64,000 nucleotides of DNA from a virus. The position numbers and the translations under genes were made by a program. Of this stretch, positions 1-64,000 are shown piece by piece; positions within the stretch are counted from its first letter, which is position 1, and each line of letters starts with the position of its first letter. The notes below the pieces were generated by a model. It was not told the origin of the DNA and searched no databases. It saw only the letters and a program-made list of their open reading frames with translations. The stretch lies in the IMG/VR virus record IMGVR_UViG_3300021376_000010. One strand, written 5' to 3'.

Positions 1-4
1 GTTA

Positions 5-364
5 TCAGAAGGAATACTTCACACCTGCTTTCACATTACTGGTCAGTTTATCACCAGTCAGGAAGTAGTATTCACCATAGACGCTAACACGCTCTGCAGC
101 AGCAACGGTAGCACCAACCTTACCAGACACCTTAGTCTTTGCACTACCACCATCGGGAGTGAGCAGAGCAGGACCAACTTGAGCATAACCACTAACGGTA
201 TCGCTCAGAGCAAAATCATAACCAACGTGTGCTTCGGTGGTCGTTCCAGTGTAGTTAGCGCCAGTAAGACCAGCATTAGCTTCTACATTTACATAAGGGC
301 CAGCGAACGCAGCGGTGGCAAGGAAAGGAGCAGCTGCGACAGCTGCGATTGCGGATTTAAACAT
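5..364 (-). CDS. small outer-membrane beta-barrel protein (signal peptide, C-terminal Phe)
   Basis: Ala-rich signal peptide (..ATAAFA/GP), alternating amphipathic beta strands, ends GVKYSF (BamA-type signature); SD AGAGG upstream. Confidence 0.7.
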   Translation of the reverse strand: MFKSAIAAVAAAPFLATAAFAGPYVNVEANAGLTGANYTGTTTEAHVGYDFALSDTVSGYAQVGPALLTPDGGSAKTKVSGKVGATVAAAERVSVYGEYYFLTGDKLTSNVKAGVKYSF

Positions 365-384
365 AAAATTGTACCTCTAAGTTT

Positions 385-470
385 CTCGCAGAGTAATACC
401 TGCGGATGGAAGGAGTTTCGACAAACTCCGTGTTCAGTGAGTCAACGAGTAATTGAGGTCTCATCACTAG
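385..470 (-). ncRNA. candidate structured 5' leader (three hairpins) of the OMP gene
   Basis: stems AGTGA/TCACT (436-468), GGAGTTT-GTCG-AAACTCC (412-429), CGCAG/CTGCG (387-404) between promoter and SD. Confidence 0.5.
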
Positions 471-474
471 AATG

Positions 475-509
475 TATTTATTTTAACACATTCTTTGGGA
501 TCACGTCAA
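475..509 (-). promoter_or_regulatory. sigma70-like promoter overlapping a T4 late-type promoter
   Basis: TTGACG-N18-TAAAAT plus AATAAATA (475-482). Confidence 0.55.
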
Positions 510-569
510 GTATGTGGAAAACCGAAAAGGTTTTAATCGGAGCATCATAATATGGTTTTTAAGGTTTTG

Positions 570-1373
570 TCAAGACTCTTGCTTGTTCTCCGTTATCCTT
601 CCAAGATATGGATCATAATTCATCAATTCTTCAATCTTCAAATTAGCACCATTTTGTTGCCAAAAATTTAATAAAGCATCATGACTTGAACGATGGAAAA
701 TATCAATATGTTCTGGATGAATTGAAGAACCCAATGCAATTCTATATAAAAAGATTGGCATTGAAAAAGTATTTCCAGAGTTGTAAATCAAATCATCTGC
801 AACTGCTCTTGGTTTTACACCATTATCCAACTTATATTTGTCTCCACGAATATGATGTTTAATGATTTTTTCTGCATGGTGACGTGTTATCATATAACAT
901 GCTGTAGAAAAATCATTAACAAACCTTTTATGCAATTGAACGTGTAAAGGACCTGTGCAAATAATTGCTAACTGAATTACATCCCAGTCATACGGGACAA
1001 GAGAGTAAAATTGACTCCAAGTAAAGTCCCAATTCTGAACAATTTGAAGGTCAACATCATCCTCCATAATTATTACATATGGAGAATCAGAATTCTCATA
1101 CCAATGTTTAATTGCTTTAAGGTGAGAAGTTGTACATCCAATTTCACCAGAGGTCATCATTTGTGGATATCTTCCAGAAATGATGTCACTCAGGTCATCT
1201 TCTCTACCATCATATGCAGAAATTCGAGTATAGTTCTCTATTTCCCAATATTTGAACTGGTCTTCCATGTATTCTTTTCTTTCTGGTTGACCATCAAGAT
1301 TAAGATAATAAATTGGACCAATATTCTTTAGTTTATAGGAAGACTTATTTTTTTCCATCAAATTACTTTCCAT
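570..1373 (-). CDS. glycosyltransferase family 25
   Basis: YYLNLD..ERK, RISAYDG, GEIGCTTSH, IMEDD motifs. Confidence 0.8.
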   Translation of the reverse strand: MESNLMEKNKSSYKLKNIGPIYYLNLDGQPERKEYMEDQFKYWEIENYTRISAYDGREDDLSDIISGRYPQMMTSGEIGCTTSHLKAIKHWYENSDSPYVIIMEDDVDLQIVQNWDFTWSQFYSLVPYDWDVIQLAIICTGPLHVQLHKRFVNDFSTACYMITRHHAEKIIKHHIRGDKYKLDNGVKPRAVADDLIYNSGNTFSMPIFLYRIALGSSIHPEHIDIFHRSSHDALLNFWQQNGANLKIEELMNYDPYLGRITENKQES

Positions 1374-2215
1374 TCTTCACAGTACAAATCTTTAGTGTCT
1401 TTATCCGCATAAGAAGGACCAAACCACATTTTTGGTGCAACTATTTTTCCAGTGCGACCTTGTAACCAAGCACCCCACCAAGATAGAGATGAGTTAGCAA
1501 TAATACCACCAGAGCAAAGGGACATCAAACACAAATCAACATATGGAGTATAAGAACCATCAGGGTACTTATCTTGTGGTTCAGATATAAAGAATCTATC
1601 TGGTTCAAAAATTTTCTGCTCTTTAACCCACTCAGGAGAATCAGAGAATACAACTACTGGTTGGTCTTCATCAAATTCTTTAAGTGCTTCTTCATAATAC
1701 TCAATTGGTTGCACTGGATGAGTATCCGCAAGATTCACATATGCCCATTTGAATCCACGAGCATCAACGAGATTTGGATCACCTCTCCTCACATGTAAAA
1801 ATATTGGAGTCTTTTCAAACTCAGAAATAAATTCTTTACATGGATTGAGGATTCCCTCCTCAAAAGTAAAGTCTTCACGGATTTCAGATTCAATATCTTT
1901 AAACCATTTTTCGGATTGAAAGAATCCAAACAAACTTACATCATCTGGACACAAATCATGAAGAATTGGATCGTAATGATAATCATTTTCTACAACAACT
2001 GGTGCATGACCATTATCTAAAAATTTTAAATTTCCACTGCTAATACTAGATAATTTAAAGCAAACATGCAAACTATAATTATCAATTCTTTTTGCACCAA
2101 AAGGAGGAATACAGAAATCATATCCCCTACGTCTTGCTATACCTTTTAATGCCGCATATTGGAACATTTGATTTCCAAGTCTGCCATTATTACCAAGTCC
2201 ATTAAATGCCAGCAT
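1358..2215 (-). CDS. GT11 alpha-1,2-fucosyltransferase-like
   Basis: GRLGNQMFQYA, GFFQSEKWF, HVRRGD, IIANSSLSWWGA. Confidence 0.88.
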   Translation of the reverse strand: MLAFNGLGNNGRLGNQMFQYAALKGIARRRGYDFCIPPFGAKRIDNYSLHVCFKLSSISSGNLKFLDNGHAPVVVENDYHYDPILHDLCPDDVSLFGFFQSEKWFKDIESEIREDFTFEEGILNPCKEFISEFEKTPIFLHVRRGDPNLVDARGFKWAYVNLADTHPVQPIEYYEEALKEFDEDQPVVVFSDSPEWVKEQKIFEPDRFFISEPQDKYPDGSYTPYVDLCLMSLCSGGIIANSSLSWWGAWLQGRTGKIVAPKMWFGPSYADKDTKDLYCEEWKVI

Positions 2216-3020
2216 TTAGTTTCTCTCCTCTACTAATTAAGTATTCTTGATTTTCATAGTACTTTACTACAGTGTCTCTATCTTGATTTCGGAACCACTG
2301 CCACAGATTATGGTTGTCCATAAACTTTGGATTATTATAGTGAGAATTAAATGTCCTTCCATGCTCAAGGTGATATACTACATCATTAATTCTTCCTACT
2401 CTATAGTTAAGAATATTCAATCTATAATGAAATTCGCAATCTTCTGCTCCCCATGAGATGAAATTTTCATTCCACATTCCAACATTTATCTCAACTTGAC
2501 GTTTGATCATTTGTCCCCACCCAATAGTTGCAGAGGCAAGTCTAGAATTTGAATTTAGAATACTATAATCAAACTTAGAATTCAAAAAAGATTCATATGT
2601 TTCCATCGGATAATCAACTGCTCGTTGATAGATTCCACATCCAAATGGATAAACTACGTCGCATTGGTCTTCAATCAAAGCAGAATATGCTAAATGATAT
2701 GATTGTATTGGAAGAATCATATCTACGTCATGATTAAATACAATTTCAGATTTAGACTCCAATAACAAATCGTTCAAAATTCTTGTTTTATGGAATGCCG
2801 ATTCATTACTTTCTTCGTAGATATGAATAAGATTGGAAACATCTACATACTTTTTAATCTCTGGGATTGCTCTAAATTTAAAATTGGAACGAGAATCGAC
2901 TTCTTTAACTATGACATTAGATTCAGGAAAGTTATGAAGAAGAAAGGAAACTGTGGTGATTATGTTTTTTAATCTATCCTCACTTTCAATACGACACGGC
3001 ATTAAAAAATCTAATTTCAT
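2202..3020 (-). CDS. GT-A glycosyltransferase (GT2/GT7 C-terminal type); start reassigned to ATG 3020
   Basis: DVD motif, GMWNENFISWGAEDCEF, YHLEH. Confidence 0.75.
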   Translation of the reverse strand: MKLDFLMPCRIESEDRLKNIITTVSFLLHNFPESNVIVKEVDSRSNFKFRAIPEIKKYVDVSNLIHIYEESNESAFHKTRILNDLLLESKSEIVFNHDVDMILPIQSYHLAYSALIEDQCDVVYPFGCGIYQRAVDYPMETYESFLNSKFDYSILNSNSRLASATIGWGQMIKRQVEINVGMWNENFISWGAEDCEFHYRLNILNYRVGRINDVVYHLEHGRTFNSHYNNPKFMDNHNLWQWFRNQDRDTVVKYYENQEYLISRGEKLNAGI

Positions 3021-3021
3021 A

Positions 3022-3915
3022 TCAAACCTCTGCTTCGATTTCTTTAGGGTCATTAAATTTTTCAATCCAACCTTCTGGAATCAAATCAGTCATAATGTAA
3101 TCCTTATATGCAGGACCAAACCAAGGAGTTGGTGCAACAACTTTTTTATTTGGGTTATTAATAAGATATGCACCCCACCAAGATAAAGATGAGTTAGCAA
3201 TAATTGCATCACTACAAAGTGTCATCAAACAAAGGTCGATGTATGGAACTGATGCACCATCAGGAAATAGTTCAAGAGAATTATCAGAGAAAAGAAATCT
3301 ATCTCCCTTAAAGAATTCTTGACGTTTGCACCATTCAATAACATCAGAAAACACTAGCACTTGATAACCATTATCAAATTCCTTAAGTGCTTCTTCATAA
3401 TATTCAAATTTACAAAGAGGATGGTATTGTTGAAGCATTTGATATGACCAACGTTCACCTCTGATTCCCTGAAGATTTGGATTTCCTCTTCGGACATGCA
3501 AAAATACAAGTTTTTTATTTCCAATACTTTCAATATATTCTTTACAGGGATCTAACCATTCATCTTTGAACGTAAAATCCTGACGGATTTCATGTTCAAT
3601 ATGCTTGAAATACTTTTCAGATTGAAAATACCCATCCAGATCAATGTTATCGGGGCATTGATTAAAAAGATTTTCATTAAAATGAAATTCTCTCCAGGAA
3701 ATTGTCTGCTTTGGTTGCTCTCCTTGATTTTTTTCCTCGCAGTTAATCAACTTAAAGGCATCAAAAAGACCATAGTTATCACACCTATCAGCATCAGCAG
3801 GAGGAACCATCCATTGATATCCTCTATGTGCAGCAATACCCCTGATAGCAGCATATTGGAACATTTGATTTCCAAGTCTTCCAGCATTGCCAAGTCCATT
3901 AAATGAAATTGCCAT
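3022..3915 (-). CDS. GT11 alpha-1,2-fucosyltransferase-like (paralog of 1358-2215)
   Basis: GRLGNQMFQYA, GYFQSEKYF, HVRRGN, IIANSSLSWWGA. Confidence 0.88.
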   Translation of the reverse strand: MAISFNGLGNAGRLGNQMFQYAAIRGIAAHRGYQWMVPPADADRCDNYGLFDAFKLINCEEKNQGEQPKQTISWREFHFNENLFNQCPDNIDLDGYFQSEKYFKHIEHEIRQDFTFKDEWLDPCKEYIESIGNKKLVFLHVRRGNPNLQGIRGERWSYQMLQQYHPLCKFEYYEEALKEFDNGYQVLVFSDVIEWCKRQEFFKGDRFLFSDNSLELFPDGASVPYIDLCLMTLCSDAIIANSSLSWWGAYLINNPNKKVVAPTPWFGPAYKDYIMTDLIPEGWIEKFNDPKEIEAEV

Positions 3916-3922
3916 GTTTCTC

Positions 3923-4573
3923 CTATTTTTTCTTTACAAATAAAACATCACCCCAGTCAGAAGTATGCTCAAAAGTTTCTACTGGTTCAAATCCAAATGA
4001 ATTCAAATATTCTTTTAACTCATCAAACATAACATTATCAACATAGTCTGGATTATTCCATGTTGCCTCTGTTGTGACATATAAAACATTTTCCAATACT
4101 TTAGAGGCACCCTTAAGAACCATCAGTTCTGCACCTTGAGTGTCCATATCAAGAAGTTGGAAATCACCAAAATTGAATTCATTTTCAGTTAATAAGGTAT
4201 CAAGTTTAACTGTATCAACTTTGATTGTCTTTTTATGCCAAGATTCAAATCTCCCTTTTGGTTTTAATAAAGAAGAACAACCTTTATTGCCCTTCATAAA
4301 ACCAGCATCTGGACCATAGCAAACATGAAAATCAACATCTTTAGAGTCAACATCACTAGCAGCAACACAAAATCCATGAGATTCTATGAAACTATCTGCC
4401 CGTTCTAAAGCAATTTGAAGTTCATCAAATACATCTGGATTTGGTTCAATCCAGATAATTTGTTTTGCATCAAGTTTTTCATAATCAAAAATTTCTTCAC
4501 CTCGATGAGCACCCACATGAATTACCCCATCGACTTTAATATTATTCTCTGAAAAATATTTGTATTGACTCAT
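3923..4573 (-). CDS. FkbM-family methyltransferase
   Basis: IHVGAHRGEE, WIEPNP, MDTQGAELMVLKG. Confidence 0.85.
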   Translation of the reverse strand: MSQYKYFSENNIKVDGVIHVGAHRGEEIFDYEKLDAKQIIWIEPNPDVFDELQIALERADSFIESHGFCVAASDVDSKDVDFHVCYGPDAGFMKGNKGCSSLLKPKGRFESWHKKTIKVDTVKLDTLLTENEFNFGDFQLLDMDTQGAELMVLKGASKVLENVLYVTTEATWNNPDYVDNVMFDELKEYLNSFGFEPVETFEHTSDWGDVLFVKKK

Positions 4574-5370
4574 TTAAAATAATTAGTATAGATAAAATCT
4601 TCCGCAATTGGAAGAGTTAAAGAACGTTCAAAATTATCTTTAATCGCATCTATTCTAGAATGATAAAGTTCTTCTGTCAATGTAGAAACATCAAAGTTAT
4701 CATCTAGAAATATAATACCATCCTTATTGAAATACTCTGTAACTCCTTTACAACCATAGAAGACTGGGATTGTTCCTGTTGCGAAACAGTCTGTTAGTTT
4801 TTCTGTAAAGTATGTATCATAGACGGCATTTTCTATAGCAATAGAAAACATATAATCTCTCAGTCCATCTTCCTTACAAGAAATATCTTTAAATCCTCTT
4901 CCATATAAATCAACTTGGTCTTTGAATTTACTCACAAACTCAAGTCTTTTGCGATGCCCAGGAACCATAGACTTGTTAGATGAAATCATTGAAACAAGTT
5001 TGGTTTTTTCAAAAATCTTTCTATCTTCTACCCAAGGAGCAGCATTAGACAATGAATAGATAATTTTTGGATATTTCTCACAAAGTTCTTTATCACAACT
5101 AAAGATACCATCTACTCTAGATACTGCAAATTCGTAATTTTTAATTATCCAATCATATATTGGTTTGATAATTTGCTCTGATTCTAGTAACCAAATATAA
5201 GTTGGTTTAGTTTGAATTGAAGAAAATGCTTCAAGAGAACGTTGGTTAACATAGAAATTTACTTCCCCAGAACCATCATAAACCCATTCAGTAAACTTAG
5301 AAGTATTTTTGTCTGAGGTAGAAGGAAGAAGAGAATCGTTACAATAAAGATTAATTTTGAACTTGCTCAT
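4570..5370 (-). CDS. GT10 (alpha-1,3-fucosyltransferase-like) glycosyltransferase
   Basis: YMFSIAIEN..YFTEKLTDCFATGTIPVFYG motif. Confidence 0.8.
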   Translation of the reverse strand: MSKFKINLYCNDSLLPSTSDKNTSKFTEWVYDGSGEVNFYVNQRSLEAFSSIQTKPTYIWLLESEQIIKPIYDWIIKNYEFAVSRVDGIFSCDKELCEKYPKIIYSLSNAAPWVEDRKIFEKTKLVSMISSNKSMVPGHRKRLEFVSKFKDQVDLYGRGFKDISCKEDGLRDYMFSIAIENAVYDTYFTEKLTDCFATGTIPVFYGCKGVTEYFNKDGIIFLDDNFDVSTLTEELYHSRIDAIKDNFERSLTLPIAEDFIYTNYFK

Positions 5371-6205
5371 TCTTCATTGCCTCGAATACTTTAGCAATGC
5401 CTTGTTCAATAGTTGTCTTAGGCATCCACCACTTTGTCAGATAGGTATCTGGTTTATTCTTCTTATCCATCTGGACACTATCTTTCTGGTCTGATGGTTG
5501 AACCATAACATCCTTTCCAATTATATTAAATTGTCCATTAATTATCCCAGCAATATCAATAATTTTTGTCGGGTGGAAACTCGTGATGTGGAGATTATCT
5601 TCCGACGTAAAATCATGGAAATTATCCATAATCGTTTCAAGTGCTTCGCAGCAATCTTCGGCATAAAGAAACTCCCTTTCTTCTTGTCCATCAGTAAGCA
5701 TATCAATTACACCAGTCTCAAATCCTTTACGAATAAAGTCAGTGATTACGTGTGCTTTTTCATGGTCTCTCTCAATTCCATAAACATTCCAAAACTTAAC
5801 AATAAGTCCATTTAAAGATTTAGTATAAAGTTCTCCAACATTTTTAAGTACACCATATGGAGAATAACTCATATTGCTCATCTGTGATGACGCAAAGACA
5901 AATCTTTTATTATATTTTTTAAGATACCCAAAAGCATTTGCCATCAAACGAGCATTATTGTCTATGAATTGGAAGGTATGCTGATACTTTTTCAAGTAAC
6001 GAGAACCACCAACATCAAATGCAAGAAAGAATACGAAGTCTGCAGTCTCAATGGCATTTTCCAAATATTGATTTGGAATTACTGTCATGTCATGATTGGG
6101 ACTTTCTTCCTTATCAAAATCAATAACTGTGTGTCCTTTAGAACGAAGATACTCCGAAAGATAGGCACCAATCTGCCCACTAGAACCTAAATTTAGAATT
6201 TTCAT
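5351..6205 (-). CDS. NAD-dependent nucleotide-sugar epimerase/dehydratase
   Basis: GSSGQIG Rossmann motif, YGVLK (YxxxK), NVYG, REFLYAED. Confidence 0.85.
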   Translation of the reverse strand: MKILNLGSSGQIGAYLSEYLRSKGHTVIDFDKEESPNHDMTVIPNQYLENAIETADFVFFLAFDVGGSRYLKKYQHTFQFIDNNARLMANAFGYLKKYNKRFVFASSQMSNMSYSPYGVLKNVGELYTKSLNGLIVKFWNVYGIERDHEKAHVITDFIRKGFETGVIDMLTDGQEEREFLYAEDCCEALETIMDNFHDFTSEDNLHITSFHPTKIIDIAGIINGQFNIIGKDVMVQPSDQKDSVQMDKKNKPDTYLTKWWMPKTTIEQGIAKVFEAMKNEQVQN

Positions 6206-6207
6206 TA

Positions 6208-6873
6208 TTATGCCCTCAAATTTAAACCAAATGTTCCATCGTATTCCTTAAGTCTCCAATAACTATCCCATTCTGGATCTCCAGAAACTAAATTATCTTC
6301 GTTCACAATTTTCCCATTAAATGCACCCAAACTTGCATGAATAAATTCATAATTTTCAGAAAGAATATTTTTAAATCCACCGAATTGATTATCTAATCCT
6401 TCATACAAGAAAGTTCCATCAGCATGTGTTTCTAAGAAAAGTTCACCAATTTTCTTTTCATCAATAAATTTTTTCAATGTTTTAATTACATTCAAGTCAC
6501 TTCCCTGGCAGTCAGAATAGTATAAATCTATAAACTCAACGCCCTCTTTTTCAAGGAAATCACAGAGATTCATTGTTGTAACTGTAATCTCTTTAATTAC
6601 AGACGCATTATATCCATGGTATTCTTTAAACTCTTTTGAACCATCTCCAAGACTACTAGCAACTCGATTACCAGTAATGTAAAATTTTGCTTCACCCTCT
6701 TCAAGAGAACAAGCAGAATTAACAAGAGTCACATGACTCAATCCACCGAATCTATTCCTGAGTGCATTAAACATTTCAGGATCTGGTTCAAAGGCATAAA
6801 CTTTATCAAAAGAATGGACAAGCATACCTAAACTAAAACCTTGGTTTGCACCAACATAAACTAATGTGCTCAT
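6208..6873 (-). CDS. FkbM-family methyltransferase
   Basis: YVGANQG, AFEPDP, SDCQGSD. Confidence 0.8.
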   Translation of the reverse strand: MSTLVYVGANQGFSLGMLVHSFDKVYAFEPDPEMFNALRNRFGGLSHVTLVNSACSLEEGEAKFYITGNRVASSLGDGSKEFKEYHGYNASVIKEITVTTMNLCDFLEKEGVEFIDLYYSDCQGSDLNVIKTLKKFIDEKKIGELFLETHADGTFLYEGLDNQFGGFKNILSENYEFIHASLGAFNGKIVNEDNLVSGDPEWDSYWRLKEYDGTFGLNLRA

Positions 6874-7563
6874 TTAAACCTCGTCAACAATCCAAACAGT
6901 TTGAACATGTGGAAAACTGTTTCCACATTGATATAATTTAGTCATAGAGATTCCCCACTCGTCTAGAATCTCTTTATGTGCTCTCGATTCTCCATCTTTA
7001 AATTCTTCAAATCCAGGAGTTCCACCCCAATCATCATAACCAATCAAAGTTCCAGGGACAATAAGATTATTCTCCATCAAATAATTAAAAGCAAATTTTG
7101 TTGGAGAGTAAATATCCAAATCAAAATCGACATAAAATGCTGGTTTTAAATCTTTTTGTTTAGGAAGAGTTTCTTCAACAAGTCCAGCAACTACTGAAAC
7201 TGAAGTAGAATTTTCTCTTCCAACAAAAATATTCTGAACTTCCTGTTGAATATGCTTGGCACAATCTTCTGGTGTTTCCAAATTCATGTACTTTAGTACA
7301 TTAAATTCATCTGGAAAAATATCTGGATTCCAAGAATCTTGGAAAATAGGTTCTGCGGTTTCCTTTGGCATTCCAGTGAAAACATCAAATCCATGAAAAC
7401 TATCAACTTCTATTTGATGCTTATTGAGAATAGAAGCAATCTCTTTCATTGATCCTCCATTAAAAACACCGAATTGATAGACAGAATAATTTACCAACTC
7501 ATTTTTGCCGAAAGAATTGCAATCATTAATTGCAATATCTAATAGTGAAGTTCTCCAACTCAT
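6874..7563 (-). CDS. TylF/MycF-like sugar O-methyltransferase
   Basis: QFGVFNGGS, HGFDVFTGMP, GLVEETLP, DFDLDIYSPT, GYDDW. Confidence 0.75.
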   Translation of the reverse strand: MSWRTSLLDIAINDCNSFGKNELVNYSVYQFGVFNGGSMKEIASILNKHQIEVDSFHGFDVFTGMPKETAEPIFQDSWNPDIFPDEFNVLKYMNLETPEDCAKHIQQEVQNIFVGRENSTSVSVVAGLVEETLPKQKDLKPAFYVDFDLDIYSPTKFAFNYLMENNLIVPGTLIGYDDWGGTPGFEEFKDGESRAHKEILDEWGISMTKLYQCGNSFPHVQTVWIVDEV

Positions 7564-8615
7564 GAGTTTTTATTTGCAATTTGAATACTGATCCATTCAT
7601 AAGTCTTACGAATACCATCTTCTAGACTTTGGGAGTAGTCCCACCCAAGTTTTTCACGGATAAGGTCATTGTTTGAATTACGTCCACGAACCCCAAGAGG
7701 AGCATCAAGTTTGTGTTGCTTTTCTACAGTCTTTCCTGATACTTTAGCAGCAGTCTCTACAAGTTGGTTAATAGTAACCATTTCTTCAGATCCAATATTT
7801 ACTGGTCCAATAAAATCAGAATCCATCAATCTTCTAGTTGCTTCGATGCATTCATCAATATAGAGGAAAGATCTTGTTTGCTTTCCGTCTCCCCATACTT
7901 CGATAGTACCTCCCTCAGACGGAAGATAAGCCACTTTTCTACAAATCGCAGCAGGAGCTTTTTCTCTTCCCCCTTCCCATGTACCTTCTGGTCCAAAAAT
8001 GTTATGATATCTAGCAATACGTACAGGGATGCTGTGGTTGCGATTGTAAGCCAAATATAGACGTTCACTAAAAAGTTTTTCCCAACCGTATTCAGAGTCT
8101 GGGTTGGCAGGATAAGCAGAAGACTCCCTACAATCAGGATTATCGGGATCAAGTTGGTTATGCTCAGGATACATGCAAGCAGAACCAGAATAGAAAATTT
8201 TAGTGTTATTTTTGCCGAGTCTTTCATTGAATTTATATTGCTCTTCAAGAACATTCAAATTGATACTAACTGAATTGTGCATGATATCTGCATCATTTTC
8301 TCCAGTGAAAACAAATCCTGCACCACCCATATCAGCAGCAAACTGATAAATTTCATCAAATGCATGAATATAACGATAGGGAACAGAGTTATAGAAATTT
8401 CCTCTATCACCTTTATATTCCAGGACCCTACGAACAAAGTCTACATCTCGTAGATCTCCACGAACAAATTCGTTAGCTTCATGTGCAGAAAACTCTGGAT
8501 ACTTAAGGTCTACACCACGAACCCAGTATCCTTCAGAACGCAACCTTTTAACCATGTGACTTCCAATGAACCCACCAGCACCAAGAACAAGTGCCTTTTT
8601 AATGTATTGACCCAT
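7560..8615 (-). CDS. GDP-mannose 3',5'-epimerase-like NAD-dependent epimerase (WcaG family)
   Basis: GAGGFIG, AADMGGAGF, SACMYPE, YGWEK, GGREKAPAA, GVRGRNSNN. Confidence 0.85.
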   Translation of the reverse strand: MGQYIKKALVLGAGGFIGSHMVKRLRSEGYWVRGVDLKYPEFSAHEANEFVRGDLRDVDFVRRVLEYKGDRGNFYNSVPYRYIHAFDEIYQFAADMGGAGFVFTGENDADIMHNSVSINLNVLEEQYKFNERLGKNNTKIFYSGSACMYPEHNQLDPDNPDCRESSAYPANPDSEYGWEKLFSERLYLAYNRNHSIPVRIARYHNIFGPEGTWEGGREKAPAAICRKVAYLPSEGGTIEVWGDGKQTRSFLYIDECIEATRRLMDSDFIGPVNIGSEEMVTINQLVETAAKVSGKTVEKQHKLDAPLGVRGRNSNNDLIREKLGWDYSQSLEDGIRKTYEWISIQIANKNS

Positions 8616-8650
8616 ACTTTAATCAAGAAAATAATAATTCTTTAGTATAT

Positions 8651-8679
8651 ATCATACTAAAAAAGAAGGAGTTTTGCAA
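8651..8679 (-). promoter_or_regulatory. sigma70-like promoter embedded in a terminator
   Basis: TTGCAA-N17-TATGAT. Confidence 0.45.
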
Positions 8680-8686
8680 CCCTTCT
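8659..8686 (-). terminator. intrinsic terminator
   Basis: GAAGG-GTT-GCAA-AAC-T-CCTTC followed by T6. Confidence 0.65.
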
Positions 8687-8689
8687 CCA

Positions 8690-8755
8690 AAATATTGATT
8701 TATTTTTTTAACTGGAAATATTAACCAGGCGGGAGTTATCCCATCCGCACCATTA
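8690..8755 (-). ncRNA. wcaG RNA motif (probably degenerate at its 3' end)
   Basis: TGGTGCGGATGGGATAACTCCCGCCTGG..TTCCAGTT resembles cyanophage wcaG RNA as recalled; lies directly upstream of a WcaG-family epimerase. Confidence 0.7.
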
Positions 8756-8792
8756 ACAATTTTGTCTTTCCGAGACAAAATTGTTAATGGTG
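8748..8792. repeat. perfect 20-bp inverted repeat with 5-nt loop
   Basis: CACCATTAACAATTTTGTCT-ttccg-AGACAAAATTGTTAATGGTG. Confidence 0.95.
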
Positions 8793-8965
8793 TCTGCTCT
8801 TTCAAGCACTTCATCCAAAGTAGGAAACTCTGGATAATCCATCTTAACTGTATTCTTAATATCCTCATTCCAACAACGAGCAGTATCATATTCAATACTG
8901 AATTTATCCTGTAGCATATTATAAGATTGCTTAAAAATTTCAAATCTTAATTCATAAGGTGTCAT
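8753..8965 (-). CDS. hypothetical protein, 70 aa (MTPYELRFEIFKQ...)
   Basis: AGGAG SD before ATG 8965; resembles a conserved T4-like small protein (YPEFPT..EV..A..IN.FV). Confidence 0.75.
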   Translation of the reverse strand: MTPYELRFEIFKQSYNMLQDKFSIEYDTARCWNEDIKNTVKMDYPEFPTLDEVLERADTINNFVSERQNC

Positions 8966-9022
8966 TGTTTTTCTCCTGTGTTTGTGTGTGTAATCAGTCG
9001 TTCGATTTCTCGGCTCCACCAC

Positions 9023-9256
9023 CTAGTTTGTACTAACTAGGAAAAGTTGGGTTAGTTTTGTAAATTCTATGATTCCATAGAAAGTACAAAGAAGTAAAAC
9101 ATCCCAGAGTTTTAACTTAATTGCAAAGGGAATTGTAAAAATACCCCCAATGCATTTTATCAGTAAACCATATTTAAAGTCTCCCCACAATAACACAAAG
9201 TATCCAATAATTAACAAAAAATTTCCGATGTATCTGAGAAGACTTATTTGAGACAT
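9023..9256 (-). CDS. small multi-pass membrane protein, 77 aa
   Basis: ORF track; about 3 hydrophobic segments. Confidence 0.65.
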   Translation of the reverse strand: MSQISLLRYIGNFLLIIGYFVLLWGDFKYGLLIKCIGGIFTIPFAIKLKLWDVLLLCTFYGIIEFTKLTQLFLVSTN

Positions 9257-9261
9257 GGTTT

Positions 9262-9310
9262 ACATTTCAAGGGAACTCCGACCAGTGCTGTTTAAGTCCA
9301 TCCGTGACTA
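9262..9310 (-). ncRNA. 5' part of a manA-like RNA motif
   Basis: AGTCACGGATGGACTTAAACAGCACTGGTCGGA resembles the start of cyanophage manA RNA as recalled; stem AGTC/GACT. Confidence 0.55.
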
Positions 9311-9314
9311 TTAT

Positions 9315-9488
9315 TCAACATGCATCATTATGTTCTGTATGTATACGAATTAAGTCATCGTTACATGGTGTCACAACAACTGACTTTCCTTTTTCGTTTT
9401 CTACAATAAAACATTCTCCAGTTTCAACCTTTTGAATAAAATTATCAAAATTCTTTTGGAATTCTTCTATCTTAATTTTTTTCATCAT
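9315..9488 (-). CDS. Phd/YefM-antitoxin-fold-like small protein, 57 aa (not in ORF track)
   Basis: manual translation MMKKIKIEEFQKNFDNFIQKVETGECFIVENEKGKSVVVTPCNDDLIRIHTEHNDAC. Confidence 0.6.
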   Translation of the reverse strand: MMKKIKIEEFQKNFDNFIQKVETGECFIVENEKGKSVVVTPCNDDLIRIHTEHNDAC

Positions 9489-9603
9489 ATAGTTGGTCTT
9501 TGTGTATTATCATTATACCCATAATAGGAGCAATTGTCAATCCAGCACCACAAAGACCTAACCAAACTGGACTTGCTGCTAAGACTTCTATGAGATGGAA
9601 CAT
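9472..9603 (-). CDS. single-TM microprotein, 43 aa (not in ORF track)
   Basis: MFHLIEVLAASPVWLGLCGAGLTIAPIMGIMIIHKDQLYDEKN; TAATG coupling to the upstream gene. Confidence 0.6.
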   Translation of the reverse strand: MFHLIEVLAASPVWLGLCGAGLTIAPIMGIMIIHKDQLYDEKN

Positions 9604-9800
9604 TAGTATCCCCTCCAAGTTTTAAATTCGTAGTAAAAGTATTGGTCTACAAGGAAATTGTCTAACGGGGCATTTTCTTCTCGATGTGCCCACTCAAGGC
9701 AAAAATCTTTAATTTTATAATCGTTTAATGAACTGTGACCCCACATTCTAACAAAAGCAGAGGCAGCAAATTGATACCTCTCCTTAGTGTGCGGTGCCAT
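9603..9800 (-). CDS. hypothetical cyanophage protein (start reassigned to ATG 9800)
   Basis: MAPHTKERYQFAASAFVRMW...YFYYEFKTWRGY; the track's upstream extension overlaps ndhP. Confidence 0.65.
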   Translation of the reverse strand: MAPHTKERYQFAASAFVRMWGHSSLNDYKIKDFCLEWAHREENAPLDNFLVDQYFYYEFKTWRGY

Positions 9801-9906
9801 TCCCCTTGTAATCTTTGGAGTCATAATATCCTCCTCGTGTTCCGAAGTAAAGTGTAGATAGCACAAATGGTATTGAAACAAATAGTAATGCTTTTGCTAA
9901 TAACAT
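9784..9906 (-). CDS. ndhP: NDH-1L complex subunit NdhP homolog, 40 aa (not in ORF track)
   Basis: MLLAKALLFVSIPFVLSTLYFGTRGGYYDSKDYKGNGTAH matches the NdhP C-terminal signature FGTxNGFYDxDxYHGNGSAH after one TM helix. Confidence 0.85.
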   Translation of the reverse strand: MLLAKALLFVSIPFVLSTLYFGTRGGYYDSKDYKGNGTAH

Positions 9907-10073
9907 TACGCAAATACTCCTGGAATATAATCGATTCTTTCACGAATCTCATCCAAAATAACTCCATATTCTCTAAATCTTCTATCACCAGCAATGAAAC
10001 ATCTTTGTCTCATCCATACTGCATCTGCAAGTAATTTAAGTTCATAGTCTGAAAAATCTTTGTATCGGTCCAT
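9906..10073 (-). CDS. hypothetical protein, 55 aa (not in ORF track)
   Basis: MDRYKDFSDYELKLLADAVWMRQRCFIAGDRRFREYG...; AGGAG SD; TAATG coupled to ndhP. Confidence 0.7.
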   Translation of the reverse strand: MDRYKDFSDYELKLLADAVWMRQRCFIAGDRRFREYGVILDEIRERIDYIPGVFA

Positions 10074-10083
10074 TTAAAAACTC

Positions 10084-11118
10084 CTATCTTACGTGATGTC
10101 CACCAAACATATAACGCATACCGTTCAAAACTTTGACTGCGAAAGTGCCCAGATTGCGTGAATTAAATCTCTCAAAAAGGGCAGTAGTAATGACAGGAGC
10201 GGGTACACCAAGGTCCACAGCGGCAGAAACAGTCCAACGACCCTCACCACTATCGGAAACTCCTCCAGAGAACTGTTTAAGTTGACCATCATTCCGTAGA
10301 ACATCAGCGGTAAGGTCAAGTAACCAACTACCAACAACACTACCCCTACGCCACAACTCAGCCACCTCAGCAACATCAATATCATAGCAATAACTTTCTG
10401 GATCTGCCATTGGGGCAACTTCTGCATCTCCTTCTCTGACATACTGAGCACCTGCATTAGCATTATTAATAATATTAAATCCTTCGGCATATGCTTGCAT
10501 AATACCATATTCAATTCCATTATGAACCATCTTTACAAAATGTCCCGCACCAGGACCACCACAATGCAACCAACCATGCTCTGCAGAGGTTATGTCCGAG
10601 TCAAATTGAGTCCTGGGGGCAGCGTCGATTCCTGGAGAGAGGGCATCAAAAATGCTCGCACAAGTGGCGACCGCAGTATTTCCGCCACCAACCATAAGAC
10701 AGTATCCACGATCCAGACCGTAAACACCACCAGAAGTACCGCAATCAATATATTGGACACCCAACTTTGCCAGACGTTCTGCTCTTTTCCGACTGTCTTT
10801 AAAATTGCTATTGCCATGATCAATAATAATATCACCTTCACTACAATATCGTAGTAACTCATTAATCGTCTCCTCTACTGTTTCTGCAGGAACAACCATC
10901 TGAAAGACCCCTGGTTGCTTATGACCTTCTTTGTTTCTCTTAACTACTTTAACAAGATTTTCAATATCAGTTGTAATTCCATTAACAAATCCCTTTTCAA
11001 AGGCTTCATTTGCTTTTTCATAATTCCTCCGATAACCCCAAACTTCTATGCCTGCTTTCATCATGCGGCGAGACATTCCTTCGCCCATTCTTCCTAATCC
11101 AATTAGTCCTACTTTCAT
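10084..11118 (-). CDS. gnd: 6-phosphogluconate dehydrogenase (decarboxylating)
   Basis: MKVGLIGLGRMG, IDHGNS, DCGTSGG, GAGHFVKMVHNGIEYG, DSGEGRW, FGGH. Confidence 0.95.
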   Translation of the reverse strand: MKVGLIGLGRMGEGMSRRMMKAGIEVWGYRRNYEKANEAFEKGFVNGITTDIENLVKVVKRNKEGHKQPGVFQMVVPAETVEETINELLRYCSEGDIIIDHGNSNFKDSRKRAERLAKLGVQYIDCGTSGGVYGLDRGYCLMVGGGNTAVATCASIFDALSPGIDAAPRTQFDSDITSAEHGWLHCGGPGAGHFVKMVHNGIEYGIMQAYAEGFNIINNANAGAQYVREGDAEVAPMADPESYCYDIDVAEVAELWRRGSVVGSWLLDLTADVLRNDGQLKQFSGGVSDSGEGRWTVSAAVDLGVPAPVITTALFERFNSRNLGTFAVKVLNGMRYMFGGHHVR

Positions 11119-11175
11119 AATTCTCTCCCTTCTACAGAAATCTCCAGTTGCTCCAAAAATTACTATATTTTTCAT
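11119..11175 (-). pseudogene. zwf: N-terminal relic of glucose-6-phosphate dehydrogenase, in frame with gnd
   Basis: MKNIVIFGATGDFCRR matches the G6PDH N-terminal motif IVIFGATGDLxxRKL; only 19 codons remain. Confidence 0.7.
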
Positions 11176-11179
11176 TCGT

Positions 11180-11434
11180 TTACCAATCGTCGTTTTCTTC
11201 GTGATCCCCGTTAAGTTCTCTTAGATAGTCAGTCCACCATTGTGGGTCTTTTTGCATTTTCCAATTTGGCACTTCTTTTCCATGTTCAAAGTACCAATCT
11301 TGTATTGCTTTTTCTATAATATCTTTTGTTTCAATAATCCTCTGTCTCCTCATCAGCGTCTGCATATGCATCCTCCAAGTAAGGTCCGTGTGGTCGTTTG
11401 GCATCTTCTCTGACATACTTTGCCTCAGATACAC
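11180..11434 (-). CDS. hypothetical protein (true start uncertain, possibly near 11335)
   Basis: ORF track; C-terminal part IQDWYFE..VPNWK..DPQWW looks coding; 5' part overlaps the upstream gene. Confidence 0.5.
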   Translation of the reverse strand: MYLRQSMSEKMPNDHTDLTWRMHMQTLMRRQRIIETKDIIEKAIQDWYFEHGKEVPNWKMQKDPQWWTDYLRELNGDHEENDDW

Positions 11435-11522
11435 TTGTAGATAACCATAAAGATAGTTTCATTATTATGTAGATAATTGCTAGAGGCAAAAAACATAAGG
11501 TAAGAATAAGTGCGTGTTTCAT
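11331..11522 (-). CDS. single-TM hypothetical protein, 63 aa
   Basis: ORF track; N-terminal TM, acidic tail; ATGA coupling. Confidence 0.7.
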   Translation of the reverse strand: MKHALILTLCFLPLAIIYIIMKLSLWLSTSVSEAKYVREDAKRPHGPYLEDAYADADEETEDY

Positions 11523-11608
11523 TGTGGGTATGCGTGATTAAGTCCCCAGATAATAAAAAGTCCAATGACCCCAAATATAGTCATTGTACTAAAAAGTAAG
11601 TTTGTCAT
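11519..11608 (-). CDS. NdhQ-like single-TM microprotein, 29 aa (not in ORF track)
   Basis: MTNLLFSTMTIFGVIGLFIIWGLNHAYPQ; resembles the NdhQ C-terminal helix (..GLIWWALHTAY); coupled on both sides (TAATG, ATGA). Confidence 0.5.
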   Translation of the reverse strand: MTNLLFSTMTIFGVIGLFIIWGLNHAYPQ

Positions 11609-11724
11609 TACGAACTACCTCCTTCTTTGATACCGTAAACATATCCAATAATAAGACCACACATAAACACAATAAAAATCAAAATTTGTTTTGTGAGGAA
11701 CTCAATAAGTTCCTGCCATTCCAT
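11608..11724 (-). CDS. single-TM microprotein, 38 aa
   Basis: MEWQELIEFLTKQILIFIVFMCGLIIGYVYGIKEGGSS. Confidence 0.6.
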   Translation of the reverse strand: MEWQELIEFLTKQILIFIVFMCGLIIGYVYGIKEGGSS

Positions 11725-12010
11725 CGTCATCTTCGTCCTCATAAGTAGAGGGTTCCTCAAAAAGTTCATCCATTTTTTGTTGAAGAACTCTGCGTTGCAG
11801 TTGTTCTTCATCTTCTTCTGTAAATCTAATCACAAGTAACGGGTCTCCTGGTTTAACATCGTTCATTTCTGGGTGTTTAACTTTTGGACTTTTCGTATAC
11901 CCATTTTGAGCATTCATAATCATCCAACCTTGTACAATCATTGATAGGGCTATACCAATAAGTATCACCCAAGGGACTAAAAATATTATGGGAGTGTAAT
12001 TTTGAGCCAT
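11702..12010 (-). CDS. DUF2973-like membrane protein (start reassigned to ATG 12010)
   Basis: N-terminal TM then HPEM...PLLVIRF motif as in cyanobacterial DUF2973. Confidence 0.6.
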   Translation of the reverse strand: MAQNYTPIIFLVPWVILIGIALSMIVQGWMIMNAQNGYTKSPKVKHPEMNDVKPGDPLLVIRFTEEDEEQLQRRVLQQKMDELFEEPSTYEDEDDDGMAGTY

Positions 12011-12189
12011 GGTAGTAGGGGTGGAATAACTCCAATAAGCCTTAATAGTCCTTCGGCAAATAAAGCGAGAACTAACCAACCAACGCACATAGAAATAATG
12101 GAAGCATTTCTATTGTGCCTTCGTATAGCAGCATCAATCATCTCCTGGACTTCAGTTCTTGTAATAAATTCTTCTTGCTCATGCATCAT
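11986..12189 (-). CDS. conserved cyanophage membrane protein
   Basis: EVQEMIDAAIRRHNRNASIISM..GW..LALFAEGLLRL. Confidence 0.7.
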   Translation of the reverse strand: MMHEQEEFITRTEVQEMIDAAIRRHNRNASIISMCVGWLVLALFAEGLLRLIGVIPPLLPWLKITLP

Positions 12190-12335
12190 TTTTCATCTCC
12201 AAGAAACTTTGCAAGTGGGTCAACTTTAGTTTTCACTATTGCACAAGCTCTTTTGTAAAACATATTGTTTGTATTGCCAGACTGTTCAAAGATTTCCTTT
12301 ATCTTCACCCAATTGTCGTAGGTGCGTTGATCCAT
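12186..12335 (-). CDS. conserved cyanophage small protein, 49 aa (not in ORF track)
   Basis: MDQRTYDNWVKIKEIFEQSGNTNNMFYKRACAIVKTKVDPLAKFLGDEK. Confidence 0.7.
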   Translation of the reverse strand: MDQRTYDNWVKIKEIFEQSGNTNNMFYKRACAIVKTKVDPLAKFLGDEK

Positions 12336-12370
12336 AGAGTTAAGATTGAATACTATGAATAATACTAGTT

Positions 12371-12411
12371 ATATTACTCAACATCTTCATATAAGAAGTT
12401 TGTGTTGATAC
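12371..12411 (-). promoter_or_regulatory. possible NtcA-type promoter (one mismatch)
   Basis: GTA-TCAACACA-AAC, N21, TAATAT versus consensus GTA-N8-TAC-N22-TAN3T. Confidence 0.35.
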
Positions 12412-12440
12412 AAAAATATATATTAAGAGAATATTAATTT

Positions 12441-12692
12441 TTAACGAATTTCAAAATCTAACTTTCTAATTTTTCGATTTCTTCTTGCTTCTTGGTACAG
12501 TAAATCCTCTTTTGTTAGAACATTTTTAGAGTCTTTAGATTTATTCAAACTAATTATTTCTACTAGAGAAAGGTCTACTGCACTGATTTTTTCATTTGTA
12601 ATTGTAGTCAAATTAGCACATCCACAACACTTTGTTTGTGTTGAATGAGCTTCCAACTCTGTATTACAATTTTTGCATCTTACTTTTAACAT
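12441..12692 (-). CDS. Zn-ribbon-like small protein
   Basis: CKNC...CCGC motif. Confidence 0.7.
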   Translation of the reverse strand: MLKVRCKNCNTELEAHSTQTKCCGCANLTTITNEKISAVDLSLVEIISLNKSKDSKNVLTKEDLLYQEARRNRKIRKLDFEIR

Positions 12693-12717
12693 TTCTTTAT
12701 TCTATGTAACAACAATA

Positions 12718-12788
12718 ATCGGACAACGAGGATCGAACTCGTGATTTCAACTTGGAAGGATGACGTGTTACCTCTACACTATGTCCGC
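12718..12788 (-). tRNA. tRNA-Gly(TCC), no encoded CCA, G1:A72 mismatch
   Basis: GCGGACA-TA-GTGT/ACAC D arm; TCATC-CTTCCAA-GTTGA; ACGAG-TTCGATC-CTCGT; 3' TGTCCGA-T. Confidence 0.85.
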
Positions 12789-12799
12789 AATAATAATTA

Positions 12800-12832
12800 A
12801 CAAGGGGGGAGAATCTACAACAAACTCCCCCA
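12800..12832 (-). terminator. hairpin / probable terminator
   Basis: GGGGGAG...CTCCCCC stem followed by a T-rich run. Confidence 0.5.
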
Positions 12833-12846
12833 CTATATTCAGTTTG

Positions 12847-13512
12847 TCAAACTTCTACCGTAATCAGTTTGTTAGCATATTCATTGGCATAATATGTACG
12901 TGAACCATGAATACCCCAACCAATCCAACTGTACGCATAGTCCATGTAACGATTGATAGATTTTCCAGGAGTTTTCATTCTATCTTCAATTCGTTTCCAT
13001 TGAACTTCATTGGTCAGATAACGAAGTTGCGTATCGAGAGTTGATGGAGAACCACCATATCTCTTAGCAAAATCACCCAATCCATAATAACGATTGGCAG
13101 ATGTCCATTGAATCAGACCATAACCACGTCCGCAGTGATGGTACTGAGTCTTACTACCACCTTCACAAATATTAGGCACGAACATAGATTCCTGCTTAAT
13201 ATTCCCTAGGATGGTAGCTAGGGCGTTTCTGTCTTTGATTCCTTGCTGTTGAAAATAATCTACAGCAAGTTGTTCATGTTCTGAACACCCTTTACAAATT
13301 AGCCTTTTCTCTTTTGGCTTTTCGGGAGCAACCTCTCGGATTGCTGTCTTCTTTTCATCTACAAGATTCATTTCTTTAATCTCATTCAAGGATATTTTTT
13401 GCTCCACTGGTGGAGGTGATCCTTGCATCTTGTAGTTGACGAATGGCAGTGTTGCCGCATTGGTTGTAACCGTTGCCAGAAGAGGCAGGGCTACAGTAAA
13501 GATGTTTTGCAT
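12847..13512 (-). CDS. lysozyme-like (phage tail lysozyme family) muralytic protein with N-terminal hydrophobic signal
   Basis: ATILGNIKQES (catalytic Glu), GYGLIQWT, TQLRYL. Confidence 0.7.
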   Translation of the reverse strand: MQNIFTVALPLLATVTTNAATLPFVNYKMQGSPPPVEQKISLNEIKEMNLVDEKKTAIREVAPEKPKEKRLICKGCSEHEQLAVDYFQQQGIKDRNALATILGNIKQESMFVPNICEGGSKTQYHHCGRGYGLIQWTSANRYYGLGDFAKRYGGSPSTLDTQLRYLTNEVQWKRIEDRMKTPGKSINRYMDYAYSWIGWGIHGSRTYYANEYANKLITVEV

Positions 13513-13529
13513 TAAAATTAATTGAACTC

Positions 13530-13590
13530 TACATCCGTATAGAGAAAGCGCACTTCCCCTTTCTCAAGGGGCAATCTCCACGGCTCTAAT
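13530..13590 (-). ncRNA. candidate structured 5' leader of the lysozyme gene
   Basis: CCGT-GGAGA / TCTCT-AT-ACGG outer stem enclosing a CCCCTT-GAGA-AAGGGG GNRA hairpin; late promoter AATAAATA at 13631-13638. Confidence 0.55.
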
Positions 13591-13643
13591 TTCACTTCAA
13601 AATCTCATAATATATTTCATTATAAGTGATTATTTATTTTGAC

Positions 13644-13841
13644 TTAAAAATCGCAAAAATAACCACTTATATACCCAAGAGAAATTACTTCAAGATTTTC
13701 TTTTTGAATTACCCAATCTCGAATCTCACTATAGACACTTTCAGCATCTTTAATTCGACCCTCATCACACAATTCGTGCATACGATTAATATGCTGCTCA
13801 ATTAGTGTGTTGCAAACTTTTTTAACTTTTAGGTCATTCAT
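13644..13841 (-). CDS. hypothetical protein
   Basis: ORF track; overlaps the upstream stop. Confidence 0.6.
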   Translation of the reverse strand: MNDLKVKKVCNTLIEQHINRMHELCDEGRIKDAESVYSEIRDWVIQKENLEVISLGYISGYFCDF

Positions 13842-14259
13842 TAAAGTAATCCTTCCGATAGTATCTTCCTAGGACATTAGAATTATAATACGCAGGAGTC
13901 CCATCGTCAAGTGCCTCAGTCAAGACGTTATTTACAAAGAGTTGTCTGGTTTCTTCATAGTTGCATTTTCCTTTTGTCTTATGGAGGCTAAGTATTCTTC
14001 TGTCACAGGATGCTTTTCCCCAAGTGTTAACATCTGCTTTAAGTTCTGGACAGGATCCGTAATACTTTTTCCAATCAGACTCTGACTTAACTTTTCTAGA
14101 TTTTCCTGTTGGTTTGCGGAAACTCCAGAAATACTTTCGACCAATATAACTACGACCAGTTTGACGGCAATGTATGAAATATACAAAACCAAAATAATCT
14201 TGAATATCAGAAGACTCAAAAATTTCCCCATTGTAGATCCAGGGATTCTCATAACTCAT
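13834..14259 (-). CDS. GIY-YIG-family endonuclease-like protein
   Basis: GFVYFI...RSYIGRK...YYGS...YEE...YYN. Confidence 0.75.
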   Translation of the reverse strand: MSYENPWIYNGEIFESSDIQDYFGFVYFIHCRQTGRSYIGRKYFWSFRKPTGKSRKVKSESDWKKYYGSCPELKADVNTWGKASCDRRILSLHKTKGKCNYEETRQLFVNNVLTEALDDGTPAYYNSNVLGRYYRKDYFNE

Positions 14260-14304
14260 AACCATTAGTTTACTTTGAGCTATTTAGAACCTAGAATAAT
14301 CTTG

Positions 14305-14349
14305 AAACTCCACAGAGTTATTTTACTCATAAAAAAACACCCCCGTCAA
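14305..14349 (-). promoter_or_regulatory. sigma70-like promoter with a 22-nt element shared with 44113-44134
   Basis: TTGACG-N18-TAAAAT-AACTCTGTGGAGTTT. Confidence 0.65.
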
Positions 14350-14357
14350 GAGGGTGT
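14331..14357 (-). terminator. intrinsic terminator with the -35 box inside the hairpin
   Basis: ACACCCTC-TTGAC-GGGGGTGT followed by a T run. Confidence 0.7.
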
Positions 14358-14380
14358 AGAATTTTGTTGGGATTTAAAAA

Positions 14381-16090
14381 TCAACGACCGAAATTTGGTC
14401 CAGGATTTCTATTTTTATTTTCAAGATTTTTAGCACCTTGCTGCATAACTTGAGAACGAGTTTGACCTCCCCTTTCTGCTGCAGATCCACCACCTGCACC
14501 ATAGGTTGTTAATCTACCACTATCATTGCGACTTGCTGGTTTTGCAAATGGTGAAGATGCAGTTGGTCCTGGTTTTGGAGTTGGTTTTGCTGACTGCATC
14601 TGTGCTGCTCTGCTTGCACGAGCCTTATCTCTCAATCCACCAAACCACTCTCCAGGTGCTTCAAGAAGAATTTCTTCCAACCATTTATCACTCATATTTT
14701 CAATGATTACATTTGCATCATTTAGAGTTTCTGCAAAGTTGTTCTCTAGAAGATACGATACTACAATCTCATAAATTTGATACTCTTCACCCAGTTGCTT
14801 CTTCTCTTTTGGTGTTAAAGTTCCAGCAGACATTGCAGAACTTCTTGCTGATTGTAGGTCTCTATCAGAACCTTCAACCTTAGCAGCATAACCTCTAAGA
14901 CTTACTCTAGGTTTATCTCTTACTGAACCTCTTCTTGATGATGCAAGACCTCTTAAAGTTCTACTTTGATTCTCTTCTCTCTTCTTTCTATCCTCTGAAG
15001 ACTCATCACGTTTGTGCTTGATATAGGGACGGGCAGCACCTCTTTCTGCTGCTTCGATGGTCTTATCTACACTACCAGAACGTTTGAATGCTTTGGAACG
15101 TGCTGCAAGTTCCTTACGGGTTGCAATCTCACCTTCTTTACCAAGTTCCTTACGCATTCTAGTTGCTTCATCTAGTTCATACTCTTCATTGTATTCTTTG
15201 TTTTTAACTGCTGCGATTGCTTCTGCTCTTGACATTCCAGATGCAATCATTCTTGCAATTCTTACATCTGCAAAGTCATTATCACCATCTTGGTCTTGGT
15301 CTTTTTTCTTTCCTTCATAGATTGAGGAATATAAGTTCGAAACATCCTTGATTGTTGACATAGTTCCCCATTCGAATGAACTCATCACCGCACCTGGTTT
15401 TTTGATTGGTGACGTTGAAGGTGTTGGTTTTGCTTGCTGTGCTTGTTGTGCTGCAAGAGCACTACCAGCAGGTGCTGGTTTATTTAGTACTTCTGGTTTA
15501 TTTGCTGCTTCTACATCCTTTCTAACACTTGTAATATTAGCACCAGTTACATTTGCACCTTGCTGTCTCATTTGAGATGCCTTCTGCATGTCCCTCAACT
15601 CTGCAGCTTGCTGAGACATCTTACTTTGTCCCGTTCCTTTCTGAGTTCCATCAGAATTTACTTTTGCAGCAAGTTTTGGATTTGCTGCTGCCCAGGTTGC
15701 TTTTCCTGTTGCTTCTGCTCCTTTTATATCTCCAGACTTAATCTGAGACTTATAAACATCAAGTCCACCTTTGATTTTTTGTGCAGTTGTTGCATTCGCA
15801 GGTGACGATGTTCCTGGTTTTGCAGGTTTAACAGAAGTTGGTTTTGCCCCAAGAGCAGTAGCAGCAGTTGGACCTGCTAGATTTCTAGCAGTTGCCTGAA
15901 GACCTAATCTATTTGCAGTCTCTCTACTTCTAGCAAATATATCTGGTTTTGATGTTGTCGGTTTTGCCTTTTCTGGTCCTGCTGGTTTGTTATCACCTGG
16001 ACCATCCCAAAGTGGTTCGTCTCTCAAAGGAGCTTCATTAATAATACTTTCATATAAATTTTTAACCGCACCAAAATCTTCCTTATTCAT
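14381..16090 (-). CDS. modular low-complexity protein, probable internal head/cargo protein
   Basis: late promoter AATAAATA 16127-16134; Lys/Ala/Pro-rich modules separated by (L/I)xE-A motifs. Confidence 0.6.
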   Translation of the reverse strand: MNKEDFGAVKNLYESIINEAPLRDEPLWDGPGDNKPAGPEKAKPTTSKPDIFARSRETANRLGLQATARNLAGPTAATALGAKPTSVKPAKPGTSSPANATTAQKIKGGLDVYKSQIKSGDIKGAEATGKATWAAANPKLAAKVNSDGTQKGTGQSKMSQQAAELRDMQKASQMRQQGANVTGANITSVRKDVEAANKPEVLNKPAPAGSALAAQQAQQAKPTPSTSPIKKPGAVMSSFEWGTMSTIKDVSNLYSSIYEGKKKDQDQDGDNDFADVRIARMIASGMSRAEAIAAVKNKEYNEEYELDEATRMRKELGKEGEIATRKELAARSKAFKRSGSVDKTIEAAERGAARPYIKHKRDESSEDRKKREENQSRTLRGLASSRRGSVRDKPRVSLRGYAAKVEGSDRDLQSARSSAMSAGTLTPKEKKQLGEEYQIYEIVVSYLLENNFAETLNDANVIIENMSDKWLEEILLEAPGEWFGGLRDKARASRAAQMQSAKPTPKPGPTASSPFAKPASRNDSGRLTTYGAGGGSAAERGGQTRSQVMQQGAKNLENKNRNPGPNFGR

Positions 16091-16158
16091 CTTACCGAGG
16101 GTAGTAAAAAGTACTCTTTATAAATATATTTATTCTTTATTTATCCTTAGTACTATTA

Positions 16159-16563
16159 TTAATTAGTACAATCAATTACCCAAGGAGCACAAATTCGCAT
16201 CTCTCCACCAAGCAGTTTTTGTGCCTCACTGCCATCTGGTGCTTTCTCAACATACTTTGGTTTATATCTTTTATTAGACTCAGCAATGATACGGTCATAC
16301 TCAGGTGTGACTTCATCAATTGCTCTGGTTACATCTCTCTCAGCCCTACGCTTTACTTGGTTAGGGTCTTGAAGAATAAGTTCATTAAGAATAGTTTGTG
16401 GGAAATATTTTCTTTGAATCTCGTCCAGTAAGTCCCATAGTCCATTTTCGGATACTCCTGTGCATTGAGATAATGTAGATATTACTATAGAACAAATCAC
16501 ACTTACAACAATGATTTGTTTTTTGTCTGGTTTTTTATTTCCAAATGAAAAATTAAACTTCAT
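16159..16563 (-). CDS. hypothetical membrane-anchored protein
   Basis: N-terminal TM, LSQC motif. Confidence 0.65.
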   Translation of the reverse strand: MKFNFSFGNKKPDKKQIIVVSVICSIVISTLSQCTGVSENGLWDLLDEIQRKYFPQTILNELILQDPNQVKRRAERDVTRAIDEVTPEYDRIIAESNKRYKPKYVEKAPDGSEAQKLLGGEMRICAPWVIDCTN

Positions 16564-16589
16564 TATAAAATTCTAAAAAAGTTTTCATA

Positions 16590-19058
16590 TCACTTTGCTG
16601 GTTTTGGTGGTTTTGCTGGTGCTGCTGGTTTTTGTAATGCTTGGAAACTTCTGTTTCCTTGTGCATCATACTTAACAGAACCTTTTACTCCACCCAAAGT
16701 TGCTCCATAAGACTGTCCAACTTTTGCTTTTCCTGCTTTAACTTGATTAACACCAGCATTACCAATGTTTGCACGAATCATTCTCTGACCCTTATCACCA
16801 TAGGTTGCAGTTCCTTTTTTACCACCAACAGTGACATCATATGCTTTATTTGTAGTTACTTTTTGCTGCTTACCTGCAATATTTGTTGCGGTTATAACTT
16901 TATTTGGTTTTGTGTCAGATGGACCTGCTTTACCAGTTCCTTCTTGTGGTGGAGTATTTCCAACTTTTGGTTTCGATCTCAATGCTGCCATTCCTGCTGC
17001 TTGAACTTGCTGTCTATTCATTCCTGGTTTTAAAGCTAAAGCAGCATTTCCACCACCAGCACGGAAGGCAGCATCACCACCTCTTCCAGAATCTGCAGTT
17101 ATTGATGGTTTTGCTTTTGCTTTTTCTGGTCCTGCTGGTTTTGGTGCTTTGTCCATACTATCTACATGAGAAAATCCAGTACTTGATTTTCTAACACCAG
17201 CACGAACAGAAGGCTCAGCAGACTTTTCTGCAGATGGTGCAAGATATTCCCCTGCAGATTTAGCAGTATTGGAAACTTTAGTAACAAATTTTCCCATATT
17301 ACTATCCCAAAATTTTGCCTGCCCTCCAGGTGCTTCAGAAATGAACTGCTTCCAATATTCATAAGCAGTCATTTCCTCACCCATATTCTTTCTTGCTTTC
17401 TTTCTAGCACGTTGCTTTTCCTTGGTAGTCTTTTGTGGTCCACCAGTGCTTCCACCCTTTGTTGCTTGGAAAGAACGAACCCTTGATTCTCCAGAACTAT
17501 CTGGTGCAACCATATGAGTTTTGATTGTTTTTGATGTTGGATTATCTTGCTTTTCTTTCTCAAATGCCTTATGGACTTTAGCAGCATCATCATACATATG
17601 GGTAGTCTTAGCACCACTTTGCTTTGCTACTGCATTAGCAACATCAACTTTTTTCTTACCAATATCACCACCTCTCATTCCACCAGTATAATGAATATTA
17701 GACTTTTCTACATCAATTCCGTGCTTCTTTAGATGTCCTTGGAATTCACTTGGATTATCAAACTTTGAACGAGCAGTAATCAAGTGAACGTTTTGTCCTC
17801 TTGCTTGCTTTCTCTTGATATCTTTAATTACTTTTTTATTTGGACTTGAAGTTTTAGAGAATGTCTTAGCACTCTGGAACTCACTAAAATCATACTTATG
17901 TCCTGGTTTTAGTTTATGGGTATTGAATTCTTGATTACTTAAACTCTGAACTCTCTTCCCAGATTCATCATTTACGTGAACCTGAACGTTTGGTTTTCCT
18001 TTTTTACCGTGCCCAAAAAGGGTTTCATCAACATCATATGCGTGAACTGTTGTCTTCTTTCTAGTTCCTCTTGCCTTTTCTTCAATATATTCTTCTAGAA
18101 TTACTGAAGTGAACTCATCACTAATGTGCTCAAACATTACTTCTGCTGCTTCATAGTCTTCTGCATAATCAGCAGCAACTAACATTTCAATAATATAATC
18201 ATAAGCATCATCAAAGTCAAATGATTGATTTAGTTGCTTCATTGCATCATTAAGTGCATTGTTGCGTTTCTGAATTCCATATGCAGCACCAGCAATGCCT
18301 GTTCCTGGATTCTTAATTTGTTTGCCTTTATTTGCTGCATCCACTCCAGACTTTGCTGCTTGTTTTGCTCTATTAATTGCCATCCCTGCAAGTGCGGCAC
18401 CACCTAGAGCAAGTCCACCAGCAACTAGAGGAGCAACCTCATCGAGTTGCTCACCTTCTGGTTCAAATGAATTTGCCATTGCTTGCTTGCGGATGGTTGC
18501 AAAGTAAATTTGAGTTCCTCTTTCCTTTCCGTATTGGTCTATCATACTCTTCTTCATTGCTGAAGTGTCATACTTATTCTTAAGTTTCTTCTCTTTTTTA
18601 ATTTCTGAAGAGGTCATTTCTCTTTCTGCAATATATTCTTCCTTTTCAAACTCTTGATAAAATGCAGCAGCCTCTCCGTGTCTACCTTCTTTAGTTGATT
18701 TTTTACTCATATCCAGAAGTTCCCTTTTAGAATATTTGTGTCCTTTAAGAATAGATGACATCTCATCTTTACTCATACCTTTTGCTTCATCAACCATTTC
18801 ACCATCTAGTTCATAACTAGCAACTTGCATTCCTGCTTTTGCTTTTGCTAGTGGAAGTTGTGGACCAGTTCTTTTTAAAAACTGTTCTTTTTCATTTGGA
18901 TTGTCAGTCCTTGATCCTTTATTATATAACTTCTGAGTCTTCTGTGCATCTTTATGCCCAGGTCCAATATCAAAACTTGCCTCAGAAAGGAGAGTCCCCT
19001 TTGTTTCAGAAACTTTAATTTGGGTATATAAGTCTTTTATATCGTTAATGCTGGACAT
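16590..19058 (-). CDS. modular protein with an internal HAD-superfamily domain, probable head cargo
   Basis: HAYDVDETLF (motif I), LITAR (II), K, MYDD (IV); late promoter TATAAATA 19081-19088. Confidence 0.65.
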   Translation of the reverse strand: MSSINDIKDLYTQIKVSETKGTLLSEASFDIGPGHKDAQKTQKLYNKGSRTDNPNEKEQFLKRTGPQLPLAKAKAGMQVASYELDGEMVDEAKGMSKDEMSSILKGHKYSKRELLDMSKKSTKEGRHGEAAAFYQEFEKEEYIAEREMTSSEIKKEKKLKNKYDTSAMKKSMIDQYGKERGTQIYFATIRKQAMANSFEPEGEQLDEVAPLVAGGLALGGAALAGMAINRAKQAAKSGVDAANKGKQIKNPGTGIAGAAYGIQKRNNALNDAMKQLNQSFDFDDAYDYIIEMLVAADYAEDYEAAEVMFEHISDEFTSVILEEYIEEKARGTRKKTTVHAYDVDETLFGHGKKGKPNVQVHVNDESGKRVQSLSNQEFNTHKLKPGHKYDFSEFQSAKTFSKTSSPNKKVIKDIKRKQARGQNVHLITARSKFDNPSEFQGHLKKHGIDVEKSNIHYTGGMRGGDIGKKKVDVANAVAKQSGAKTTHMYDDAAKVHKAFEKEKQDNPTSKTIKTHMVAPDSSGESRVRSFQATKGGSTGGPQKTTKEKQRARKKARKNMGEEMTAYEYWKQFISEAPGGQAKFWDSNMGKFVTKVSNTAKSAGEYLAPSAEKSAEPSVRAGVRKSSTGFSHVDSMDKAPKPAGPEKAKAKPSITADSGRGGDAAFRAGGGNAALALKPGMNRQQVQAAGMAALRSKPKVGNTPPQEGTGKAGPSDTKPNKVITATNIAGKQQKVTTNKAYDVTVGGKKGTATYGDKGQRMIRANIGNAGVNQVKAGKAKVGQSYGATLGGVKGSVKYDAQGNRSFQALQKPAAPAKPPKPAK

Positions 19059-19080
19059 TCTTATACTCTAGTTTTTTAGT

Positions 19081-19110
19081 TATTTATAAAAAAAGGGGCA
19101 TATGCCCCCG
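19081..19110 (-). terminator. nrdB terminator abutting a late promoter
   Basis: GGGGC-ATAT-GCCCC + T run, then TATAAATA. Confidence 0.75.
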
Positions 19111-19114
19111 AAAA

Positions 19115-20299
19115 TTAAAGTTGGAAACCAGCAAAAGTATCTTTTTTCAAATCTTGTTTAATACCACCAACAACATATGATTCAACCTCTGTTTCTTGTG
19201 GAGCAACTTGAAGCCCCTTAGAAGAAATCCAATGCTCAGTCCAAGGAAGTGGATTGTTTTTTGCGGGAATATCATAGATTGGTTTAATTCCAATTGCTTT
19301 CATACGACGATTTGCAATCCACTCAACATATTGATGAAGGAGTTTATCATTCAATCCAATCATAGAACCGTCTTTAAATAGATATTGAGCCCATCTTTTT
19401 TCCTCATCCACACAATTTTCAAAGGAAGTTTTTACCCATTCCTCTTCCTCTTTAGCAATTTGTTGCATTTCTGGATCATCCCCTTCACGCCACTTATTGA
19501 GGATGTTTTGAGTAATGACAAGGTGCTGATTTTCGTCTCTTGCGATGAGAGAGATAATTTTAGCGGATCCCTCCATAAGCTTAAGTTCTCCGAACGCAAA
19601 ACTGCAAGCGAACGAGACATAAAACCTGATACCTTCGAGAATGTTGACATTTGCAATAGCACGATAAAGTTTTCTTTTAAGTTCCATTCTTCCCTCTCTA
19701 GCATATCCAGCACCTTCTTGTGCAAACAACCAATCATTTGAGATGCCATATTGCTGTGCAGAATTGATAAAATCATCATACGCACCAGTAACGGAGGTAG
19801 ATCTTTCTAAAATTTTATCATTAGATAAAATTGAATCAAATACATCAGAAGGATTTGAATATATATTCTTAATAATATAAGTGTATGAACGAGAGTGAAT
19901 CATTTCCATGAATTCCCAAACAGTCATACATGCCTCTAACTCTGGCAGTGAGCAGTAAGGAATGAATGCCATACCAGGACCACGACCCTGAACAGAATCT
20001 AGAAGAATCTGATACTTCAAATTAGAAGTAAAGATATGCTTCTGTTCAGGACGTAATGTTTGATAATCAGCACGATCTTTCTGGAGGGAGACCTCTTCAG
20101 GTCTCCAAAAGTATCCTAGTTGTTGAGTAGTTAGTTTTTCAAAAATTGGATACTTGTATGAATCATATCTTTGAACACCCAATGGTTTTCCAAAAAACAT
20201 TGGTTGTTTTTTAACATCATATTCTTCTGTATTGAATACTGTCATTCCATTAATACCAGTTGACTCATTCTGGTTAACTCTAAATTTTACATGATTCAC
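19115..20299 (-). CDS. nrdB: ribonucleotide reductase class Ia beta subunit
   Basis: FWRPEEV, LDSVQGR, EMIHSRSY, LEGIRFY, DENQH, APQETE. Confidence 0.97.
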   Translation of the reverse strand: MNHVKFRVNQNESTGINGMTVFNTEEYDVKKQPMFFGKPLGVQRYDSYKYPIFEKLTTQQLGYFWRPEEVSLQKDRADYQTLRPEQKHIFTSNLKYQILLDSVQGRGPGMAFIPYCSLPELEACMTVWEFMEMIHSRSYTYIIKNIYSNPSDVFDSILSNDKILERSTSVTGAYDDFINSAQQYGISNDWLFAQEGAGYAREGRMELKRKLYRAIANVNILEGIRFYVSFACSFAFGELKLMEGSAKIISLIARDENQHLVITQNILNKWREGDDPEMQQIAKEEEEWVKTSFENCVDEEKRWAQYLFKDGSMIGLNDKLLHQYVEWIANRRMKAIGIKPIYDIPAKNNPLPWTEHWISSKGLQVAPQETEVESYVVGGIKQDLKKDTFAGFQL

Positions 20300-22580
20300 A
20301 ATCTTCTTCTCCTTCGGAACTTAAAATTTCTGCGATTAAATCGTCTGCTGATTTTTTATCCTCCTTTACTTCATCAGTCTTAATATCATATGTATTCTGG
20401 TAATAAGATGTCTTCCATCCATACTTATATGTCTTCAGGAAGTCATTTGCCATAACACTTACTGGAACTTCATTATCGGGATAATTCTCTGGGTTGTAAC
20501 TCCAGTTTCCAGAAATTGCTTGGTCAAAGAACTTTTGCATTACAGAAACAACATTGATATAACCATTATTATTAGGCATGTCCCAAAGAAGAGTGTAATG
20601 ATTTTTAAGATGTTGGTATTGAGGTACAATCTGTTTGAGTGGACCCTTCTTCGATTTCTTAATGGACAAGTATCCTCTAGGTGGTTCGATTCCATTGGTT
20701 GCATTTGACACAACGGAACTGCTCTCCGATGGCATCTGTGCGGACAGTGTTGAGTGTCTGAGACCATATTCCAGAATTGATGCTCTAAGACTTTCCCAAT
20801 CATGTTGCAATCCAATAGAAGTAATTTCGTCTACATCTTTTTTATAAGTATTAATTGGAAGAATTCCCTGCGAATATTTGGTCCTATTAAAATATTCACA
20901 TGCTCCTTTTTCTTTTGCAATCTCATTAGATGACTTCAAAAGGAAATACTGGAATGATTCAGAAAGACCATGAACAGCATCCCATGCCTCTTGAGAATCG
21001 TAGTCAAATCCAAGTTTTGCCAAATAGTGTGCAAGACCAATAAAACCAACTCCAAGAGAACGACGTGCCTTTGTAGACTTTTCAGCAGCAATAACAGGAT
21101 ACTGCTGATAATCAATCAACTCTTCTAAACCACGAACTGAAAGATCGCAAAGTTCTTCAAACTCCTCATCATCTTTTACTCTACCAACATTTACTGCACT
21201 AAGAATACAAAGAGCAATTTCACCATTTGGATCATCAATATGATTCAGTGGTTTTGTTGGGAGAGTAATTTCTTGACAAAGATTGCTCATTTCAACTTTA
21301 TCGAGGAATGAAGAGTGTGAATTGCAATGGTCAATATTCATAATATAGATTCGACCCGTTTCCGCACGTTCTTTAAGAAGATTAAGGATAAGTTCTTGTG
21401 CTTTAATAGTTTTTTTCGGAATGGACGAATCCTTTTCATATGCCATGTAGAGCTCATCAAAAGCAGGGAGTCCAAAGTTAGGATAAAGTCCAGGTACATC
21501 ATGTGGGGAGAATAACGTAATCTCACCGTCTTGAATAAATCTTTCATAAAACAACTTACTGATTTGAATCGAATAATCAAGTTTACGAACACGATTATCT
21601 TCGGTTCCCTTGTTATTTTTAAGAACTAGAATATCTTCTATTTCTTGATGCCAAATGGGAAAGTGAACCGTAGCTGATCCACCTCTGATGCCATTTTGAG
21701 TGCAGCATCGGACAGTTGCCTCAAACTTTTTGAGAAATGGGACAACACCTGTGTGTTGCACTTCTCCACCTCTGATTTTAGAGTTGATGCCACGGATTCG
21801 ACCTGCGTTGATACCGATACCCGCCCTTTGTGCAACGTATCTGCCAATAGCCATATCAGAGCTAAAGATAGAATCGAGGGTGTCATCAGAGTCAACAAGA
21901 ACACAACTAGCAAATTGTCTAAGTGGTGTTCGCACTCCTGCCATGATGGGAGTGGGGATGTTGATTTTGTGCTTTGAGATTGCGTCATAGTACCTCCTGA
22001 CATATGACATTCTAGTTTCTTTTGGATATTGAGAAAAAATAGTTGCTGCAATCATCATGTACATAAACTGTGGTGTCTCATAGACTTTGCCACTGCTTCT
22101 ATCCTGCACGAGGTACTTATCAACGACTTGACGTAGACCTGCATAAGTGAACAAATAGTCACGATTATGATTGATGTACAAACCAAGTCTGTTAATTTCT
22201 TCATGAGTATAGTCTTGCAAGATTTTTTCATCATATATGCCCAACTCTACGCATTTTTGAATATGTGTAAGGAATGTTGGATGGTCTTGAATTTTACCAT
22301 AAAGTGACTTTCTTACAGAGAATAAAAGAAGTCTTGCTGCAACAAATTGATAATTTGGATTTTCCAAATCAATCAAATCAGAAGCAGATCGAATCAGAAT
22401 TTCTTGAATCTCTGCAGTAGTAATTCCATCATAAAATTGAATACCAGACTGCATCTCAACCTGTGACGCAGATACACCAGCCAAATCTTTACATGCTTCA
22501 TCCACCATCAAATGTAGTTTATTGAGGTCTAAACCTTCAATGGACCCATTTCTTTTAATTACCTTTGTACCGTTGCTCAT
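20280..22580 (-). CDS. nrdA: ribonucleotide reductase class Ia alpha subunit
   Basis: ATP cone, PTPIMAG, QFASC, SNLCQEI, C-terminal CESC. Confidence 0.97.
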   Translation of the reverse strand: MSNGTKVIKRNGSIEGLDLNKLHLMVDEACKDLAGVSASQVEMQSGIQFYDGITTAEIQEILIRSASDLIDLENPNYQFVAARLLLFSVRKSLYGKIQDHPTFLTHIQKCVELGIYDEKILQDYTHEEINRLGLYINHNRDYLFTYAGLRQVVDKYLVQDRSSGKVYETPQFMYMMIAATIFSQYPKETRMSYVRRYYDAISKHKINIPTPIMAGVRTPLRQFASCVLVDSDDTLDSIFSSDMAIGRYVAQRAGIGINAGRIRGINSKIRGGEVQHTGVVPFLKKFEATVRCCTQNGIRGGSATVHFPIWHQEIEDILVLKNNKGTEDNRVRKLDYSIQISKLFYERFIQDGEITLFSPHDVPGLYPNFGLPAFDELYMAYEKDSSIPKKTIKAQELILNLLKERAETGRIYIMNIDHCNSHSSFLDKVEMSNLCQEITLPTKPLNHIDDPNGEIALCILSAVNVGRVKDDEEFEELCDLSVRGLEELIDYQQYPVIAAEKSTKARRSLGVGFIGLAHYLAKLGFDYDSQEAWDAVHGLSESFQYFLLKSSNEIAKEKGACEYFNRTKYSQGILPINTYKKDVDEITSIGLQHDWESLRASILEYGLRHSTLSAQMPSESSSVVSNATNGIEPPRGYLSIKKSKKGPLKQIVPQYQHLKNHYTLLWDMPNNNGYINVVSVMQKFFDQAISGNWSYNPENYPDNEVPVSVMANDFLKTYKYGWKTSYYQNTYDIKTDEVKEDKKSADDLIAEILSSEGEEDCESCKI

Positions 22581-23578
22581 ACTCGTTTCCAACCAATAAG
22601 TTTTGCTTTTGCTTCTAATCCCATAAAGGTATTTTCTTTTACAATTTTGTTGACATCAATGCCTTTAAGTATCATATCATTGATATCCTTTTCTGTTAAA
22701 TCATTAGGCCAAATTACAATAGGAAATTTCAAGTCAATTACTTTTTCCATTCTCTGAACAATCTGCTTGTTGCGTTTTTCATTATCATAAACCATCACAA
22801 AATCCGATTCAAAGTTACTAATGAAAAACATGTAGTCAATGTCTGCTCCAACCATAGCAATTGCATTATCTAAAAACATACTATCGATTGGTCCCTCAAC
22901 GACATAAACAGTTTTAGTATAGTCTGCTTTATCTAAACCATATATTTTTGGATGGTTGTCGTCTAGGATAATTGTAATGTATTTAACTTTTGAATTCTTA
23001 TTCAGACTGCGACCTTGAAACCCAAAGATTTTTCCGTGATTGATAAGAGGGATAATGATTCTTGGTTCGTCGTTGTCTAAATTATCGAATGTATGCTTCT
23101 GAGTGTTTGTCCACTCTTTGAAGTTTTGACAAAAATACAAATCACGAAAATATTCTTGTGGAATTTTTCTGTTCTCTAGATATTGTCTTGCCAAGTGTTC
23201 TTTATTTAGTTCTGCTATGGTTGGTAGGTCAAAAGACTTTTTTGAAAAATCAGGTTTTTCAAACTTAAATTCTGGTGTCTTTGTCTGACTTCCCTTTCCA
23301 GTTAGACCATTCTTATATCTTTCCATTACATACTGGTCATACAAGACCGTATCCATGTCTTTCAGGAAGTTCGTAAACGTCCTAGATACTCCACAGTTAT
23401 GGCACTTAAAATTATAGTCATTCTTTAATTTGTAAATATATCCTCTTGCTTTACTCTTTGTCCTTTGACTATCCCCACAATAAGGGCAACGAAAATTGTA
23501 AAGACCTTCTTTTTTCTTAGTGAATTTATGCAGACGGGATGAAACCAACCCGATATATTTGGAATCAATAAAACTCAT
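22577..23578 (-). CDS. g61: DNA primase gp61
   Basis: CPYCGDS..CHNC zinc finger; VEGPIDS TOPRIM motif. Confidence 0.95.
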   Translation of the reverse strand: MSFIDSKYIGLVSSRLHKFTKKKEGLYNFRCPYCGDSQRTKSKARGYIYKLKNDYNFKCHNCGVSRTFTNFLKDMDTVLYDQYVMERYKNGLTGKGSQTKTPEFKFEKPDFSKKSFDLPTIAELNKEHLARQYLENRKIPQEYFRDLYFCQNFKEWTNTQKHTFDNLDNDEPRIIIPLINHGKIFGFQGRSLNKNSKVKYITIILDDNHPKIYGLDKADYTKTVYVVEGPIDSMFLDNAIAMVGADIDYMFFISNFESDFVMVYDNEKRNKQIVQRMEKVIDLKFPIVIWPNDLTEKDINDMILKGIDVNKIVKENTFMGLEAKAKLIGWKRV

Positions 23579-23590
23579 TTGAAATGGGGT

Positions 23591-24022
23591 TCACCTTGCT
23601 CTCTCTATGCTACTCGGATATTGGGCAGGTGTCAATTGCGAATTGCCTAAAAATTTGGGAACAAAGGCATTTATTATGGTGATTAATACAACAGCAACAG
23701 CAGCAACTCCACCAACTTGCCATCTAAACTTAATTAATTCTTCTATTTTTTGTTCTATTTTCTCAAACTTTTTATTTATTTCCTGATGTTCTTTCTCATT
23801 TTCTTCTTTAATCTCATCAATCATTCTCACAAGAAGTTCATCAGTTTTAATACTTTGCTCAATTCTCTCATCATGCTTTGCAAGAATTGTAGCAATGCGA
23901 TTATTGCCTTCTGATATTTTTTCAACCGCCGTTTCTAGTTTTGTAAGCATTTCACGAGATAAATCCTCGTAAATACTGAGTTTAGATTCAAGAACTGCTA
24001 ATTTTGATTCCTGAGAGAACAT
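23591..24022 (-). CDS. coiled-coil protein with C-terminal TM
   Basis: heptad pattern then RWQVGGVAAVAVVLI. Confidence 0.7.
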   Translation of the reverse strand: MFSQESKLAVLESKLSIYEDLSREMLTKLETAVEKISEGNNRIATILAKHDERIEQSIKTDELLVRMIDEIKEENEKEHQEINKKFEKIEQKIEELIKFRWQVGGVAAVAVVLITIINAFVPKFLGNSQLTPAQYPSSIERAR

Positions 24023-24026
24023 TTTA

Positions 24027-24230
24027 CTATGGTTTCCAAAGTTTACGATACCCTTTCCCGTAAATATATTTCTTTGTTTTTCTTCCCGTTAATTTTACTG
24101 GAGGATTTCCTGGGTCTGATTCTGGTGTTCCAGCAATCTTCCCGCCACCAACATTGTTTGTTGGCAATGCAGAGAGGGACATTTCCTCTCTTATATAATT
24201 TAAAATTTTATCCAGTAAATCTTTTTTCAT
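24027..24230 (-). CDS. hypothetical protein
   Basis: ORF track; IREE..PTNN.GGG.IAG motif typical of T4-like cyanophages. Confidence 0.65.
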   Translation of the reverse strand: MKKDLLDKILNYIREEMSLSALPTNNVGGGKIAGTPESDPGNPPVKLTGRKTKKYIYGKGYRKLWKP

Positions 24231-24602
24231 TTAAATAGTATCTAATTGTTTCATACAATCTAAATCAATATCAACATCATGTATGTTAGTATGTGGATAT
24301 TCTGGAAGTCTATCAAGGTACACTACGAAGGTTTTTAAAACTCCCCAAAATTCTTTGTCTATTTTGTAAAACAGTAAAGGAGTAGCAGCATCACCGAAAA
24401 CGTTATAAAGAATAATAAAATGATTAATCAGAAGATGAACTTTTAGTTCACCTTCTTTCTTATATCTTCTTAGTAATTTCTTTATCCATTTGAACCTTTT
24501 CAAATCATCATAAAAATCTTCTTTGGTCACTGCCTGAGGATTTTCGTAATGCTTAATTGCAAAGAGAAGATAATTGTCTTCGTTCAATTCATCAAATCTC
24601 AT
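24231..24602 (-). CDS. conserved T4-like hypothetical protein
   Basis: FAIKHYENP..DFYDDLKRF..LLINHFIILYNVF. Confidence 0.8.
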   Translation of the reverse strand: MRFDELNEDNYLLFAIKHYENPQAVTKEDFYDDLKRFKWIKKLLRRYKKEGELKVHLLINHFIILYNVFGDAATPLLFYKIDKEFWGVLKTFVVYLDRLPEYPHTNIHDVDIDLDCMKQLDTI

Positions 24603-24612
24603 ATACTATAAA

Positions 24613-25131
24613 TTATGGTAGAAGCTTGCTGTCGTCTGCTGCATCACCACCTGCTCCTGTAGTTCCAGCAACTCCAGCAGTAATTCCAGACATTGCTACA
24701 AGAACTTCATGCTTAACTCTTAACCTGCCATGTGTATCAACGTAGGTATGAATACCAACCCATCCACCATGTGCTACAGAGTAAGCAGTTGTATGTGCTA
24801 CAGCAACTTCATCATTAGATACACCATAAATCTCCGTAGATCTATAGTTTGAATCAAACAAGGTATACTTTGGTCTTTGAGATGCTATCCACTGTTGTCC
24901 AGAGATTGCAGCACCACTGAGGTACTGTGTAGATGCAATTGAAATAACAGTATTTGAAGTAATACCAGATACTACAGCTTGTCCAAAAGTATTACCAGTT
25001 CCAATGGAAATTACATCACCCACACTCAATGCAGTGAAAGTAGTACCAGTTCCAGTTACAGTTTTTGTAGCATAATTAACTGCAATTGTACCAGCAGAAT
25101 AAACGTCGTCTTTTTTACCCCAGAGTGCCAT
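24613..25131 (-). CDS. virion structural protein (putative)
   Basis: MALWG start, Thr/Gly-rich, HGGWVG..GRLRVKHEVLVAMS; late promoter 25165-25172. Confidence 0.7.
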   Translation of the reverse strand: MALWGKKDDVYSAGTIAVNYATKTVTGTGTTFTALSVGDVISIGTGNTFGQAVVSGITSNTVISIASTQYLSGAAISGQQWIASQRPKYTLFDSNYRSTEIYGVSNDEVAVAHTTAYSVAHGGWVGIHTYVDTHGRLRVKHEVLVAMSGITAGVAGTTGAGGDAADDSKLLP

Positions 25132-25164
25132 CTTGTTCTTTTCCGTAAAAAAATTTCCTAAACT

Positions 25165-25200
25165 TATTTATAAAAGGGGTAAGGTTGCAATTTACCCCTT
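25165..25200 (-). terminator. terminator fused to a late promoter
   Basis: AAGGGGTAA..TTACCCCTT-TT then TATAAATA. Confidence 0.65.
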
Positions 25201-25347
25201 CTTCAAAATTACCTTTAAAAAGTTAGTTATTAAATCAAGTAAACCATTTTCTTTGAATCTTTTTGTTTTTGCTAACCACTCAGAGGCAGTCAACAAAAGA
25301 CCAAGAGCAATGGTTATTCCCCAATTAGTCACAAAACAAGTAATCAT
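25192..25347 (-). CDS. small membrane protein, 51 aa (not in ORF track; holin-like size)
   Basis: MITCFVTNWGITIALGLLLTASEWLAKTKRFKENGLLDLITNFLKVILKKG. Confidence 0.6.
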   Translation of the reverse strand: MITCFVTNWGITIALGLLLTASEWLAKTKRFKENGLLDLITNFLKVILKKG

Positions 25348-25517
25348 ACTTGTGGTGTAAAGAGTTTATCTTTTACAAGAGTAAGTACTACATCATCAAT
25401 GCTATTATCAGTTGACTTCACATACTTAGTTAAAAGTTCAATAACAAGATTTTTAACTGCTGGATGTGTCGCAATTTGAATTAGAATTGGTTTTACAACC
25501 GCTACTACTGCGCCCAT
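25344..25517 (-). CDS. small protein, 57 aa (not in ORF track)
   Basis: MGAVVAVVKPILIQIATHPAVKNLVIELLTKYVKSTDNSIDD..; AGAGG SD; late-type promoter 25545-25552. Confidence 0.7.
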   Translation of the reverse strand: MGAVVAVVKPILIQIATHPAVKNLVIELLTKYVKSTDNSIDDVVLTLVKDKLFTPQV

Positions 25518-25573
25518 GATAATCCTCTTAGATTGGACTAAAAATATTTATCTAATTAACACTAATTTAACAA

Positions 25574-27187
25574 TTACCACTTAACTTTGTTTGCCCAATA
25601 TGCGGCACTCATCTTTCCCCTTGCAATATTTTTTGCGTGTCTTGTTTGAAATTTATGACGACGACTTGCATATGCTTTAGATTCACCTTTCTTTTTTGGT
25701 GAACCCTTAACTCCAAGTTGCCCGAAACGGATTAACTTTTCTTCACCACCTTCACATGCCTTTACAACGTGAGATTTTCCAGTTTCACCAGAACCATGTG
25801 CTTGTGCTTTTGGTTTATTGCACTTCATGTTGTCCTTATCGACTCCCTCACCAATAATACCATTAATTAATTGAGAGTTTTTTCTTCTTTTTTGATTTTC
25901 AAGTGCTTTTAGAAGCATAAGGATAAGAATTTTTTTCTTATCCATTTCTTCACTCATAACTTTTTCTTTTTTTTTCTTTTTCTTTTTTGGTTTTTCTGGA
26001 TTCATATTCAATTCTCTCATTCTTTTAAGAAAAGATTTTGTTGCAGATGAAGAAGAATCACTTGGTAAGTTCATCTCAGATTTTGAATGTTGACGAAACA
26101 TATCATCCTCATATGATTCACTTTGCATATATTCAGAAGCAGTATCAATATAGTCTGCTGCTCTTGTGATTTTAGATTGAACCCAAGCAGGAAGTTGCGT
26201 ATCTGCTTTCTTCACTTTCTTGCGAAGTGCTTTAATTGCTCTTTCCATTTGATCTAACTCAACGTTAGCCATATAACCTTCATCATCTTTCTTATGACCA
26301 CTTTCAATTTCTTTATGGTCCTCCATTACACTTGGATTCATTTCAATATTATTTTTTCCTTGCATAATATCAATAATTTTTTTCTTTTCAACTTTATTCA
26401 TTTTATCGTCAACTTCAAATAAAAATTCTTCTCTCCAATTTGAGTACTCTTCCATTCTAGTTTTTATAAGTGCAGATTTTAATGCAGGATTTCTTCTTGC
26501 TCTTTGCCCTAGACTCATACCAGTTCCTCTTTGTGGAGCAGGTGGTGCTTGATATGGTGCTCCACCTGCAGGACCAATTTTTTTAGAAGCAGGAGGAAGT
26601 CTCTTTGTTGAAGGTACTAATTTTTTCCTTTCTGGTGTTCCAGGAAGTTGTCCTTTCACATCTCTTCCTGCTCCATCAGAGTTTGGTCTTTGATCTCTAG
26701 TTTTTGGTCTTCCTGGTTGTCCTGGTTCTTTTTTAGCATTTTGACTTTCTAATGCTTTCTTCTCTGCCTCTTTTCTTTTTTTACGAGACTCCAATCCATG
26801 ATGTGCAGCTTTAGCAAGTCCAAATGCTAATGACCCAAGATTCTCAACTGCTTTTCCATGGGCAGTAAGATCCGCATCTTTATAACTAATTCTTTGAATA
26901 TTTGTTTTAGATAATGCTTCTTTTGCTTTTGCTTTATCTTTTTCACCAGCATCTTTTGCTTTTTCTATCTGTCTTTTCTTTTGATCTTCGTACTTTTGCT
27001 TTTTAAACTCAAGTTGTTGTTTTAAATACTTTGTGTATGCACTTTCGTTTTTTTTATTTTTACTTTTCTTTTTTGTAAGTTCGTCTAATACTTTTTGGGC
27101 AGCTTTTCTTTTTTTTGCCGAAAGTTCTTTTTTATTAGATTTTTCATCTTCTTTTGATTCAAAAATATACTTTTCCCAGTAAGTCAT
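25574..27187 (-). CDS. modular basic protein, probable head cargo
   Basis: late promoter 27216-27223; YSNWREEF and LPAWVQSKIT modules; C-terminal KLIRFGQ..RH..SAAYWANKVKW domain. Confidence 0.65.
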   Translation of the reverse strand: MTYWEKYIFESKEDEKSNKKELSAKKRKAAQKVLDELTKKKSKNKKNESAYTKYLKQQLEFKKQKYEDQKKRQIEKAKDAGEKDKAKAKEALSKTNIQRISYKDADLTAHGKAVENLGSLAFGLAKAAHHGLESRKKRKEAEKKALESQNAKKEPGQPGRPKTRDQRPNSDGAGRDVKGQLPGTPERKKLVPSTKRLPPASKKIGPAGGAPYQAPPAPQRGTGMSLGQRARRNPALKSALIKTRMEEYSNWREEFLFEVDDKMNKVEKKKIIDIMQGKNNIEMNPSVMEDHKEIESGHKKDDEGYMANVELDQMERAIKALRKKVKKADTQLPAWVQSKITRAADYIDTASEYMQSESYEDDMFRQHSKSEMNLPSDSSSSATKSFLKRMRELNMNPEKPKKKKKKKEKVMSEEMDKKKILILMLLKALENQKRRKNSQLINGIIGEGVDKDNMKCNKPKAQAHGSGETGKSHVVKACEGGEEKLIRFGQLGVKGSPKKKGESKAYASRRHKFQTRHAKNIARGKMSAAYWANKVKW

Positions 27188-27214
27188 TTAAGTTAAAAAG
27201 TACCCGTTATATCT

Positions 27215-28372
27215 TTATTTATAGTTTTTAGTAGAAACTGAGGACTTTTTATTTCTACCAACTAAAAAATTTTTAACTTTTTCTCCAGGTGTAACAGATT
27301 GAACATACTCCCTATATTCATCTGTTCCAATCTCATACACCTCTCTAACATCTTTTAACCAACTCTTAAACATAAGATTGTCTTCCGTTACGCAAATCAA
27401 GTAATTTGCACCTCTTCTAATTATTTTTCCAACTAATCCACTATTTACATTTTCAACAAAAGTCCCAACACCAAAAAGATTATTATTTTTATAATTCCAC
27501 CTCAATCCATCGTAATCAAACTCTGGTTCTATTCTCCATGCCTCAGTAGATTCACTAACACTCATGGACTTTTTAAGAGTATTAAAGAGTTCTTTTTTCT
27601 CTCCTGGGTCCATTGATGTAGGCAATCCAGCCCCAAATTTATAAAAATCATTCATAGCAACAGCAGCTTTCATTAAAGCAGAAGAACCAGGTGATTCCAC
27701 TTCACTATCTGGATCTTTTACTCCTGCGGTGATTACTTCCAAATTGGCAAATTCATATCCCTGTCCTTCTGCTTTATGCACTAAACTTTGAAATTCACCG
27801 AGTCTTTCTTGACCTACAACTAATACGACATCACTATACCCATCACCATAAAGAGATTCAAGAATATCAAATATAGTTTTTGCATCTTCATTATCAATGA
27901 TATAATCACCATATTCAGGAAACATAGATTTCATATACGAAATCTTTAATGTAGGATTTAAAGGATTGGAAGTAGAATCTTGAATTCTGCTTGGATAGAT
28001 TCTATATTCAAATCCTCTACGTTTTGCTTCAGAAAATCCTGCTTTTAATAATTGCTGATGATTTTTTGATGGTGGGTTAAATCTACCAATAACAACAACC
28101 ACACCCTTTGCTTCTTGAGGTTGTTCTTCTTGCTCTGGAGAGGTATTTACCTGCTGTGATTGTTTTATTTCCTCTCCTGGTACTCCATCTTTAGACGTAG
28201 TATCTCCCTGACCGTAGAATTTCAACTTACCATTAACAGTTTTCGCTACAAAATTTCCTTGTTTGTCGTACCAATCCCCATGACCGTTACCGACAAGTCC
28301 ACGATTCTTTGCTTCGGTAGATGCCAAGGTCTCTACTGCTTCTCTGAAAAAATTAGCAAAACTCTTCATCAT
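27215..28372 (-). CDS. cytidyltransferase-like protein with capsid-targeting-like N-terminus
   Basis: GRFNPP..H, NPL, LVVGQER; starts MKSFANFFREA; late promoter 28388-28395. Confidence 0.75.
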   Translation of the reverse strand: MMKSFANFFREAVETLASTEAKNRGLVGNGHGDWYDKQGNFVAKTVNGKLKFYGQGDTTSKDGVPGEEIKQSQQVNTSPEQEEQPQEAKGVVVVIGRFNPPSKNHQQLLKAGFSEAKRRGFEYRIYPSRIQDSTSNPLNPTLKISYMKSMFPEYGDYIIDNEDAKTIFDILESLYGDGYSDVVLVVGQERLGEFQSLVHKAEGQGYEFANLEVITAGVKDPDSEVESPGSSALMKAAVAMNDFYKFGAGLPTSMDPGEKKELFNTLKKSMSVSESTEAWRIEPEFDYDGLRWNYKNNNLFGVGTFVENVNSGLVGKIIRRGANYLICVTEDNLMFKSWLKDVREVYEIGTDEYREYVQSVTPGEKVKNFLVGRNKKSSVSTKNYK

Positions 28373-28399
28373 TACTTAGTTTTTAAATATTTATAATTG

Positions 28400-29326
28400 T
28401 CAATCGATCTCCAAAATAATTGAGTTTGCCGTAACGTTGGTTGTTTTTATTGCAGTTCCTTGTATTATTGCATCTTTTAACTTTTTTGGAAGTTGTTCTT
28501 TCTCTCTTATTTGAACTCTTGCACCAATATCAGATTTTGATAATGATTTGGAAAATATTCTCAAAAATCCATCTTTAGTTCTTAAAAAATTTCCCCTATT
28601 GTCTTTCAAAGAAAACAATTGGTCCGCTCTCCTTTTTCTAATCACAAGATATAATGTTTCCCCAGATTTAACCATTTTATTTGTGCTCAAAATATCACAA
28701 TCATTTATGGTTATAGTTTTTGCTTGAGTGTCAGTAGAAAATGAATTTGCACTACCATTCAAAATGTAATAATTAATTGGACCACCAACATTGGCAGCAG
28801 TAAATATCTCCAATCTCATACTATCTGGTATCTTAATATAAACATCAGGTATTACCACTGAAAGCAGTTTATCGTATTCATTTTTAATTTTTTCTTCTGT
28901 TGATTTATCTAAGGGTGCATTTGCAGGATTTTTTTGTATGTCTGCAATTAAATAATTACCAATTCTATTCATTGCCTGGTCTTTATATGGTTTAAAGTAT
29001 GAATTAAGTTCGGTTGCTACTTTTCTTAAAACTTTATTCATCCATAATTTCATTTCTATATCATCCACAAAACTTTTAAGCCCAGCACCAGCAAAATTAA
29101 TAGGATTATGTTGTTTGCAAGAAATTTTATAGTTAACCCCAGAAGAAGTTGATACAATTAAATCTGCTGCTGATTTGTCACCCAAAAAATCTTCAATTAA
29201 ACTAGATACATCTCTAATTTCAAACCCATTCCTTCCTTTTATTATTACTGGTCCTCCAGCAGCAATAATAAATTTGTTAACTTCTCTCAATATATTAGTT
29301 TCTTGCGCTGATCTATTCCCCGACAT
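28400..29326 (-). CDS. putative PD-(D/E)xK-fold nuclease
   Basis: QET helix, AADLIV...KISCK motif; hairpin-gated RBS. Confidence 0.45.
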   Translation of the reverse strand: MSGNRSAQETNILREVNKFIIAAGGPVIIKGRNGFEIRDVSSLIEDFLGDKSAADLIVSTSSGVNYKISCKQHNPINFAGAGLKSFVDDIEMKLWMNKVLRKVATELNSYFKPYKDQAMNRIGNYLIADIQKNPANAPLDKSTEEKIKNEYDKLLSVVIPDVYIKIPDSMRLEIFTAANVGGPINYYILNGSANSFSTDTQAKTITINDCDILSTNKMVKSGETLYLVIRKRRADQLFSLKDNRGNFLRTKDGFLRIFSKSLSKSDIGARVQIREKEQLPKKLKDAIIQGTAIKTTNVTANSIILEID

Positions 29327-29366
29327 TAAAAAATCCCCATTTTCTTTTATTTAGAAAAAGGGGATT
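29327..29366 (-). promoter_or_regulatory. RBS-sequestering hairpin containing a late promoter
   Basis: AATCCCC-T-TTTTCT-AAATAAA-AGAAAA-T-GGGGATT-TTTTA-ATG. Confidence 0.7.
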
Positions 29367-29373
29367 GAAATCA

Positions 29374-29562
29374 TTATTCTTTTCCTAATACTTGATTAAT
29401 TGCATCATCAAGATCAGTAATAACCTCACGGATATCAAAAATACGAGGAGGAACAGTATTCACATCAATAGTATAACCTTTTTGTGAATCAAACAGGACT
29501 TGACGAACCGCAGCAGCAGAACGCACATCCATTTTAATTGTTACTTTTTTTTCTTTAGTCAT
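29374..29562 (-). CDS. hypothetical protein
   Basis: ORF track; typical mazG neighbour. Confidence 0.7.
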   Translation of the reverse strand: MTKEKKVTIKMDVRSAAAVRQVLFDSQKGYTIDVNTVPPRIFDIREVITDLDDAINQVLGKE

Positions 29563-29747
29563 ATTTCTTCCAAATAATATTTCATGTGTGAAAAGTTTTT
29601 ATCTTTATCACGAATTGTTTTTCCACGAAATCTAAAAAGTTTTTTGTTTCCTTCGTCAGATACAACCCACATTACAGGTCCTTGTGATGTGTTTTGGAAC
29701 ATAAACTTTGCTTTTTCTGGAGCAATAAAAGATGTTAGTGTTTTCAT
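29559..29747 (-). CDS. hypothetical protein or gene fragment inside a duplication-flanked insert
   Basis: GGAGG SD; flanked by a 23/24-bp imperfect direct repeat. Confidence 0.5.
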   Translation of the reverse strand: MKTLTSFIAPEKAKFMFQNTSQGPVMWVVSDEGNKKLFRFRGKTIRDKDKNFSHMKYYLEEI

Positions 29748-29798
29748 AATGCCTCCAATTTTTGTTTTACAGATTCTGGTGTTGCTTTTTTTCTTTGG

Positions 29799-30227
29799 TC
29801 ATCGGTCGTCAGAAGCACGGTTTTCGGAAAAATAAACATCAAAAACACCTTCAGGATAACGCTTGAGAAGTTTTTGTACATTGCGAGCAACTACATCGTC
29901 AATAGAAACTTCAAGTGCCATACATGCTTGAGCAACATACCACATAATGTCACCGAGTTCAATAATAAGATGTTCTTTATTGTCTTGATTCCAGGACTTG
30001 CCTTGGAACACCATTTTCTTGACAATCTCCATAAACTCACCACCTTCGGCATTAATACCAACAGCAGCAGTCAGAAGACGTTCAATATTAGCACCCTTCT
30101 CATCAAGTTCAACCAACCTATCTGCGAGTGCTATAAAATCTTTAGATGCGTCAGAAGTTACAGCATCAACAAACTCTGCATACTTATCAAAATCAACGTG
30201 CTTTACAGTTTCAGTTTTAGTTTCCAT
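29799..30227 (-). CDS. mazG: MazG-like nucleotide pyrophosphohydrolase
   Basis: GINAEGGEFMEIVKK, ELGDIMWY, NVQKL..RYP. Confidence 0.92.
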   Translation of the reverse strand: METKTETVKHVDFDKYAEFVDAVTSDASKDFIALADRLVELDEKGANIERLLTAAVGINAEGGEFMEIVKKMVFQGKSWNQDNKEHLIIELGDIMWYVAQACMALEVSIDDVVARNVQKLLKRYPEGVFDVYFSENRASDDR

Positions 30228-30261
30228 TAAAATTTAAATCCAGAAAATTTACTTGTTTTTT
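30227..30261. repeat. 35-bp exact direct repeat, copy 1 (duplicate of the g41 3' end)
   Basis: TTAAAATTTAAATCCAGAAAATTTACTTGTTTTTT, identical to 31090-31124. Confidence 0.95.
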
Positions 30262-30271
30262 CTTCTTTGTA

Positions 30272-30299
30272 ATTATACTACAATTTTAACCTAGGTCAA
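30272..30299 (-). promoter_or_regulatory. sigma70-like promoter for mazG
   Basis: TTGACC-N16-TATAAT. Confidence 0.6.
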
Positions 30300-30303
30300 G
30301 AAT

Positions 30304-31089
30304 CTACCTAAACATATTTTTTATCGTTTGCCTAAATTTATTATAAAGTGAGTTTCCATCCCAATCATGGAGGAATACACTAGTTTTATATTTTAATAAA
30401 TTCATATTAGAATTATCTAAGTATTTTACATTAGAATTAAAACTTTTTCGTTGAAAAGGTATAATATGAATTAATGGTGTGCCAATTGTTATTAATTGTT
30501 CTCTTGGTATTTTATTTTCTCCTAATCCAATTTTTATTTCATTATTCCACTCAAAAAACCAAGTTAATGGAACAGGAAATTTATCTGTATGCATTATACC
30601 ACTTGAAGTAGTAAATCGAGTCTCCCTATACAAAACTGGATGCGTAATTAAACAGGATATCCCAGGACTTGTTTTTATATACCATGGAGTAAAAAGTTTA
30701 GAAAATCCACCATATTTTGGTTTCTCATTTTCAGAAAATCCAGGAATATGATGTTCCGTTTCATGGAGAGAATACTTATCTCTAAAATCATGCTCCCAAG
30801 TAATATATAATTGATTATCATCATTTCTTATTAAAAAGTTATTCCAAGAAGGAATAATGTATCCCATAGAAGAATAATCAATTATTCCTGGACATCCAGT
30901 AACATTTGTTTCTCTATCAACATCAGAAAAATTATTTGGATGAAGAAATACAAATGGACATTTTGATTTTTTAGAAATAATTTTAGTATCAGAAAACCAT
31001 GAAGGGAATTTCGTATAAGATGGATAAGGTTCACATATAATATCTTTATATTCTTTATGTGAAATAAATTCAATTATGTTTTTTTTCAC
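30304..31089 (-). CDS. inserted hypothetical protein (beta-rich)
   Basis: GCPGIID..GYIIP, TPWYIKTSPG, GTPLIHIIPF; very AT-rich. Confidence 0.7.
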   Translation of the reverse strand: MKKNIIEFISHKEYKDIICEPYPSYTKFPSWFSDTKIISKKSKCPFVFLHPNNFSDVDRETNVTGCPGIIDYSSMGYIIPSWNNFLIRNDDNQLYITWEHDFRDKYSLHETEHHIPGFSENEKPKYGGFSKLFTPWYIKTSPGISCLITHPVLYRETRFTTSSGIMHTDKFPVPLTWFFEWNNEIKIGLGENKIPREQLITIGTPLIHIIPFQRKSFNSNVKYLDNSNMNLLKYKTSVFLHDWDGNSLYNKFRQTIKNMFR

Positions 31090-31124
31090 TTAAAATTTAA
31101 ATCCAGAAAATTTACTTGTTTTTT
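31090..31124. repeat. 35-bp exact direct repeat, copy 2 (coding end of g41)
   Basis: identical to 30227-30261. Confidence 0.95.
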
Positions 31125-32463
31125 TTTCATCATAACCATACTCTTCTTCTTGTCCAGAGTCAAGTATATCTTTTTGAGCACTCTGCTCTACGTCATAAAG
31201 ACGCATCTTTGCCCTATCAATTCCAACAACAAACCGTTTATTTATTGTAGGGTCATTGTATCTGTTCTTTAATTGCTTAACCATAATCTGACCGAGTTGC
31301 TCTAGTTCTTCCGTCGAGATAAGAGCAAACATAAGATCAGCAGTAGCAGGCAGACCAAAACTTTCAGAAGTATCAGTGAGTTCAACATCGGAATTACCAT
31401 AACCTGAACGAGTGGTTTGAGTAGCAGAGACAATAGGAACATTAGTTTCAACTGCCAATCCACGAAGTTCTTCGGCAATTGCTTTCACAAAAGTATAAGA
31501 ATTGATATTACTATTTCCCTTATAACGTGAAGAAGCACAGATATTCAGATAATCAATAAAGATAATATCTGGTTTGAATGACTTCTTAAGAGATAGTTCA
31601 TTAAGAAGTGCCCTAAAGTGTCCTGCGTGTGCTGATGCAGTTGGATATTCTTTGATAATCAAAGTACCTTGACTCTTCTTACTGATATTATTAACTTTAG
31701 TTTCAAACATCATTTTGGGAAGAGATTCAATATCCTGAATATTAACATTCAAAAGATTTGAGTCAATACGTTCCGCAATCCTCTCTTCTGCCATCTCCAA
31801 AGTAATATAAAGTACATTTTTACCTTGAAGTAAAACAGAAGCAGCAACGTGGCACATGAATAGAGACTTACCAACACCAGTGCCTGCAAGAGCAATGTTG
31901 AGAGTCTTATTAGGAAGTCCACCTTTTGTGACACGGTTGAAGAATTCCAAATCAAACGGAATTTTGTCTTCCTTTTGATGATAAAAGTCGTATCGTCTTT
32001 CAAAGTCCTTGAAGTAATCGTGCCCAATATTATTATCGAAAGAAACTGCTAAAGCATCTGAAAGAATGCTTGGGATTGCATCTCTATTTTTCTTTTCATC
32101 TTGACCATCAGCAATCTTAATAGATTCCATCAGTGCAAGGTATATAGCACGGTCTCTACACCACTTCTCAGTGGTATCTACTAACCACTTATAATCAACA
32201 TCATTATTATCCAATCTGGACACATAATTACAAATGGTTTTATATGTGTCCTCAGTAATATCAGTCCTTTTTTCAGTTTCAATAAGGAGAACTTCTTTGG
32301 TTGCAAGTTTTTCGTAAGCAACAATAAACTTACAAATCTCCTCAAAAACTACTTTCTCATGTAGATTTTCAAAGTATTCATTTTTAATAAAAGGAAGAAC
32401 TTTTCTACAATAATCATTATTGAAGAGAAGATTCCTGAGAATAGTAGTTTCGACTTTTTCCAT
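31090..32463 (-). CDS. g41: replicative DNA helicase gp41
   Basis: AGTGVGKS Walker A, TLEMAEE, IDYLN, SESFGLPATAD, QLKNRY. Confidence 0.97.
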   Translation of the reverse strand: MEKVETTILRNLLFNNDYCRKVLPFIKNEYFENLHEKVVFEEICKFIVAYEKLATKEVLLIETEKRTDITEDTYKTICNYVSRLDNNDVDYKWLVDTTEKWCRDRAIYLALMESIKIADGQDEKKNRDAIPSILSDALAVSFDNNIGHDYFKDFERRYDFYHQKEDKIPFDLEFFNRVTKGGLPNKTLNIALAGTGVGKSLFMCHVAASVLLQGKNVLYITLEMAEERIAERIDSNLLNVNIQDIESLPKMMFETKVNNISKKSQGTLIIKEYPTASAHAGHFRALLNELSLKKSFKPDIIFIDYLNICASSRYKGNSNINSYTFVKAIAEELRGLAVETNVPIVSATQTTRSGYGNSDVELTDTSESFGLPATADLMFALISTEELEQLGQIMVKQLKNRYNDPTINKRFVVGIDRAKMRLYDVEQSAQKDILDSGQEEEYGYDEKKTSKFSGFKF

Positions 32464-33470
32464 TACCCTCCGTATGAGAATTCTTTTTGTGCTGCTTCAT
32501 CCAATGCTTGCATTACATCTCCAGTAAAATACTTTTCTGGATTGTCCATAATAGTCTTTCCATATTGAGAAGTTCCATCAGGGACTTGATACCTTGTACC
32601 ACTTTTTTCAAAAATACCATACTTCTCAGCAAGGTCAAGTAAACCATAATACTTATCAAGACCCCGTTCATCATAGTATAAACGAACCTCAACAGTTTTA
32701 TTTTCTTTACTTAGACGAGACTTATGAGTTGTTGCTTTGATGATATTACCAACAACTTCTGTTCCATCTTTTTCTTTTTTCTTGGAAAGATAGATGATTG
32801 TAGATGCAGCATATTTGAGTCCAGAACCACCACTCATTTCTTTAGTTGGAACATAGGAACCAACTACATCATAGGTATGATTAGTGACAATCATTGGGAT
32901 TTTTGCTTGTCCTAATTTCAAGGTTAACATTCGAAATGCACCTTTAACAAGTTGCGATTTAGTCATATCACGAACTTGCTTTTCTGCTAGAGCATCATCA
33001 ATTTCTTTTTCAGTAGAAAGCATACCCAAAGAGTCTAGCACAAACATGCAAGGTTTACGTTCTGCTTCTTTTTTCTTCAGATACAAATCAACTGCTTTGA
33101 GTGCCTTTGAACGAAACTCTTCTATGGTGACAACATTAACCACGACAAGACGGGATGTGTCGATGCCCCTTGACTCCAGAAGTGACTTTGTAATGGCAGC
33201 CTCAGTATCAAAGTAGAGACAATAACCATCGGGATTATTATCAAGAAAATTCTTAACAACAGCGAGACTGAAGAAAGTCTTTCCAGTAGAAGACTCTCCA
33301 GCAATAGCAGTAATCTTATTGCCAGATACACCACCAAGTACACTACCTGAAACCAGTGCATTAAAAATAAACGAACCCGTGTCAACATAAGTCTCAGTCT
33401 CATCAATATCAGAAGCAAGTTGTGTATACTCACCACCAATTTCTTTTACAATATCTTTAAGGAAATCCAT
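32463..33470 (-). CDS. uvsX: RecA-like recombinase UvsX
   Basis: [25 protein letters not shown]. Confidence 0.96.
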
Positions 33471-33634
33471 TATGCTACCATCCCGTAATCTTCACGAAGT
33501 ATTTTTTTGTAAGGAAGTCCCTGTTTTTTCAGTTCCTTCACAAGTTTAAGTTTTTGATACAAAGCAGTGTCTCCTCCAAGAGACATTGCTTTTACAATCG
33601 TATCAAGTTCTTTATCGTTAATAGGTAAATCCAT
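33470..33634 (-). CDS. conserved small protein, 54 aa (start ATG 33634)
   Basis: [29 protein letters not shown]. Confidence 0.7.
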
Positions 33635-36126
33635 CAGGCAAAAAATGATTCTAAGGTAATTGTTTTTTCTACTTTCCATCCGATAGCATCAAGAATAACC
33701 TTCATTGGTTCCAAGAATGCTTTGTTAAATTGTAGTTCATAATCAATGTATTTGTCCAGACCGAGTTCCTTTGGAAATTCTTGAATATAAGAAATCACGT
33801 TTTCTCGAATTGGATTGGGAAGTTTTAAATAGCAAAATTTAATTTTTTCACCATTCTGAATTACTGCATATTTTTTATCCAGTTTTTTCTCCCGAATCAA
33901 ATGATTATAAAGAAGAGCACCACGAACATGAATTGGAGTTCCCTTTCCATAAATTGTTGCGTGTGCTTTATGTTTGACTACATCAGAAACAGTTCTAGGG
34001 AATGAAATTTGCTCCACAGAAAGATTAGTAAACTCTTTACGAGTCTGTTCGATATAATCAATCATATCATCTTCAGTTTTAGTCATAATGATTTTCAGAG
34101 CATCCTTAATCATCTGACGACAAGGAGCAGGAGTAGAAGACTTAACCGCTTCTAGTCCCATAATCTTAAGTTTTGGTTGTTCATATCGAACACCTTCACT
34201 ATCCCAAACGTTAAGAATGTATCTTTTCTTGGCAGTCCAGATTCCACGGTCAGCAATATTTTCCCGTTTCATCTGCATCTTTTGGTCATATGCATTCACG
34301 TATTCCGCCAATTCTTGATAAGAACTTTCAATATAAGGTTCAAATTCCATCTTACACAACTTGTCAAGGAACGAAACAACTTTCTCACGAGTCGTCTCTC
34401 TTCCCTTGTATACACCTTCAACCACAGGACCCATATTAAGATAAATGGAATCAGTATCAGAAGCAATGACATAATCAAAATCTTGTGTTTTTAATATCTT
34501 ATTTAGATACTGATTCATTTTCCTTTCAATCCATCGGATTGAAACTTGACCACTTAATGTAATTGCCTCAGCATTTGCCAGTTTATAATACCTAAAGTAT
34601 TGATTTCCAATGGCACCATAAGCAGAGTTCAGAGAAATCTTCTTTGCCATTTGGATATTATTACAACGAGCAATCTCCTTCTCCAACTCTTTGGTAGGAG
34701 TCTTTTCATATGCTTTCTTTGCCTCAATCATCTTCTTTTTGAAGATAACTCGGTCATTATACATTTTCTCCATTAACTCTGGGAGAAATCCCTTTATATC
34801 TTTCCTGTACTGTGCTCCATTAGCACAAACAGAATATTCACCATCAATTGTTATTTGTTTTGCAAGTAACCGTTCAACTGAAGCTGATGGATGCCTTGTC
34901 TCAACGAGTGTTTCTGGTGAGATGTTGTACTGCATAATAAGATGGGGATACAGGCTATTAAGGTCAAAACTAACCACCCAATCATAAATCCCAGGAATCG
35001 GTTCCTTGACATATGCCCCTGCAAATTTATCATCCTTAGATGATTTATCTTTTGGGGGAATAACGATGTTACGTTTCTTAAGGTAGTTGTAAATAATCGC
35101 ATCCCAAGTTCTTACTTGAAAGAATACATCATTATAATTAACCTTGGCATCATATGCCATCGTTAAGCATAACTCAATGAGTTTCATCTTGTCTTCCAGT
35201 TGGTCAACAAGTTCAACGTCTTTGATGTTATAATCAACAAATTTTTGCCAATTCTTAGTATAGAACTCTCGGAAAGTATCAAACTCAGAGTGGTCTAGTT
35301 TTTTCTGACCAAGTTCAACATTTGCAATATGGTCCAAACGATAAGATTCTTGATTGGTGTACGTGAATTTCTTATATAAATCAAGATAGTCAATCACAGA
35401 AACACCTGCAATTTCATAAGAAACCTGCTCTCTCCCTTGTATTACAAGTTCTTTTCTGCGAATATTACCCCAGGGAGAAAGACGACGTGCTTCTTTTTCA
35501 CCGAGAATACGTTCAATGCGACCTGCGATATAGGGAATATCATACAACTCACAATTCCATCCTGTAATGGCATCTGGAGTATTTTGTTCCCAAAATGCAA
35601 GGAAACGATTAATCAAATCAATTTCATCAAAACACTTAACATAAGCAACATCATTACGAGTATTATTATATTCTCGACTATTTGCAAAACAAACAATTTG
35701 CTTTGTTGAGTAATTTTGAAGGGTAATAGTCAGAATTTCTTCTGCACAATCAAATACATTTGGGAATCCACCTTCGGCAGCAACCTCAATGTCAATTGTT
35801 ACAAGACGGATTTTTGAGATGTCAAACTTAATTTCATCTTCAGGATACTTATCTGAGATGTACTGTGCCTTGTAATTATCATTACCATAGACAACAAACC
35901 CATCAACCTTAGAATACTTGTCAAGAAATTCTCTACAGTCAGAAATCTTTCCAGGTTGAATGAGTTCTACTGCATAACCATCTAGAGTTTTATATTTTGT
36001 TTTTTTCTTTGAAGGAACAAAAAGAGTTGGTTGATACTCTTCTTCTATTTGAAAATACTCACCATTGTCATATCCACGGACCAAAATTTTATTAAATTTT
36101 TCATAGACATTGGTGTAAAATCTCAT
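33634..36126 (-). CDS. g43: family B DNA polymerase gp43
   Basis: DIE exonuclease motif, SFDLNSLYP, KISLNSAYG, SDTDS, KKRY. Confidence 0.98.
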   Translation of the reverse strand: MRFYTNVYEKFNKILVRGYDNGEYFQIEEEYQPTLFVPSKKKTKYKTLDGYAVELIQPGKISDCREFLDKYSKVDGFVVYGNDNYKAQYISDKYPEDEIKFDISKIRLVTIDIEVAAEGGFPNVFDCAEEILTITLQNYSTKQIVCFANSREYNNTRNDVAYVKCFDEIDLINRFLAFWEQNTPDAITGWNCELYDIPYIAGRIERILGEKEARRLSPWGNIRRKELVIQGREQVSYEIAGVSVIDYLDLYKKFTYTNQESYRLDHIANVELGQKKLDHSEFDTFREFYTKNWQKFVDYNIKDVELVDQLEDKMKLIELCLTMAYDAKVNYNDVFFQVRTWDAIIYNYLKKRNIVIPPKDKSSKDDKFAGAYVKEPIPGIYDWVVSFDLNSLYPHLIMQYNISPETLVETRHPSASVERLLAKQITIDGEYSVCANGAQYRKDIKGFLPELMEKMYNDRVIFKKKMIEAKKAYEKTPTKELEKEIARCNNIQMAKKISLNSAYGAIGNQYFRYYKLANAEAITLSGQVSIRWIERKMNQYLNKILKTQDFDYVIASDTDSIYLNMGPVVEGVYKGRETTREKVVSFLDKLCKMEFEPYIESSYQELAEYVNAYDQKMQMKRENIADRGIWTAKKRYILNVWDSEGVRYEQPKLKIMGLEAVKSSTPAPCRQMIKDALKIIMTKTEDDMIDYIEQTRKEFTNLSVEQISFPRTVSDVVKHKAHATIYGKGTPIHVRGALLYNHLIREKKLDKKYAVIQNGEKIKFCYLKLPNPIRENVISYIQEFPKELGLDKYIDYELQFNKAFLEPMKVILDAIGWKVEKTITLESFFA

Positions 36127-36386
36127 CGTGTAAGTTCTAGATATTTGTCTATCAAGGTTTTGTTTGGTTCAACAATCGTCAGAATTTTTTCTGAACTAAT
36201 CATCATCTCATTAACATCTGTATATTTTTCTATCCATGAAGATAGTTCATTCTCACCAGAAACTAAAAAGGGATTCGTTAGCTTACAATTTGGTTCACCA
36301 AAATCAACTACAAGTTCTTCTATTTCAGATATCAGGAATGTATTGTTCATTAATAGAATCAACATTATCGTTTTGTTCGTTTCCAT
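36123..36386 (-). CDS. hypothetical protein (Sm-like)
   Basis: ORF track; GEPNCKLTNPF, KILTIVEP. Confidence 0.7.
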   Translation of the reverse strand: METNKTIMLILLMNNTFLISEIEELVVDFGEPNCKLTNPFLVSGENELSSWIEKYTDVNEMMISSEKILTIVEPNKTLIDKYLELTR

Positions 36387-36678
36387 TCATTCTCTCCTCA
36401 TAAGATTTTTTTACCATCTCCACTGGTTCAACAATAGTCACAATCCAATCTTTTTTTATTGGTATGTTTTTATCAAATGACAAAGGCATCCAGGGATAAA
36501 AAGCAATTTTATATTCATGCTCTTTTTCACTTTCAAGCAGTACTTGAGGTGAAATCAATTTAACAACTACTGGGTTTGAAAAGATTAATGATACTACGTT
36601 TCCGTCATCATCAACCAATTCTTTAATGTCTGCTACAACATCTTCCCCAGATTTAAGTACAGCAAGTTTAACAGTCAT
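36325..36678 (-). CDS. hypothetical protein (Sm-like)
   Basis: VKLAVLKSGEDVVAD, PWMPLS, DWIVTIVEP. Confidence 0.75.
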   Translation of the reverse strand: MTVKLAVLKSGEDVVADIKELVDDDGNVVSLIFSNPVVVKLISPQVLLESEKEHEYKIAFYPWMPLSFDKNIPIKKDWIVTIVEPVEMVKKSYEERMNGNEQNDNVDSINEQYIPDI

Positions 36679-36699
36679 GTTTTTTATTTACCTCAAAAA

Positions 36700-36728
36700 A
36701 TTATAGCAACAAAAAAGAGAGGTGTCAA
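36700..36728 (-). promoter_or_regulatory. consensus sigma70 promoter overlapping a terminator
   Basis: TTGACA-N17-TATAAT with extended TG. Confidence 0.8.
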
Positions 36729-36753
36729 CTGGAAGTTGCCAGTTACCTCTCTT
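36711..36753 (-). terminator. intrinsic terminator
   Basis: AAGAGAGGT-AACTGG..CCAGTT..ACCTCTCTT + T run. Confidence 0.75.
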
Positions 36754-36781
36754 AAAATGCGCCGACGATATTCCGTTCTAT

Positions 36782-37216
36782 TTATAGATAATCCTTTCTC
36801 TTATGATACTCTGGAACAATCCTGCCCAAAGTAACAGTGAGAAGTCCATCCTCAAACTCCACTGCTCGCACTTCTGTATCATCCGAGAGTGTCCAGACTC
36901 TTGTAAAACTTCTTTGTGCTAGACCTTTGTGAAGATAGTTTGATTCTGTCTCTTTATCTTCTTTTTGTCCCTCTACAAAGAGTTTGCCATCTTGTGTATA
37001 GACAAAGACCTCTTTCTTTCTAAATCCTGCGAGAGCAATCTCAAGTCGTGATTCTACATTACTGACTTGGACTAAATTATACGGGGGATAGTTGGAAGTC
37101 GTTTCGTGTAGGTGAAAGAGACGGTCAAAGTATTCATCCATTCCGATAGAGTTGCGAGTAATCTTTTCCATCAGTGCAGGAAGATCCGCAGCAGTATACC
37201 TTGTTAGGTTAGTCAT
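36782..37216 (-). CDS. small heat-shock protein Hsp20 (start ATG 37216)
   Basis: NYPPYN, EIALAGF, YLHKGLAQRSF, FEDGLL. Confidence 0.93.
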   Translation of the reverse strand: MTNLTRYTAADLPALMEKITRNSIGMDEYFDRLFHLHETTSNYPPYNLVQVSNVESRLEIALAGFRKKEVFVYTQDGKLFVEGQKEDKETESNYLHKGLAQRSFTRVWTLSDDTEVRAVEFEDGLLTVTLGRIVPEYHKRKDYL

Positions 37217-37223
37217 TATAGTA

Positions 37224-37269
37224 GCTCCTTTAAAAGCGAGTTTGTGTTTTGTGGACCCCGAAGGCATCC
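37224..37269 (-). promoter_or_regulatory. hsp20 leader: UUCG hairpin plus SD-sequestering hairpin (thermometer candidate)
   Basis: GGATGCC-TTCG-GGGTCC and GCTTTT-AA-AGGAGC. Confidence 0.5.
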
Positions 37270-37292
37270 TAAAAATATATAGCAGAAATCAA

Positions 37293-37318
37293 TAAAAAAG
37301 AGAGGTTCGGACCTCCCT
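37293..37318 (-). terminator. intrinsic terminator after regA
   Basis: AGGGAGGT-CCGA-ACCTCTCT + T run. Confidence 0.7.
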
Positions 37319-37324
37319 AAAAAA

Positions 37325-37768
37325 TCATTCGGTTTCTTCTTCACCTCTTTTTTTCTTAGCACCAATATTGTATTTTGTTTCCAAAATCCAATCACCTTTG
37401 TCTTTGAAAGATAAAACTTTAATTTGATTCAAAGGTGCAATATCAGAAATTTTATTCAAATCTACTACAGTAATCAGACCCCAATCAGCAAGTAGATGAG
37501 TGATTCTATTACGACGTTGTACATCATTAACAGTTAAGTTTGCTGGTTTTCCATCCAAAGCAAACAACTCTTTAAAATGCACAAGATAATACTTACCCTG
37601 CTTATGCAGAATATGGCAAGATTGATAGATTTTCTTTTCCTTTCTTGAAGCAACTCCGATACGGGTCAAAGTCTCACGAACTTTAAGAAAGTCATCTGGT
37701 TCATTCAGAATAACTTCCACCATTTGGTCAGGAGTCCATTTCACTTCAGGTTCTTGAACGACGCTCAT
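37325..37768 (-). CDS. regA: translational repressor RegA
   Basis: DFLKVRETLTRIG, QSCHILHKQGKYY, HFKELF. Confidence 0.96.
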   Translation of the reverse strand: MSVVQEPEVKWTPDQMVEVILNEPDDFLKVRETLTRIGVASRKEKKIYQSCHILHKQGKYYLVHFKELFALDGKPANLTVNDVQRRNRITHLLADWGLITVVDLNKISDIAPLNQIKVLSFKDKGDWILETKYNIGAKKKRGEEETE

Positions 37769-38151
37769 TTTGTTCCTCCAATATCAAGTTTTTGTTTAAT
37801 AAAATTAATTTGTTCTTTACTAAGAATTTTCAAAGCCTGTTCTGCCTTTTCATTACTATATCCATAGTAAGATTTGACGTAATCAATATCTTTGATTTTT
37901 TCTTTTTTGACCCAAGGAGAAAATCTCTTCTTGATTCTGATTATATTTATAAAAAAGTCATACTGAAGTTTTTTATCCAGATGATTATACAAATTCATTT
38001 CATTGGCATACATAATGCAATCAATGTGTCCAGATAGACAACGGTTAATAATATAAGGAGGATATTCTTTTTCAGATAAAGGATTTTCATCCATTATATT
38101 ATCTTTTGTTTGATTAATTGTGTTTAACCAATCCTTCAACTCTGTGCTCAT
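37765..38151 (-). CDS. g62: clamp loader small subunit gp62
   Basis: YPPYIINR, ANEMN, YYGYS..KA. Confidence 0.92.
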   Translation of the reverse strand: MSTELKDWLNTINQTKDNIMDENPLSEKEYPPYIINRCLSGHIDCIMYANEMNLYNHLDKKLQYDFFINIIRIKKRFSPWVKKEKIKDIDYVKSYYGYSNEKAEQALKILSKEQINFIKQKLDIGGTK

Positions 38152-39092
38152 TTAAATTTGCACTCCACCATAATTTCAGTCAAAGCAGCAAGAAGATTTA
38201 TTTCTTGATCTGCCACAAATGCTGCCTGATACTGATACTTAGCAACAATGAGAACAGCAGCAGCAATAGAAGGACCATCAAGGGTTTCATAACAAGCATC
38301 GTAAACACGACGCAGAAGTACACCAGAATCATTGTCCAGATTACTGACGACCCACTTACGTACTTCAGGAAAGTTTTTTTCTTTAAGATTTCTAATAAGT
38401 TCATCAGTTTTTACTTCCGAAAAAGTAGAAAGAATACCCGAATCAATTTCTCCACTAACTGAGTATCTTTGACATTCGTTAAGGACTCGTCTCCAGTCTG
38501 GAAAGTACTTATTGATAAGTTCTGCAAGTACTTTTTCTTGGTATTTGATTCCTTCATCATCCAAGACTTGTTGCAATCTTCGAAAGAATTGACCTGCAAT
38601 TTGTGGTTTTTGTTTCCCTTGTATTGAAAACTCGACGACTGCACATCGGGAATGAAGTGGTTCAATAATTTTGTTTTTATAGTTACAGGTGAAGATGAAC
38701 CGACAATTGCCACTAAATTCCTCAGTAAACGCCCGTAGGAGGAGTTGTACATCGTTGGTTGTGTTATCTGCCTCATCAATGATGATGACTTTGTGTTTAG
38801 CAGTTGACGAAAGTGAGACGGTCGAAGCGAAGTTCTTCGCATTGTTTCTGACAGTATCGAGGAATCTACCCTCATCGGATCCATTAATGACATAAAAATC
38901 TACTCCAAGTTCATTACAGAGTGCCTTAGCAACTGTAGTCTTGCCACATCCAGCAGGTCCAGCAAGAAGTAAATTGGGCACTTCACCTTTATTTAGAAAA
39001 TCTCTAAATGTTTTCTTATTATTCTCTGGAAGAATACAATCTTCAATCGTTTTGGGTCGATATTTTTCGACCCACAAAAAATCATTTCTCAT
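38148..39092 (-). CDS. g44: clamp loader large subunit gp44
   Basis: WVEKYRP, GPAGCGKT, IIDEAD, LHSRC. Confidence 0.96.
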   Translation of the reverse strand: MRNDFLWVEKYRPKTIEDCILPENNKKTFRDFLNKGEVPNLLLAGPAGCGKTTVAKALCNELGVDFYVINGSDEGRFLDTVRNNAKNFASTVSLSSTAKHKVIIIDEADNTTNDVQLLLRAFTEEFSGNCRFIFTCNYKNKIIEPLHSRCAVVEFSIQGKQKPQIAGQFFRRLQQVLDDEGIKYQEKVLAELINKYFPDWRRVLNECQRYSVSGEIDSGILSTFSEVKTDELIRNLKEKNFPEVRKWVVSNLDNDSGVLLRRVYDACYETLDGPSIAAAVLIVAKYQYQAAFVADQEINLLAALTEIMVECKFK

Positions 39093-39094
39093 AA

Positions 39095-39241
39095 TCAAAT
39101 AGGTTGAGGACCACCAATAATATTTGCAGATGGAATCTGTGCTTGAGCAATTCTTTTTGCTTGAGACTGACTATCTGCGTCAACAATGACTTCCAAATAA
39201 CGATTATCACCTGGAAGTTTATATTTTACTCTATATTTCAT
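39095..39241 (-). CDS. small protein, 48 aa (not in ORF track)
   Basis: MKYRVKYKLPGDNRYLEVIVDADSQSQAKRIAQAQIPSANIIGGPQPI; ATGA-coupled to g45. Confidence 0.65.
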   Translation of the reverse strand: MKYRVKYKLPGDNRYLEVIVDADSQSQAKRIAQAQIPSANIIGGPQPI

Positions 39242-39903
39242 CCAAAAGAAGAATCTGGTTCCAGTGCAATGTAATAATTCAGATTATATCTTTCATTGCT
39301 AAACTTAGACAATAGTTTCTTAGAAACAACTACATCATAAGTTCCTGGAATGATTTTGATGTTTTCTACTTTAAAGTTAAAAACAAACTCATTAGTAGTT
39401 TCTCCAACGTCAATAGAAAACTCATTTGACGTGTCGTTTTTCTTGTCACGAACAACAAGACGAATTACTCCGTTTTCACCAACAGCAGATAGGTCAGGAA
39501 GTTGATAAACTGCAGATGCTTTAATGAGTTTATCAAGTTGTGAATGCTCCAATTGGAAACAAACATCTTGAGAAGGAAGTTTAAGTTCTTTTTCTGGAGG
39601 TGTGACAATCACCTCAGGGTCAGCAAAGAAGTATTTTACCTTTCTCTTACCTTCACTAATTACAATATAAGATTCATTAGTAAAATTCAAATCTGGGTCT
39701 TGGTGAAGACTGAGACCATTCAGAAATTGATTAAGGTCATAAATGGCAAAGTCTTTGGTGAATTGTTCCTTGACATCTGCCTCTGCTAGAATATTTTTCA
39801 TAACAGAAATAGTTCTAAGTTTAGAACCAGATTTAACCAAAATAGATTGATTAATTGAAGCAAAGTTCTTTAGTACAGTAATCGTTTCAGCAGAAAGTTT
39901 CAT
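39238..39903 (-). CDS. g45: sliding clamp gp45
   Basis: MKLS.ET..LKNFASINQS, FAIYDLNQFL, YYIALE. Confidence 0.95.
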   Translation of the reverse strand: MKLSAETITVLKNFASINQSILVKSGSKLRTISVMKNILAEADVKEQFTKDFAIYDLNQFLNGLSLHQDPDLNFTNESYIVISEGKRKVKYFFADPEVIVTPPEKELKLPSQDVCFQLEHSQLDKLIKASAVYQLPDLSAVGENGVIRLVVRDKKNDTSNEFSIDVGETTNEFVFNFKVENIKIIPGTYDVVVSKKLLSKFSNERYNLNYYIALEPDSSFG

Positions 39904-39917
39904 ATCAGAATTTAATC

Positions 39918-40469
39918 TCACTTGTTTTCAATAAGGTTCAGATGATTAATCAAAAGAATAGTATAGTGCAGAACTTTAAACAAGTCTTGCCTTGGGGTTC
40001 CTTTAGTATCATAACGGTCAATATATTTTGTTACATTGCCAGCACAAAATCCTTCACGTCGATTGTGCTTGATTTTATCTAGTGTTTGCTCCGTTCCATT
40101 TCCAGTCCTATCAACATAGTGTTGTCCATATGTTCCTTTAATGTATTCTTCCAACTGCTTCAGAATTTTATCTTCATTGTATTTCCAAAAACCATTATTA
40201 TTTTCTTTATTCATATTTTGATTAGTTGTAAAAGAAATTGTATCAGGGGAATAAGCACCTGGATTTCCAGTAAGACTAAATCCATCTTCATACCAGAATG
40301 CTTGACTAGGATGATCTGCTGGATAGATTGTATCACCACCACTTGCACCAACTACCGTATCACCACTAAAGGTAAATACATCATTAGCACCTGGTGGTGT
40401 ATTTACCTCGTTTTGGGCAGGAAGATTGTCGGTTTTGATTGTAAATGTAGTAAAATTACTGCTGTCCAT
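39918..40469 (-). CDS. DUF3310-like protein with N-terminal extension
   Basis: TYGQHY..GFCAGNVTKY..RY..K..DLFK.LHY. Confidence 0.65.
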   Translation of the reverse strand: MDSSNFTTFTIKTDNLPAQNEVNTPPGANDVFTFSGDTVVGASGGDTIYPADHPSQAFWYEDGFSLTGNPGAYSPDTISFTTNQNMNKENNNGFWKYNEDKILKQLEEYIKGTYGQHYVDRTGNGTEQTLDKIKHNRREGFCAGNVTKYIDRYDTKGTPRQDLFKVLHYTILLINHLNLIENK

Positions 40470-40492
40470 AATAAAAATTTTGTCTCCATATC

Positions 40493-40520
40493 AGTATACC
40501 AGATTGAAAAAATTAGTCAA
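40493..40520 (-). promoter_or_regulatory. sigma70-like promoter
   Basis: TTGACT-N16-TATACT. Confidence 0.5.
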
Positions 40521-42235
40521 GAAACTATTTTGCTGAATCCCTTGATTTTTTCTACCTTTATGACTCTATCAAACAAATCAATCATCTCATCAGTTTTATG
40601 GGAGATAACCAAAATATTTGAGTCAGTAATAATATATCTTATAATTTTTGTAAAATATTCAATTCCAGTTCCATCAAGAGAACTATCAAATACCTCATCA
40701 AGGATTAATAGATTTGTTCTAATCGAATTTTTCATTCTTGCAATATCTCTCCAAGTGAAAAGAAGTGCAAGATTTATTCTCATTTTTTCTCCTTCACTAA
40801 AAGATTCATAACTAAAATCTTCGTGAATTGGGGATTTTACATTTTCATTAAACTCCTCATCAAGTGTAAAGTTAATGTAGAAGTCCATCATCTGCAAATA
40901 TTTGTTTATTTGCTGATTCATTATTGGGAGATATTTTTGAATTATCTTTGCCTTAACTCCACCATCTTTCAATAATGTTTGAGAGAAGTCATAATAAACA
41001 TTAAGTTCTTTATATTTTGCTCTATCTTCCTCAAGTTTAGATAAAGTTTTTTCTAATTGTTTTAACTTGCTTCTTTCAGAATTTTTATCTTCATCTTTTG
41101 ATTTAAGTTCTTGAATTTCTTGTTGTAGTTCTCTGGTTTGTCTATTAAATTGAGAAATCTTAACGTTGTTGTTAGATACTTCATTGTTTAAAGTTAGAAT
41201 TTGTCTAGAAACTTGATTGAATTTTTTTTCTCTATCCTCTTCTTCAAGGATTGATTTTTTTAATTCAATACAACCTTTCTCTAATTCATTTAATTTTTCC
41301 TCACATTCTCCAACCTTATTTAATCTAAAACTTTCTTCTATTTTTTGCGTACAGGTTGGGCATTCCGAACTATGTCCAAAGAAGTCTTTCTGCTCGTTAA
41401 TTGTATTAAGTTTTTCCTGAATTTTTATCTTCAGTGAGGATAACTGTTTAAGTTTTTTTGTGCATGAAGATAATTCATCAGACTCTAATTGTAAGTCTAA
41501 TTTTATTTTATCTTGCTTTTCTTTATTGTCTTGCTCTATCTCTTTTATTTTAGATTCAATTTCATTTATTTTATTCTCTTTATTTTCTACTTGTTTCTTT
41601 ATATCATTTTCTATGCTTTCAATGAATTGCTTTTGCATTTCAATTTTTTCTCCAGTCATCTGATGTGTGACTGTTACTTCTTTTATCTTGTCACTTGTGT
41701 TTTTTATTTTTTCTTTGACTATAGAATTCATTGAAGAGAATATTCTAATATCAAGTAAATCCTCGACAATTTCTCGTCTATTTGCTGTTGATAATTGCAT
41801 GAATGGGACAAAAGATGCACTTCCCAATATAACAATCTGAGTAAAAGATTTAAAATTTAACTTTAATACTTGTTTTTCCAACCAATCTTGTTGGTCGTTG
41901 TTTGATGCCAACTGATTGATAAGTTGGCCATCTCTATGAATCTCAAATATAGATGGTTTTATTCCTCTTCTAATCATCCATTTAGAAGATGCTGTATTGA
42001 ATTCTACCTCAACTACACAGTCCTTTTCATTTGTAGAATTAATTAACTGGTTTTTGGTAATCTTTCTAAATGCTTTATTGAACAAAACAAAGCACAAAGC
42101 ATCAAGAAGAGTAGATTTACCACTTCCATTTCCACCAATAATTAATGTGGTATTAGATTGCTTTAAATTTATTTCGGTAAAGTTATTTCCTGTTGATAAA
42201 AAATTACGAAATCTTATTTTGTCGAAAATAATCAT
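40517..42235 (-). CDS. g46: recombination endonuclease ATPase subunit gp46 (Rad50/SbcC-like)
   Basis: GGNGSGKS, CPTC hook, FSEGE, LDEVFD. Confidence 0.96.
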   Translation of the reverse strand: MIIFDKIRFRNFLSTGNNFTEINLKQSNTTLIIGGNGSGKSTLLDALCFVLFNKAFRKITKNQLINSTNEKDCVVEVEFNTASSKWMIRRGIKPSIFEIHRDGQLINQLASNNDQQDWLEKQVLKLNFKSFTQIVILGSASFVPFMQLSTANRREIVEDLLDIRIFSSMNSIVKEKIKNTSDKIKEVTVTHQMTGEKIEMQKQFIESIENDIKKQVENKENKINEIESKIKEIEQDNKEKQDKIKLDLQLESDELSSCTKKLKQLSSLKIKIQEKLNTINEQKDFFGHSSECPTCTQKIEESFRLNKVGECEEKLNELEKGCIELKKSILEEEDREKKFNQVSRQILTLNNEVSNNNVKISQFNRQTRELQQEIQELKSKDEDKNSERSKLKQLEKTLSKLEEDRAKYKELNVYYDFSQTLLKDGGVKAKIIQKYLPIMNQQINKYLQMMDFYINFTLDEEFNENVKSPIHEDFSYESFSEGEKMRINLALLFTWRDIARMKNSIRTNLLILDEVFDSSLDGTGIEYFTKIIRYIITDSNILVISHKTDEMIDLFDRVIKVEKIKGFSKIVS

Positions 42236-42491
42236 TTGTTCTTGGAGGAATTACAAAGTCATTATTAGTGATTATAACATAACTATAGTCATGTACTTCA
42301 CATGTTTTAACTGCTAAATCACCATCAACCTCTATAACAGACATTGGTGGATAATCTTCTGCTTCTAATAAACCAGCATATCTTTCTGCGTCATCTTCTT
42401 CTTCAAAAAAATATACATACTGCTCTCCATCTTCATTTAGGACAGCATAAGCACCTTCATCTTCTTGCCCTTTGATTGTTAATATGTACAT
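42204..42491 (-). CDS. conserved hypothetical protein
   Basis: EGAYAV, FEEEDDAERY. Confidence 0.75.
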   Translation of the reverse strand: MYILTIKGQEDEGAYAVLNEDGEQYVYFFEEEDDAERYAGLLEAEDYPPMSVIEVDGDLAVKTCEVHDYSYVIITNNDFVIPPRTNDYFRQNKIS

Positions 42492-42522
42492 CAGATGGGT
42501 AAGTAATATTATTTTTATTTAT

Positions 42523-43566
42523 TTACTCAATCTCTAATGCTTCATCGTAAATATCTTTTATGATTTTTTTTACGATTTCTTTGTTCAATTGAAATTCAGA
42601 CTCTTCGACATACCCATTCAAAATACTTAGGGTATCTTCTATTTCTGTTTCACTATATTGATAATTTGAATCATCAATATCTAATATTTCAGAAACCTTT
42701 AGTTCCAAAAAAGGAATTTTTGTTAGGTTATCCAAAAAAAAATCATATTGCTTTTGATTAGATTTTTTCTTAACAATCAATTTTACTATCTTATCTTTGA
42801 GATTATCTACATCAATATCATCAAATTTACTGTCTTCATAGTAAATTTTTTCAAATATTGTATAAGGATTTTCAATAAGTTTAGTTTTTAAAGTTTTTGT
42901 GTCAAAAATACTAAATCCTCTGGTGTCATTATAATCATTCCAGAACATTTGATATGGATTTCCAATATAAAAGATTTTCCCATCATCACTTCGAGTATGA
43001 TAATGTCCAGAAAAAACTTTTTTAAACTTACTGAATATCTGTTTATCTAAACCATGTGGTTGAGTTTGTCCAGGAAATACAAAAAACCCCTGCAATTCCA
43101 AATGCCCAAACACAACTTCTGATTCTGTAGATTCCAATAGAGAAAATATTTCTTCTTGGTTTTCTGAACAAATCCAAGGCAGAAGTAAAATATTTAATCC
43201 ATCAATTGTAACTTCTTTTGGTGAAGATATTTTTACGATATTTTTGTATTCATCCAATAAAATATCAATTGAATTTACTTCATTTGTATTTTTATAGTAG
43301 GTATCGTGATTACCAACTATGCTATAAACTTTGATATTTAACTTTTTGAATACATCATAAACATTTCTCTTTGCCCAATCTAATGCCCAATAATCAACCC
43401 CCTTTCGATTATCAAAAGCATCCCCAAGATGAATAACTGTTTTTATATTATTTTTTTCTAAGTAAGGAAAAAATATATCTCTATAAAATTTTGCAAAATA
43501 ATCATGGAAATTCTTATTTGCTTTTTTAAAATTATAATGAGTGTCAGTTATTAAAGCAACTTTCAT
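42523..43566 (-). CDS. g47: recombination endonuclease subunit gp47 (Mre11/SbcD-like)
   Basis: DTH, GD..D, GNHD, GHLE, SGHYH. Confidence 0.96.
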   Translation of the reverse strand: MKVALITDTHYNFKKANKNFHDYFAKFYRDIFFPYLEKNNIKTVIHLGDAFDNRKGVDYWALDWAKRNVYDVFKKLNIKVYSIVGNHDTYYKNTNEVNSIDILLDEYKNIVKISSPKEVTIDGLNILLLPWICSENQEEIFSLLESTESEVVFGHLELQGFFVFPGQTQPHGLDKQIFSKFKKVFSGHYHTRSDDGKIFYIGNPYQMFWNDYNDTRGFSIFDTKTLKTKLIENPYTIFEKIYYEDSKFDDIDVDNLKDKIVKLIVKKKSNQKQYDFFLDNLTKIPFLELKVSEILDIDDSNYQYSETEIEDTLSILNGYVEESEFQLNKEIVKKIIKDIYDEALEIE

Positions 43567-44033
43567 TGATACAGTTTAATTTGAATATTATCCTTAATGC
43601 TATTGTACTCGGAACTATTCATTCTGTCACCGTCAACAGAAAATACTTGGTCATAACCACTTCTTTCGATAATCTTTTCTTTTATTTCCATCTGCTTCTT
43701 CTCTTTGTGAATTCTTCTCAAGAATGCATAATACACAATTTGAGTAAAGTATGCAAATGGATTCGTTCTTTCTGTATCAAAATTATTGATGTAATGAACA
43801 CAGTTTTCAACTCCATCAGAAATCATGTCTTCCCTAAACATGTAGTTAACAAAGTTAGGACGATAGGAAAGGTGATTAGCAATTTTCAAGAAACAATCAC
43901 CAAGATAATTTGAAATCCTCGGGGGTGGTAGTCCTTTCTTTTTTGCTACGTCAACTTTCTTCTTATGTTCAATAAGTGCCAAATGAAATTCTTTGTTATT
44001 AACGTAATGGGGGTTTTTTCTTTCTTTGGTCAT
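43563..44033 (-). CDS. g55: late sigma factor gp55
   Basis: HYVNNKEF, RPNFVNY, DMISDG, NPFAYFTQI. Confidence 0.96.
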   Translation of the reverse strand: MTKERKNPHYVNNKEFHLALIEHKKKVDVAKKKGLPPPRISNYLGDCFLKIANHLSYRPNFVNYMFREDMISDGVENCVHYINNFDTERTNPFAYFTQIVYYAFLRRIHKEKKQMEIKEKIIERSGYDQVFSVDGDRMNSSEYNSIKDNIQIKLYQ

Positions 44034-44066
44034 TATTGGGTTGGTTAAGTTACATTTAATGTTTGT

Positions 44067-44096
44067 ATTATAACACTATTTTTCGAAAGTTGACAA
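44067..44096 (-). promoter_or_regulatory. sigma70-like promoter for g55
   Basis: TTGTCA-N18-TATAAT. Confidence 0.6.
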
Positions 44097-44134
44097 GGGT
44101 TCCGTTTATTGTGTAAAATAACTCTGTGGAGTTT
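44090..44134 (+). promoter_or_regulatory. divergent (antisense) sigma70-like promoter with the shared 22-nt element
   Basis: TTGACA-N18-TAAAAT-AACTCTGTGGAGTTT. Confidence 0.6.
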
Positions 44135-44151
44135 GATAGTTATACTATACC

Positions 44152-44541
44152 TTAATTTTGCTTATATAACTTCTCTAGATAAATTCTAGCATCGGCAATA
44201 GATGATAAGTATCCCATATCTGATGTTGGTTTAGATGTGTTAGATTCTTTGGTTCTTTTTTTAACATACTTGTTATACATTTTAAGAATATCCTCATCTG
44301 TTACTTCAGACATTGTTAATACTTTGTCCATGTTAATAATAAACATTGAATCATCAGTAAATTTAATCCAAGGATTGACTTTGACTCCAGTGAGACCAAA
44401 TTGTTTAAGATTAACAGATTCTATTGTAACAGGATTATCAAGTATCAACAATGTACGTTCGTCTTCTTCACAAGGACAGACCTTTGAAAATATTTCTTCT
44501 CCTGAAATTAATTTAATGACAGCATAAAACTCTTCTTCCAT
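44152..44541 (-). CDS. conserved hypothetical protein (Sm-like)
   Basis: IKLISGEEIF, PWIKF, YLEKLY. Confidence 0.8.
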   Translation of the reverse strand: MEEEFYAVIKLISGEEIFSKVCPCEEDERTLLILDNPVTIESVNLKQFGLTGVKVNPWIKFTDDSMFIINMDKVLTMSEVTDEDILKMYNKYVKKRTKESNTSKPTSDMGYLSSIADARIYLEKLYKQN

Positions 44542-44549
44542 GTTTATAA

Positions 44550-46013
44550 TTACTCTTTAAAGTTGATTTGTAGTACTTCATAATTAAAATTCTCTTCGTT
44601 ATAAATTTTAATCCTTTCAATTAAATGATTTAAAGTATAATTTTTTTTAGACTTGTATGTAATATCATCTGCAATATCATAAAGAATTGCTTTTGACTTA
44701 TTATCTCCTTTCCTTAAAACTCTTCCAATAGATTGGAGATTCCTAATTCTTGATTTTGAAGGTGAAGCAAATATTACATTATGTAAGTTTTTAATATTTA
44801 CTCCTGTCGAGAAAGTTCCATAAGATGCAACAATAATTGCATCAGACTCTTTTTCTGTAATTTCTCTTACTTTTTCTCTCTCTTCGGCATCAACACCACC
44901 ATAAACAAAAAATATTTTTCTATTTTTTGAAGCAGAATTATTTATGAGATTGAAAATTGGCAATCCATGAGTCTCTACTCGATTAAAAAGGACTAAAGTG
45001 TTTCCTTTTAAATCTAAAGCAAGGTTTTTAATAAACTTATTTCTTTTTTCATGCCCAATCAAATACTGAATTTCTTCTTCATATTCATTGAACTGATGCT
45101 CACTATGCTTTAATAGAAGAACTTTTATTTGTAGTTTTGATAGATGCCCCTTTTCAATAAGTTCTTTAGTCTGTGTCACTTTATAAGATGGACCAAACAA
45201 ACCTTCTAAGACCCACTTATGTGTCTGTGAACCATCTAAAGTTCCAGTAAATCCAAATCTATACTTTGTATTATCCATTTTTGTCATAATACCAACTAAT
45301 GATTTGGATTTGAATTGGTGAGCCTCATCTCCAATAACTACATCAAAAGAATCATAGAATGTTCTAGGGAGTTTGTAGATTGACTGCCAAGTGGTAATAA
45401 TGACAGGATACTCATTCGTCTTCTCACGACCACTGTAGATGCGGTGGCAGTAGTCTTCTGCGTTCCATCCGTAGTCTTGGAAGTCTTTGAACATCTGTTC
45501 AACCAGGGACGTTGTGGGGACCACTAGGAGTATCTTTTGCTCTCTTTCTGCAAAGTATCTGACAATTGAGTAAATCATTAATGACTTACCAGAAGCAGTA
45601 GGTGAAATTAAAAGTTTACGATTATATTTAAGTGCATCATAGACTGCATCAATTTGATAATCCCTTGGTTTATGGCTGGAGATACGAGTTATATAATCTT
45701 TGACTCCTTCGTAAGAAACACTATCGTTTTCTTCAAAAGGAGTTCCGTAAAACTTATTATTTTCAAACTCGATTGTATAGTTTGATTTTTTTGCCCAAGA
45801 AATAATTTTATCTAAAAGACCAACATATATTTCACCAGTTGCTGTTGAGAACAAACGTATTTTTCCATCCCAGTACTTACTTCTATATTGAGGCATAAAT
45901 TTTGCACCAGGAACATCAAATGTGAAATAGTCACTTAGTTCCTGGTGAATATGAGGATCAGCAGTTATCGTTAGATATATCTCGTTCTTTTTTTTAATTT
46001 TAATGTCAGTCAT
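44550..46013 (-). CDS. uvsW: SF2 helicase UvsW
   Basis: PTASGKS, DEAH, TGT, QSIGRVLR. Confidence 0.96.
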   Translation of the reverse strand: MTDIKIKKKNEIYLTITADPHIHQELSDYFTFDVPGAKFMPQYRSKYWDGKIRLFSTATGEIYVGLLDKIISWAKKSNYTIEFENNKFYGTPFEENDSVSYEGVKDYITRISSHKPRDYQIDAVYDALKYNRKLLISPTASGKSLMIYSIVRYFAEREQKILLVVPTTSLVEQMFKDFQDYGWNAEDYCHRIYSGREKTNEYPVIITTWQSIYKLPRTFYDSFDVVIGDEAHQFKSKSLVGIMTKMDNTKYRFGFTGTLDGSQTHKWVLEGLFGPSYKVTQTKELIEKGHLSKLQIKVLLLKHSEHQFNEYEEEIQYLIGHEKRNKFIKNLALDLKGNTLVLFNRVETHGLPIFNLINNSASKNRKIFFVYGGVDAEEREKVREITEKESDAIIVASYGTFSTGVNIKNLHNVIFASPSKSRIRNLQSIGRVLRKGDNKSKAILYDIADDITYKSKKNYTLNHLIERIKIYNEENFNYEVLQINFKE

Positions 46014-46434
46014 ATCCAGCAGTAAATCTCATGAATTCAATTGCATTCTTTATTTGGTAAGTTCTATTTAATATTGTCTTTAAAATACTATCCAAATAAT
46101 TTAACATTGTCTGAAAATATTCAATTTTAGATACAGATTTAATAATCTCTTCATCTGCATCCATATACTTATCTATATCTGGTTTTAAAACCTTATGATC
46201 GAATGGATTTTCTTTATATACTTCTGGATCTGCTTTGCCAGTGTAATACAACCATTTTTCTTTTTTTAATATTTTGAATTTATTCTCTTCCATCTTTTTT
46301 AATAAGAGAATATTATTATAAATTTTATAATATTTTGAATGTAAAGAAGGTATCTTTATAGATTCAGTATGAAGGTTATCTGGGTCTAATTTTGAATCTT
46401 CTTCCCATAATGTTTGAATTTCATCAATATTCAT
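46006..46434 (-). CDS. uvsY: recombination mediator UvsY
   Basis: IPSLHSKY, YYTGKA, RTYQIKNAI. Confidence 0.92.
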   Translation of the reverse strand: MNIDEIQTLWEEDSKLDPDNLHTESIKIPSLHSKYYKIYNNILLLKKMEENKFKILKKEKWLYYTGKADPEVYKENPFDHKVLKPDIDKYMDADEEIIKSVSKIEYFQTMLNYLDSILKTILNRTYQIKNAIEFMRFTAGYD

Positions 46435-46985
46435 AAGTCAAGTTTTTTAATATCGTAAATTGTATATTTAAATGTTGCTGATGCTGTAATATAATTAGCA
46501 TTGGAATCTTTTGCATCAAAGCCAATTGTTGAAAGAGAAACTGGAAATAATCCCTTGAATGAAACATTTACAATTGGTTGGAAGTTGCTATTGTAAATAA
46601 TCAGAGTTCCATCTGATTGACCACTCATAGCATTTTGCTTTCCTGGATTTAAAGTATCGTTATCTAATAGTTGTTTATATTCTTCAACTGAAAATGGATA
46701 ACCAAATCCCCTTAACCAGTTATGTACTAATAAGTAATTTTCAAAATTTTCATCTACGAGAAAGTCCAAAGAAAAATCGTCATAACTCAATTTATCACCT
46801 GGAATTGGGATATCTTTCAAGTAAGATGGTTGAGCAGCAACTCCTAAACTTATAGATGGAATTAGTGCAGTATTAGAAAAAAAATCAACTTTTGGATATT
46901 TTGCTAAAGTAAATTTAAATCCAGTAGTTGTTAAAAAATTTCTATTACTTATTTGCCTTTCTAGTGGTAATAAAGTTTCTGACAC
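46431..46985 (-). CDS. g3: tail completion/terminator protein gp3
   Basis: NFL...GFKF, PGDKL, FLVDEN..NY, FPVSL; position after g23. Confidence 0.85.
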   Translation of the reverse strand: MSETLLPLERQISNRNFLTTTGFKFTLAKYPKVDFFSNTALIPSISLGVAAQPSYLKDIPIPGDKLSYDDFSLDFLVDENFENYLLVHNWLRGFGYPFSVEEYKQLLDNDTLNPGKQNAMSGQSDGTLIIYNSNFQPIVNVSFKGLFPVSLSTIGFDAKDSNANYITASATFKYTIYDIKKLDL

Positions 46986-47024
46986 CTGTTAATCCCAAAA
47001 TTATTTTTAACTATTTATTCGCAT

Positions 47025-47050
47025 AAAAAAAGAGGGTCCGTAGACCCTCT
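47025..47050 (-). terminator. intrinsic terminator after g23
   Basis: AGAGGGTC-TACG-GACCCTCT + T run. Confidence 0.85.
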
Positions 47051-47069
47051 TAATTTCCTTAGTGATAAA

Positions 47070-48461
47070 TCACATTAGGTTGTCAACACGTACTCTTCTG
47101 TAGTAACGGTTGGTGTTTGCCTCAAGACGACCTAGACCTGCGCTGGTTCCTTCTGCAAATGGGTTTGCAACGATACCATAACGGGTCTTAAATCCGATTT
47201 TTGGCTGGAAGCTATTCTCACCAACTGCACGTACCATCTGGAGAGGTACATATGGGCAGTAGAAGAGACCAGCATCATAAGGTGAAGAACCCTTGTAACC
47301 AACAACATAGTACTGGTTAGCACTGTTGTTTGCTGCATATGGGTCAATGTATACCTTGTAACGACCGTTGAGAACACCTGCGAAGGTGTTGCCAGTGTCA
47401 TCAACATTGAGGTTTGCATTAAGTGCAGGGGTGTAGTCAAGAAGTCCTGCGTGGGTGAGTGCTGAAGCAACGTCTGCTGAACAGAGAATCATGTTGCCCT
47501 TTCCTCTACGAGTTCTTTGTGCAATCTGGTTTGCATCACGCTCGATTTGGAAGATAAGACCCTTGAACTTCTCAACTGACCAACGACCGTTGGAGTCAAC
47601 GTCGAGGTCGAAGATACCTGAAGTTGCTGTGTTTAGAGTTGCACCCTGTTCAGCAATCTTGTAGATGGTTCTGATGACTTCACGGTTGATTTCAGCAAGA
47701 ATCTCTGTTGAGAGAATGTTTGCCAACTCAGCCTCAGCATTTAGACCATGGATTGCCTTAAGGTCTTGTGCAAGCTCTAGTGAGTACTCAGCCTTGAGTG
47801 CTCTGGACTTTGCAGTAACGGTGACTTTCTCGATTGAGAATGCCATCTCGTTGAATGCACCAGCACCAGTACCATCAAGTGCTTCTGACTCAGCAGTGCT
47901 CATACCTTGTCCTACGTTGTAGGAACCAGCAGGAGATGCAGTTGGGTTAAGAAGACCTGGGTTTGCACCAGACTGTGCAGTAGTACCGAAACCAGCAGCA
48001 ACACCAGTGAAACCAGCAGTCTTACCATAACCAGCATTCTGACCAGAGAATGCAGTATTTGCTTCGTCGAATAGTGCTTCTGTTCCGTTCTGGTTGGTAT
48101 ACTTCGAACGCATTGCGAAGATAAGACCAGTTGGAGCATTCATTGGTTGAACACCTGCTAGGTCATATGCGACCAAGTTAGGCATTGAACGACGAATGAG
48201 TGAAATTAGAACTGGGTCAAAACCAGCAACAGGTGCTGATGCGGAACCACTGAAACCTGCAGCACCAGTTGCTGATGGGTCAGTATTTACAGTTGGGGTT
48301 TCGTAGAGGAACTCACGCTCTTCACGTAGTGCTCTCTCTTGGTTTTCTAGCAGGATAGCAGTAACTGCTCTACGGTGGGAATCTCTGATTTCACCTAGAC
48401 CATTATAGTCTAGGAGTGGTGCCCACTTCTCCTGCAGATGTTCTGCGTTGAACATTTGCAT
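47070..48461 (-). CDS. g23: major capsid protein gp23
   Basis: KWAPLL, LENQE, GVQPM..PTGLIFAMR, KSRALKAEY, FYCPYVPL, GFKTRYG. Confidence 0.98.
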   Translation of the reverse strand: MQMFNAEHLQEKWAPLLDYNGLGEIRDSHRRAVTAILLENQERALREEREFLYETPTVNTDPSATGAAGFSGSASAPVAGFDPVLISLIRRSMPNLVAYDLAGVQPMNAPTGLIFAMRSKYTNQNGTEALFDEANTAFSGQNAGYGKTAGFTGVAAGFGTTAQSGANPGLLNPTASPAGSYNVGQGMSTAESEALDGTGAGAFNEMAFSIEKVTVTAKSRALKAEYSLELAQDLKAIHGLNAEAELANILSTEILAEINREVIRTIYKIAEQGATLNTATSGIFDLDVDSNGRWSVEKFKGLIFQIERDANQIAQRTRRGKGNMILCSADVASALTHAGLLDYTPALNANLNVDDTGNTFAGVLNGRYKVYIDPYAANNSANQYYVVGYKGSSPYDAGLFYCPYVPLQMVRAVGENSFQPKIGFKTRYGIVANPFAEGTSAGLGRLEANTNRYYRRVRVDNLM

Positions 48462-48514
48462 TGTTTTTGCCTCTGTATGGAAATTGTTAGTTTGATATTT
48501 TTATTATATAAAAA

Positions 48515-49708
48515 TCACTTTTTAGAAACTCTTTCAAGTGCTTGGAGATAAGCACCCATTGTTCCAGTAACTGGTTGTGAGTAGTCAGTCTCCTCTGCAA
48601 TATAGTCTTGATTGTCTCTTTGAGTAACTACATTTGATGGGAAATATGATTCCCTCAATGTTACTAGTTTCTCACGATAGTCTTCTTCACTACCAAACTC
48701 AACATTTTCTGCAAGAGAAGCAAGCTTGTCTTTCTGCGAAAGTGCAAGTCCTTCAGAAACTTCCGCAAAAATTACGTCAGTCACTGATTCTGCTAGTCTC
48801 TTATTTAGAGCAACATTTCTTTCGATTTGCTCGTTGAGTTTTGACTCCATTTCATCAAGTTTTTCTACCATGCTCTCAAGCACATCATATTTATCTTCAG
48901 GGATTGATACATAATGCTCTTCAAAAAGTCCTTTCAGACCCATAAGGAATGATTCAGTTGCCTGAGCTTGGATTCCTCTTTCGATTGCAATTGCATTCTC
49001 CTGAATCCACTCATCAGCAACATACTCAAGATAAGCATCAAGTCTTTCTTCTAGTGCTTCCTCAAGTTCTGCAACTTCTTCTGCTAGTTTCTCTTCATAA
49101 TGTGTAAGAATTGCTTCTTCAATTTGTTGAGTTCTAGCATTTAGTGCTGCTTCAAAGATTGTTCTTGCCTTATCTCTAAACTCTTCTGATAATTCTTCAC
49201 CAGAAAGTAGAGCATCAACATCTTCTTGAATTTCATTTTCAATGGCAATAAATGCCTCTTTCATTTTTTTCTTCTTACCATCTTCTTCTTCTTCCTCATC
49301 CTCATCTTCACCTTCTTCTTCCTCATCCTCATCTTCGCATGATGCTGCTTCTTCTAGTTCTTCTTCACTTTCTTCGAGTTCAACTTCGTCCTCTAGGAGT
49401 TCTTCGTCCTCGTCTTCAGATTCCTCTTTCATTTCTTTCATTGATTCTGCAGACTTAGCACCCTTATTTACAACATCCTTAACTTGTGCCAAAGTTGCAC
49501 CAGGAGTCTTCAGCTTTGCTGAATCATCTGTAGACTTGTAATTTTCTGGGGTTGGACCACCAAGGTCTTCCCAACTTCCTGTTTGACCAGCAACTGCTCC
49601 AGGAGCAAGTTTATGCATTGGTTCTGCTGCAGCAGCGTTTGCATTTACAGCAGTTTTAGATTGTTTAGTGCCTGTTTCCATTTCTTGTAAGTTTTTACCA
49701 CGGGACAT
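48515..49708 (-). CDS. g22: prohead core scaffold protein gp22
   Basis: acidic coiled coil, KARTIFEAA, YLEYVADEW; between g21 and g23. Confidence 0.92.
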   Translation of the reverse strand: MSRGKNLQEMETGTKQSKTAVNANAAAAEPMHKLAPGAVAGQTGSWEDLGGPTPENYKSTDDSAKLKTPGATLAQVKDVVNKGAKSAESMKEMKEESEDEDEELLEDEVELEESEEELEEAASCEDEDEEEEGEDEDEEEEEDGKKKKMKEAFIAIENEIQEDVDALLSGEELSEEFRDKARTIFEAALNARTQQIEEAILTHYEEKLAEEVAELEEALEERLDAYLEYVADEWIQENAIAIERGIQAQATESFLMGLKGLFEEHYVSIPEDKYDVLESMVEKLDEMESKLNEQIERNVALNKRLAESVTDVIFAEVSEGLALSQKDKLASLAENVEFGSEEDYREKLVTLRESYFPSNVVTQRDNQDYIAEETDYSQPVTGTMGAYLQALERVSKK

Positions 49709-49758
49709 TTGAACTCTCCGATTTTACTATATATCTAAAATCTATATTTATTTATAAA

Positions 49759-50409
49759 TCAAAGATTTGATAAAAATTCTTGGAACAGATTTAACTTCTG
49801 CTCGTCAAGTACTTTTTGATCTACTAATGTATTTATTCTCTTGTAAGTCTTTTGTGCTAGTTGTTCTCTTAGAACACCACCATCCCAAACCCATTCCTTC
49901 CCTTCCATAATTCCCTGAACAAATGCATCAGGAGCAGATGGGTCGGCAACAATATCTGCAGCAGTTGCTAACATAAAGTCTTCACCAACAACTGAGTATC
50001 CTTCATTCGTTGGCATCAATGAACCAACACCACGAGAAGAGACACCCAAACAAACTCCTTCACCAAGAAGAGAAGATGCAATCTTTCCCATTGGTGTTTC
50101 AAGAATTTTTGCTTTTCCAATAAAATTACTGCCATTTCTTTCTAGCATTGTAATTTTATGTGACACTCTATCAAGATTTACGGTAGGACCATCAGGGTGT
50201 CCAAGTTCACCAAGAGCACGACCTTTCTGAATAAAATTTTCATTATATCTCTTAACCTCTCTTTCAAGAGTTCTCATTTCATAGAGTCTTTTGTTTCTGT
50301 TTGGTTTATCTGCTTGGAGGAAGATACCTTCAATAAAAAGAGATTTTTTACCGTTCTTTTCTTCGGTAATAACCTTAACCTTTTCGATTTCTTCTGTGAT
50401 TAGTTTCAT
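49759..50409 (-). CDS. g21: prohead protease gp21
   Basis: MKLITE, ALGELGHP, GVSSRG, DIVADPSAPDA. Confidence 0.96.
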   Translation of the reverse strand: MKLITEEIEKVKVITEEKNGKKSLFIEGIFLQADKPNRNKRLYEMRTLEREVKRYNENFIQKGRALGELGHPDGPTVNLDRVSHKITMLERNGSNFIGKAKILETPMGKIASSLLGEGVCLGVSSRGVGSLMPTNEGYSVVGEDFMLATAADIVADPSAPDAFVQGIMEGKEWVWDGGVLREQLAQKTYKRINTLVDQKVLDEQKLNLFQEFLSNL

Positions 50410-50414
50410 TGTTC

Positions 50415-50684
50415 TTAGTTGGTAAATCCTACTTTTGCGACTTTGACAGTATTTGCAGATGCAAAAATCACATCCGTTGGAAGTTTTTGTAAGAATTCCA
50501 CAGTTCCATTTGGCATTGTGAATGTTAAAGTTGATGCAGCACCAACAGCAGTAGAAATACTTACAGTTGCAGCACCACCAGAACCGTTATACAGTCTTAC
50601 GCAAGTAGCTTCACTAATACTTGATGCAGTGCCAGCAGTAGTTGGCATTGCAATCTCAGTTGTAATTATTTTTGTTCTTTGCAT
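50415..50684 (-). CDS. small late protein
   Basis: late-type promoter 50709-50716; ATCVRLYN, KVGFTN. Confidence 0.7.
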   Translation of the reverse strand: MQRTKIITTEIAMPTTAGTASSISEATCVRLYNGSGGAATVSISTAVGAASTLTFTMPNGTVEFLQKLPTDVIFASANTVKVAKVGFTN

Positions 50685-50721
50685 TGTTATAATAAAGACC
50701 TTATAAGTTATTTATGATTTC

Positions 50722-50931
50722 TTATAATTCGTTCTTAATTAACAACATATCAAAAGCAGCAGTGTATCTACCATTATTACTTCTTGTAGTAAGTCTTATA
50801 TCTATATCAGAGTGTTGAGGTCGGCAACAAAAGATTCACCAACTGGTTCTAGAATCGTTGATGTATAGATTTCCATTGAAATCACCAGCAATATTAATTG
50901 ATTCCGAAATAAACTGTCTGTATGATTTCAT
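50722..50931 (-). pseudogene. deletion scar: frameshifted N-terminal relic plus orphan C-terminal relic
   Basis: MKSYRQFISESINIAGDFNGNLYIND then stop; EPVGESFVAD in a shifted frame; startless PQHSDIDIRLTTRSNNGRYTAAFDMLLIKNEL*. Confidence 0.5.
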
Positions 50932-50940
50932 TTTTATATC

Positions 50941-51105
50941 TCACTCTTCTTCTGAGGAATCTTCTAAGTCAAACATGTCAGAAACAACATGAGGTCTAAC
51001 AGTTTCAATTCTCTCCAATGCTTTTTGCATTAGCATCTGTTTAATTTCATCACTAACTTCCATAGGAGATTCGCCTGTTGCAATTTTACTAATTAAGTCA
51101 CTCAT
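50941..51105 (-). CDS. prohead core protein (gp67-like), 54 aa (not in ORF track)
   Basis: MSDLISKIATGESPMEVSDEIKQMLMQKALERIETVRP..acidic tail; directly after g20; late promoter 51130-51137. Confidence 0.7.
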   Translation of the reverse strand: MSDLISKIATGESPMEVSDEIKQMLMQKALERIETVRPHVVSDMFDLEDSSEEE

Positions 51106-51132
51106 AGTCTTTAAATGTTAATTTAAAATTAT

Positions 51133-52797
51133 TTATATTTGTCCTGCTTCTGGTTCCATTACTGGAGCTCCCATTGAAGCATTAGATTGTGGTGCTGTTT
51201 CTTGTGGAATCTGTTGTCCATCTGGAGGCATTGCCTCTGGTGGAACTGCATTTGGATCTGGTAAGATGCCTTTTTGTATTTCTTTTTTAATTTGTTTATC
51301 AATATCAATAATATCTCCATCAGTTTGTTTTAGAATTTTTGTTCTTACATACTGAACTGAAAAATATCTTCCTAGATATGGTTCCATTGCTGCAACAACA
51401 GCAAGTTTATCATTCATCAACTCTGATTCTTTTAGTTCAGCAAAATGATTATCATAAAGAAAATCATACTGAATATGATCAGAAAGAATATTCCAGTCTT
51501 CTGGAGTTACGATATTCTTAAGAATAAGTTGAGTTTTTAAGATATCATTAAACAAATTAGAAAATCTTTTTCTTAGTCTTCCTACAAATTTGGTAAATCT
51601 TACTTCATCTCTTAAAATTTCAGAAGAACGACCAAGACTAAAACCACCACTTGAGTTTGTTCTAGTTTCTGGAACATTTAGTGAACGGAATAATTTCTTT
51701 TGGAAATATTCAATATCAGAAAGTTCACCTAAGTTTTGTCCACCAGGAAGAGTAGTAATTTCTGTTCCTCTTCCCCCTTCTCTACGTGGCAACCAGAAAT
51801 CCTCAAGCATTGCCATGTATTTTCTATCATCACGAATTTCTCCAGTATCTGCGTTATAGACCAATTTGTTTCTATAACGATTCATTACATCACGAAGATA
51901 TTGCTCTGCTTTAATCTTTGGGAGATTGCCAACATCAATATAGAAAATACGACGTTCTGGAGCACGAGATAGTCTATAAATCACAAGACTATCTTCAATC
52001 ATGCGAAGTTGATTGAGCGCTTTAATTGCTTTATGTAAATATGATAATACTGTTTGTCTATTTCTATCTACTAATCCAGAAGTAATATAAGTAACGGAAT
52101 CTTTAGACAATCTAACCATTTTAGCATCATTCTTATAACTGTTTGATGTCTGACTACCACCAGTTTGTAATGTTGCATTTGGATTATAAATGTAATACTC
52201 TTCCATCTCTGGATTAGTAAAATCAATTGTATTATCCTTATTGATAATGGTATTGAGAGTTCCAGTTAAAGTCTGCTTATCATTTTTTAATTTTCTGATA
52301 TAACGAATCTTCAATGGGTCAATATATCTTACTTCTTTAATGCCATCTGCTGGTTTAGTTACATCAATGACTTTATGGTAATATAATCTTCCATCAATAT
52401 ACCAATTCCTAAAAATTTCATGGGCTTTCTTATCAAAGTCCATGATTTCTTTGATATATTTAAACTCGTTTCTAATTGCTTCTTTTAATTTGTCCGAAGC
52501 AGGAAGATTTGAAAGTTCTATCTCTACTGGAGAATCATTCAAATCCGAAACAATTGCTTCGTCTACAATATCTTCAATGGCACTATCACACTCAGGGTGA
52601 AGTGCCATTTCTCTGTATCTTCTTACTAAATCTTGTTCATTTTTATATACACCTTCAATATCTACATACTGGCCATAAAAACCACTAGAGATATAATAAT
52701 CTGACTTATCTTCGTCATTTTGAGGAACAGGGGAAAGAATTTTTTTTGAATTTTCTCTCCCCTTATCTTCAAACTTGTAACCAAATAATTTAGGCAT
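51133..52797 (-). CDS. g20: portal protein gp20
   Basis: WYIDGR, LRMIEDSLVIYRLSRAPERRIFYIDVGN, EDFWLPRREG. Confidence 0.98.
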   Translation of the reverse strand: MPKLFGYKFEDKGRENSKKILSPVPQNDEDKSDYYISSGFYGQYVDIEGVYKNEQDLVRRYREMALHPECDSAIEDIVDEAIVSDLNDSPVEIELSNLPASDKLKEAIRNEFKYIKEIMDFDKKAHEIFRNWYIDGRLYYHKVIDVTKPADGIKEVRYIDPLKIRYIRKLKNDKQTLTGTLNTIINKDNTIDFTNPEMEEYYIYNPNATLQTGGSQTSNSYKNDAKMVRLSKDSVTYITSGLVDRNRQTVLSYLHKAIKALNQLRMIEDSLVIYRLSRAPERRIFYIDVGNLPKIKAEQYLRDVMNRYRNKLVYNADTGEIRDDRKYMAMLEDFWLPRREGGRGTEITTLPGGQNLGELSDIEYFQKKLFRSLNVPETRTNSSGGFSLGRSSEILRDEVRFTKFVGRLRKRFSNLFNDILKTQLILKNIVTPEDWNILSDHIQYDFLYDNHFAELKESELMNDKLAVVAAMEPYLGRYFSVQYVRTKILKQTDGDIIDIDKQIKKEIQKGILPDPNAVPPEAMPPDGQQIPQETAPQSNASMGAPVMEPEAGQI

Positions 52798-52823
52798 ATT
52801 TCAAAAATAGACGTTTCTAGTAT

Positions 52824-53462
52824 TTATACTTCTTCTTTTGTGCCTAAAATACTCTTCTGATCACTTCCTAGGGAATCATACCATTGAACTTGCAAATCAA
52901 CACTAAATTCTTCAATAGCATCTGCACTATCATAGGATAATTCAATTGCACTAACTGATGTTGGAAAAGTTCCGTAGAATTTGTATGATTTCAAAACAGG
53001 AATTTGAGACTCTGTACCTGGAAGTGCTCCCGAATTTGCATCAGCAGCAACACTTCCTCTTCCCAGTTGATGAACTAACATTTCAGTTTGATATGCATTT
53101 GGTGTAATAACACCAGCATTATCATCATGTCTATTCATGAAGTTCATCCACTTCTCAAATGCGTCTCTAATCTTGAAGTTTGTATCGTTGATTACTGTGA
53201 TTGACCATGGATCGAATGTTCTATCACCAGCAATTTTTAAGTTTCTTCCTCTAAATGGAATATCAATTACATTGATATTTGATGCAGGAAGACTTGCTGC
53301 TTTAATCATGAATCTATAATCATCATCTTCAACAATTCCTAGACCGCCTGGAAATTTAATTTGACATTCAAATAGATTTGGCCTTGCTCCCCCTCCAACT
53401 AGTTTTCCTTTAAAATCGGATAAAGTTCTATCTGTGTATTTTGGTAAATTGGAATTTGCCAT
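52824..53462 (-). CDS. g19: tail tube protein gp19
   Basis: GGARPNLF, PFRGR..IAGDRTF, IEEF.V. Confidence 0.95.
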   Translation of the reverse strand: MANSNLPKYTDRTLSDFKGKLVGGGARPNLFECQIKFPGGLGIVEDDDYRFMIKAASLPASNINVIDIPFRGRNLKIAGDRTFDPWSITVINDTNFKIRDAFEKWMNFMNRHDDNAGVITPNAYQTEMLVHQLGRGSVAADANSGALPGTESQIPVLKSYKFYGTFPTSVSAIELSYDSADAIEEFSVDLQVQWYDSLGSDQKSILGTKEEV

Positions 53463-53482
53463 TTTTAGTTACCTCTATGAAA

Positions 53483-55867
53483 TTAAACAGTTCCGACTAC
53501 TTCGGAGAAGCTGACGCCAGTGCGGGTGGCAACAAATGTCAGACCAATAAAATTAATTGATCTTGCAGGCTTTACAAAGATGTCTGCTTTGAATTGATTT
53601 GAATCAATTACGTCTGGAGTATTATTTGATTCATCACAAACAACAATAAATTCAGAAACTCCTCTCTTTGCTCTTACATCACGAAGATATGGTTCAACGA
53701 TGTTTATAAAGTTTGATCTTGTAATAATATCGTTAAATTCAAATAGTTGCGCTCTTGCTGCTCTTTCAATTGATTTTTCTAGAGTTAGGAATAAACGACG
53801 AACATTAATTCTATCGAATGCTGATGGATAACCAAGGGCAGTTTTATCACCAAATAAGATAATTCCAGCACCAGGAGAAGCAATCACTGGATTAATTCTC
53901 TTAGAATAAAGAAGATCTCTTTGTGTTTGTGAAGGATTATATGCAAGTTTAATTGCATTGTTAATTGCTCCTCTTGCAGAACCTGCTGGGGAGAACCAAG
54001 AATAATGTTCATTTGATGTTCTTGCCATCAATCCAGCAATATCTGCATTTGTTGGTAGGTATAAGAACTTATTATTGAATCTATCTAATGTATATTTAAA
54101 TCCAGTATCAAAAACAGCGTATGAACTAGATGCCAAAGGTTCAAAGAATTCAATAATTTTATTTGTCTGTGTAGTTGCATTTGGTTGATTGACTACATCA
54201 TCTTTATGAGGAGAAATACATGCAATACAATCTTTTCTTTCCTCGGCAATTGCAATCAACGCACTTGCTTTTGCTTGGGATTCATAAATTGTTGCTCCAC
54301 CAGAAGGACCTTGAATTAGGAAATCCAAAGTATATTCTGCAGGATTTTCAAACTTTTTGTATGCAGAAACAATATTCGAAAGAGTTGCTGTCATTCCACC
54401 AGAATTGGAATAATCGGAACCAGCACTTAGTGTGTATGATTTATTTCCCTGAACACTAAATTTAATTGATTGTGCGGCAGAACCCCAAGAACCAGTTTCG
54501 AGAGTATATGCTTTAACATTAGATGGATTTGGAATTAAACTACTTGAAACAGTAACTCTTGCTACACCTGCATATAGATTGGATGAGTTTCTTGAAATAT
54601 AATCTTTATAATAAATTGCCTGAGATGGGCTAATTTTTGCATCATATGCTTTTGATAAGAATATATACTTTTCAATAATATTTGCTGCACTACCAGTAAC
54701 TTTTCCACTATCATCTACAACTACAATATGAACTTGGTCATTCTTTGAACTTCTTTCCAATGCATATTGTGATGATGATGGTTTTGGTGCAATATTTTTC
54801 CAGTAGACAGTAGCATTAGAAAGTCCAAGAGTTTGTTGGTCATACCAATCCTTTGTTGCTAATCCACCAAGGAATGACGATGTAGTAATTCCAGCACTAG
54901 TTACAACATTAATAGTTTCAAGTCCACTGAATGAATATGTATTTGTTCCATCTCCTGGATTTTTGTAATCAATTGCTTCGGAAGAACCTGCAAGATTTAC
55001 TCTATCAATAATTTTAACACCGATTTGTTCTCTTCCTACTTCAGTAATAATACCTCTGATGAAACCTTCAAAGCTAGTAACAACTCCACCACTAGCGTAT
55101 TGGGCAGAAACTCTTTGAGTTACCGCAAGTCCTACTGCTACTGTTGTTGGTACAACTACAGTACTTTCCTGAGTAAATGTAAATGATGCTCCAGTCTGAA
55201 CACTACCATTTGTTGAGTTTGTGTTCAAAGTAATAGCACTGGTTCCAATTGAAAGAATATCAGTACCCGTTTGGAAGAAATTACTTACAATAGTATCACC
55301 AACAGTTAATGATGATGTGTTGATTCCAGTAACTGAATTGGTAGTGATTCCCAAATTACCAGTTTTTGTACCAATTGTTGTAACTACTGTAGTGCTAGTA
55401 GCAGTAGTTCCAATTCCAGTAATGATTTGGTCTGCTAAATTGTCGATAGTGCAAACTTTTAATCCATTTGCCCAAGTCCCTGGTGTTTTTGCTGCGTATT
55501 CCCAGGTAGAATCATTTATATGATTATTTGAGTAATCTTCAGATGATTCTATTTTTAGGGTTGGTAGTGAATCTGAGTTTGCATTGTACAGAGTTGGTCC
55601 ATCTGCTCTAACAACTCTCAGTACTCCACCATAAGATAAAAAGGAGGATGCAGAAAGCCAATACTCATTCTGAGCATCTTTTTCTAATGGTTTTCCGAAC
55701 TCTGCCAAAAAATCTGCTTCTGTTTCTATTAAAACAGGAACTCCAATAGGTCCTTTTTCGAATGGACCTGCAAAAGCACCAACTTGATCAGTTACTGCAT
55801 CAATTCTACCAATAGTTAGGTCAACTTCTCTTATTTTTACCCCAGGTGATACTAAATTTAACGCCAT
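53483..55867 (-). CDS. g18: tail sheath protein gp18
   Basis: SPGV..REVDLT, WFSPAG..RG, FDRINVRRLF, KPARSINFI. Confidence 0.97.
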   Translation of the reverse strand: MALNLVSPGVKIREVDLTIGRIDAVTDQVGAFAGPFEKGPIGVPVLIETEADFLAEFGKPLEKDAQNEYWLSASSFLSYGGVLRVVRADGPTLYNANSDSLPTLKIESSEDYSNNHINDSTWEYAAKTPGTWANGLKVCTIDNLADQIITGIGTTATSTTVVTTIGTKTGNLGITTNSVTGINTSSLTVGDTIVSNFFQTGTDILSIGTSAITLNTNSTNGSVQTGASFTFTQESTVVVPTTVAVGLAVTQRVSAQYASGGVVTSFEGFIRGIITEVGREQIGVKIIDRVNLAGSSEAIDYKNPGDGTNTYSFSGLETINVVTSAGITTSSFLGGLATKDWYDQQTLGLSNATVYWKNIAPKPSSSQYALERSSKNDQVHIVVVDDSGKVTGSAANIIEKYIFLSKAYDAKISPSQAIYYKDYISRNSSNLYAGVARVTVSSSLIPNPSNVKAYTLETGSWGSAAQSIKFSVQGNKSYTLSAGSDYSNSGGMTATLSNIVSAYKKFENPAEYTLDFLIQGPSGGATIYESQAKASALIAIAEERKDCIACISPHKDDVVNQPNATTQTNKIIEFFEPLASSSYAVFDTGFKYTLDRFNNKFLYLPTNADIAGLMARTSNEHYSWFSPAGSARGAINNAIKLAYNPSQTQRDLLYSKRINPVIASPGAGIILFGDKTALGYPSAFDRINVRRLFLTLEKSIERAARAQLFEFNDIITRSNFINIVEPYLRDVRAKRGVSEFIVVCDESNNTPDVIDSNQFKADIFVKPARSINFIGLTFVATRTGVSFSEVVGTV

Positions 55868-55952
55868 TTGTTTCCCCTCTTGAAGAAGTTCATTTAGTCT
55901 AAAAGTATTTATAATTTAGACCCTTTATAATGGGGAAATCAATAGTGAACAA

Positions 55953-56186
55953 TTACCAGTCAGGATACTCCCAATTACTTGCCTTTTTGGGATTTATTTT
56001 CCTACTTTCTTTAATTCTTTTTATCGTACATGACTTACATTCATATGAATATGCAGAATGGATATTCCCTCTTCCTTTTCTAGTTAAATAAAACCCATCT
56101 ACTAAATCTTTTATTTCCCCACACACTCTACATTTTCTTTCAGTGAGGAATACACAGTCTAATTCAAACTGTTCTTCTAAATTCAT
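55953..56186 (-). CDS. small Zn-finger protein (resembles the Zn domain of HNH-type nucleases)
   Basis: CRVC...YECKSC. Confidence 0.65.
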   Translation of the reverse strand: MNLEEQFELDCVFLTERKCRVCGEIKDLVDGFYLTRKGRGNIHSAYSYECKSCTIKRIKESRKINPKKASNWEYPDW

Positions 56187-57838
56187 TATCTATAGTCCCA
56201 CATATAAGACCTATCACCATATTCATCTGTATACCATCTATCACCATTGTTATCTACAAAGGTCGTTTCCATTTCTGACAACCCATCAGAAATAAAACCA
56301 AAAGGTGACATGTCTTGCTCTATCTGATTTTTTTGTTCATCATAAATTCTTTTGCGGATATCATTATCCGTCATTTCCTTAAAGTATGGTTGAACAATCA
56401 ACCAAGATAATATAACCAGACACATCGCAAGGTCATCATTACAACCATCTTCTGCTTCAAATGACTGACTTTTTTGAATGAAAGTGGTTAACTCACTGAT
56501 TACATCATAGTCTTTGATAATTAATTTATCATCTTCTATGATTGTTTTTAGGTTTGAGCATCCAACCTTTTTAACATTTTTGGACATCTTTACACCAAGT
56601 TGAGATTTCTTTCCTGAGAAACCTTGTCCAACTAATTGTCCTGCACGACCTCTCATCGCACACATCAAAAGATTACTATACTCTAAATCAAAATGAAGCA
56701 TATTTGATACTTGCTCACCAATATCATTTACTTCCACAAGAATATATGAGTAATTATATGCTCTTCCAACTTTATCAATAATTGATGGAAAGAGTATTGG
56801 TTTTATATCATTATCTCTATATTTTGCTACTAACTTATATGGAAAAGTTGTTATGTCAACAACAACAAATGCAGAATAATCTTTACCAGTTCCTCTAGCA
56901 ACATCAACTGTCATCATATAGTTGTGGTCTTTTATTGGCTCCTCATAAACATCAAGACCTTTATTTGATGTCAGTGGGTCTTCATAAACCATTGAACGAA
57001 GTTTTGATGGTGCAATCAGAGTATCAACTGAACCTAAAAATTCACATTCAAACTCCTGGGTAAACTGTCGTTCAGAAGTATTTCGTATCGTCTCTTCTTT
57101 CCACGCAGCATCTCTTCCTGGAACTGCACTCCAATGAACTTCAAGTGGAATATATCCATTTCTACCCCTCTCGGCATCATGCCAGAGTTTATAGAACATA
57201 TTCATCCCATTTGGAGTTGAGATGATAATAACTTTTGTTGTCTTACCAGAAGAAATAGTTGGATACACAGAACTAAAGAATTGTTCTGCAATGTGATTTG
57301 GGATGAACGCAAATTCATCCAGGAAGATGATATTAAAGGAGTTTCCTCGGACTGCAGATGATGATGTAGATGCTGCTACAATTTTACTACCGTTCTCAAG
57401 TTCAAGAGAACCTTTGTTCCAAGAACCAACACCTTGCTGCAACCATTTGGGTAAGTTTTCATAAGAAAGTTGCAATCTCTGAAGAAGGTCTCTAGCAGTC
57501 TCTGCTTTGTTTGCTAGGATTGCAATTCTTATGTTATCATTAAACAAAGCATAATGAAGAAGATACGAAACTACAGTAGTAGATTTTCCTGTCTGTCTTG
57601 GTAGTTTCGCAATATTAAATCGGTTATTATGAAAGTTTGAAATTAATTCTTTTTGGAAATCATACATTTCAAAGGGAATCAAACCTTCATCAAGTGAAAC
57701 AATCTTGACGTAGTTCATTGCAAAGTAAACTGGGTCGTCTTTGCACCTTAAGTATTCTTGAATTTGGTCTGTTGTAAATTCAATTTGGACATTCTCTGCC
57801 TTAAGATTTGGATTGCCCTTATAATGTTTATCCGTCAT
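56186..57838 (-). CDS. g17: terminase large subunit gp17
   Basis: PRQTGKST, LDEFAF, STPNG, VDVARG, DDLAM. Confidence 0.97.
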   Translation of the reverse strand: MTDKHYKGNPNLKAENVQIEFTTDQIQEYLRCKDDPVYFAMNYVKIVSLDEGLIPFEMYDFQKELISNFHNNRFNIAKLPRQTGKSTTVVSYLLHYALFNDNIRIAILANKAETARDLLQRLQLSYENLPKWLQQGVGSWNKGSLELENGSKIVAASTSSSAVRGNSFNIIFLDEFAFIPNHIAEQFFSSVYPTISSGKTTKVIIISTPNGMNMFYKLWHDAERGRNGYIPLEVHWSAVPGRDAAWKEETIRNTSERQFTQEFECEFLGSVDTLIAPSKLRSMVYEDPLTSNKGLDVYEEPIKDHNYMMTVDVARGTGKDYSAFVVVDITTFPYKLVAKYRDNDIKPILFPSIIDKVGRAYNYSYILVEVNDIGEQVSNMLHFDLEYSNLLMCAMRGRAGQLVGQGFSGKKSQLGVKMSKNVKKVGCSNLKTIIEDDKLIIKDYDVISELTTFIQKSQSFEAEDGCNDDLAMCLVILSWLIVQPYFKEMTDNDIRKRIYDEQKNQIEQDMSPFGFISDGLSEMETTFVDNNGDRWYTDEYGDRSYMWDYR

Positions 57839-58014
57839 AAACTATTAAAATTTAAACCTGCTAATGTTTCTTGGTATTTTAGGTGAAGTTTTACGTATGA
57901 TTTTGCAATATTTTTAACTTGGTCAATATTCTCACAAGAATCAATTTCTCTTGCAATTCTTTCATATTCAAAGTTTTTGGTTAAATTCTCAAGAACTATT
58001 TCACTTGGGTCCAT
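57835..58014 (-). CDS. NblA-like two-helix protein, 59 aa (not in ORF track)
   Basis: MDPSEIVLENLTKNFEYERIAREIDSCENIDQVKNIAKSYVKLHLKYQETLAGLNFNSL; GGAG SD; ATGA-coupled to g17. Confidence 0.5.
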   Translation of the reverse strand: MDPSEIVLENLTKNFEYERIAREIDSCENIDQVKNIAKSYVKLHLKYQETLAGLNFNSL

Positions 58015-58870
58015 TTAAATCTCCAGTAAATAAGAGTGGTTTTGTTGGGTCTTTTGTAGACGGATTGAAGGATAATACAATAGCACTTGGGTATATTTTA
58101 CTTACTTCATATGATACTTGCTCTTTTGATGGTCTTGTAAATTGTGGGAAGAACATTTGAACTCCCATATACTTACCTCTCCAGTTTAGCATTATACTGT
58201 AAGTCGTGCCACGAGATTGTATCCTCGTATAGTTTTCTTTTACTGTATTTGATTTGATGGGCTCTGGTTTAATCAAATCAATAAACTCATATTCAGTTGC
58301 TTTGAATTCTTCTCTCCAGTTAGAATAATCATAACTTTCTTTCTTAGTCTTATTTCCCCAATTCTTTGCACCAACTTTACGGCATTTAACTAAAGCACCA
58401 GATGCATAAGCACTAGGCCACACACTATAACGAGATTTTACTTTATAATAGCAGGCATCCTTCTTCTCAACAATAGTCTCTTCTGTCGCAACATTAGTTG
58501 GTTTTGCTGCACCAGACTTTTCTGGTTGATTGGGGTCTTTTCTATTTTTTCTTCTAAATGCTTTATCCTCTTCTTCATCTGATAAATTTGCTGCCATCTT
58601 TGAACTTCCACATTTTGGAGTAGAAGTTTGCCCTGGTTGACGAGCACAAGGAGCACCTGCGTATTTGCCTCCAAGTTGTCTCCAACCTGGAACTTTTCTT
58701 CCTGTTTTAGGGTGAGTTGCACTTGATTTTCTAAACCAATCCCCAAGAGATTCATCTCCAGATGCTGTCTCTTCTTTTATCTTTTCTGCAATTTCCTCTG
58801 GTGACACATACTTTTTAATATGTCCCTTTGGGTCGTTTGCTTCTAAAAGAAATTGTGAAAAAGTTTTCAT
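58001..58870 (-). CDS. modular protein with capsid-targeting-like N-terminus
   Basis: MKTFSQFLLEA; KDACYYKVKSRY..WPSAYASG; YSNWREEF. Confidence 0.7.
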   Translation of the reverse strand: MKTFSQFLLEANDPKGHIKKYVSPEEIAEKIKEETASGDESLGDWFRKSSATHPKTGRKVPGWRQLGGKYAGAPCARQPGQTSTPKCGSSKMAANLSDEEEDKAFRRKNRKDPNQPEKSGAAKPTNVATEETIVEKKDACYYKVKSRYSVWPSAYASGALVKCRKVGAKNWGNKTKKESYDYSNWREEFKATEYEFIDLIKPEPIKSNTVKENYTRIQSRGTTYSIMLNWRGKYMGVQMFFPQFTRPSKEQVSYEVSKIYPSAIVLSFNPSTKDPTKPLLFTGDLNGPK

Positions 58871-58891
58871 CGGAAGAAATAAGTTCTCTAA

Positions 58892-59332
58892 TTATTTAGA
58901 ATCTTCTGCTGGTGCAAGATTTTGCTTAAGAAGTTTTTGAAGTTCTGCAGTAGATCCAACAAATAAAGTATTGTTGTTCGTTACATTTCTTGGTGCTGAT
59001 GGGTCCTCTTCTTTTAATTTTTTCATTTTCTGTTGAAGGTCCAATAATTTATCTGTAGTGTCTGCAACATTTTTAATCAATTGACCAGCAACTTCAAATG
59101 CTCTCGGAGAATCGGATTGCTGTGCTATTTCTAATATACCATCAATTGCTTCTTGTCCTTTTTCAATTAAACTATAAAGTTGCCCTCTAGTATAATCATA
59201 ATCATACTCACTTTCATCATCTCCCTTTTTTGGTGACTTAACTATTCTTGAAGAGTCAGAAACTATTTCTTTAGATACTGATGAAACTTCTATATCCAAT
59301 GACTCATTTATTGCATCAAAATCATTTTTCAT
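58892..59332 (-). CDS. g16: terminase small subunit gp16
   Basis: DYDYTR..LY.LIEKG, PRAFEV, FVGSTAEL. Confidence 0.92.
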   Translation of the reverse strand: MKNDFDAINESLDIEVSSVSKEIVSDSSRIVKSPKKGDDESEYDYDYTRGQLYSLIEKGQEAIDGILEIAQQSDSPRAFEVAGQLIKNVADTTDKLLDLQQKMKKLKEEDPSAPRNVTNNNTLFVGSTAELQKLLKQNLAPAEDSK

Positions 59333-60375
59333 ACGTCAGTACCTTTTCTTGAACTATAAATTCTTCCATCTCCAAAATCAAAACGATTTTCGTCAAATCC
59401 AAATTCATCACCATAAGATATAAGTTCTTTGTCTGCAGCATTTATTACATTAATTGCATCACCTTCCTCATGAATGCCAGGTATACTTTTGTCTCTTCCT
59501 CTGAGAACATCTATAGTGTTTCCTGTGATTTTTTCAATGAACATTTCTTCTTCATTTATCATAATATAAGTATCAACAACTAATGAGGTTGAATTTGAAA
59601 CAAGAATTTGACTATCATCTCTATCTACATTTCTAGTCAATACTGTAGTTGCATCTTTATTATAATCTTTGATTGGTCTTGGTTCTGCTGTATATCTTAA
59701 TTGTCTTGTTGCATTAACTCTATCTGTATCTGAATAATAATCGACTTGTACTTTTTTGATTAGTGGTGATTTTGTATCCGCAATTGCACCAAATATTGCA
59801 GTCTTTGCGGTAAAATTTAAAGTATATACTAAACTTCTTCTTGTTGAATAGTCACCTTCATAATCATCTGACATTGCTATACTTTCTAAAATTATTGGAA
59901 TGTCTCTTTTCTCCCCAATTGAATTTACTAAATCAACAGTAACATTCAGTTGTGGTTGAAAATATGGTAGAATTTGTTCAATAATTTGAAGCATATCATC
60001 TTGATACTTAGTTATAATGCTAAGTTGTATGCCTATATTGTAAGGTGCTGGCATATATACCTGAATAGGACCAGTTCCAGTTTTGTTTGCTTGAAATGTT
60101 TGTATTGTTGATACTTTTCTTGATGGGTCATATTGAATGCCAGTCATTTCAAATGACATTCTTGGTAAAGTTATAGCAACTCTATTTCTTGGATCTGGTT
60201 TTTCATCAAGTCTTGATAGAAATTTTTGAATTGGTCCATACGCAATAGGAACTTTGATAAGACTGATAGCATTGTCTGCTCCATCCTGATGCCTTATTTG
60301 GATATTATTGAATAATGTCCCAAATGCAATAATTGTTCTCTTTATTATTTCGTGATATGCGTATTTTCCAAACAT
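59329..60375 (-). CDS. g15: tail sheath stabilizer/completion protein gp15
   Basis: FGTLFN, VPIAYGP..KF, LPRMSFE, EQILPYFQP. Confidence 0.94.
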   Translation of the reverse strand: MFGKYAYHEIIKRTIIAFGTLFNNIQIRHQDGADNAISLIKVPIAYGPIQKFLSRLDEKPDPRNRVAITLPRMSFEMTGIQYDPSRKVSTIQTFQANKTGTGPIQVYMPAPYNIGIQLSIITKYQDDMLQIIEQILPYFQPQLNVTVDLVNSIGEKRDIPIILESIAMSDDYEGDYSTRRSLVYTLNFTAKTAIFGAIADTKSPLIKKVQVDYYSDTDRVNATRQLRYTAEPRPIKDYNKDATTVLTRNVDRDDSQILVSNSTSLVVDTYIMINEEEMFIEKITGNTIDVLRGRDKSIPGIHEEGDAINVINAADKELISYGDEFGFDENRFDFGDGRIYSSRKGTDV

Positions 60376-60399
60376 TTCATTAGTACAGATATAATATAT

Positions 60400-61824
60400 T
60401 TAGAATTCCCCAAATGGATTTTTCTCAGAGAAATCAATGATATTATCTGCTTTTTCCTCAATGGTATGATTTTCGGCAAAAGCATCATATATGTTATCTG
60501 TCGTTATTGATAAAATTTTATAACTTGCTCCTGCACCAACAACAGTTTCTCCCAATGCAAAGTTTCCATTTACAATAGAAACTTTAAGAATTCTTGTGTC
60601 ATAATTCCAACTCTTGACATATGCACTAGTTCCAGTTGAAACTCCTCTGATAACTTCATTGAATTCATAATCTCCTGTTGAAATTCCGACTGGGGAATCT
60701 ATTTGTATCGTTGGTGGATTTGCTTGAGATAAGTGATAGTTTGAACCAGCATTTGTAAATCTTACTGCGGTGACTATTCCAGTTGATGTCAATACTACTT
60801 CTGCTGTTGCAGAGTTTATACCAGATAATGGGAATGGTGAATTTGGATCGACTGGTCCAGAGAATCTGACTCTAGGAACAGTTGAATAACCAACACCACC
60901 AGAATTAATTACAATAGGAGCAAGAACTCCATTTGATATAATTGCTGTAGCAATACCACCACTTCCAAAAGAACTATTGCTTTTTATTGTTACTATTGGT
61001 GGAATCGTATAACCAATACCAGGGTTTGTAATAAGAATTTTACTTATAGATCCTCTATCTAAAATAGATATACCTTCTGCTCTTACTCCAAACCCACCAG
61101 GTTTTGAGAAGGTGATGGTGGGTGGTGACTTGTAACCATGACCACCATCAAAAATATCAATTCTTGCAACTGATTTCCCAGCAACTCCAGGATATCGTGC
61201 TGTGGCAAGACCTACTAATAGTGAAGCAGCAGAAGCAGCAGCACCAACCATTTGCAACGTAGCAATATAACCAAAATCTTTTACGTTCTTATCTACATCA
61301 TCTAAACCAGTATCAATAATTTCATCTTCGTATTCAAAGAGTTCACAACGTAACTCATAAACATAAAGATTATTTAATTGATAAAATGGGGTTTTTGCTT
61401 CAACATACTTTATCTCAAATAAAGCATTGTCTAAAGGTAAGTAAATCAAATCTCCTTCTTGTGGTCTCTTAGCAGTCTTGATTATTTCCTTACTAAACAA
61501 ACTCAGTTTTGGTGTAATAAAATCTTCGTATCTTTCTTTTGATATTATAAAAGTTATTTGGTCGGTGCTTCTTACTCCAAACTTACTTAAAATATCTGCA
61601 TTTCCCCCAAAACCATCAAAGGTTGATATATATGCTTCTAGTCTAAAACTGTCATCAAACTTTGATACAATTACTTCTTTAATTATTTTTTTCTCATTAA
61701 TAATTTTTCTGGGCATGTAAACAACATCCTGCCCATAAATTGACAACTGTTCATTAATTAAATCTTGAACTAATCTTTGTTCACTTGGTGAACCTTGTAA
61801 AAAATAGGGATTTAATGGGGTCAT
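60400..61824 (-). CDS. g14: neck protein gp14 (with internal Gly-rich repeats)
   Basis: LNPYF, RPQEGDLIY, FYQL, DFSEKNPFG. Confidence 0.92.
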   Translation of the reverse strand: MTPLNPYFLQGSPSEQRLVQDLINEQLSIYGQDVVYMPRKIINEKKIIKEVIVSKFDDSFRLEAYISTFDGFGGNADILSKFGVRSTDQITFIISKERYEDFITPKLSLFSKEIIKTAKRPQEGDLIYLPLDNALFEIKYVEAKTPFYQLNNLYVYELRCELFEYEDEIIDTGLDDVDKNVKDFGYIATLQMVGAAASAASLLVGLATARYPGVAGKSVARIDIFDGGHGYKSPPTITFSKPGGFGVRAEGISILDRGSISKILITNPGIGYTIPPIVTIKSNSSFGSGGIATAIISNGVLAPIVINSGGVGYSTVPRVRFSGPVDPNSPFPLSGINSATAEVVLTSTGIVTAVRFTNAGSNYHLSQANPPTIQIDSPVGISTGDYEFNEVIRGVSTGTSAYVKSWNYDTRILKVSIVNGNFALGETVVGAGASYKILSITTDNIYDAFAENHTIEEKADNIIDFSEKNPFGEF

Positions 61825-62636
61825 TATCCAATCATATCCATTGGTGGAAGTTCATATTCTGTCTTAAGTGCTCTTTCTATTTCTTCAATTTCTCTAAGGG
61901 CATCTTCATATAGTTGTCTTCCGTTTAACGAAATTCCACCTGGAAGTTGTACTCCATTAAACTTAATCATGTTTTGCCCCCATTGTCTTTTAATGAGTGC
62001 AGTTAAATACCTTTTTAACCAAAAATCATTATATATTTTTGGAAAATTATTTGGATTTACAATTCTATAGCAATCCAAGACTATATATTGATCTGAAACT
62101 TGCTGCCAATCAATATCCAAATACAACCTATGTTGTTTTTTGTTGAATCTTAATTGAACATCTGGAGTTAGAATTCTGCTAATATCTTCTAGATGTGTTT
62201 TTACCATAGCATAATTTAACAAATCCAAAGCACCATAGTAATACAAATCATTCAAAAATATTTGATATTTGATATTAAATAATCCACTAGATATTGTACT
62301 TGAATCAACTTTGAATACATTATTCACTCCAATTATTGTATCTGGAAGTGCAAGAAAATTAGTAGTTTCTTCAAAGTTTACTACTGTTACTCCAATCCCT
62401 GCGGTCCCTGTAGTAGTTTGTATTCCAGATCTAATGACATTTCTTTCTGATGATGAAAGTTTATGTTTTAGATAAACTCTTTCTATTCCATCAAAATGCC
62501 TTTCATGAAAATATTGCAAGGCATCATCGACCAAATCACCGATTTGGTCATCATCAACATTTATCTCTAAAACTGGTTTCCCAAGTTTTCTGAGACAATA
62601 TTCTATTAAACCTTGACGAGAATTTGGTGATGCCAT
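61824..62636 (-). CDS. g13: neck protein gp13
   Basis: YCLRKLG.PV.EINV, KRQWGQN..KF, LPGG..LNG. Confidence 0.94.
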   Translation of the reverse strand: MASPNSRQGLIEYCLRKLGKPVLEINVDDDQIGDLVDDALQYFHERHFDGIERVYLKHKLSSSERNVIRSGIQTTTGTAGIGVTVVNFEETTNFLALPDTIIGVNNVFKVDSSTISSGLFNIKYQIFLNDLYYYGALDLLNYAMVKTHLEDISRILTPDVQLRFNKKQHRLYLDIDWQQVSDQYIVLDCYRIVNPNNFPKIYNDFWLKRYLTALIKRQWGQNMIKFNGVQLPGGISLNGRQLYEDALREIEEIERALKTEYELPPMDMIG

Positions 62637-62664
62637 TGCAATATATACACCCTATAGAAGGTAT

Positions 62665-64000
62665 TTATGCCTGTGCCTCAGACCAACGTAGGACTAGGTT
62701 TCCAGTAATATTTGAACCATTCGTTAAGTAAACGTTAATTGCAAGAACATCTGGACCATTCGGGAATGTGCCTCTTCCTCCAATTGGTGTGTTATTGAGC
62801 TCTTTGAGTTCATCCAATTCAATTGTTGATTTTTCTATAGCAGGACCAATAAATGAGAACACAGTTTCACCAGGAGCAGCAGATACTGTGTTTGCAGTAA
62901 ATGTATATGTTGTTCCACTTAAACCAGAGTTTACTGAGTTGGAGAACTGTACATAATTTCTTGTAGCATCATATTGGAAAATGTTAATAACACGAGTACC
63001 ACCAGGAACTCCAGTACCAGAAACGAAGAAACCAATTCTTACGTTAGCAACATCAGTTTTAGTAAATATTTGATACTGAGTGAAATAATTCTGTGTAAAT
63101 GCTGTTGCGGCCTGAATTGTTTGAGCTCCACCTTCCCATGTAACAGATGCTGCGTTTGCAATCTGTGCAAAAGATGGTTGTCCTCCAGCACCCTGTGATG
63201 TTAGAGAGAACCACTGTACTGCTGCTGGGTTTGATGGATAGTTTGATGGATTCAAAATACCTTCAATTACGACTGCCTGAGATGCGGAACCACCAGTTGG
63301 GGTAAATTCAAGAGATTTTAAAAGTAACTGTGCTCGGTTAATTAACTCTCTCTGTCCTAAATCACCAGTGATAGCATTTGATACACTTGGTGCAAGACGA
63401 ATCATGAACGTAGTTATTTTTGTTGTTGATATTGTACCACCAATGAATGGATAGTTGAAGATGTAACCTCTATCAGAATCAAATAGTCCATCTGTTAAAA
63501 ACGCAGAACCCCAGTGACTGATTATTGGTGTTGCTGTATTACTTAGTAGAATAGCACCAGCACCTTCTGTGTGGGGTTCTGCTGCACCTGCACTATAAGT
63601 TCTAAATGAACCAGAAGAATAATTTCCAAATGATGCTGCTCTTGTAATACCAGTTAAAGTATTTCCAGATTTTCCAGTATAATTTATTAATTCATTGTCA
63701 ACATAAACGGTTCCTGAGGATGGATATAGAGAAGCATCCACTAGGGGAACGGTTGTTTGTGATTGAGATATAGTTGAAGCAAGTTTTGATTTGGGACCTT
63801 CATTGATAACTTCATATCTAACTGGTAAGTTACCAGATCTCATATATGCTTCTGTATTTGAGTTGTTATTCTTCAGTCTATGGACAAATAAGTAATTTCC
63901 ATCTGGTCCACGTAACATCCAATCAATAAATCCAGCACCGTACCAAGTATATTGGAAACCAATCATTTGCATTTTGTTGATTTCGATCTCATAACCACTA
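62665..64000 (-). CDS. large virion structural protein, 5' end outside the window
   Basis: frame open to the window edge; Ser/Thr/Gly-rich beta structure; ends LRWSEAQA. Confidence 0.75.
   Translation of the reverse strand, partial: SGYEIEINKMQMIGFQYTWYGAGFIDWMLRGPDGNYLFVHRLKNNNSNTEAYMRSGNLPVRYEVINEGPKSKLASTISQSQTTVPLVDASLYPSSGTVYVDNELINYTGKSGNTLTGITRAASFGNYSSGSFRTYSAGAAEPHTEGAGAILLSNTATPIISHWGSAFLTDGLFDSDRGYIFNYPFIGGTISTTKITTFMIRLAPSVSNAITGDLGQRELINRAQLLLKSLEFTPTGGSASQAVVIEGILNPSNYPSNPAAVQWFSLTSQGAGGQPSFAQIANAASVTWEGGAQTIQAATAFTQNYFTQYQIFTKTDVANVRIGFFVSGTGVPGGTRVINIFQYDATRNYVQFSNSVNSGLSGTTYTFTANTVSAAPGETVFSFIGPAIEKSTIELDELKELNNTPIGGRGTFPNGPDVLAINVYLTNGSNITGNLVLRWSEAQA

Follow-up and report, generated by a model that had tools for sequence, protein, structure and literature searches.

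A predicted gene-interrupted wcaG RNA of a T4-like cyanophage and the ordered chain of modules to which it belongs

The window analyzed here, a 64,000-nt stretch of viral DNA (IMG/VR record IMGVR_UViG_3300021376_000010), belongs to a T4-like cyanomyovirus without a close isolate; its best DNA matches are Synechococcus phages, with 66–82% identity in conserved genes. The locus of interest, on the minus strand, has a block of small ORFs on one side and, on the other, a gene for an NAD-dependent, WcaG-like nucleotide-sugar epimerase/dehydratase (7560..8615, minus strand; PF01370, E = 1.5e-35). Relatives of this gene are annotated as epimerases, and it is the first gene of a downstream sugar-modification block. 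Read along the minus strand, the locus consists of a module termed M1, ORF77, a second module (M2), ORF70, a third module (M3, a 20-bp hairpin plus the core of the wcaG RNA), a decayed fourth module (M4), and a terminator. The hairpin and tail elements listed in an initial annotation of this DNA were each found at their minus-strand positions when 9700–8300 was read together with the ORF list, and the stop codons of both ORF77 and ORF70 were confirmed to fall within 3′ hairpin arms. Upstream of M1, ORF57 (9315..9488, minus strand) is a small gene of a Phd-like antitoxin family (phrog_375, E = 2.9e-11; weak match to PF02604) and, with the start of the unit as predicted below, is the first cistron of the transcription unit that bears the modules. 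The TGGTG-type motif by which the elements are recognized has 18 minus-strand matches in the window, mostly in Gly codons. Since so short a motif is common in coding sequence, the significance of the elements rests on comparative evidence; unlike the bare motif, the hairpin-plus-tail elements are conserved, strand-specific, and covarying among relatives.

M1 (9270..9310, minus strand) is a C-type module that comprises a 4-bp hairpin, AGUC/GACU (9309–9295), with the loop ACGGAUG, a linker, UAAACAGCAC, and a tail, UGGUCGGAG (9284–9276). Its folding energy is unremarkable when taken alone (z = +0.6 versus shuffles), so that the case for M1 rests on comparison with relatives, across which one pair of the stem occurs as UA (12), AU (7), and CG (1). 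A covariance model built from M1-type (C-type) modules, here called R1, scores M1 at 50.8 bits, a value that is not independent since M1 is itself a training member. In the first 100 loci, all 51 R1 matches were on the sense strand. A second set of 80 stretches, gathered independently by the wcaG core alone, yielded 88 matches, every one on the wcaG strand and upstream of wcaG. Taken together, the G-U pairs in the stems and the sense-strand placement of 139 of 139 R1 matches point to RNA as the level at which these elements work. Over the 64-kb window, R1 recovered M1 plus a partial match on the apex of the M3 hairpin (8760–8777; 13.2 bits, E = 0.02), and there was no significant match outside the locus. 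No Rfam family covered M1 or M2 in a relaxed search of the locus or in searches of related loci. With respect to a second, pseudoknot-forming stem, no convincing candidate was seen in C-type modules of the ACGGAUG subtype, and just 2–3 G-C pairs are possible in those of the UCGGRAU subtype.

Between M1 and M2 lies ORF77 (9023..9256, minus strand; phrog_2318, E = 9e-23), which encodes a predicted small membrane protein. Relatives of ORF77 were matched by tblastn in 247 phage records, and its look-alike clusters in the Atlas carry DUF6552. M2 (9002..9050, minus strand) is a B-type module made up of UUUU, a 7-bp hairpin, CCUAGUU/AACUAGG (9041–9022), the tail UGGUGGAGCC directly 3′ of the hairpin (9021–9012), and a small second hairpin. 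The UAG stop of ORF77 (9025–9023) sits within the 3′ arm of the hairpin (AACUAGG, 9028–9022), which pairs with the 5′ arm at 9041–9035. In 13 relatives the M2 hairpin is 93% paired, with compensatory changes in four of its seven pairs, and its covariation score was reached by none of 500 shuffles. Modules flank the relatives of ORF77 in 15 of 16 loci, and the hairpin followed by UGGUGGAG is kept 3′ of the gene in 15 of 16; this arrangement also occurs behind ORF77 relatives in the isolates S-SRM01, S-CAM7, and ACG-2014f.

ORF70 (8753..8965, minus strand), between M2 and M3, is a conserved phage gene with no assigned function and >200 relatives in viral contigs. A CA-rich leader precedes it (8966–8995) and is kept in 75 of 80 relatives, and its UAA stop (8755–8753) is located within the 3′ arm of the 20-bp hairpin of M3. 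In 43 of 58 distinct contexts, ORF70 has no module on either side, which argues against any tie of the gene to the modules. A module upstream together with wcaG downstream is found in 12 of the 58, tRNAs on both sides in 13, and others have a promoter upstream and a terminator downstream. The point of insertion can be read from a related locus that lacks ORF70 (L005), when set against another that has it (L004) and against the window: it is between ...ACUGAUU and GUUUC, i.e., in a linker. By their conservation, ORF77 and ORF70 are genuine phage genes. Because ORF70 moves without the modules and its breakpoints are in linkers, the ORFs look like passengers in the sole places where the chain of modules tolerates insertions. 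The occurrence of both stops within modules is most simply ascribed to tight packing against AU-rich structures that themselves contain stop codons.

The head of M3 (8748..8792, minus strand) is a perfect 20-bp hairpin in which 8792–8773 is paired with 8767–8748, and it takes the place of the canonical P1 of the wcaG RNA. It has a folding energy of -27.3 kcal/mol (z = -9.1 versus shuffles). Its 3′ arm reproduces ORF70 codons (...ACC AUU AAC AAU UUU GUC U) exactly in reverse complement, gives ORF70 a new C-terminus (RQNC) and a stop, and stands in for the stop-GUUUC-P1 segment that is usual in L024 and others. The perfect palindrome was absent from every relative examined, and the canonical head of M3 has evidently been swapped, in the window, for an inverted copy of the 3′ end of ORF70. 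The last five bases of the hairpin are the UGGUG of UGGUGCGGAUGGG, and they are paired with an upstream CACCA; since the duplication ends where CACCA and UGGUG meet, the tail of M3 is predicted to be paired in the window. The apex, GUCUCGGAAAGAC, is itself a C-type hairpin, to which the partial R1 match corresponds. In three other loci (L043, L048, and L135), a C-type hairpin in the 3′ end of ORF70 is fused to the same wcaG core, and, to judge from these fusions, the tail seems to need a hairpin immediately 5′ of it.

The wcaG RNA motif (RF01761) has been a riboswitch candidate since 2010 (Weinberg et al. 2010, PMC2864571). In the literature found, no function has been reported for it. In the window, a divergent, end-to-end match to this family spans 8678..8781 (minus strand) and scores 36.5 bits, below the gathering score of 42 (E = 9e-5 in a 1.6-kb search and 0.0036 in the whole window). 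It was found with relaxed thresholds, as Rfam gathering thresholds return just a tRNA in the window. Two features account for the sub-threshold score: loss of the canonical P1 and decay of the last unit. Whereas canonical P1 is a ~7 bp hairpin preceded by GUUUC and directly 5′ of UGGUG, the hairpin that abuts the tail in the window is the 20-bp inverted repeat of ORF70, which includes UGGUG and has neither GUUUC nor a pseudoknot stem. In M4, the last unit, the CUGG/CCAG stem and a 6-bp AU-only stem are kept, and the tail is UUGGAG instead of UGGCGAGCC and merges into the terminator; the P3 unit with GUGGCGAGCC that characterizes wcaG was not found in the window. Loss of the UGGCGAGCC tail extends across a clade that comprises the window, L004, L005, L024, and L028. 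The rest of the element is as in canonical wcaG. The core, composed of UGGUGCGGAUGGG, the P2 loop, and CCCGCCUGG, and the CUGG/CCAG stem are invariant in an alignment of the window with six canonical or near-canonical copies, and the context is likewise that of wcaG, i.e., a T4-like cyanophage, a WcaG-like epimerase downstream, and synteny with canonical copies. Relatives at the syntenic site score 57–104 bits as wcaG overall, with 57–69 for L004, L005, L024, and L028 and 92–104 for canonical copies. Judged by its core, context, and synteny, the element in the window belongs to the wcaG RNA family as a divergent member interrupted by genes, and it differs from RF01761 in having the ORF70-derived hairpin for P1 and an AU-only last unit with UGGAG for UGGCGAGCC.

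The canonical units of wcaG are themselves H-type pseudoknots, in which pairing is seen in 96% of cells and two-sided changes in 13 pairs; both pseudoknot stems are 94–100% paired, again with two-sided changes. The Rfam model covers the last two of four modules, without the pseudoknots and without the upstream M1 and M2. Comparison of loci indicates that an ordered chain of four modules extends beyond the catalogued 98-nt motif, which accounts for just its last two units. The tail types UGGUCG, UGGUGGA, UGGUGCGGA, and UGGCG occur once each per chain, the fourth in the form of UGGCGAGCC or UGGCGUGCA. Among 65 chains, 32 have them in the order 1-2-3-4 and 12 in the order 2-1-3-4, and the types of head that precede the same tails (plain hairpin, C-type hairpin, or pseudoknot) are interchangeable. 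Five complete phage genomes had 1–2 R1 matches each at E < 0.01, all just upstream of wcaG; three extra matches elsewhere in these genomes had E values of 0.04–0.1, near chance. By these counts, the modules are not dispersed repeats, and each phage has one chain with a near-fixed order of four tail types. The initial suggestion that the three hairpin-plus-UGGY elements form one family with the wcaG RNA is supported; they are conserved and covarying, are arranged as a chain, and R1 matches are always upstream of wcaG.

Chains differ in what lies between their modules. The distance from the C-type module to the wcaG core falls into three classes of 35–45, 80–94, and 242–363 nt, with a few larger, and ORFs lie in the gaps of the long-distance class, namely ORF77 in 17 loci, ORF70 in six, a coiled-coil ORF in six, and members of at least four other unrelated families. 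The stops of the gap ORFs are at the 5′ edge of the following module, 25–68 nt ahead of the core. In DSL-LC03 and S-CREM1, the chain is compact and contains no ORFs. It had been proposed that small ORFs are gained or lost precisely at hairpin-UGGYG junctions. Their presence or absence between modules is well supported by the three distance classes and by at least seven ORF families, but the junction as the site of exchange is not, since ORF edges lie in the linkers, 3′ of the second hairpin or at the 5′ edge of the next module. Because the modules are kept even where whole genes come between them, a single compact aptamer is unlikely.

The transcriptional setting of the chain can be predicted at both ends. 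Upstream, inside a small ORF, there is a predicted sigma-70 promoter (9512..9540, minus strand; TTGACA-17 nt-TATAAT) that matches the consensus at 12 of 12 positions. The same promoter-in-coding sequence occurs in L016, L028, and S-SRM01, and it is likely the start of an early transcript that carries the chain. Downstream, a predicted composite of terminator and promoter (8651..8688, minus strand) consists of a hairpin with a U run (8688–8657; z = -2.6), a -35 element, TTGCAA, in the terminator loop, a spacer of 17 nt, and a -10 element, TATGAT (8656–8651). Elsewhere, the -35 element of the terminator loop is TTGCAT or TTGACA. Under a strict pattern, 15 of 26 distinct loci have such a composite behind wcaG, and inspection by eye adds others; a U run is present behind wcaG in 24 of 26. 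The sugar genes would have a promoter of their own downstream of wcaG, and the chain would therefore close the upstream early unit at its 3′ end; wcaG would be outside the primary 5′ UTR of the sugar gene. In S-CREM1, tRNA genes take the place of sugar genes behind the chain.

The composite design is that of the promoter-early stem-loops (PeSLs) of T4-type phages (Arbiol et al. 2010, PMC2839356; Comeau et al. 2014, PMC4122927), in that the element after the chain is a predicted terminator hairpin fused to a sigma-70 promoter within a variable region rich in small ORFs of unassigned function. The resemblance is limited to the terminator and promoter at the end of the chain. PeSLs are many near-identical, recombining DNA repeats, whereas the UGGY modules are four unlike RNA structures that occur once per genome.

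The reading favored here, and probably the correct one, is that the stretch is a single, extended copy of the wcaG RNA, i.e., a four-module, ordered chain on an early transcript with ORFs in its linkers. In each module, a UGGY(G/C) tail would abut the 3′ side of a hairpin or H-type pseudoknot and be followed by a small second hairpin. Transcription would proceed, probably from the early sigma-70 promoter at 9540–9512, to the composite at 8688–8651. The modules would fold independently, and the linkers between M1 and M2 and between M2 and M3 would tolerate insertions such as ORF77 and ORF70, respectively. They would serve, at the RNA level, as separate docking sites whose UGGYS tail, exposed between two helices, is read by a partner acting in trans. 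Their place of action would be intercistronic or 3′ in an early transcript, and they would not form a 5′-UTR riboswitch of the sugar genes. Since the modules are autonomous, ordered, and strand-specific, with distinct tails, one chain per genome, and a 3′-terminal site, docking sites fit better than a small-molecule aptamer. The working picture of wcaG accordingly changes to a four-module chain that is separable by genes and probably 3′-terminal in an early transcript, and the focus moves from the screening of ligands to a macromolecular partner of the exposed UGGY tails. For annotators, the implication is that sub-threshold or split copies of wcaG can be real relatives.

Other explanations account for parts of this evidence. 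A riboswitch or attenuator, in which wcaG, perhaps with the upstream modules, senses a ligand or factor and thereby sets read-through of the terminator at 8688–8657 into the sugar genes, is an unlikely alternative. It would agree with the intrinsic terminator behind wcaG in 24 of 26 distinct loci, with the sugar-nucleotide genes that are often downstream, and with the candidate rating given by Weinberg et al. (PMC2864571). It is harder to reconcile with a sigma-70 promoter inside and after the same terminator, which would give the downstream genes their own start, with tRNAs as the next genes in S-CREM1, and with the tolerance of 240–1000 nt of coding sequence between modules; moreover, no conserved antiterminator pairing was seen by eye, and the canonical P1 and UGGCGAGCC tail are lost in the window. 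The modules might instead be signals for RNA processing or stability, akin to REP hairpins or tRNA-like signals, that define the ends of small mRNAs cut from a polycistronic early transcript. This role as punctuation is rather improbable, even though modules are located at the 3′ ends of ORFs with the stops inside, and ORF70 is flanked elsewhere, in its 13 tRNA contexts, by real tRNAs at the equivalent positions. The perfect 20-bp duplex is also long enough to be taken by a double-strand-specific RNase. One chain per genome is not what a general punctuation device would be expected to show, distinct and ordered tails would be needless for generic stabilizers, and compact chains with no ORFs between modules are common.

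A DNA-level explanation would treat the hairpin-UGGYG elements as recombination sites, of the attC or PeSL type, by which small genes are captured or exchanged. Integron cassettes do resemble the locus insofar as each small ORF lacks a promoter of its own and has a folded, imperfect palindrome behind it; the gaps between modules contain ORFs of at least seven unrelated families, which end at module edges, and recombination between short, repeated regulatory elements, the PeSLs, is documented in T4-type phages (PMC2839356, PMC4122927). The chain differs from an attC array in that its sites are non-equivalent and the array is ordered, unique, and specific to the RNA strand. Strict strand specificity and G-U pairs point to RNA, ORF70 is mobile without the modules, and its breakpoints (after ...ACUGAUU and just before GUUUC) are in the linkers, off any crossover point within the repeat or hairpin-tail junction, as the comparison of L005 with L004 and the window demonstrates. 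The attC-like, gene-capturing repeat system envisaged in the initial annotation is thus not upheld, given four non-equivalent tail types in near-fixed order and one chain per genome, and DNA cassettes in general are considered very improbable. Finally, there is a rather small chance that the locus is a decaying remnant, in which the inverted duplication destroyed unit 1 and masks UGGUG, such that the chain may no longer work in the window. The score of 36.5 bits, compared with 57–69 in the closest relatives and 92–104 in canonical copies, is consistent with decay, as are the missing UGGCGAGCC tail in the window, L004, L005, L024, and L028, and a perfect palindrome that is unique to the window. 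Against decay, neither the core from UGGUGCGGAUGGG to CCCGCCUGG nor the CUGG/CCAG stem varies, the tail still has a hairpin immediately 5′ of it, like that of every other variant, and M1 and M2 are intact. With the UGGUG of M3 buried and M4 without its usual tail, the copy in the window may be partly or wholly non-functional.

If the modules of the favored four-module chain are docking sites, the most concrete candidate for their partner is the 3′ NCCA end of tRNA. In T-box riboswitches, the UGGN of the discriminator pairs with the NCCA end of a tRNA. The modules are similar in presenting a single-stranded UGGY between two helices, which is complementary to ACCA or GCCA, and in having an intrinsic terminator downstream of the last module. 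In contrast to T-boxes, the chain has no specifier loop, stem I, or T-box sequence, and no antiterminator/terminator alternative was found. Comparison of the tails with 267 phage tRNA ends gave complementarity of 9–10 nt for M1 with tRNA-Pro and of 8–9 nt for M2 with tRNA-Ala (null P about 0.04–0.12), the latter taking in the G3-U70 signature. The tails of M3 and M4 gave a complement of 6 nt against the same 267 ends, which is at chance level (P = 0.64). The complementarity of tail to tRNA is therefore suggestive for M1 and M2 alone. A specific form of the idea, in which the modules would be T-box-like docking sites for NCCA ends and the early transcript a four-channel reader or sponge near the tRNA island, is regarded as doubtful. 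Under this scheme, UGGUCGG would read tRNA-Pro and UGGUGGAG tRNA-Ala, UGGUGCGGA and UGGCGAGCC would have two further partners, and the M3 tail of the window would be masked by an internal mimic, CACCA.

Several other roles were considered and set aside. A partner of the CsrA type was suggested by the GGA in the M1 loop (ACGGAUG), which resembles CsrA/RsmE sites, and was dropped as unsupported; no CsrA gene was present in five complete, chain-bearing phage genomes. Anti-Shine-Dalgarno pairing of UGGUGGAG with the 3′ end of 16S rRNA was rejected, as the complement does not match CACCUCC, and so was a read-through or frameshift signal, as the stops are inside the structures and not 5–9 nt upstream of them.

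The locus had also been described at the outset as manA/wcaG-like. Covariance models recovered the wcaG part of this description, although below threshold (36.5 versus 42 bits), and not the manA part: manA (RF01745) had no match in 8200–9800 at E values up to 10 or in the whole window at E values up to 5, and none among 18 related loci. manA too occurs in T4-like cyanophages, and in S-CREM1, the positive control (96.6 bits), it is located ~370 nt downstream of wcaG.

ORF70, a small conserved phage gene (8965-8753, minus strand) located between the folded RNA units M2 and M3, is preceded by a conserved CA-rich leader, ACACACAAACACAGGAG, that lies ahead of the ATG at 8966-8995 (minus strand). 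Leaders of the ACACACAAACACAGGAG type also precede ORF70 relatives at loci L020-L099 of other phages, and such a leader is present in 75 of the 80 relatives, regardless of whether the gene follows a tRNA, promoter or module. It resembles a portable leader for translation, moving together with ORF70.

In many phages (L031-L069 and other ORF70 relatives), ORF70 resides within a tRNA array. There, a tRNA is followed by a short hairpin (GAACC-loop-GGUUC), then by the CA leader and ORF70 itself, and a further tRNA starts ~10 nt past the ORF70 stop; the tRNAs and hairpin beside ORF70 occupy the sites held by modules in the window. The window's sole tRNA gene, tRNA-Gly with anticodon UCC (12718-12788, minus strand), has an apparent G1-A72 mismatch topping its acceptor stem and U as the discriminator base.

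The head of the first wcaG unit is a different pseudoknot in some phages (L007, L010, L019, L023, L107, L131 and L153). One example, 5′ of UGGUG, reads GUCC-UC-GUCGG-AUU-GGAC-AUUAAAUAUG-CCGAC, and both stems covary between loci (GUCGG/CCGAC versus ACAGG/CCUGU). In several phages, a third small ORF family is nested between wcaG and the C-type module, an upstream 4-bp hairpin and tail of the M1 type (e.g., L002 2186-2392; also L111, L114, L120, L146, L172 and L174). Its ~68-aa, Ala/Lys-rich product (…LEAKAHS…LEAKVDDL…) looks like a coiled-coil protein, and its stop adjoins the first pseudoknot stem.

Upstream of the chain, a predicted, perfect sigma-70 consensus promoter (9512-9540, minus strand) lies within the coding sequence of a 48-aa ORF (9472-9618, minus strand), where it encodes residues LTIAPIMGIM. 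The same dual-use sequence is conserved in L016, L028 and phage S-SRM01. A 57-aa Phd-like antitoxin-family ORF (9315-9488, minus strand; phrog_375) is an orphan, with no recognisable toxin gene adjoining it; phage DSL-LC03 carries a gene annotated “prevent host death” at the syntenic place.

Within the downstream sugar-modification block, two similar minus-strand coding stretches (about 1420-1490 and 3120-3190), spaced about 1.7 kb apart, share the motif …IIANSS-L/F-SWWGAW…, a likeness that suggests two paralogous genes.

Follow-up and report, generated by a model that had tools for sequence, protein, structure and literature searches.

The small subunits NdhP and NdhQ of NDH-1L sandwich NdhD1 on its opposite faces and contact NdhF1 in the cryo-EM structures (PMC6992706, PMC7021789). 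Both also bind the lipids and carotenoids by which the NdhD1/NdhF1 module is attached to the core (PMC6992706, PMC7021789). About half of NDH-1L is disassembled when NdhP or NdhQ is lost (PMC11794437), and NDH-1MS contains neither of them (PMC11794437, PMC4131877).

The photosynthesis genes of cyanophages influence how a large part of the primary producers in oceans and lakes behave during infection, and few of these genes have been studied less than those for NDH-1. Those listed in the S-SCSM2R paper (PMC12801897) and in reviews are ndhI, ndhD and ndhP only. Phage ndhP was called uncommon and previously known only from P-TIM68 (PMC12801897), and is reported for P-TIM68 and S-SCSM2R (PMC12801897, PMC10452541). 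The S-SCSM2R genome was published in 2025 with ndhD and ndhP and without ndhQ (PMC12801897). An earlier sequence-only reading of the present locus knew of no phage ndhQ, and full-text literature searches (NdhQ with NdhP and NdhQ with phage) likewise found none described.

Here, we analyse a small NdhQ-like gene in the window, a 64,000-nt stretch of DNA from the virus record IMGVR_UViG_3300021376_000010. The window belongs to a T4-like Synechococcus cyanomyovirus, and all of its megablast matches are cyanophages. Metatranscriptome contigs 90–99% identical to 10094–11791 come from lake-water and 'aquatic' samples, and the nearest relatives of the peptide belong to the reservoir and lake phages S-SRM01 and DSL-LC03, so the phage may be of a freshwater or estuarine type.

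The locus and its signals

The ndhQ-like gene clusters with gnd and ndhP in the window, and it adjoins petE, ptoX, talC or gnd in the relatives. The features are as follows.

11702..12010, minus strand: 102-aa membrane ORF, two genes upstream of the ndhQ-like gene
11608..11730, minus strand: 40-aa single-helix ORF, family not recognised; its TAA overlaps the ndhQ-like ATG
11617..11624, minus strand: perfect Shine-Dalgarno sequence AAGGAGGT (ACCTCCTT on the plus strand), 8 nt before the ndhQ-like ATG and inside the end of the preceding ORF
11519..11608, minus strand: ndhQ-like gene, 29 codons with the stop included; one transmembrane helix and a C-terminal W-G-L-x-[NH]-A-Y-P motif
11331..11522, minus strand: 63-aa membrane ORF downstream of the ndhQ-like gene; phrog_2832, E 3.6e-22
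10084..11175, minus strand: gnd (6-phosphogluconate dehydrogenase), between the ndhQ-like gene and ndhP
9784..9906, minus strand: phage ndhP, 40 aa, NDH-1L small subunit, 1.6 kb downstream of the ndhQ-like gene

The 29-aa ORF that the sequence-only reading had placed at 11519–11608 on the minus strand is there, and its start is unambiguous because an in-frame TAG stands two codons 5′ of the ATG. The reading had also proposed translational coupling on both sides, and both overlaps are present: TAATG with the TAA of the upstream 40-aa ORF, and ATGA between the TGA of the ndhQ-like gene and the ATG of the following gene (11331–11522). The 29-residue product consists of three polar residues, a hydrophobic helix of ~20 residues and a W-G-L-N-H-A-Y-P-Q end. 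Being shorter than 50 aa with a single transmembrane helix, it has the size and topology of NdhQ.

The neighbouring gnd, which shares 80% identity with its S-H9-1 counterpart, is flanked on the minus strand by a run of small overlapping ORFs. Its translation probably starts at the internal ATG near 11118, judging from relatives that begin MKVG.IGLG. The ORF at 9784–9906 gives the sole match of the window to the NdhP profile (E 2.7e-26), and the phage NdhP profile matches the PDB NdhP chain 6khi_P (E 7e-10). By these profiles, it encodes a true NdhP. The 40-aa ORF at 11608–11730 has no significant match in Pfam, PHROG or NCBIfam. The 102-aa ORF at 11702–12010 matches phrog_275 and, below threshold, DUF2973 (E 0.006); a further small membrane protein of host type may thus be encoded in the same operon.

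In two lake-water RNA libraries, which may contain DNA, contigs of 90–94% identical relatives cover 11399–11791 and 11542–11711 at a depth of 4–7. The runs cover 0.05–0.10 of the stretch and have no contig over 9700–10063 (ndhP) or over 11793–12400 except for a trace at 11884–11974, so this coverage is uninformative either way.

Conservation among phages and homology to NdhQ

A tblastn search of 50,697 phage records with the window peptide matched 30 records, all of Synechococcus phages, and a second family member used as the query matched 50 records, mostly other ones. With these two queries, the NdhQ-like ORF is found in at least 80 Synechococcus phage records. In all nine isolate records inspected, the match fills an unannotated gap of ~80 nt between called genes, and overlapping stops and starts recur there. 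In profile searches, each phage genome that has the gene has it once (E 1e-10 to 1e-14). The exact sequences of four such phage peptides, the window's included, are absent from a collection of 15 billion proteins. Gene callers thus miss the ORF, and a conserved functional gene is lost to length cut-offs.

The sequence-only reading had staked its case on the W-x-L-x-x-A-Y motif being conserved in phage homologues. Among the nine tblastn-derived peptides, the motif is [VI]-W-[GS]-[LIV]-x-[NH]-A-Y and its W, A and Y are invariant, so the motif holds. We also scanned IMG/VR with a degenerate DNA pattern for the motif and obtained at least 120 matches. Among the 120 listed, 111 are ORFs of 25–35 aa that end 0–5 residues past the motif, and these comprise 67 distinct peptides. 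The motif conservation of this set is circular as it was chosen by the motif, but the nine-sequence tblastn set is free of such circularity.

The remaining 9 of the 120 listed matches were discarded, as they fall inside a large unrelated protein with M-W-G-x-F-N-A-Y-P-D. This viral protein is very large, with frames of >400 to 3,300 aa, and has no relation to the microprotein.

Over 24 codons of the motif-selected IMG/VR ORFs, the dN/dS ratio is ~0.37 in frame and 0.8–1.9 in the shifted frames, and this signal across the helix is not affected by the selection on the motif. The third codon positions are the most variable in the alignment. The ndhQ-like gene is therefore under purifying selection.

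Taken singly, the window peptide finds nothing meaningful in Pfam, NCBIfam or PHROGs, and its phmmer search of the PDB misses NdhQ and returns only transhydrogenase helices at E >6. When 177,635 PDB sequences are searched to E 10 with a profile of the nine tblastn-derived peptides, only three match, and all three are NdhQ of the T. elongatus NDH-1L: 6khi_Q (E 0.006), 6l7o_Q (0.017) and 6hum_Q (0.31). In this search, phage residues 4–27 align to residues 21–44 of the 45-residue chain Q. Homology to chain Q is thus reached via the phage profile, while the single peptide alone falls short of it. The C-terminal motif of NdhQ is present in the peptide as W21, L23, A26 and Y27.

Host genomes were reached with phage ndhP as a handle and then searched whole with the phage NdhQ-like profile. 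It matches 69 of 81 Prochlorococcus, Synechococcus and Cyanobium genomes at E 2e-5 to 5e-11, usually once in each. The gene of these picocyanobacterial hosts has 35–45 aa, with M-E-x-x-x-S-D-S-T, a helix and F-I-V-W-G-L-x-N-A-Y-P, and UniRef labels a copy of the Prochlorococcus MIT 9303 type (ABM78680.1) as 'NADH dehydrogenase subunit NdhQ'. Searched against the PDB, the picocyanobacterial set matches NdhQ over its full length (E 2e-4, chain Q residues 10–44), the other matches being two PsbX helices at E >0.7.

In other cyanobacteria across the phylum, the phage profile finds one gene of 45–47 aa per genome, starting M-S-D-L-N-R-G-I-M-K-F. This canonical set matches 6khi_Q at E 1.2e-25, which identifies it at the sequence level as NdhQ, and corresponds in length to Norf6/NdhQ of Synechocystis with 46 aa (PMC5126843). 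The W, A and Y are invariant in all three sets, namely the tblastn-derived phage, host and canonical NdhQ sequences.

Some marine Synechococcus have a second, diverged NdhQ-like microprotein of 42–44 aa, e.g. WP_255453091.1, annotated as 'hypothetical protein'. It was the second match in 5 of the 81 genomes searched and was found in one further genome. This paralogue ends W-G-[LV]-x-[NS]-A-Y-P, has a basic N-terminus and shows none of the G −8, G −5 and F −3 that the phage and host NdhQ have in common (positions relative to Trp). It might serve another NDH-1 isoform.

Direct comparison of profiles by hhalign gives the phage form a probability of 98.7% (E 2e-16) with host NdhQ and 96.9% (E 1.6e-10) with canonical NdhQ. 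When every stop-to-stop frame of the 64-kb window was searched with an NdhQ HMM built from host genomes only, this ORF scored E 1.4e-10 and the runner-up 1.1. Together with the PDB profile search, these results bear out the likeness to the NdhQ helix noticed in the sequence-only reading, and the helix quoted there (..LGFIAGLIWWALHTAY) agrees with the PDB chain. We consider it very probable that the ORF is both a real gene and an NdhQ homologue. In these alignments, the phage peptide is closest to the NdhQ form of the host lineage. The phage gene appears to be derived from picocyanobacterial ndhQ, with ~25 alignable residues too few to resolve the direction or the number of transfers.

Linkage to ndhP and a probable role in NDH-1L

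Among the 112 NdhQ-like loci listed, 60 have ndhP within the fetched few kb, and it is on the same strand in all 60. It immediately follows the NdhQ-like gene in 12 of these 60 listed loci and lies <700 nt upstream of it in 26. Genome-wide profile searches, with positive controls working for both NdhP and NdhQ, show that the two genes also occur apart. Of the ten genomes with the NdhQ-like gene (nine complete isolates and the window), five lack ndhP: S-SRM01, DSL-LC03, S-CAM4, ACG-2014i and S-RIM12. Conversely, Syn9, P-SSM2, S-RIM2, S-RIM8, ACG-2014d and P-TIM68 carry ndhP (that of P-TIM68 being taken from the literature) with no NdhQ-like match. The pairing with ndhP claimed at the outset thus stands as same-strand linkage but not as an obligate pair, because each gene occurs without the other.

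In S-CAM4, ACG-2014i and S-RIM12, the NdhQ-like gene lies one small gene downstream of petE (plastocyanin), and so has other electron-transport neighbours than in the window.

By tblastn, ndhP is in 374 phage records, and almost all copies are 'hypothetical' or unannotated. Phage ndhP is far commoner than the literature states. Many phages carry both NdhD1 clamps, given these 374 records for ndhP and at least 80 for the NdhQ-like gene, and at least one carries NdhD1 itself. This is S-SCSM2R, whose NdhD (137035–138540) is 79% identical to host NdhD1, and which has ndhP and an unannotated NdhQ-like ORF adjoining talC. By homology, S-SCSM2R encodes every protein of the NdhD1 sandwich.

Conserved in phages and found among other photosynthetic electron transport genes, the ndhQ-like gene has the marks of a host-derived AMG. 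It is a further host-derived gene of photosynthetic electron transport in cyanophages. During infection, the 29-residue peptide would insert into the thylakoid membrane and settle in the NdhQ site of NdhD1, be it the host protein or, where the phage encodes one, the phage protein, alongside phage NdhP. The assembled NDH-1L pool would then be maintained or raised. With NADPH from the product of gnd, which lies between the two genes, NDH-1L would go on supplying ATP through cyclic electron flow and respiration.

We infer that the protein is expressed, that it binds NDH-1L and that its effect is stabilising rather than inhibitory. Occupation of the NdhQ site with NDH-1L kept assembled is suggested because NdhP and NdhQ hold the NdhD1/NdhF1 module and their loss disassembles NDH-1L. 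Such support also fits the NADPH-producing neighbour gnd. That the peptide works by binding and stabilising NDH-1L is likely in our judgement.

A complex of the phage peptide with marine Synechococcus NdhD1 was predicted with alignments given for both chains. For the NdhD1 chosen, the bit score is 796 with T. elongatus NdhD1 and 299 with NdhD3. The ipSAE is 0.59 versus 0.00 for the best of three controls, a verdict of 'weak support' that may reflect memory of a like complex already solved and is read with the limit that a partner of <30 residues is shorter than any in the calibration set. Of 80 solved complexes, 58 reach the mark for this verdict, and of 110 mismatched pairs, 2 do; passing scores at 0.60 or under come from only 7 of those 80 and from both passing mismatches. 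The prediction runs agree in 100% of contacts with a partner pLDDT of 80–82, and no interface was reported. The model thus lends weak support to docking of the peptide at the NdhQ site of NdhD1.

Other explanations have to be weighed against this one. With a length of only 29 codons and an exact sequence missing from the 15-billion-protein collection, the ORF could be taken for a chance frame in an intergenic or overlapping region. This is hardly conceivable, since the frame is conserved in dozens of divergent phages with more synonymous than non-synonymous change, has a perfect Shine-Dalgarno sequence and stop/start overlaps, has a host homologue named NdhQ and is recovered by a host-only HMM (E 1.4e-10). 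The conservation data refute the chance frame as far as computation allows. A peptide of NdhQ ancestry might instead now serve a different partner, e.g. another NdhD paralogue, PTOX or plastocyanin-related machinery. The genes of S-CAM4, ACG-2014i and S-RIM12, placed one gene downstream of petE in genomes without ndhP, would suit such a change, and the diverged paralogue of some marine Synechococcus suggests that several complexes may make use of the fold. However, the residues in common with host NdhQ span the helix (G −8, G −5, F −3 and W) and take in all of the C-terminal motif, the paralogue scores ~10–20 bits below the primary host NdhQ with the phage profile, and the prediction with NdhD1 passed its controls, though weakly. 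We regard a changed partner as improbable.

The peptide could also be an NdhQ-derived decoy or inhibitor that fills the NdhQ site without stabilising or poisons assembly, and thereby loosens NDH-1L or redirects NDH-1M modules. The missing invariant arm of canonical NdhQ and the five complete phages with an NdhQ-like gene but no ndhP speak for it. But picocyanobacterial host NdhQ is already without half of the arm, which argues that this lineage can do without the arm. The tight same-strand linkage to an intact ndhP, and the NdhD1-type gene that accompanies the NdhQ-like gene in S-SCSM2R, point to building a complex rather than breaking it, and the cyanophage photosynthesis genes otherwise described are copies that support the host function (PMC12801897, PMC10452541). 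A decoy is thus quite improbable. The reading that we prefer, a phage gene derived from ndhQ that supports NDH-1L, has a good probability as a whole. The phage probably props up NDH-1L during infection.

These results offer a testable hypothesis, namely that the NDH-1L pool is actively sustained or enlarged by the phages. A bolder version, in line with the bias towards NDH-1L suggested in the sequence-only reading, is that NdhQ and NdhP, joined by NdhD1 in S-SCSM2R, change the complex-I isoform that the infected cell assembles, which we think rather unlikely. If true, the shared NDH-1M cores would be held in NDH-1L, which serves cyclic flow and respiration, and the NDH-1MS forms that take up CO2 would lose out. 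The virus would thereby switch the cell from concentrating carbon to supplying ATP.

Comparison with the known NdhQ and NdhP forms

Canonical NdhQ has an invariant N-terminal arm, D-x-x-R-G-I-M-K-F-x-G-A-D, which is absent from all phage forms. The sequence-only reading had noted that the arm is missing, and this is so for the phage, but it is partly a host trait, as picocyanobacterial NdhQ (35–45 aa) is already shortened. The host form begins at the position of Met10 in the T. elongatus chain and the canonical D-x-N-R-G-I start is gone; therefore, the first half of the arm has been lost in the host lineage. The arm defines the canonical form and not the whole NdhQ family, because the hosts too lack its first half. 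From the aligned starts, the shortening began in the host lineage and the remainder of the arm was lost in the phage form. An armless peptide might bind differently or not at all.

Relative to the picocyanobacterial NdhQ of Prochlorococcus and of marine and freshwater Synechococcus/Cyanobium, the phage form is ~10 residues shorter. The two share the same G −8, G −5, F −3 and W in the helix, the host form ending W-G-L-x-N-A-Y-P, and their identity is ~60% over the 18 residues ending at Pro. The phage form lacks the acidic and polar lead-in M-E-x-x-x-S-D-S-T of the host and has only three residues before the helix.

Relative to canonical NdhQ of 45–46 aa (6KHI, 6L7O, 6HUM and Norf6 of Synechocystis 6803), the helix and the W-x-L-x-x-A-Y end align residue by residue. 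The canonical form has its arm as D-L-N-R-G-I-M-K-F-x-G-A-D, whereas the phage form has none. The phage end is W-G-L with a terminal Pro, and most canonical forms have W-A-L and A-x-x instead.

The closest parallel within the phages is cyanophage ndhP. Like it, the ndhQ-like gene is an auxiliary gene for a host-derived one-helix subunit of NDH-1L; the two share a gene cluster and a strand, and annotation usually overlooks them. Unlike the NdhQ-like protein, phage NdhP is the other subunit, on the opposite face of NdhD1, and keeps its full length with the C-terminal tail. It is also the more widespread of the two, with 374 phage records versus at least 80 for the NdhQ-like gene.
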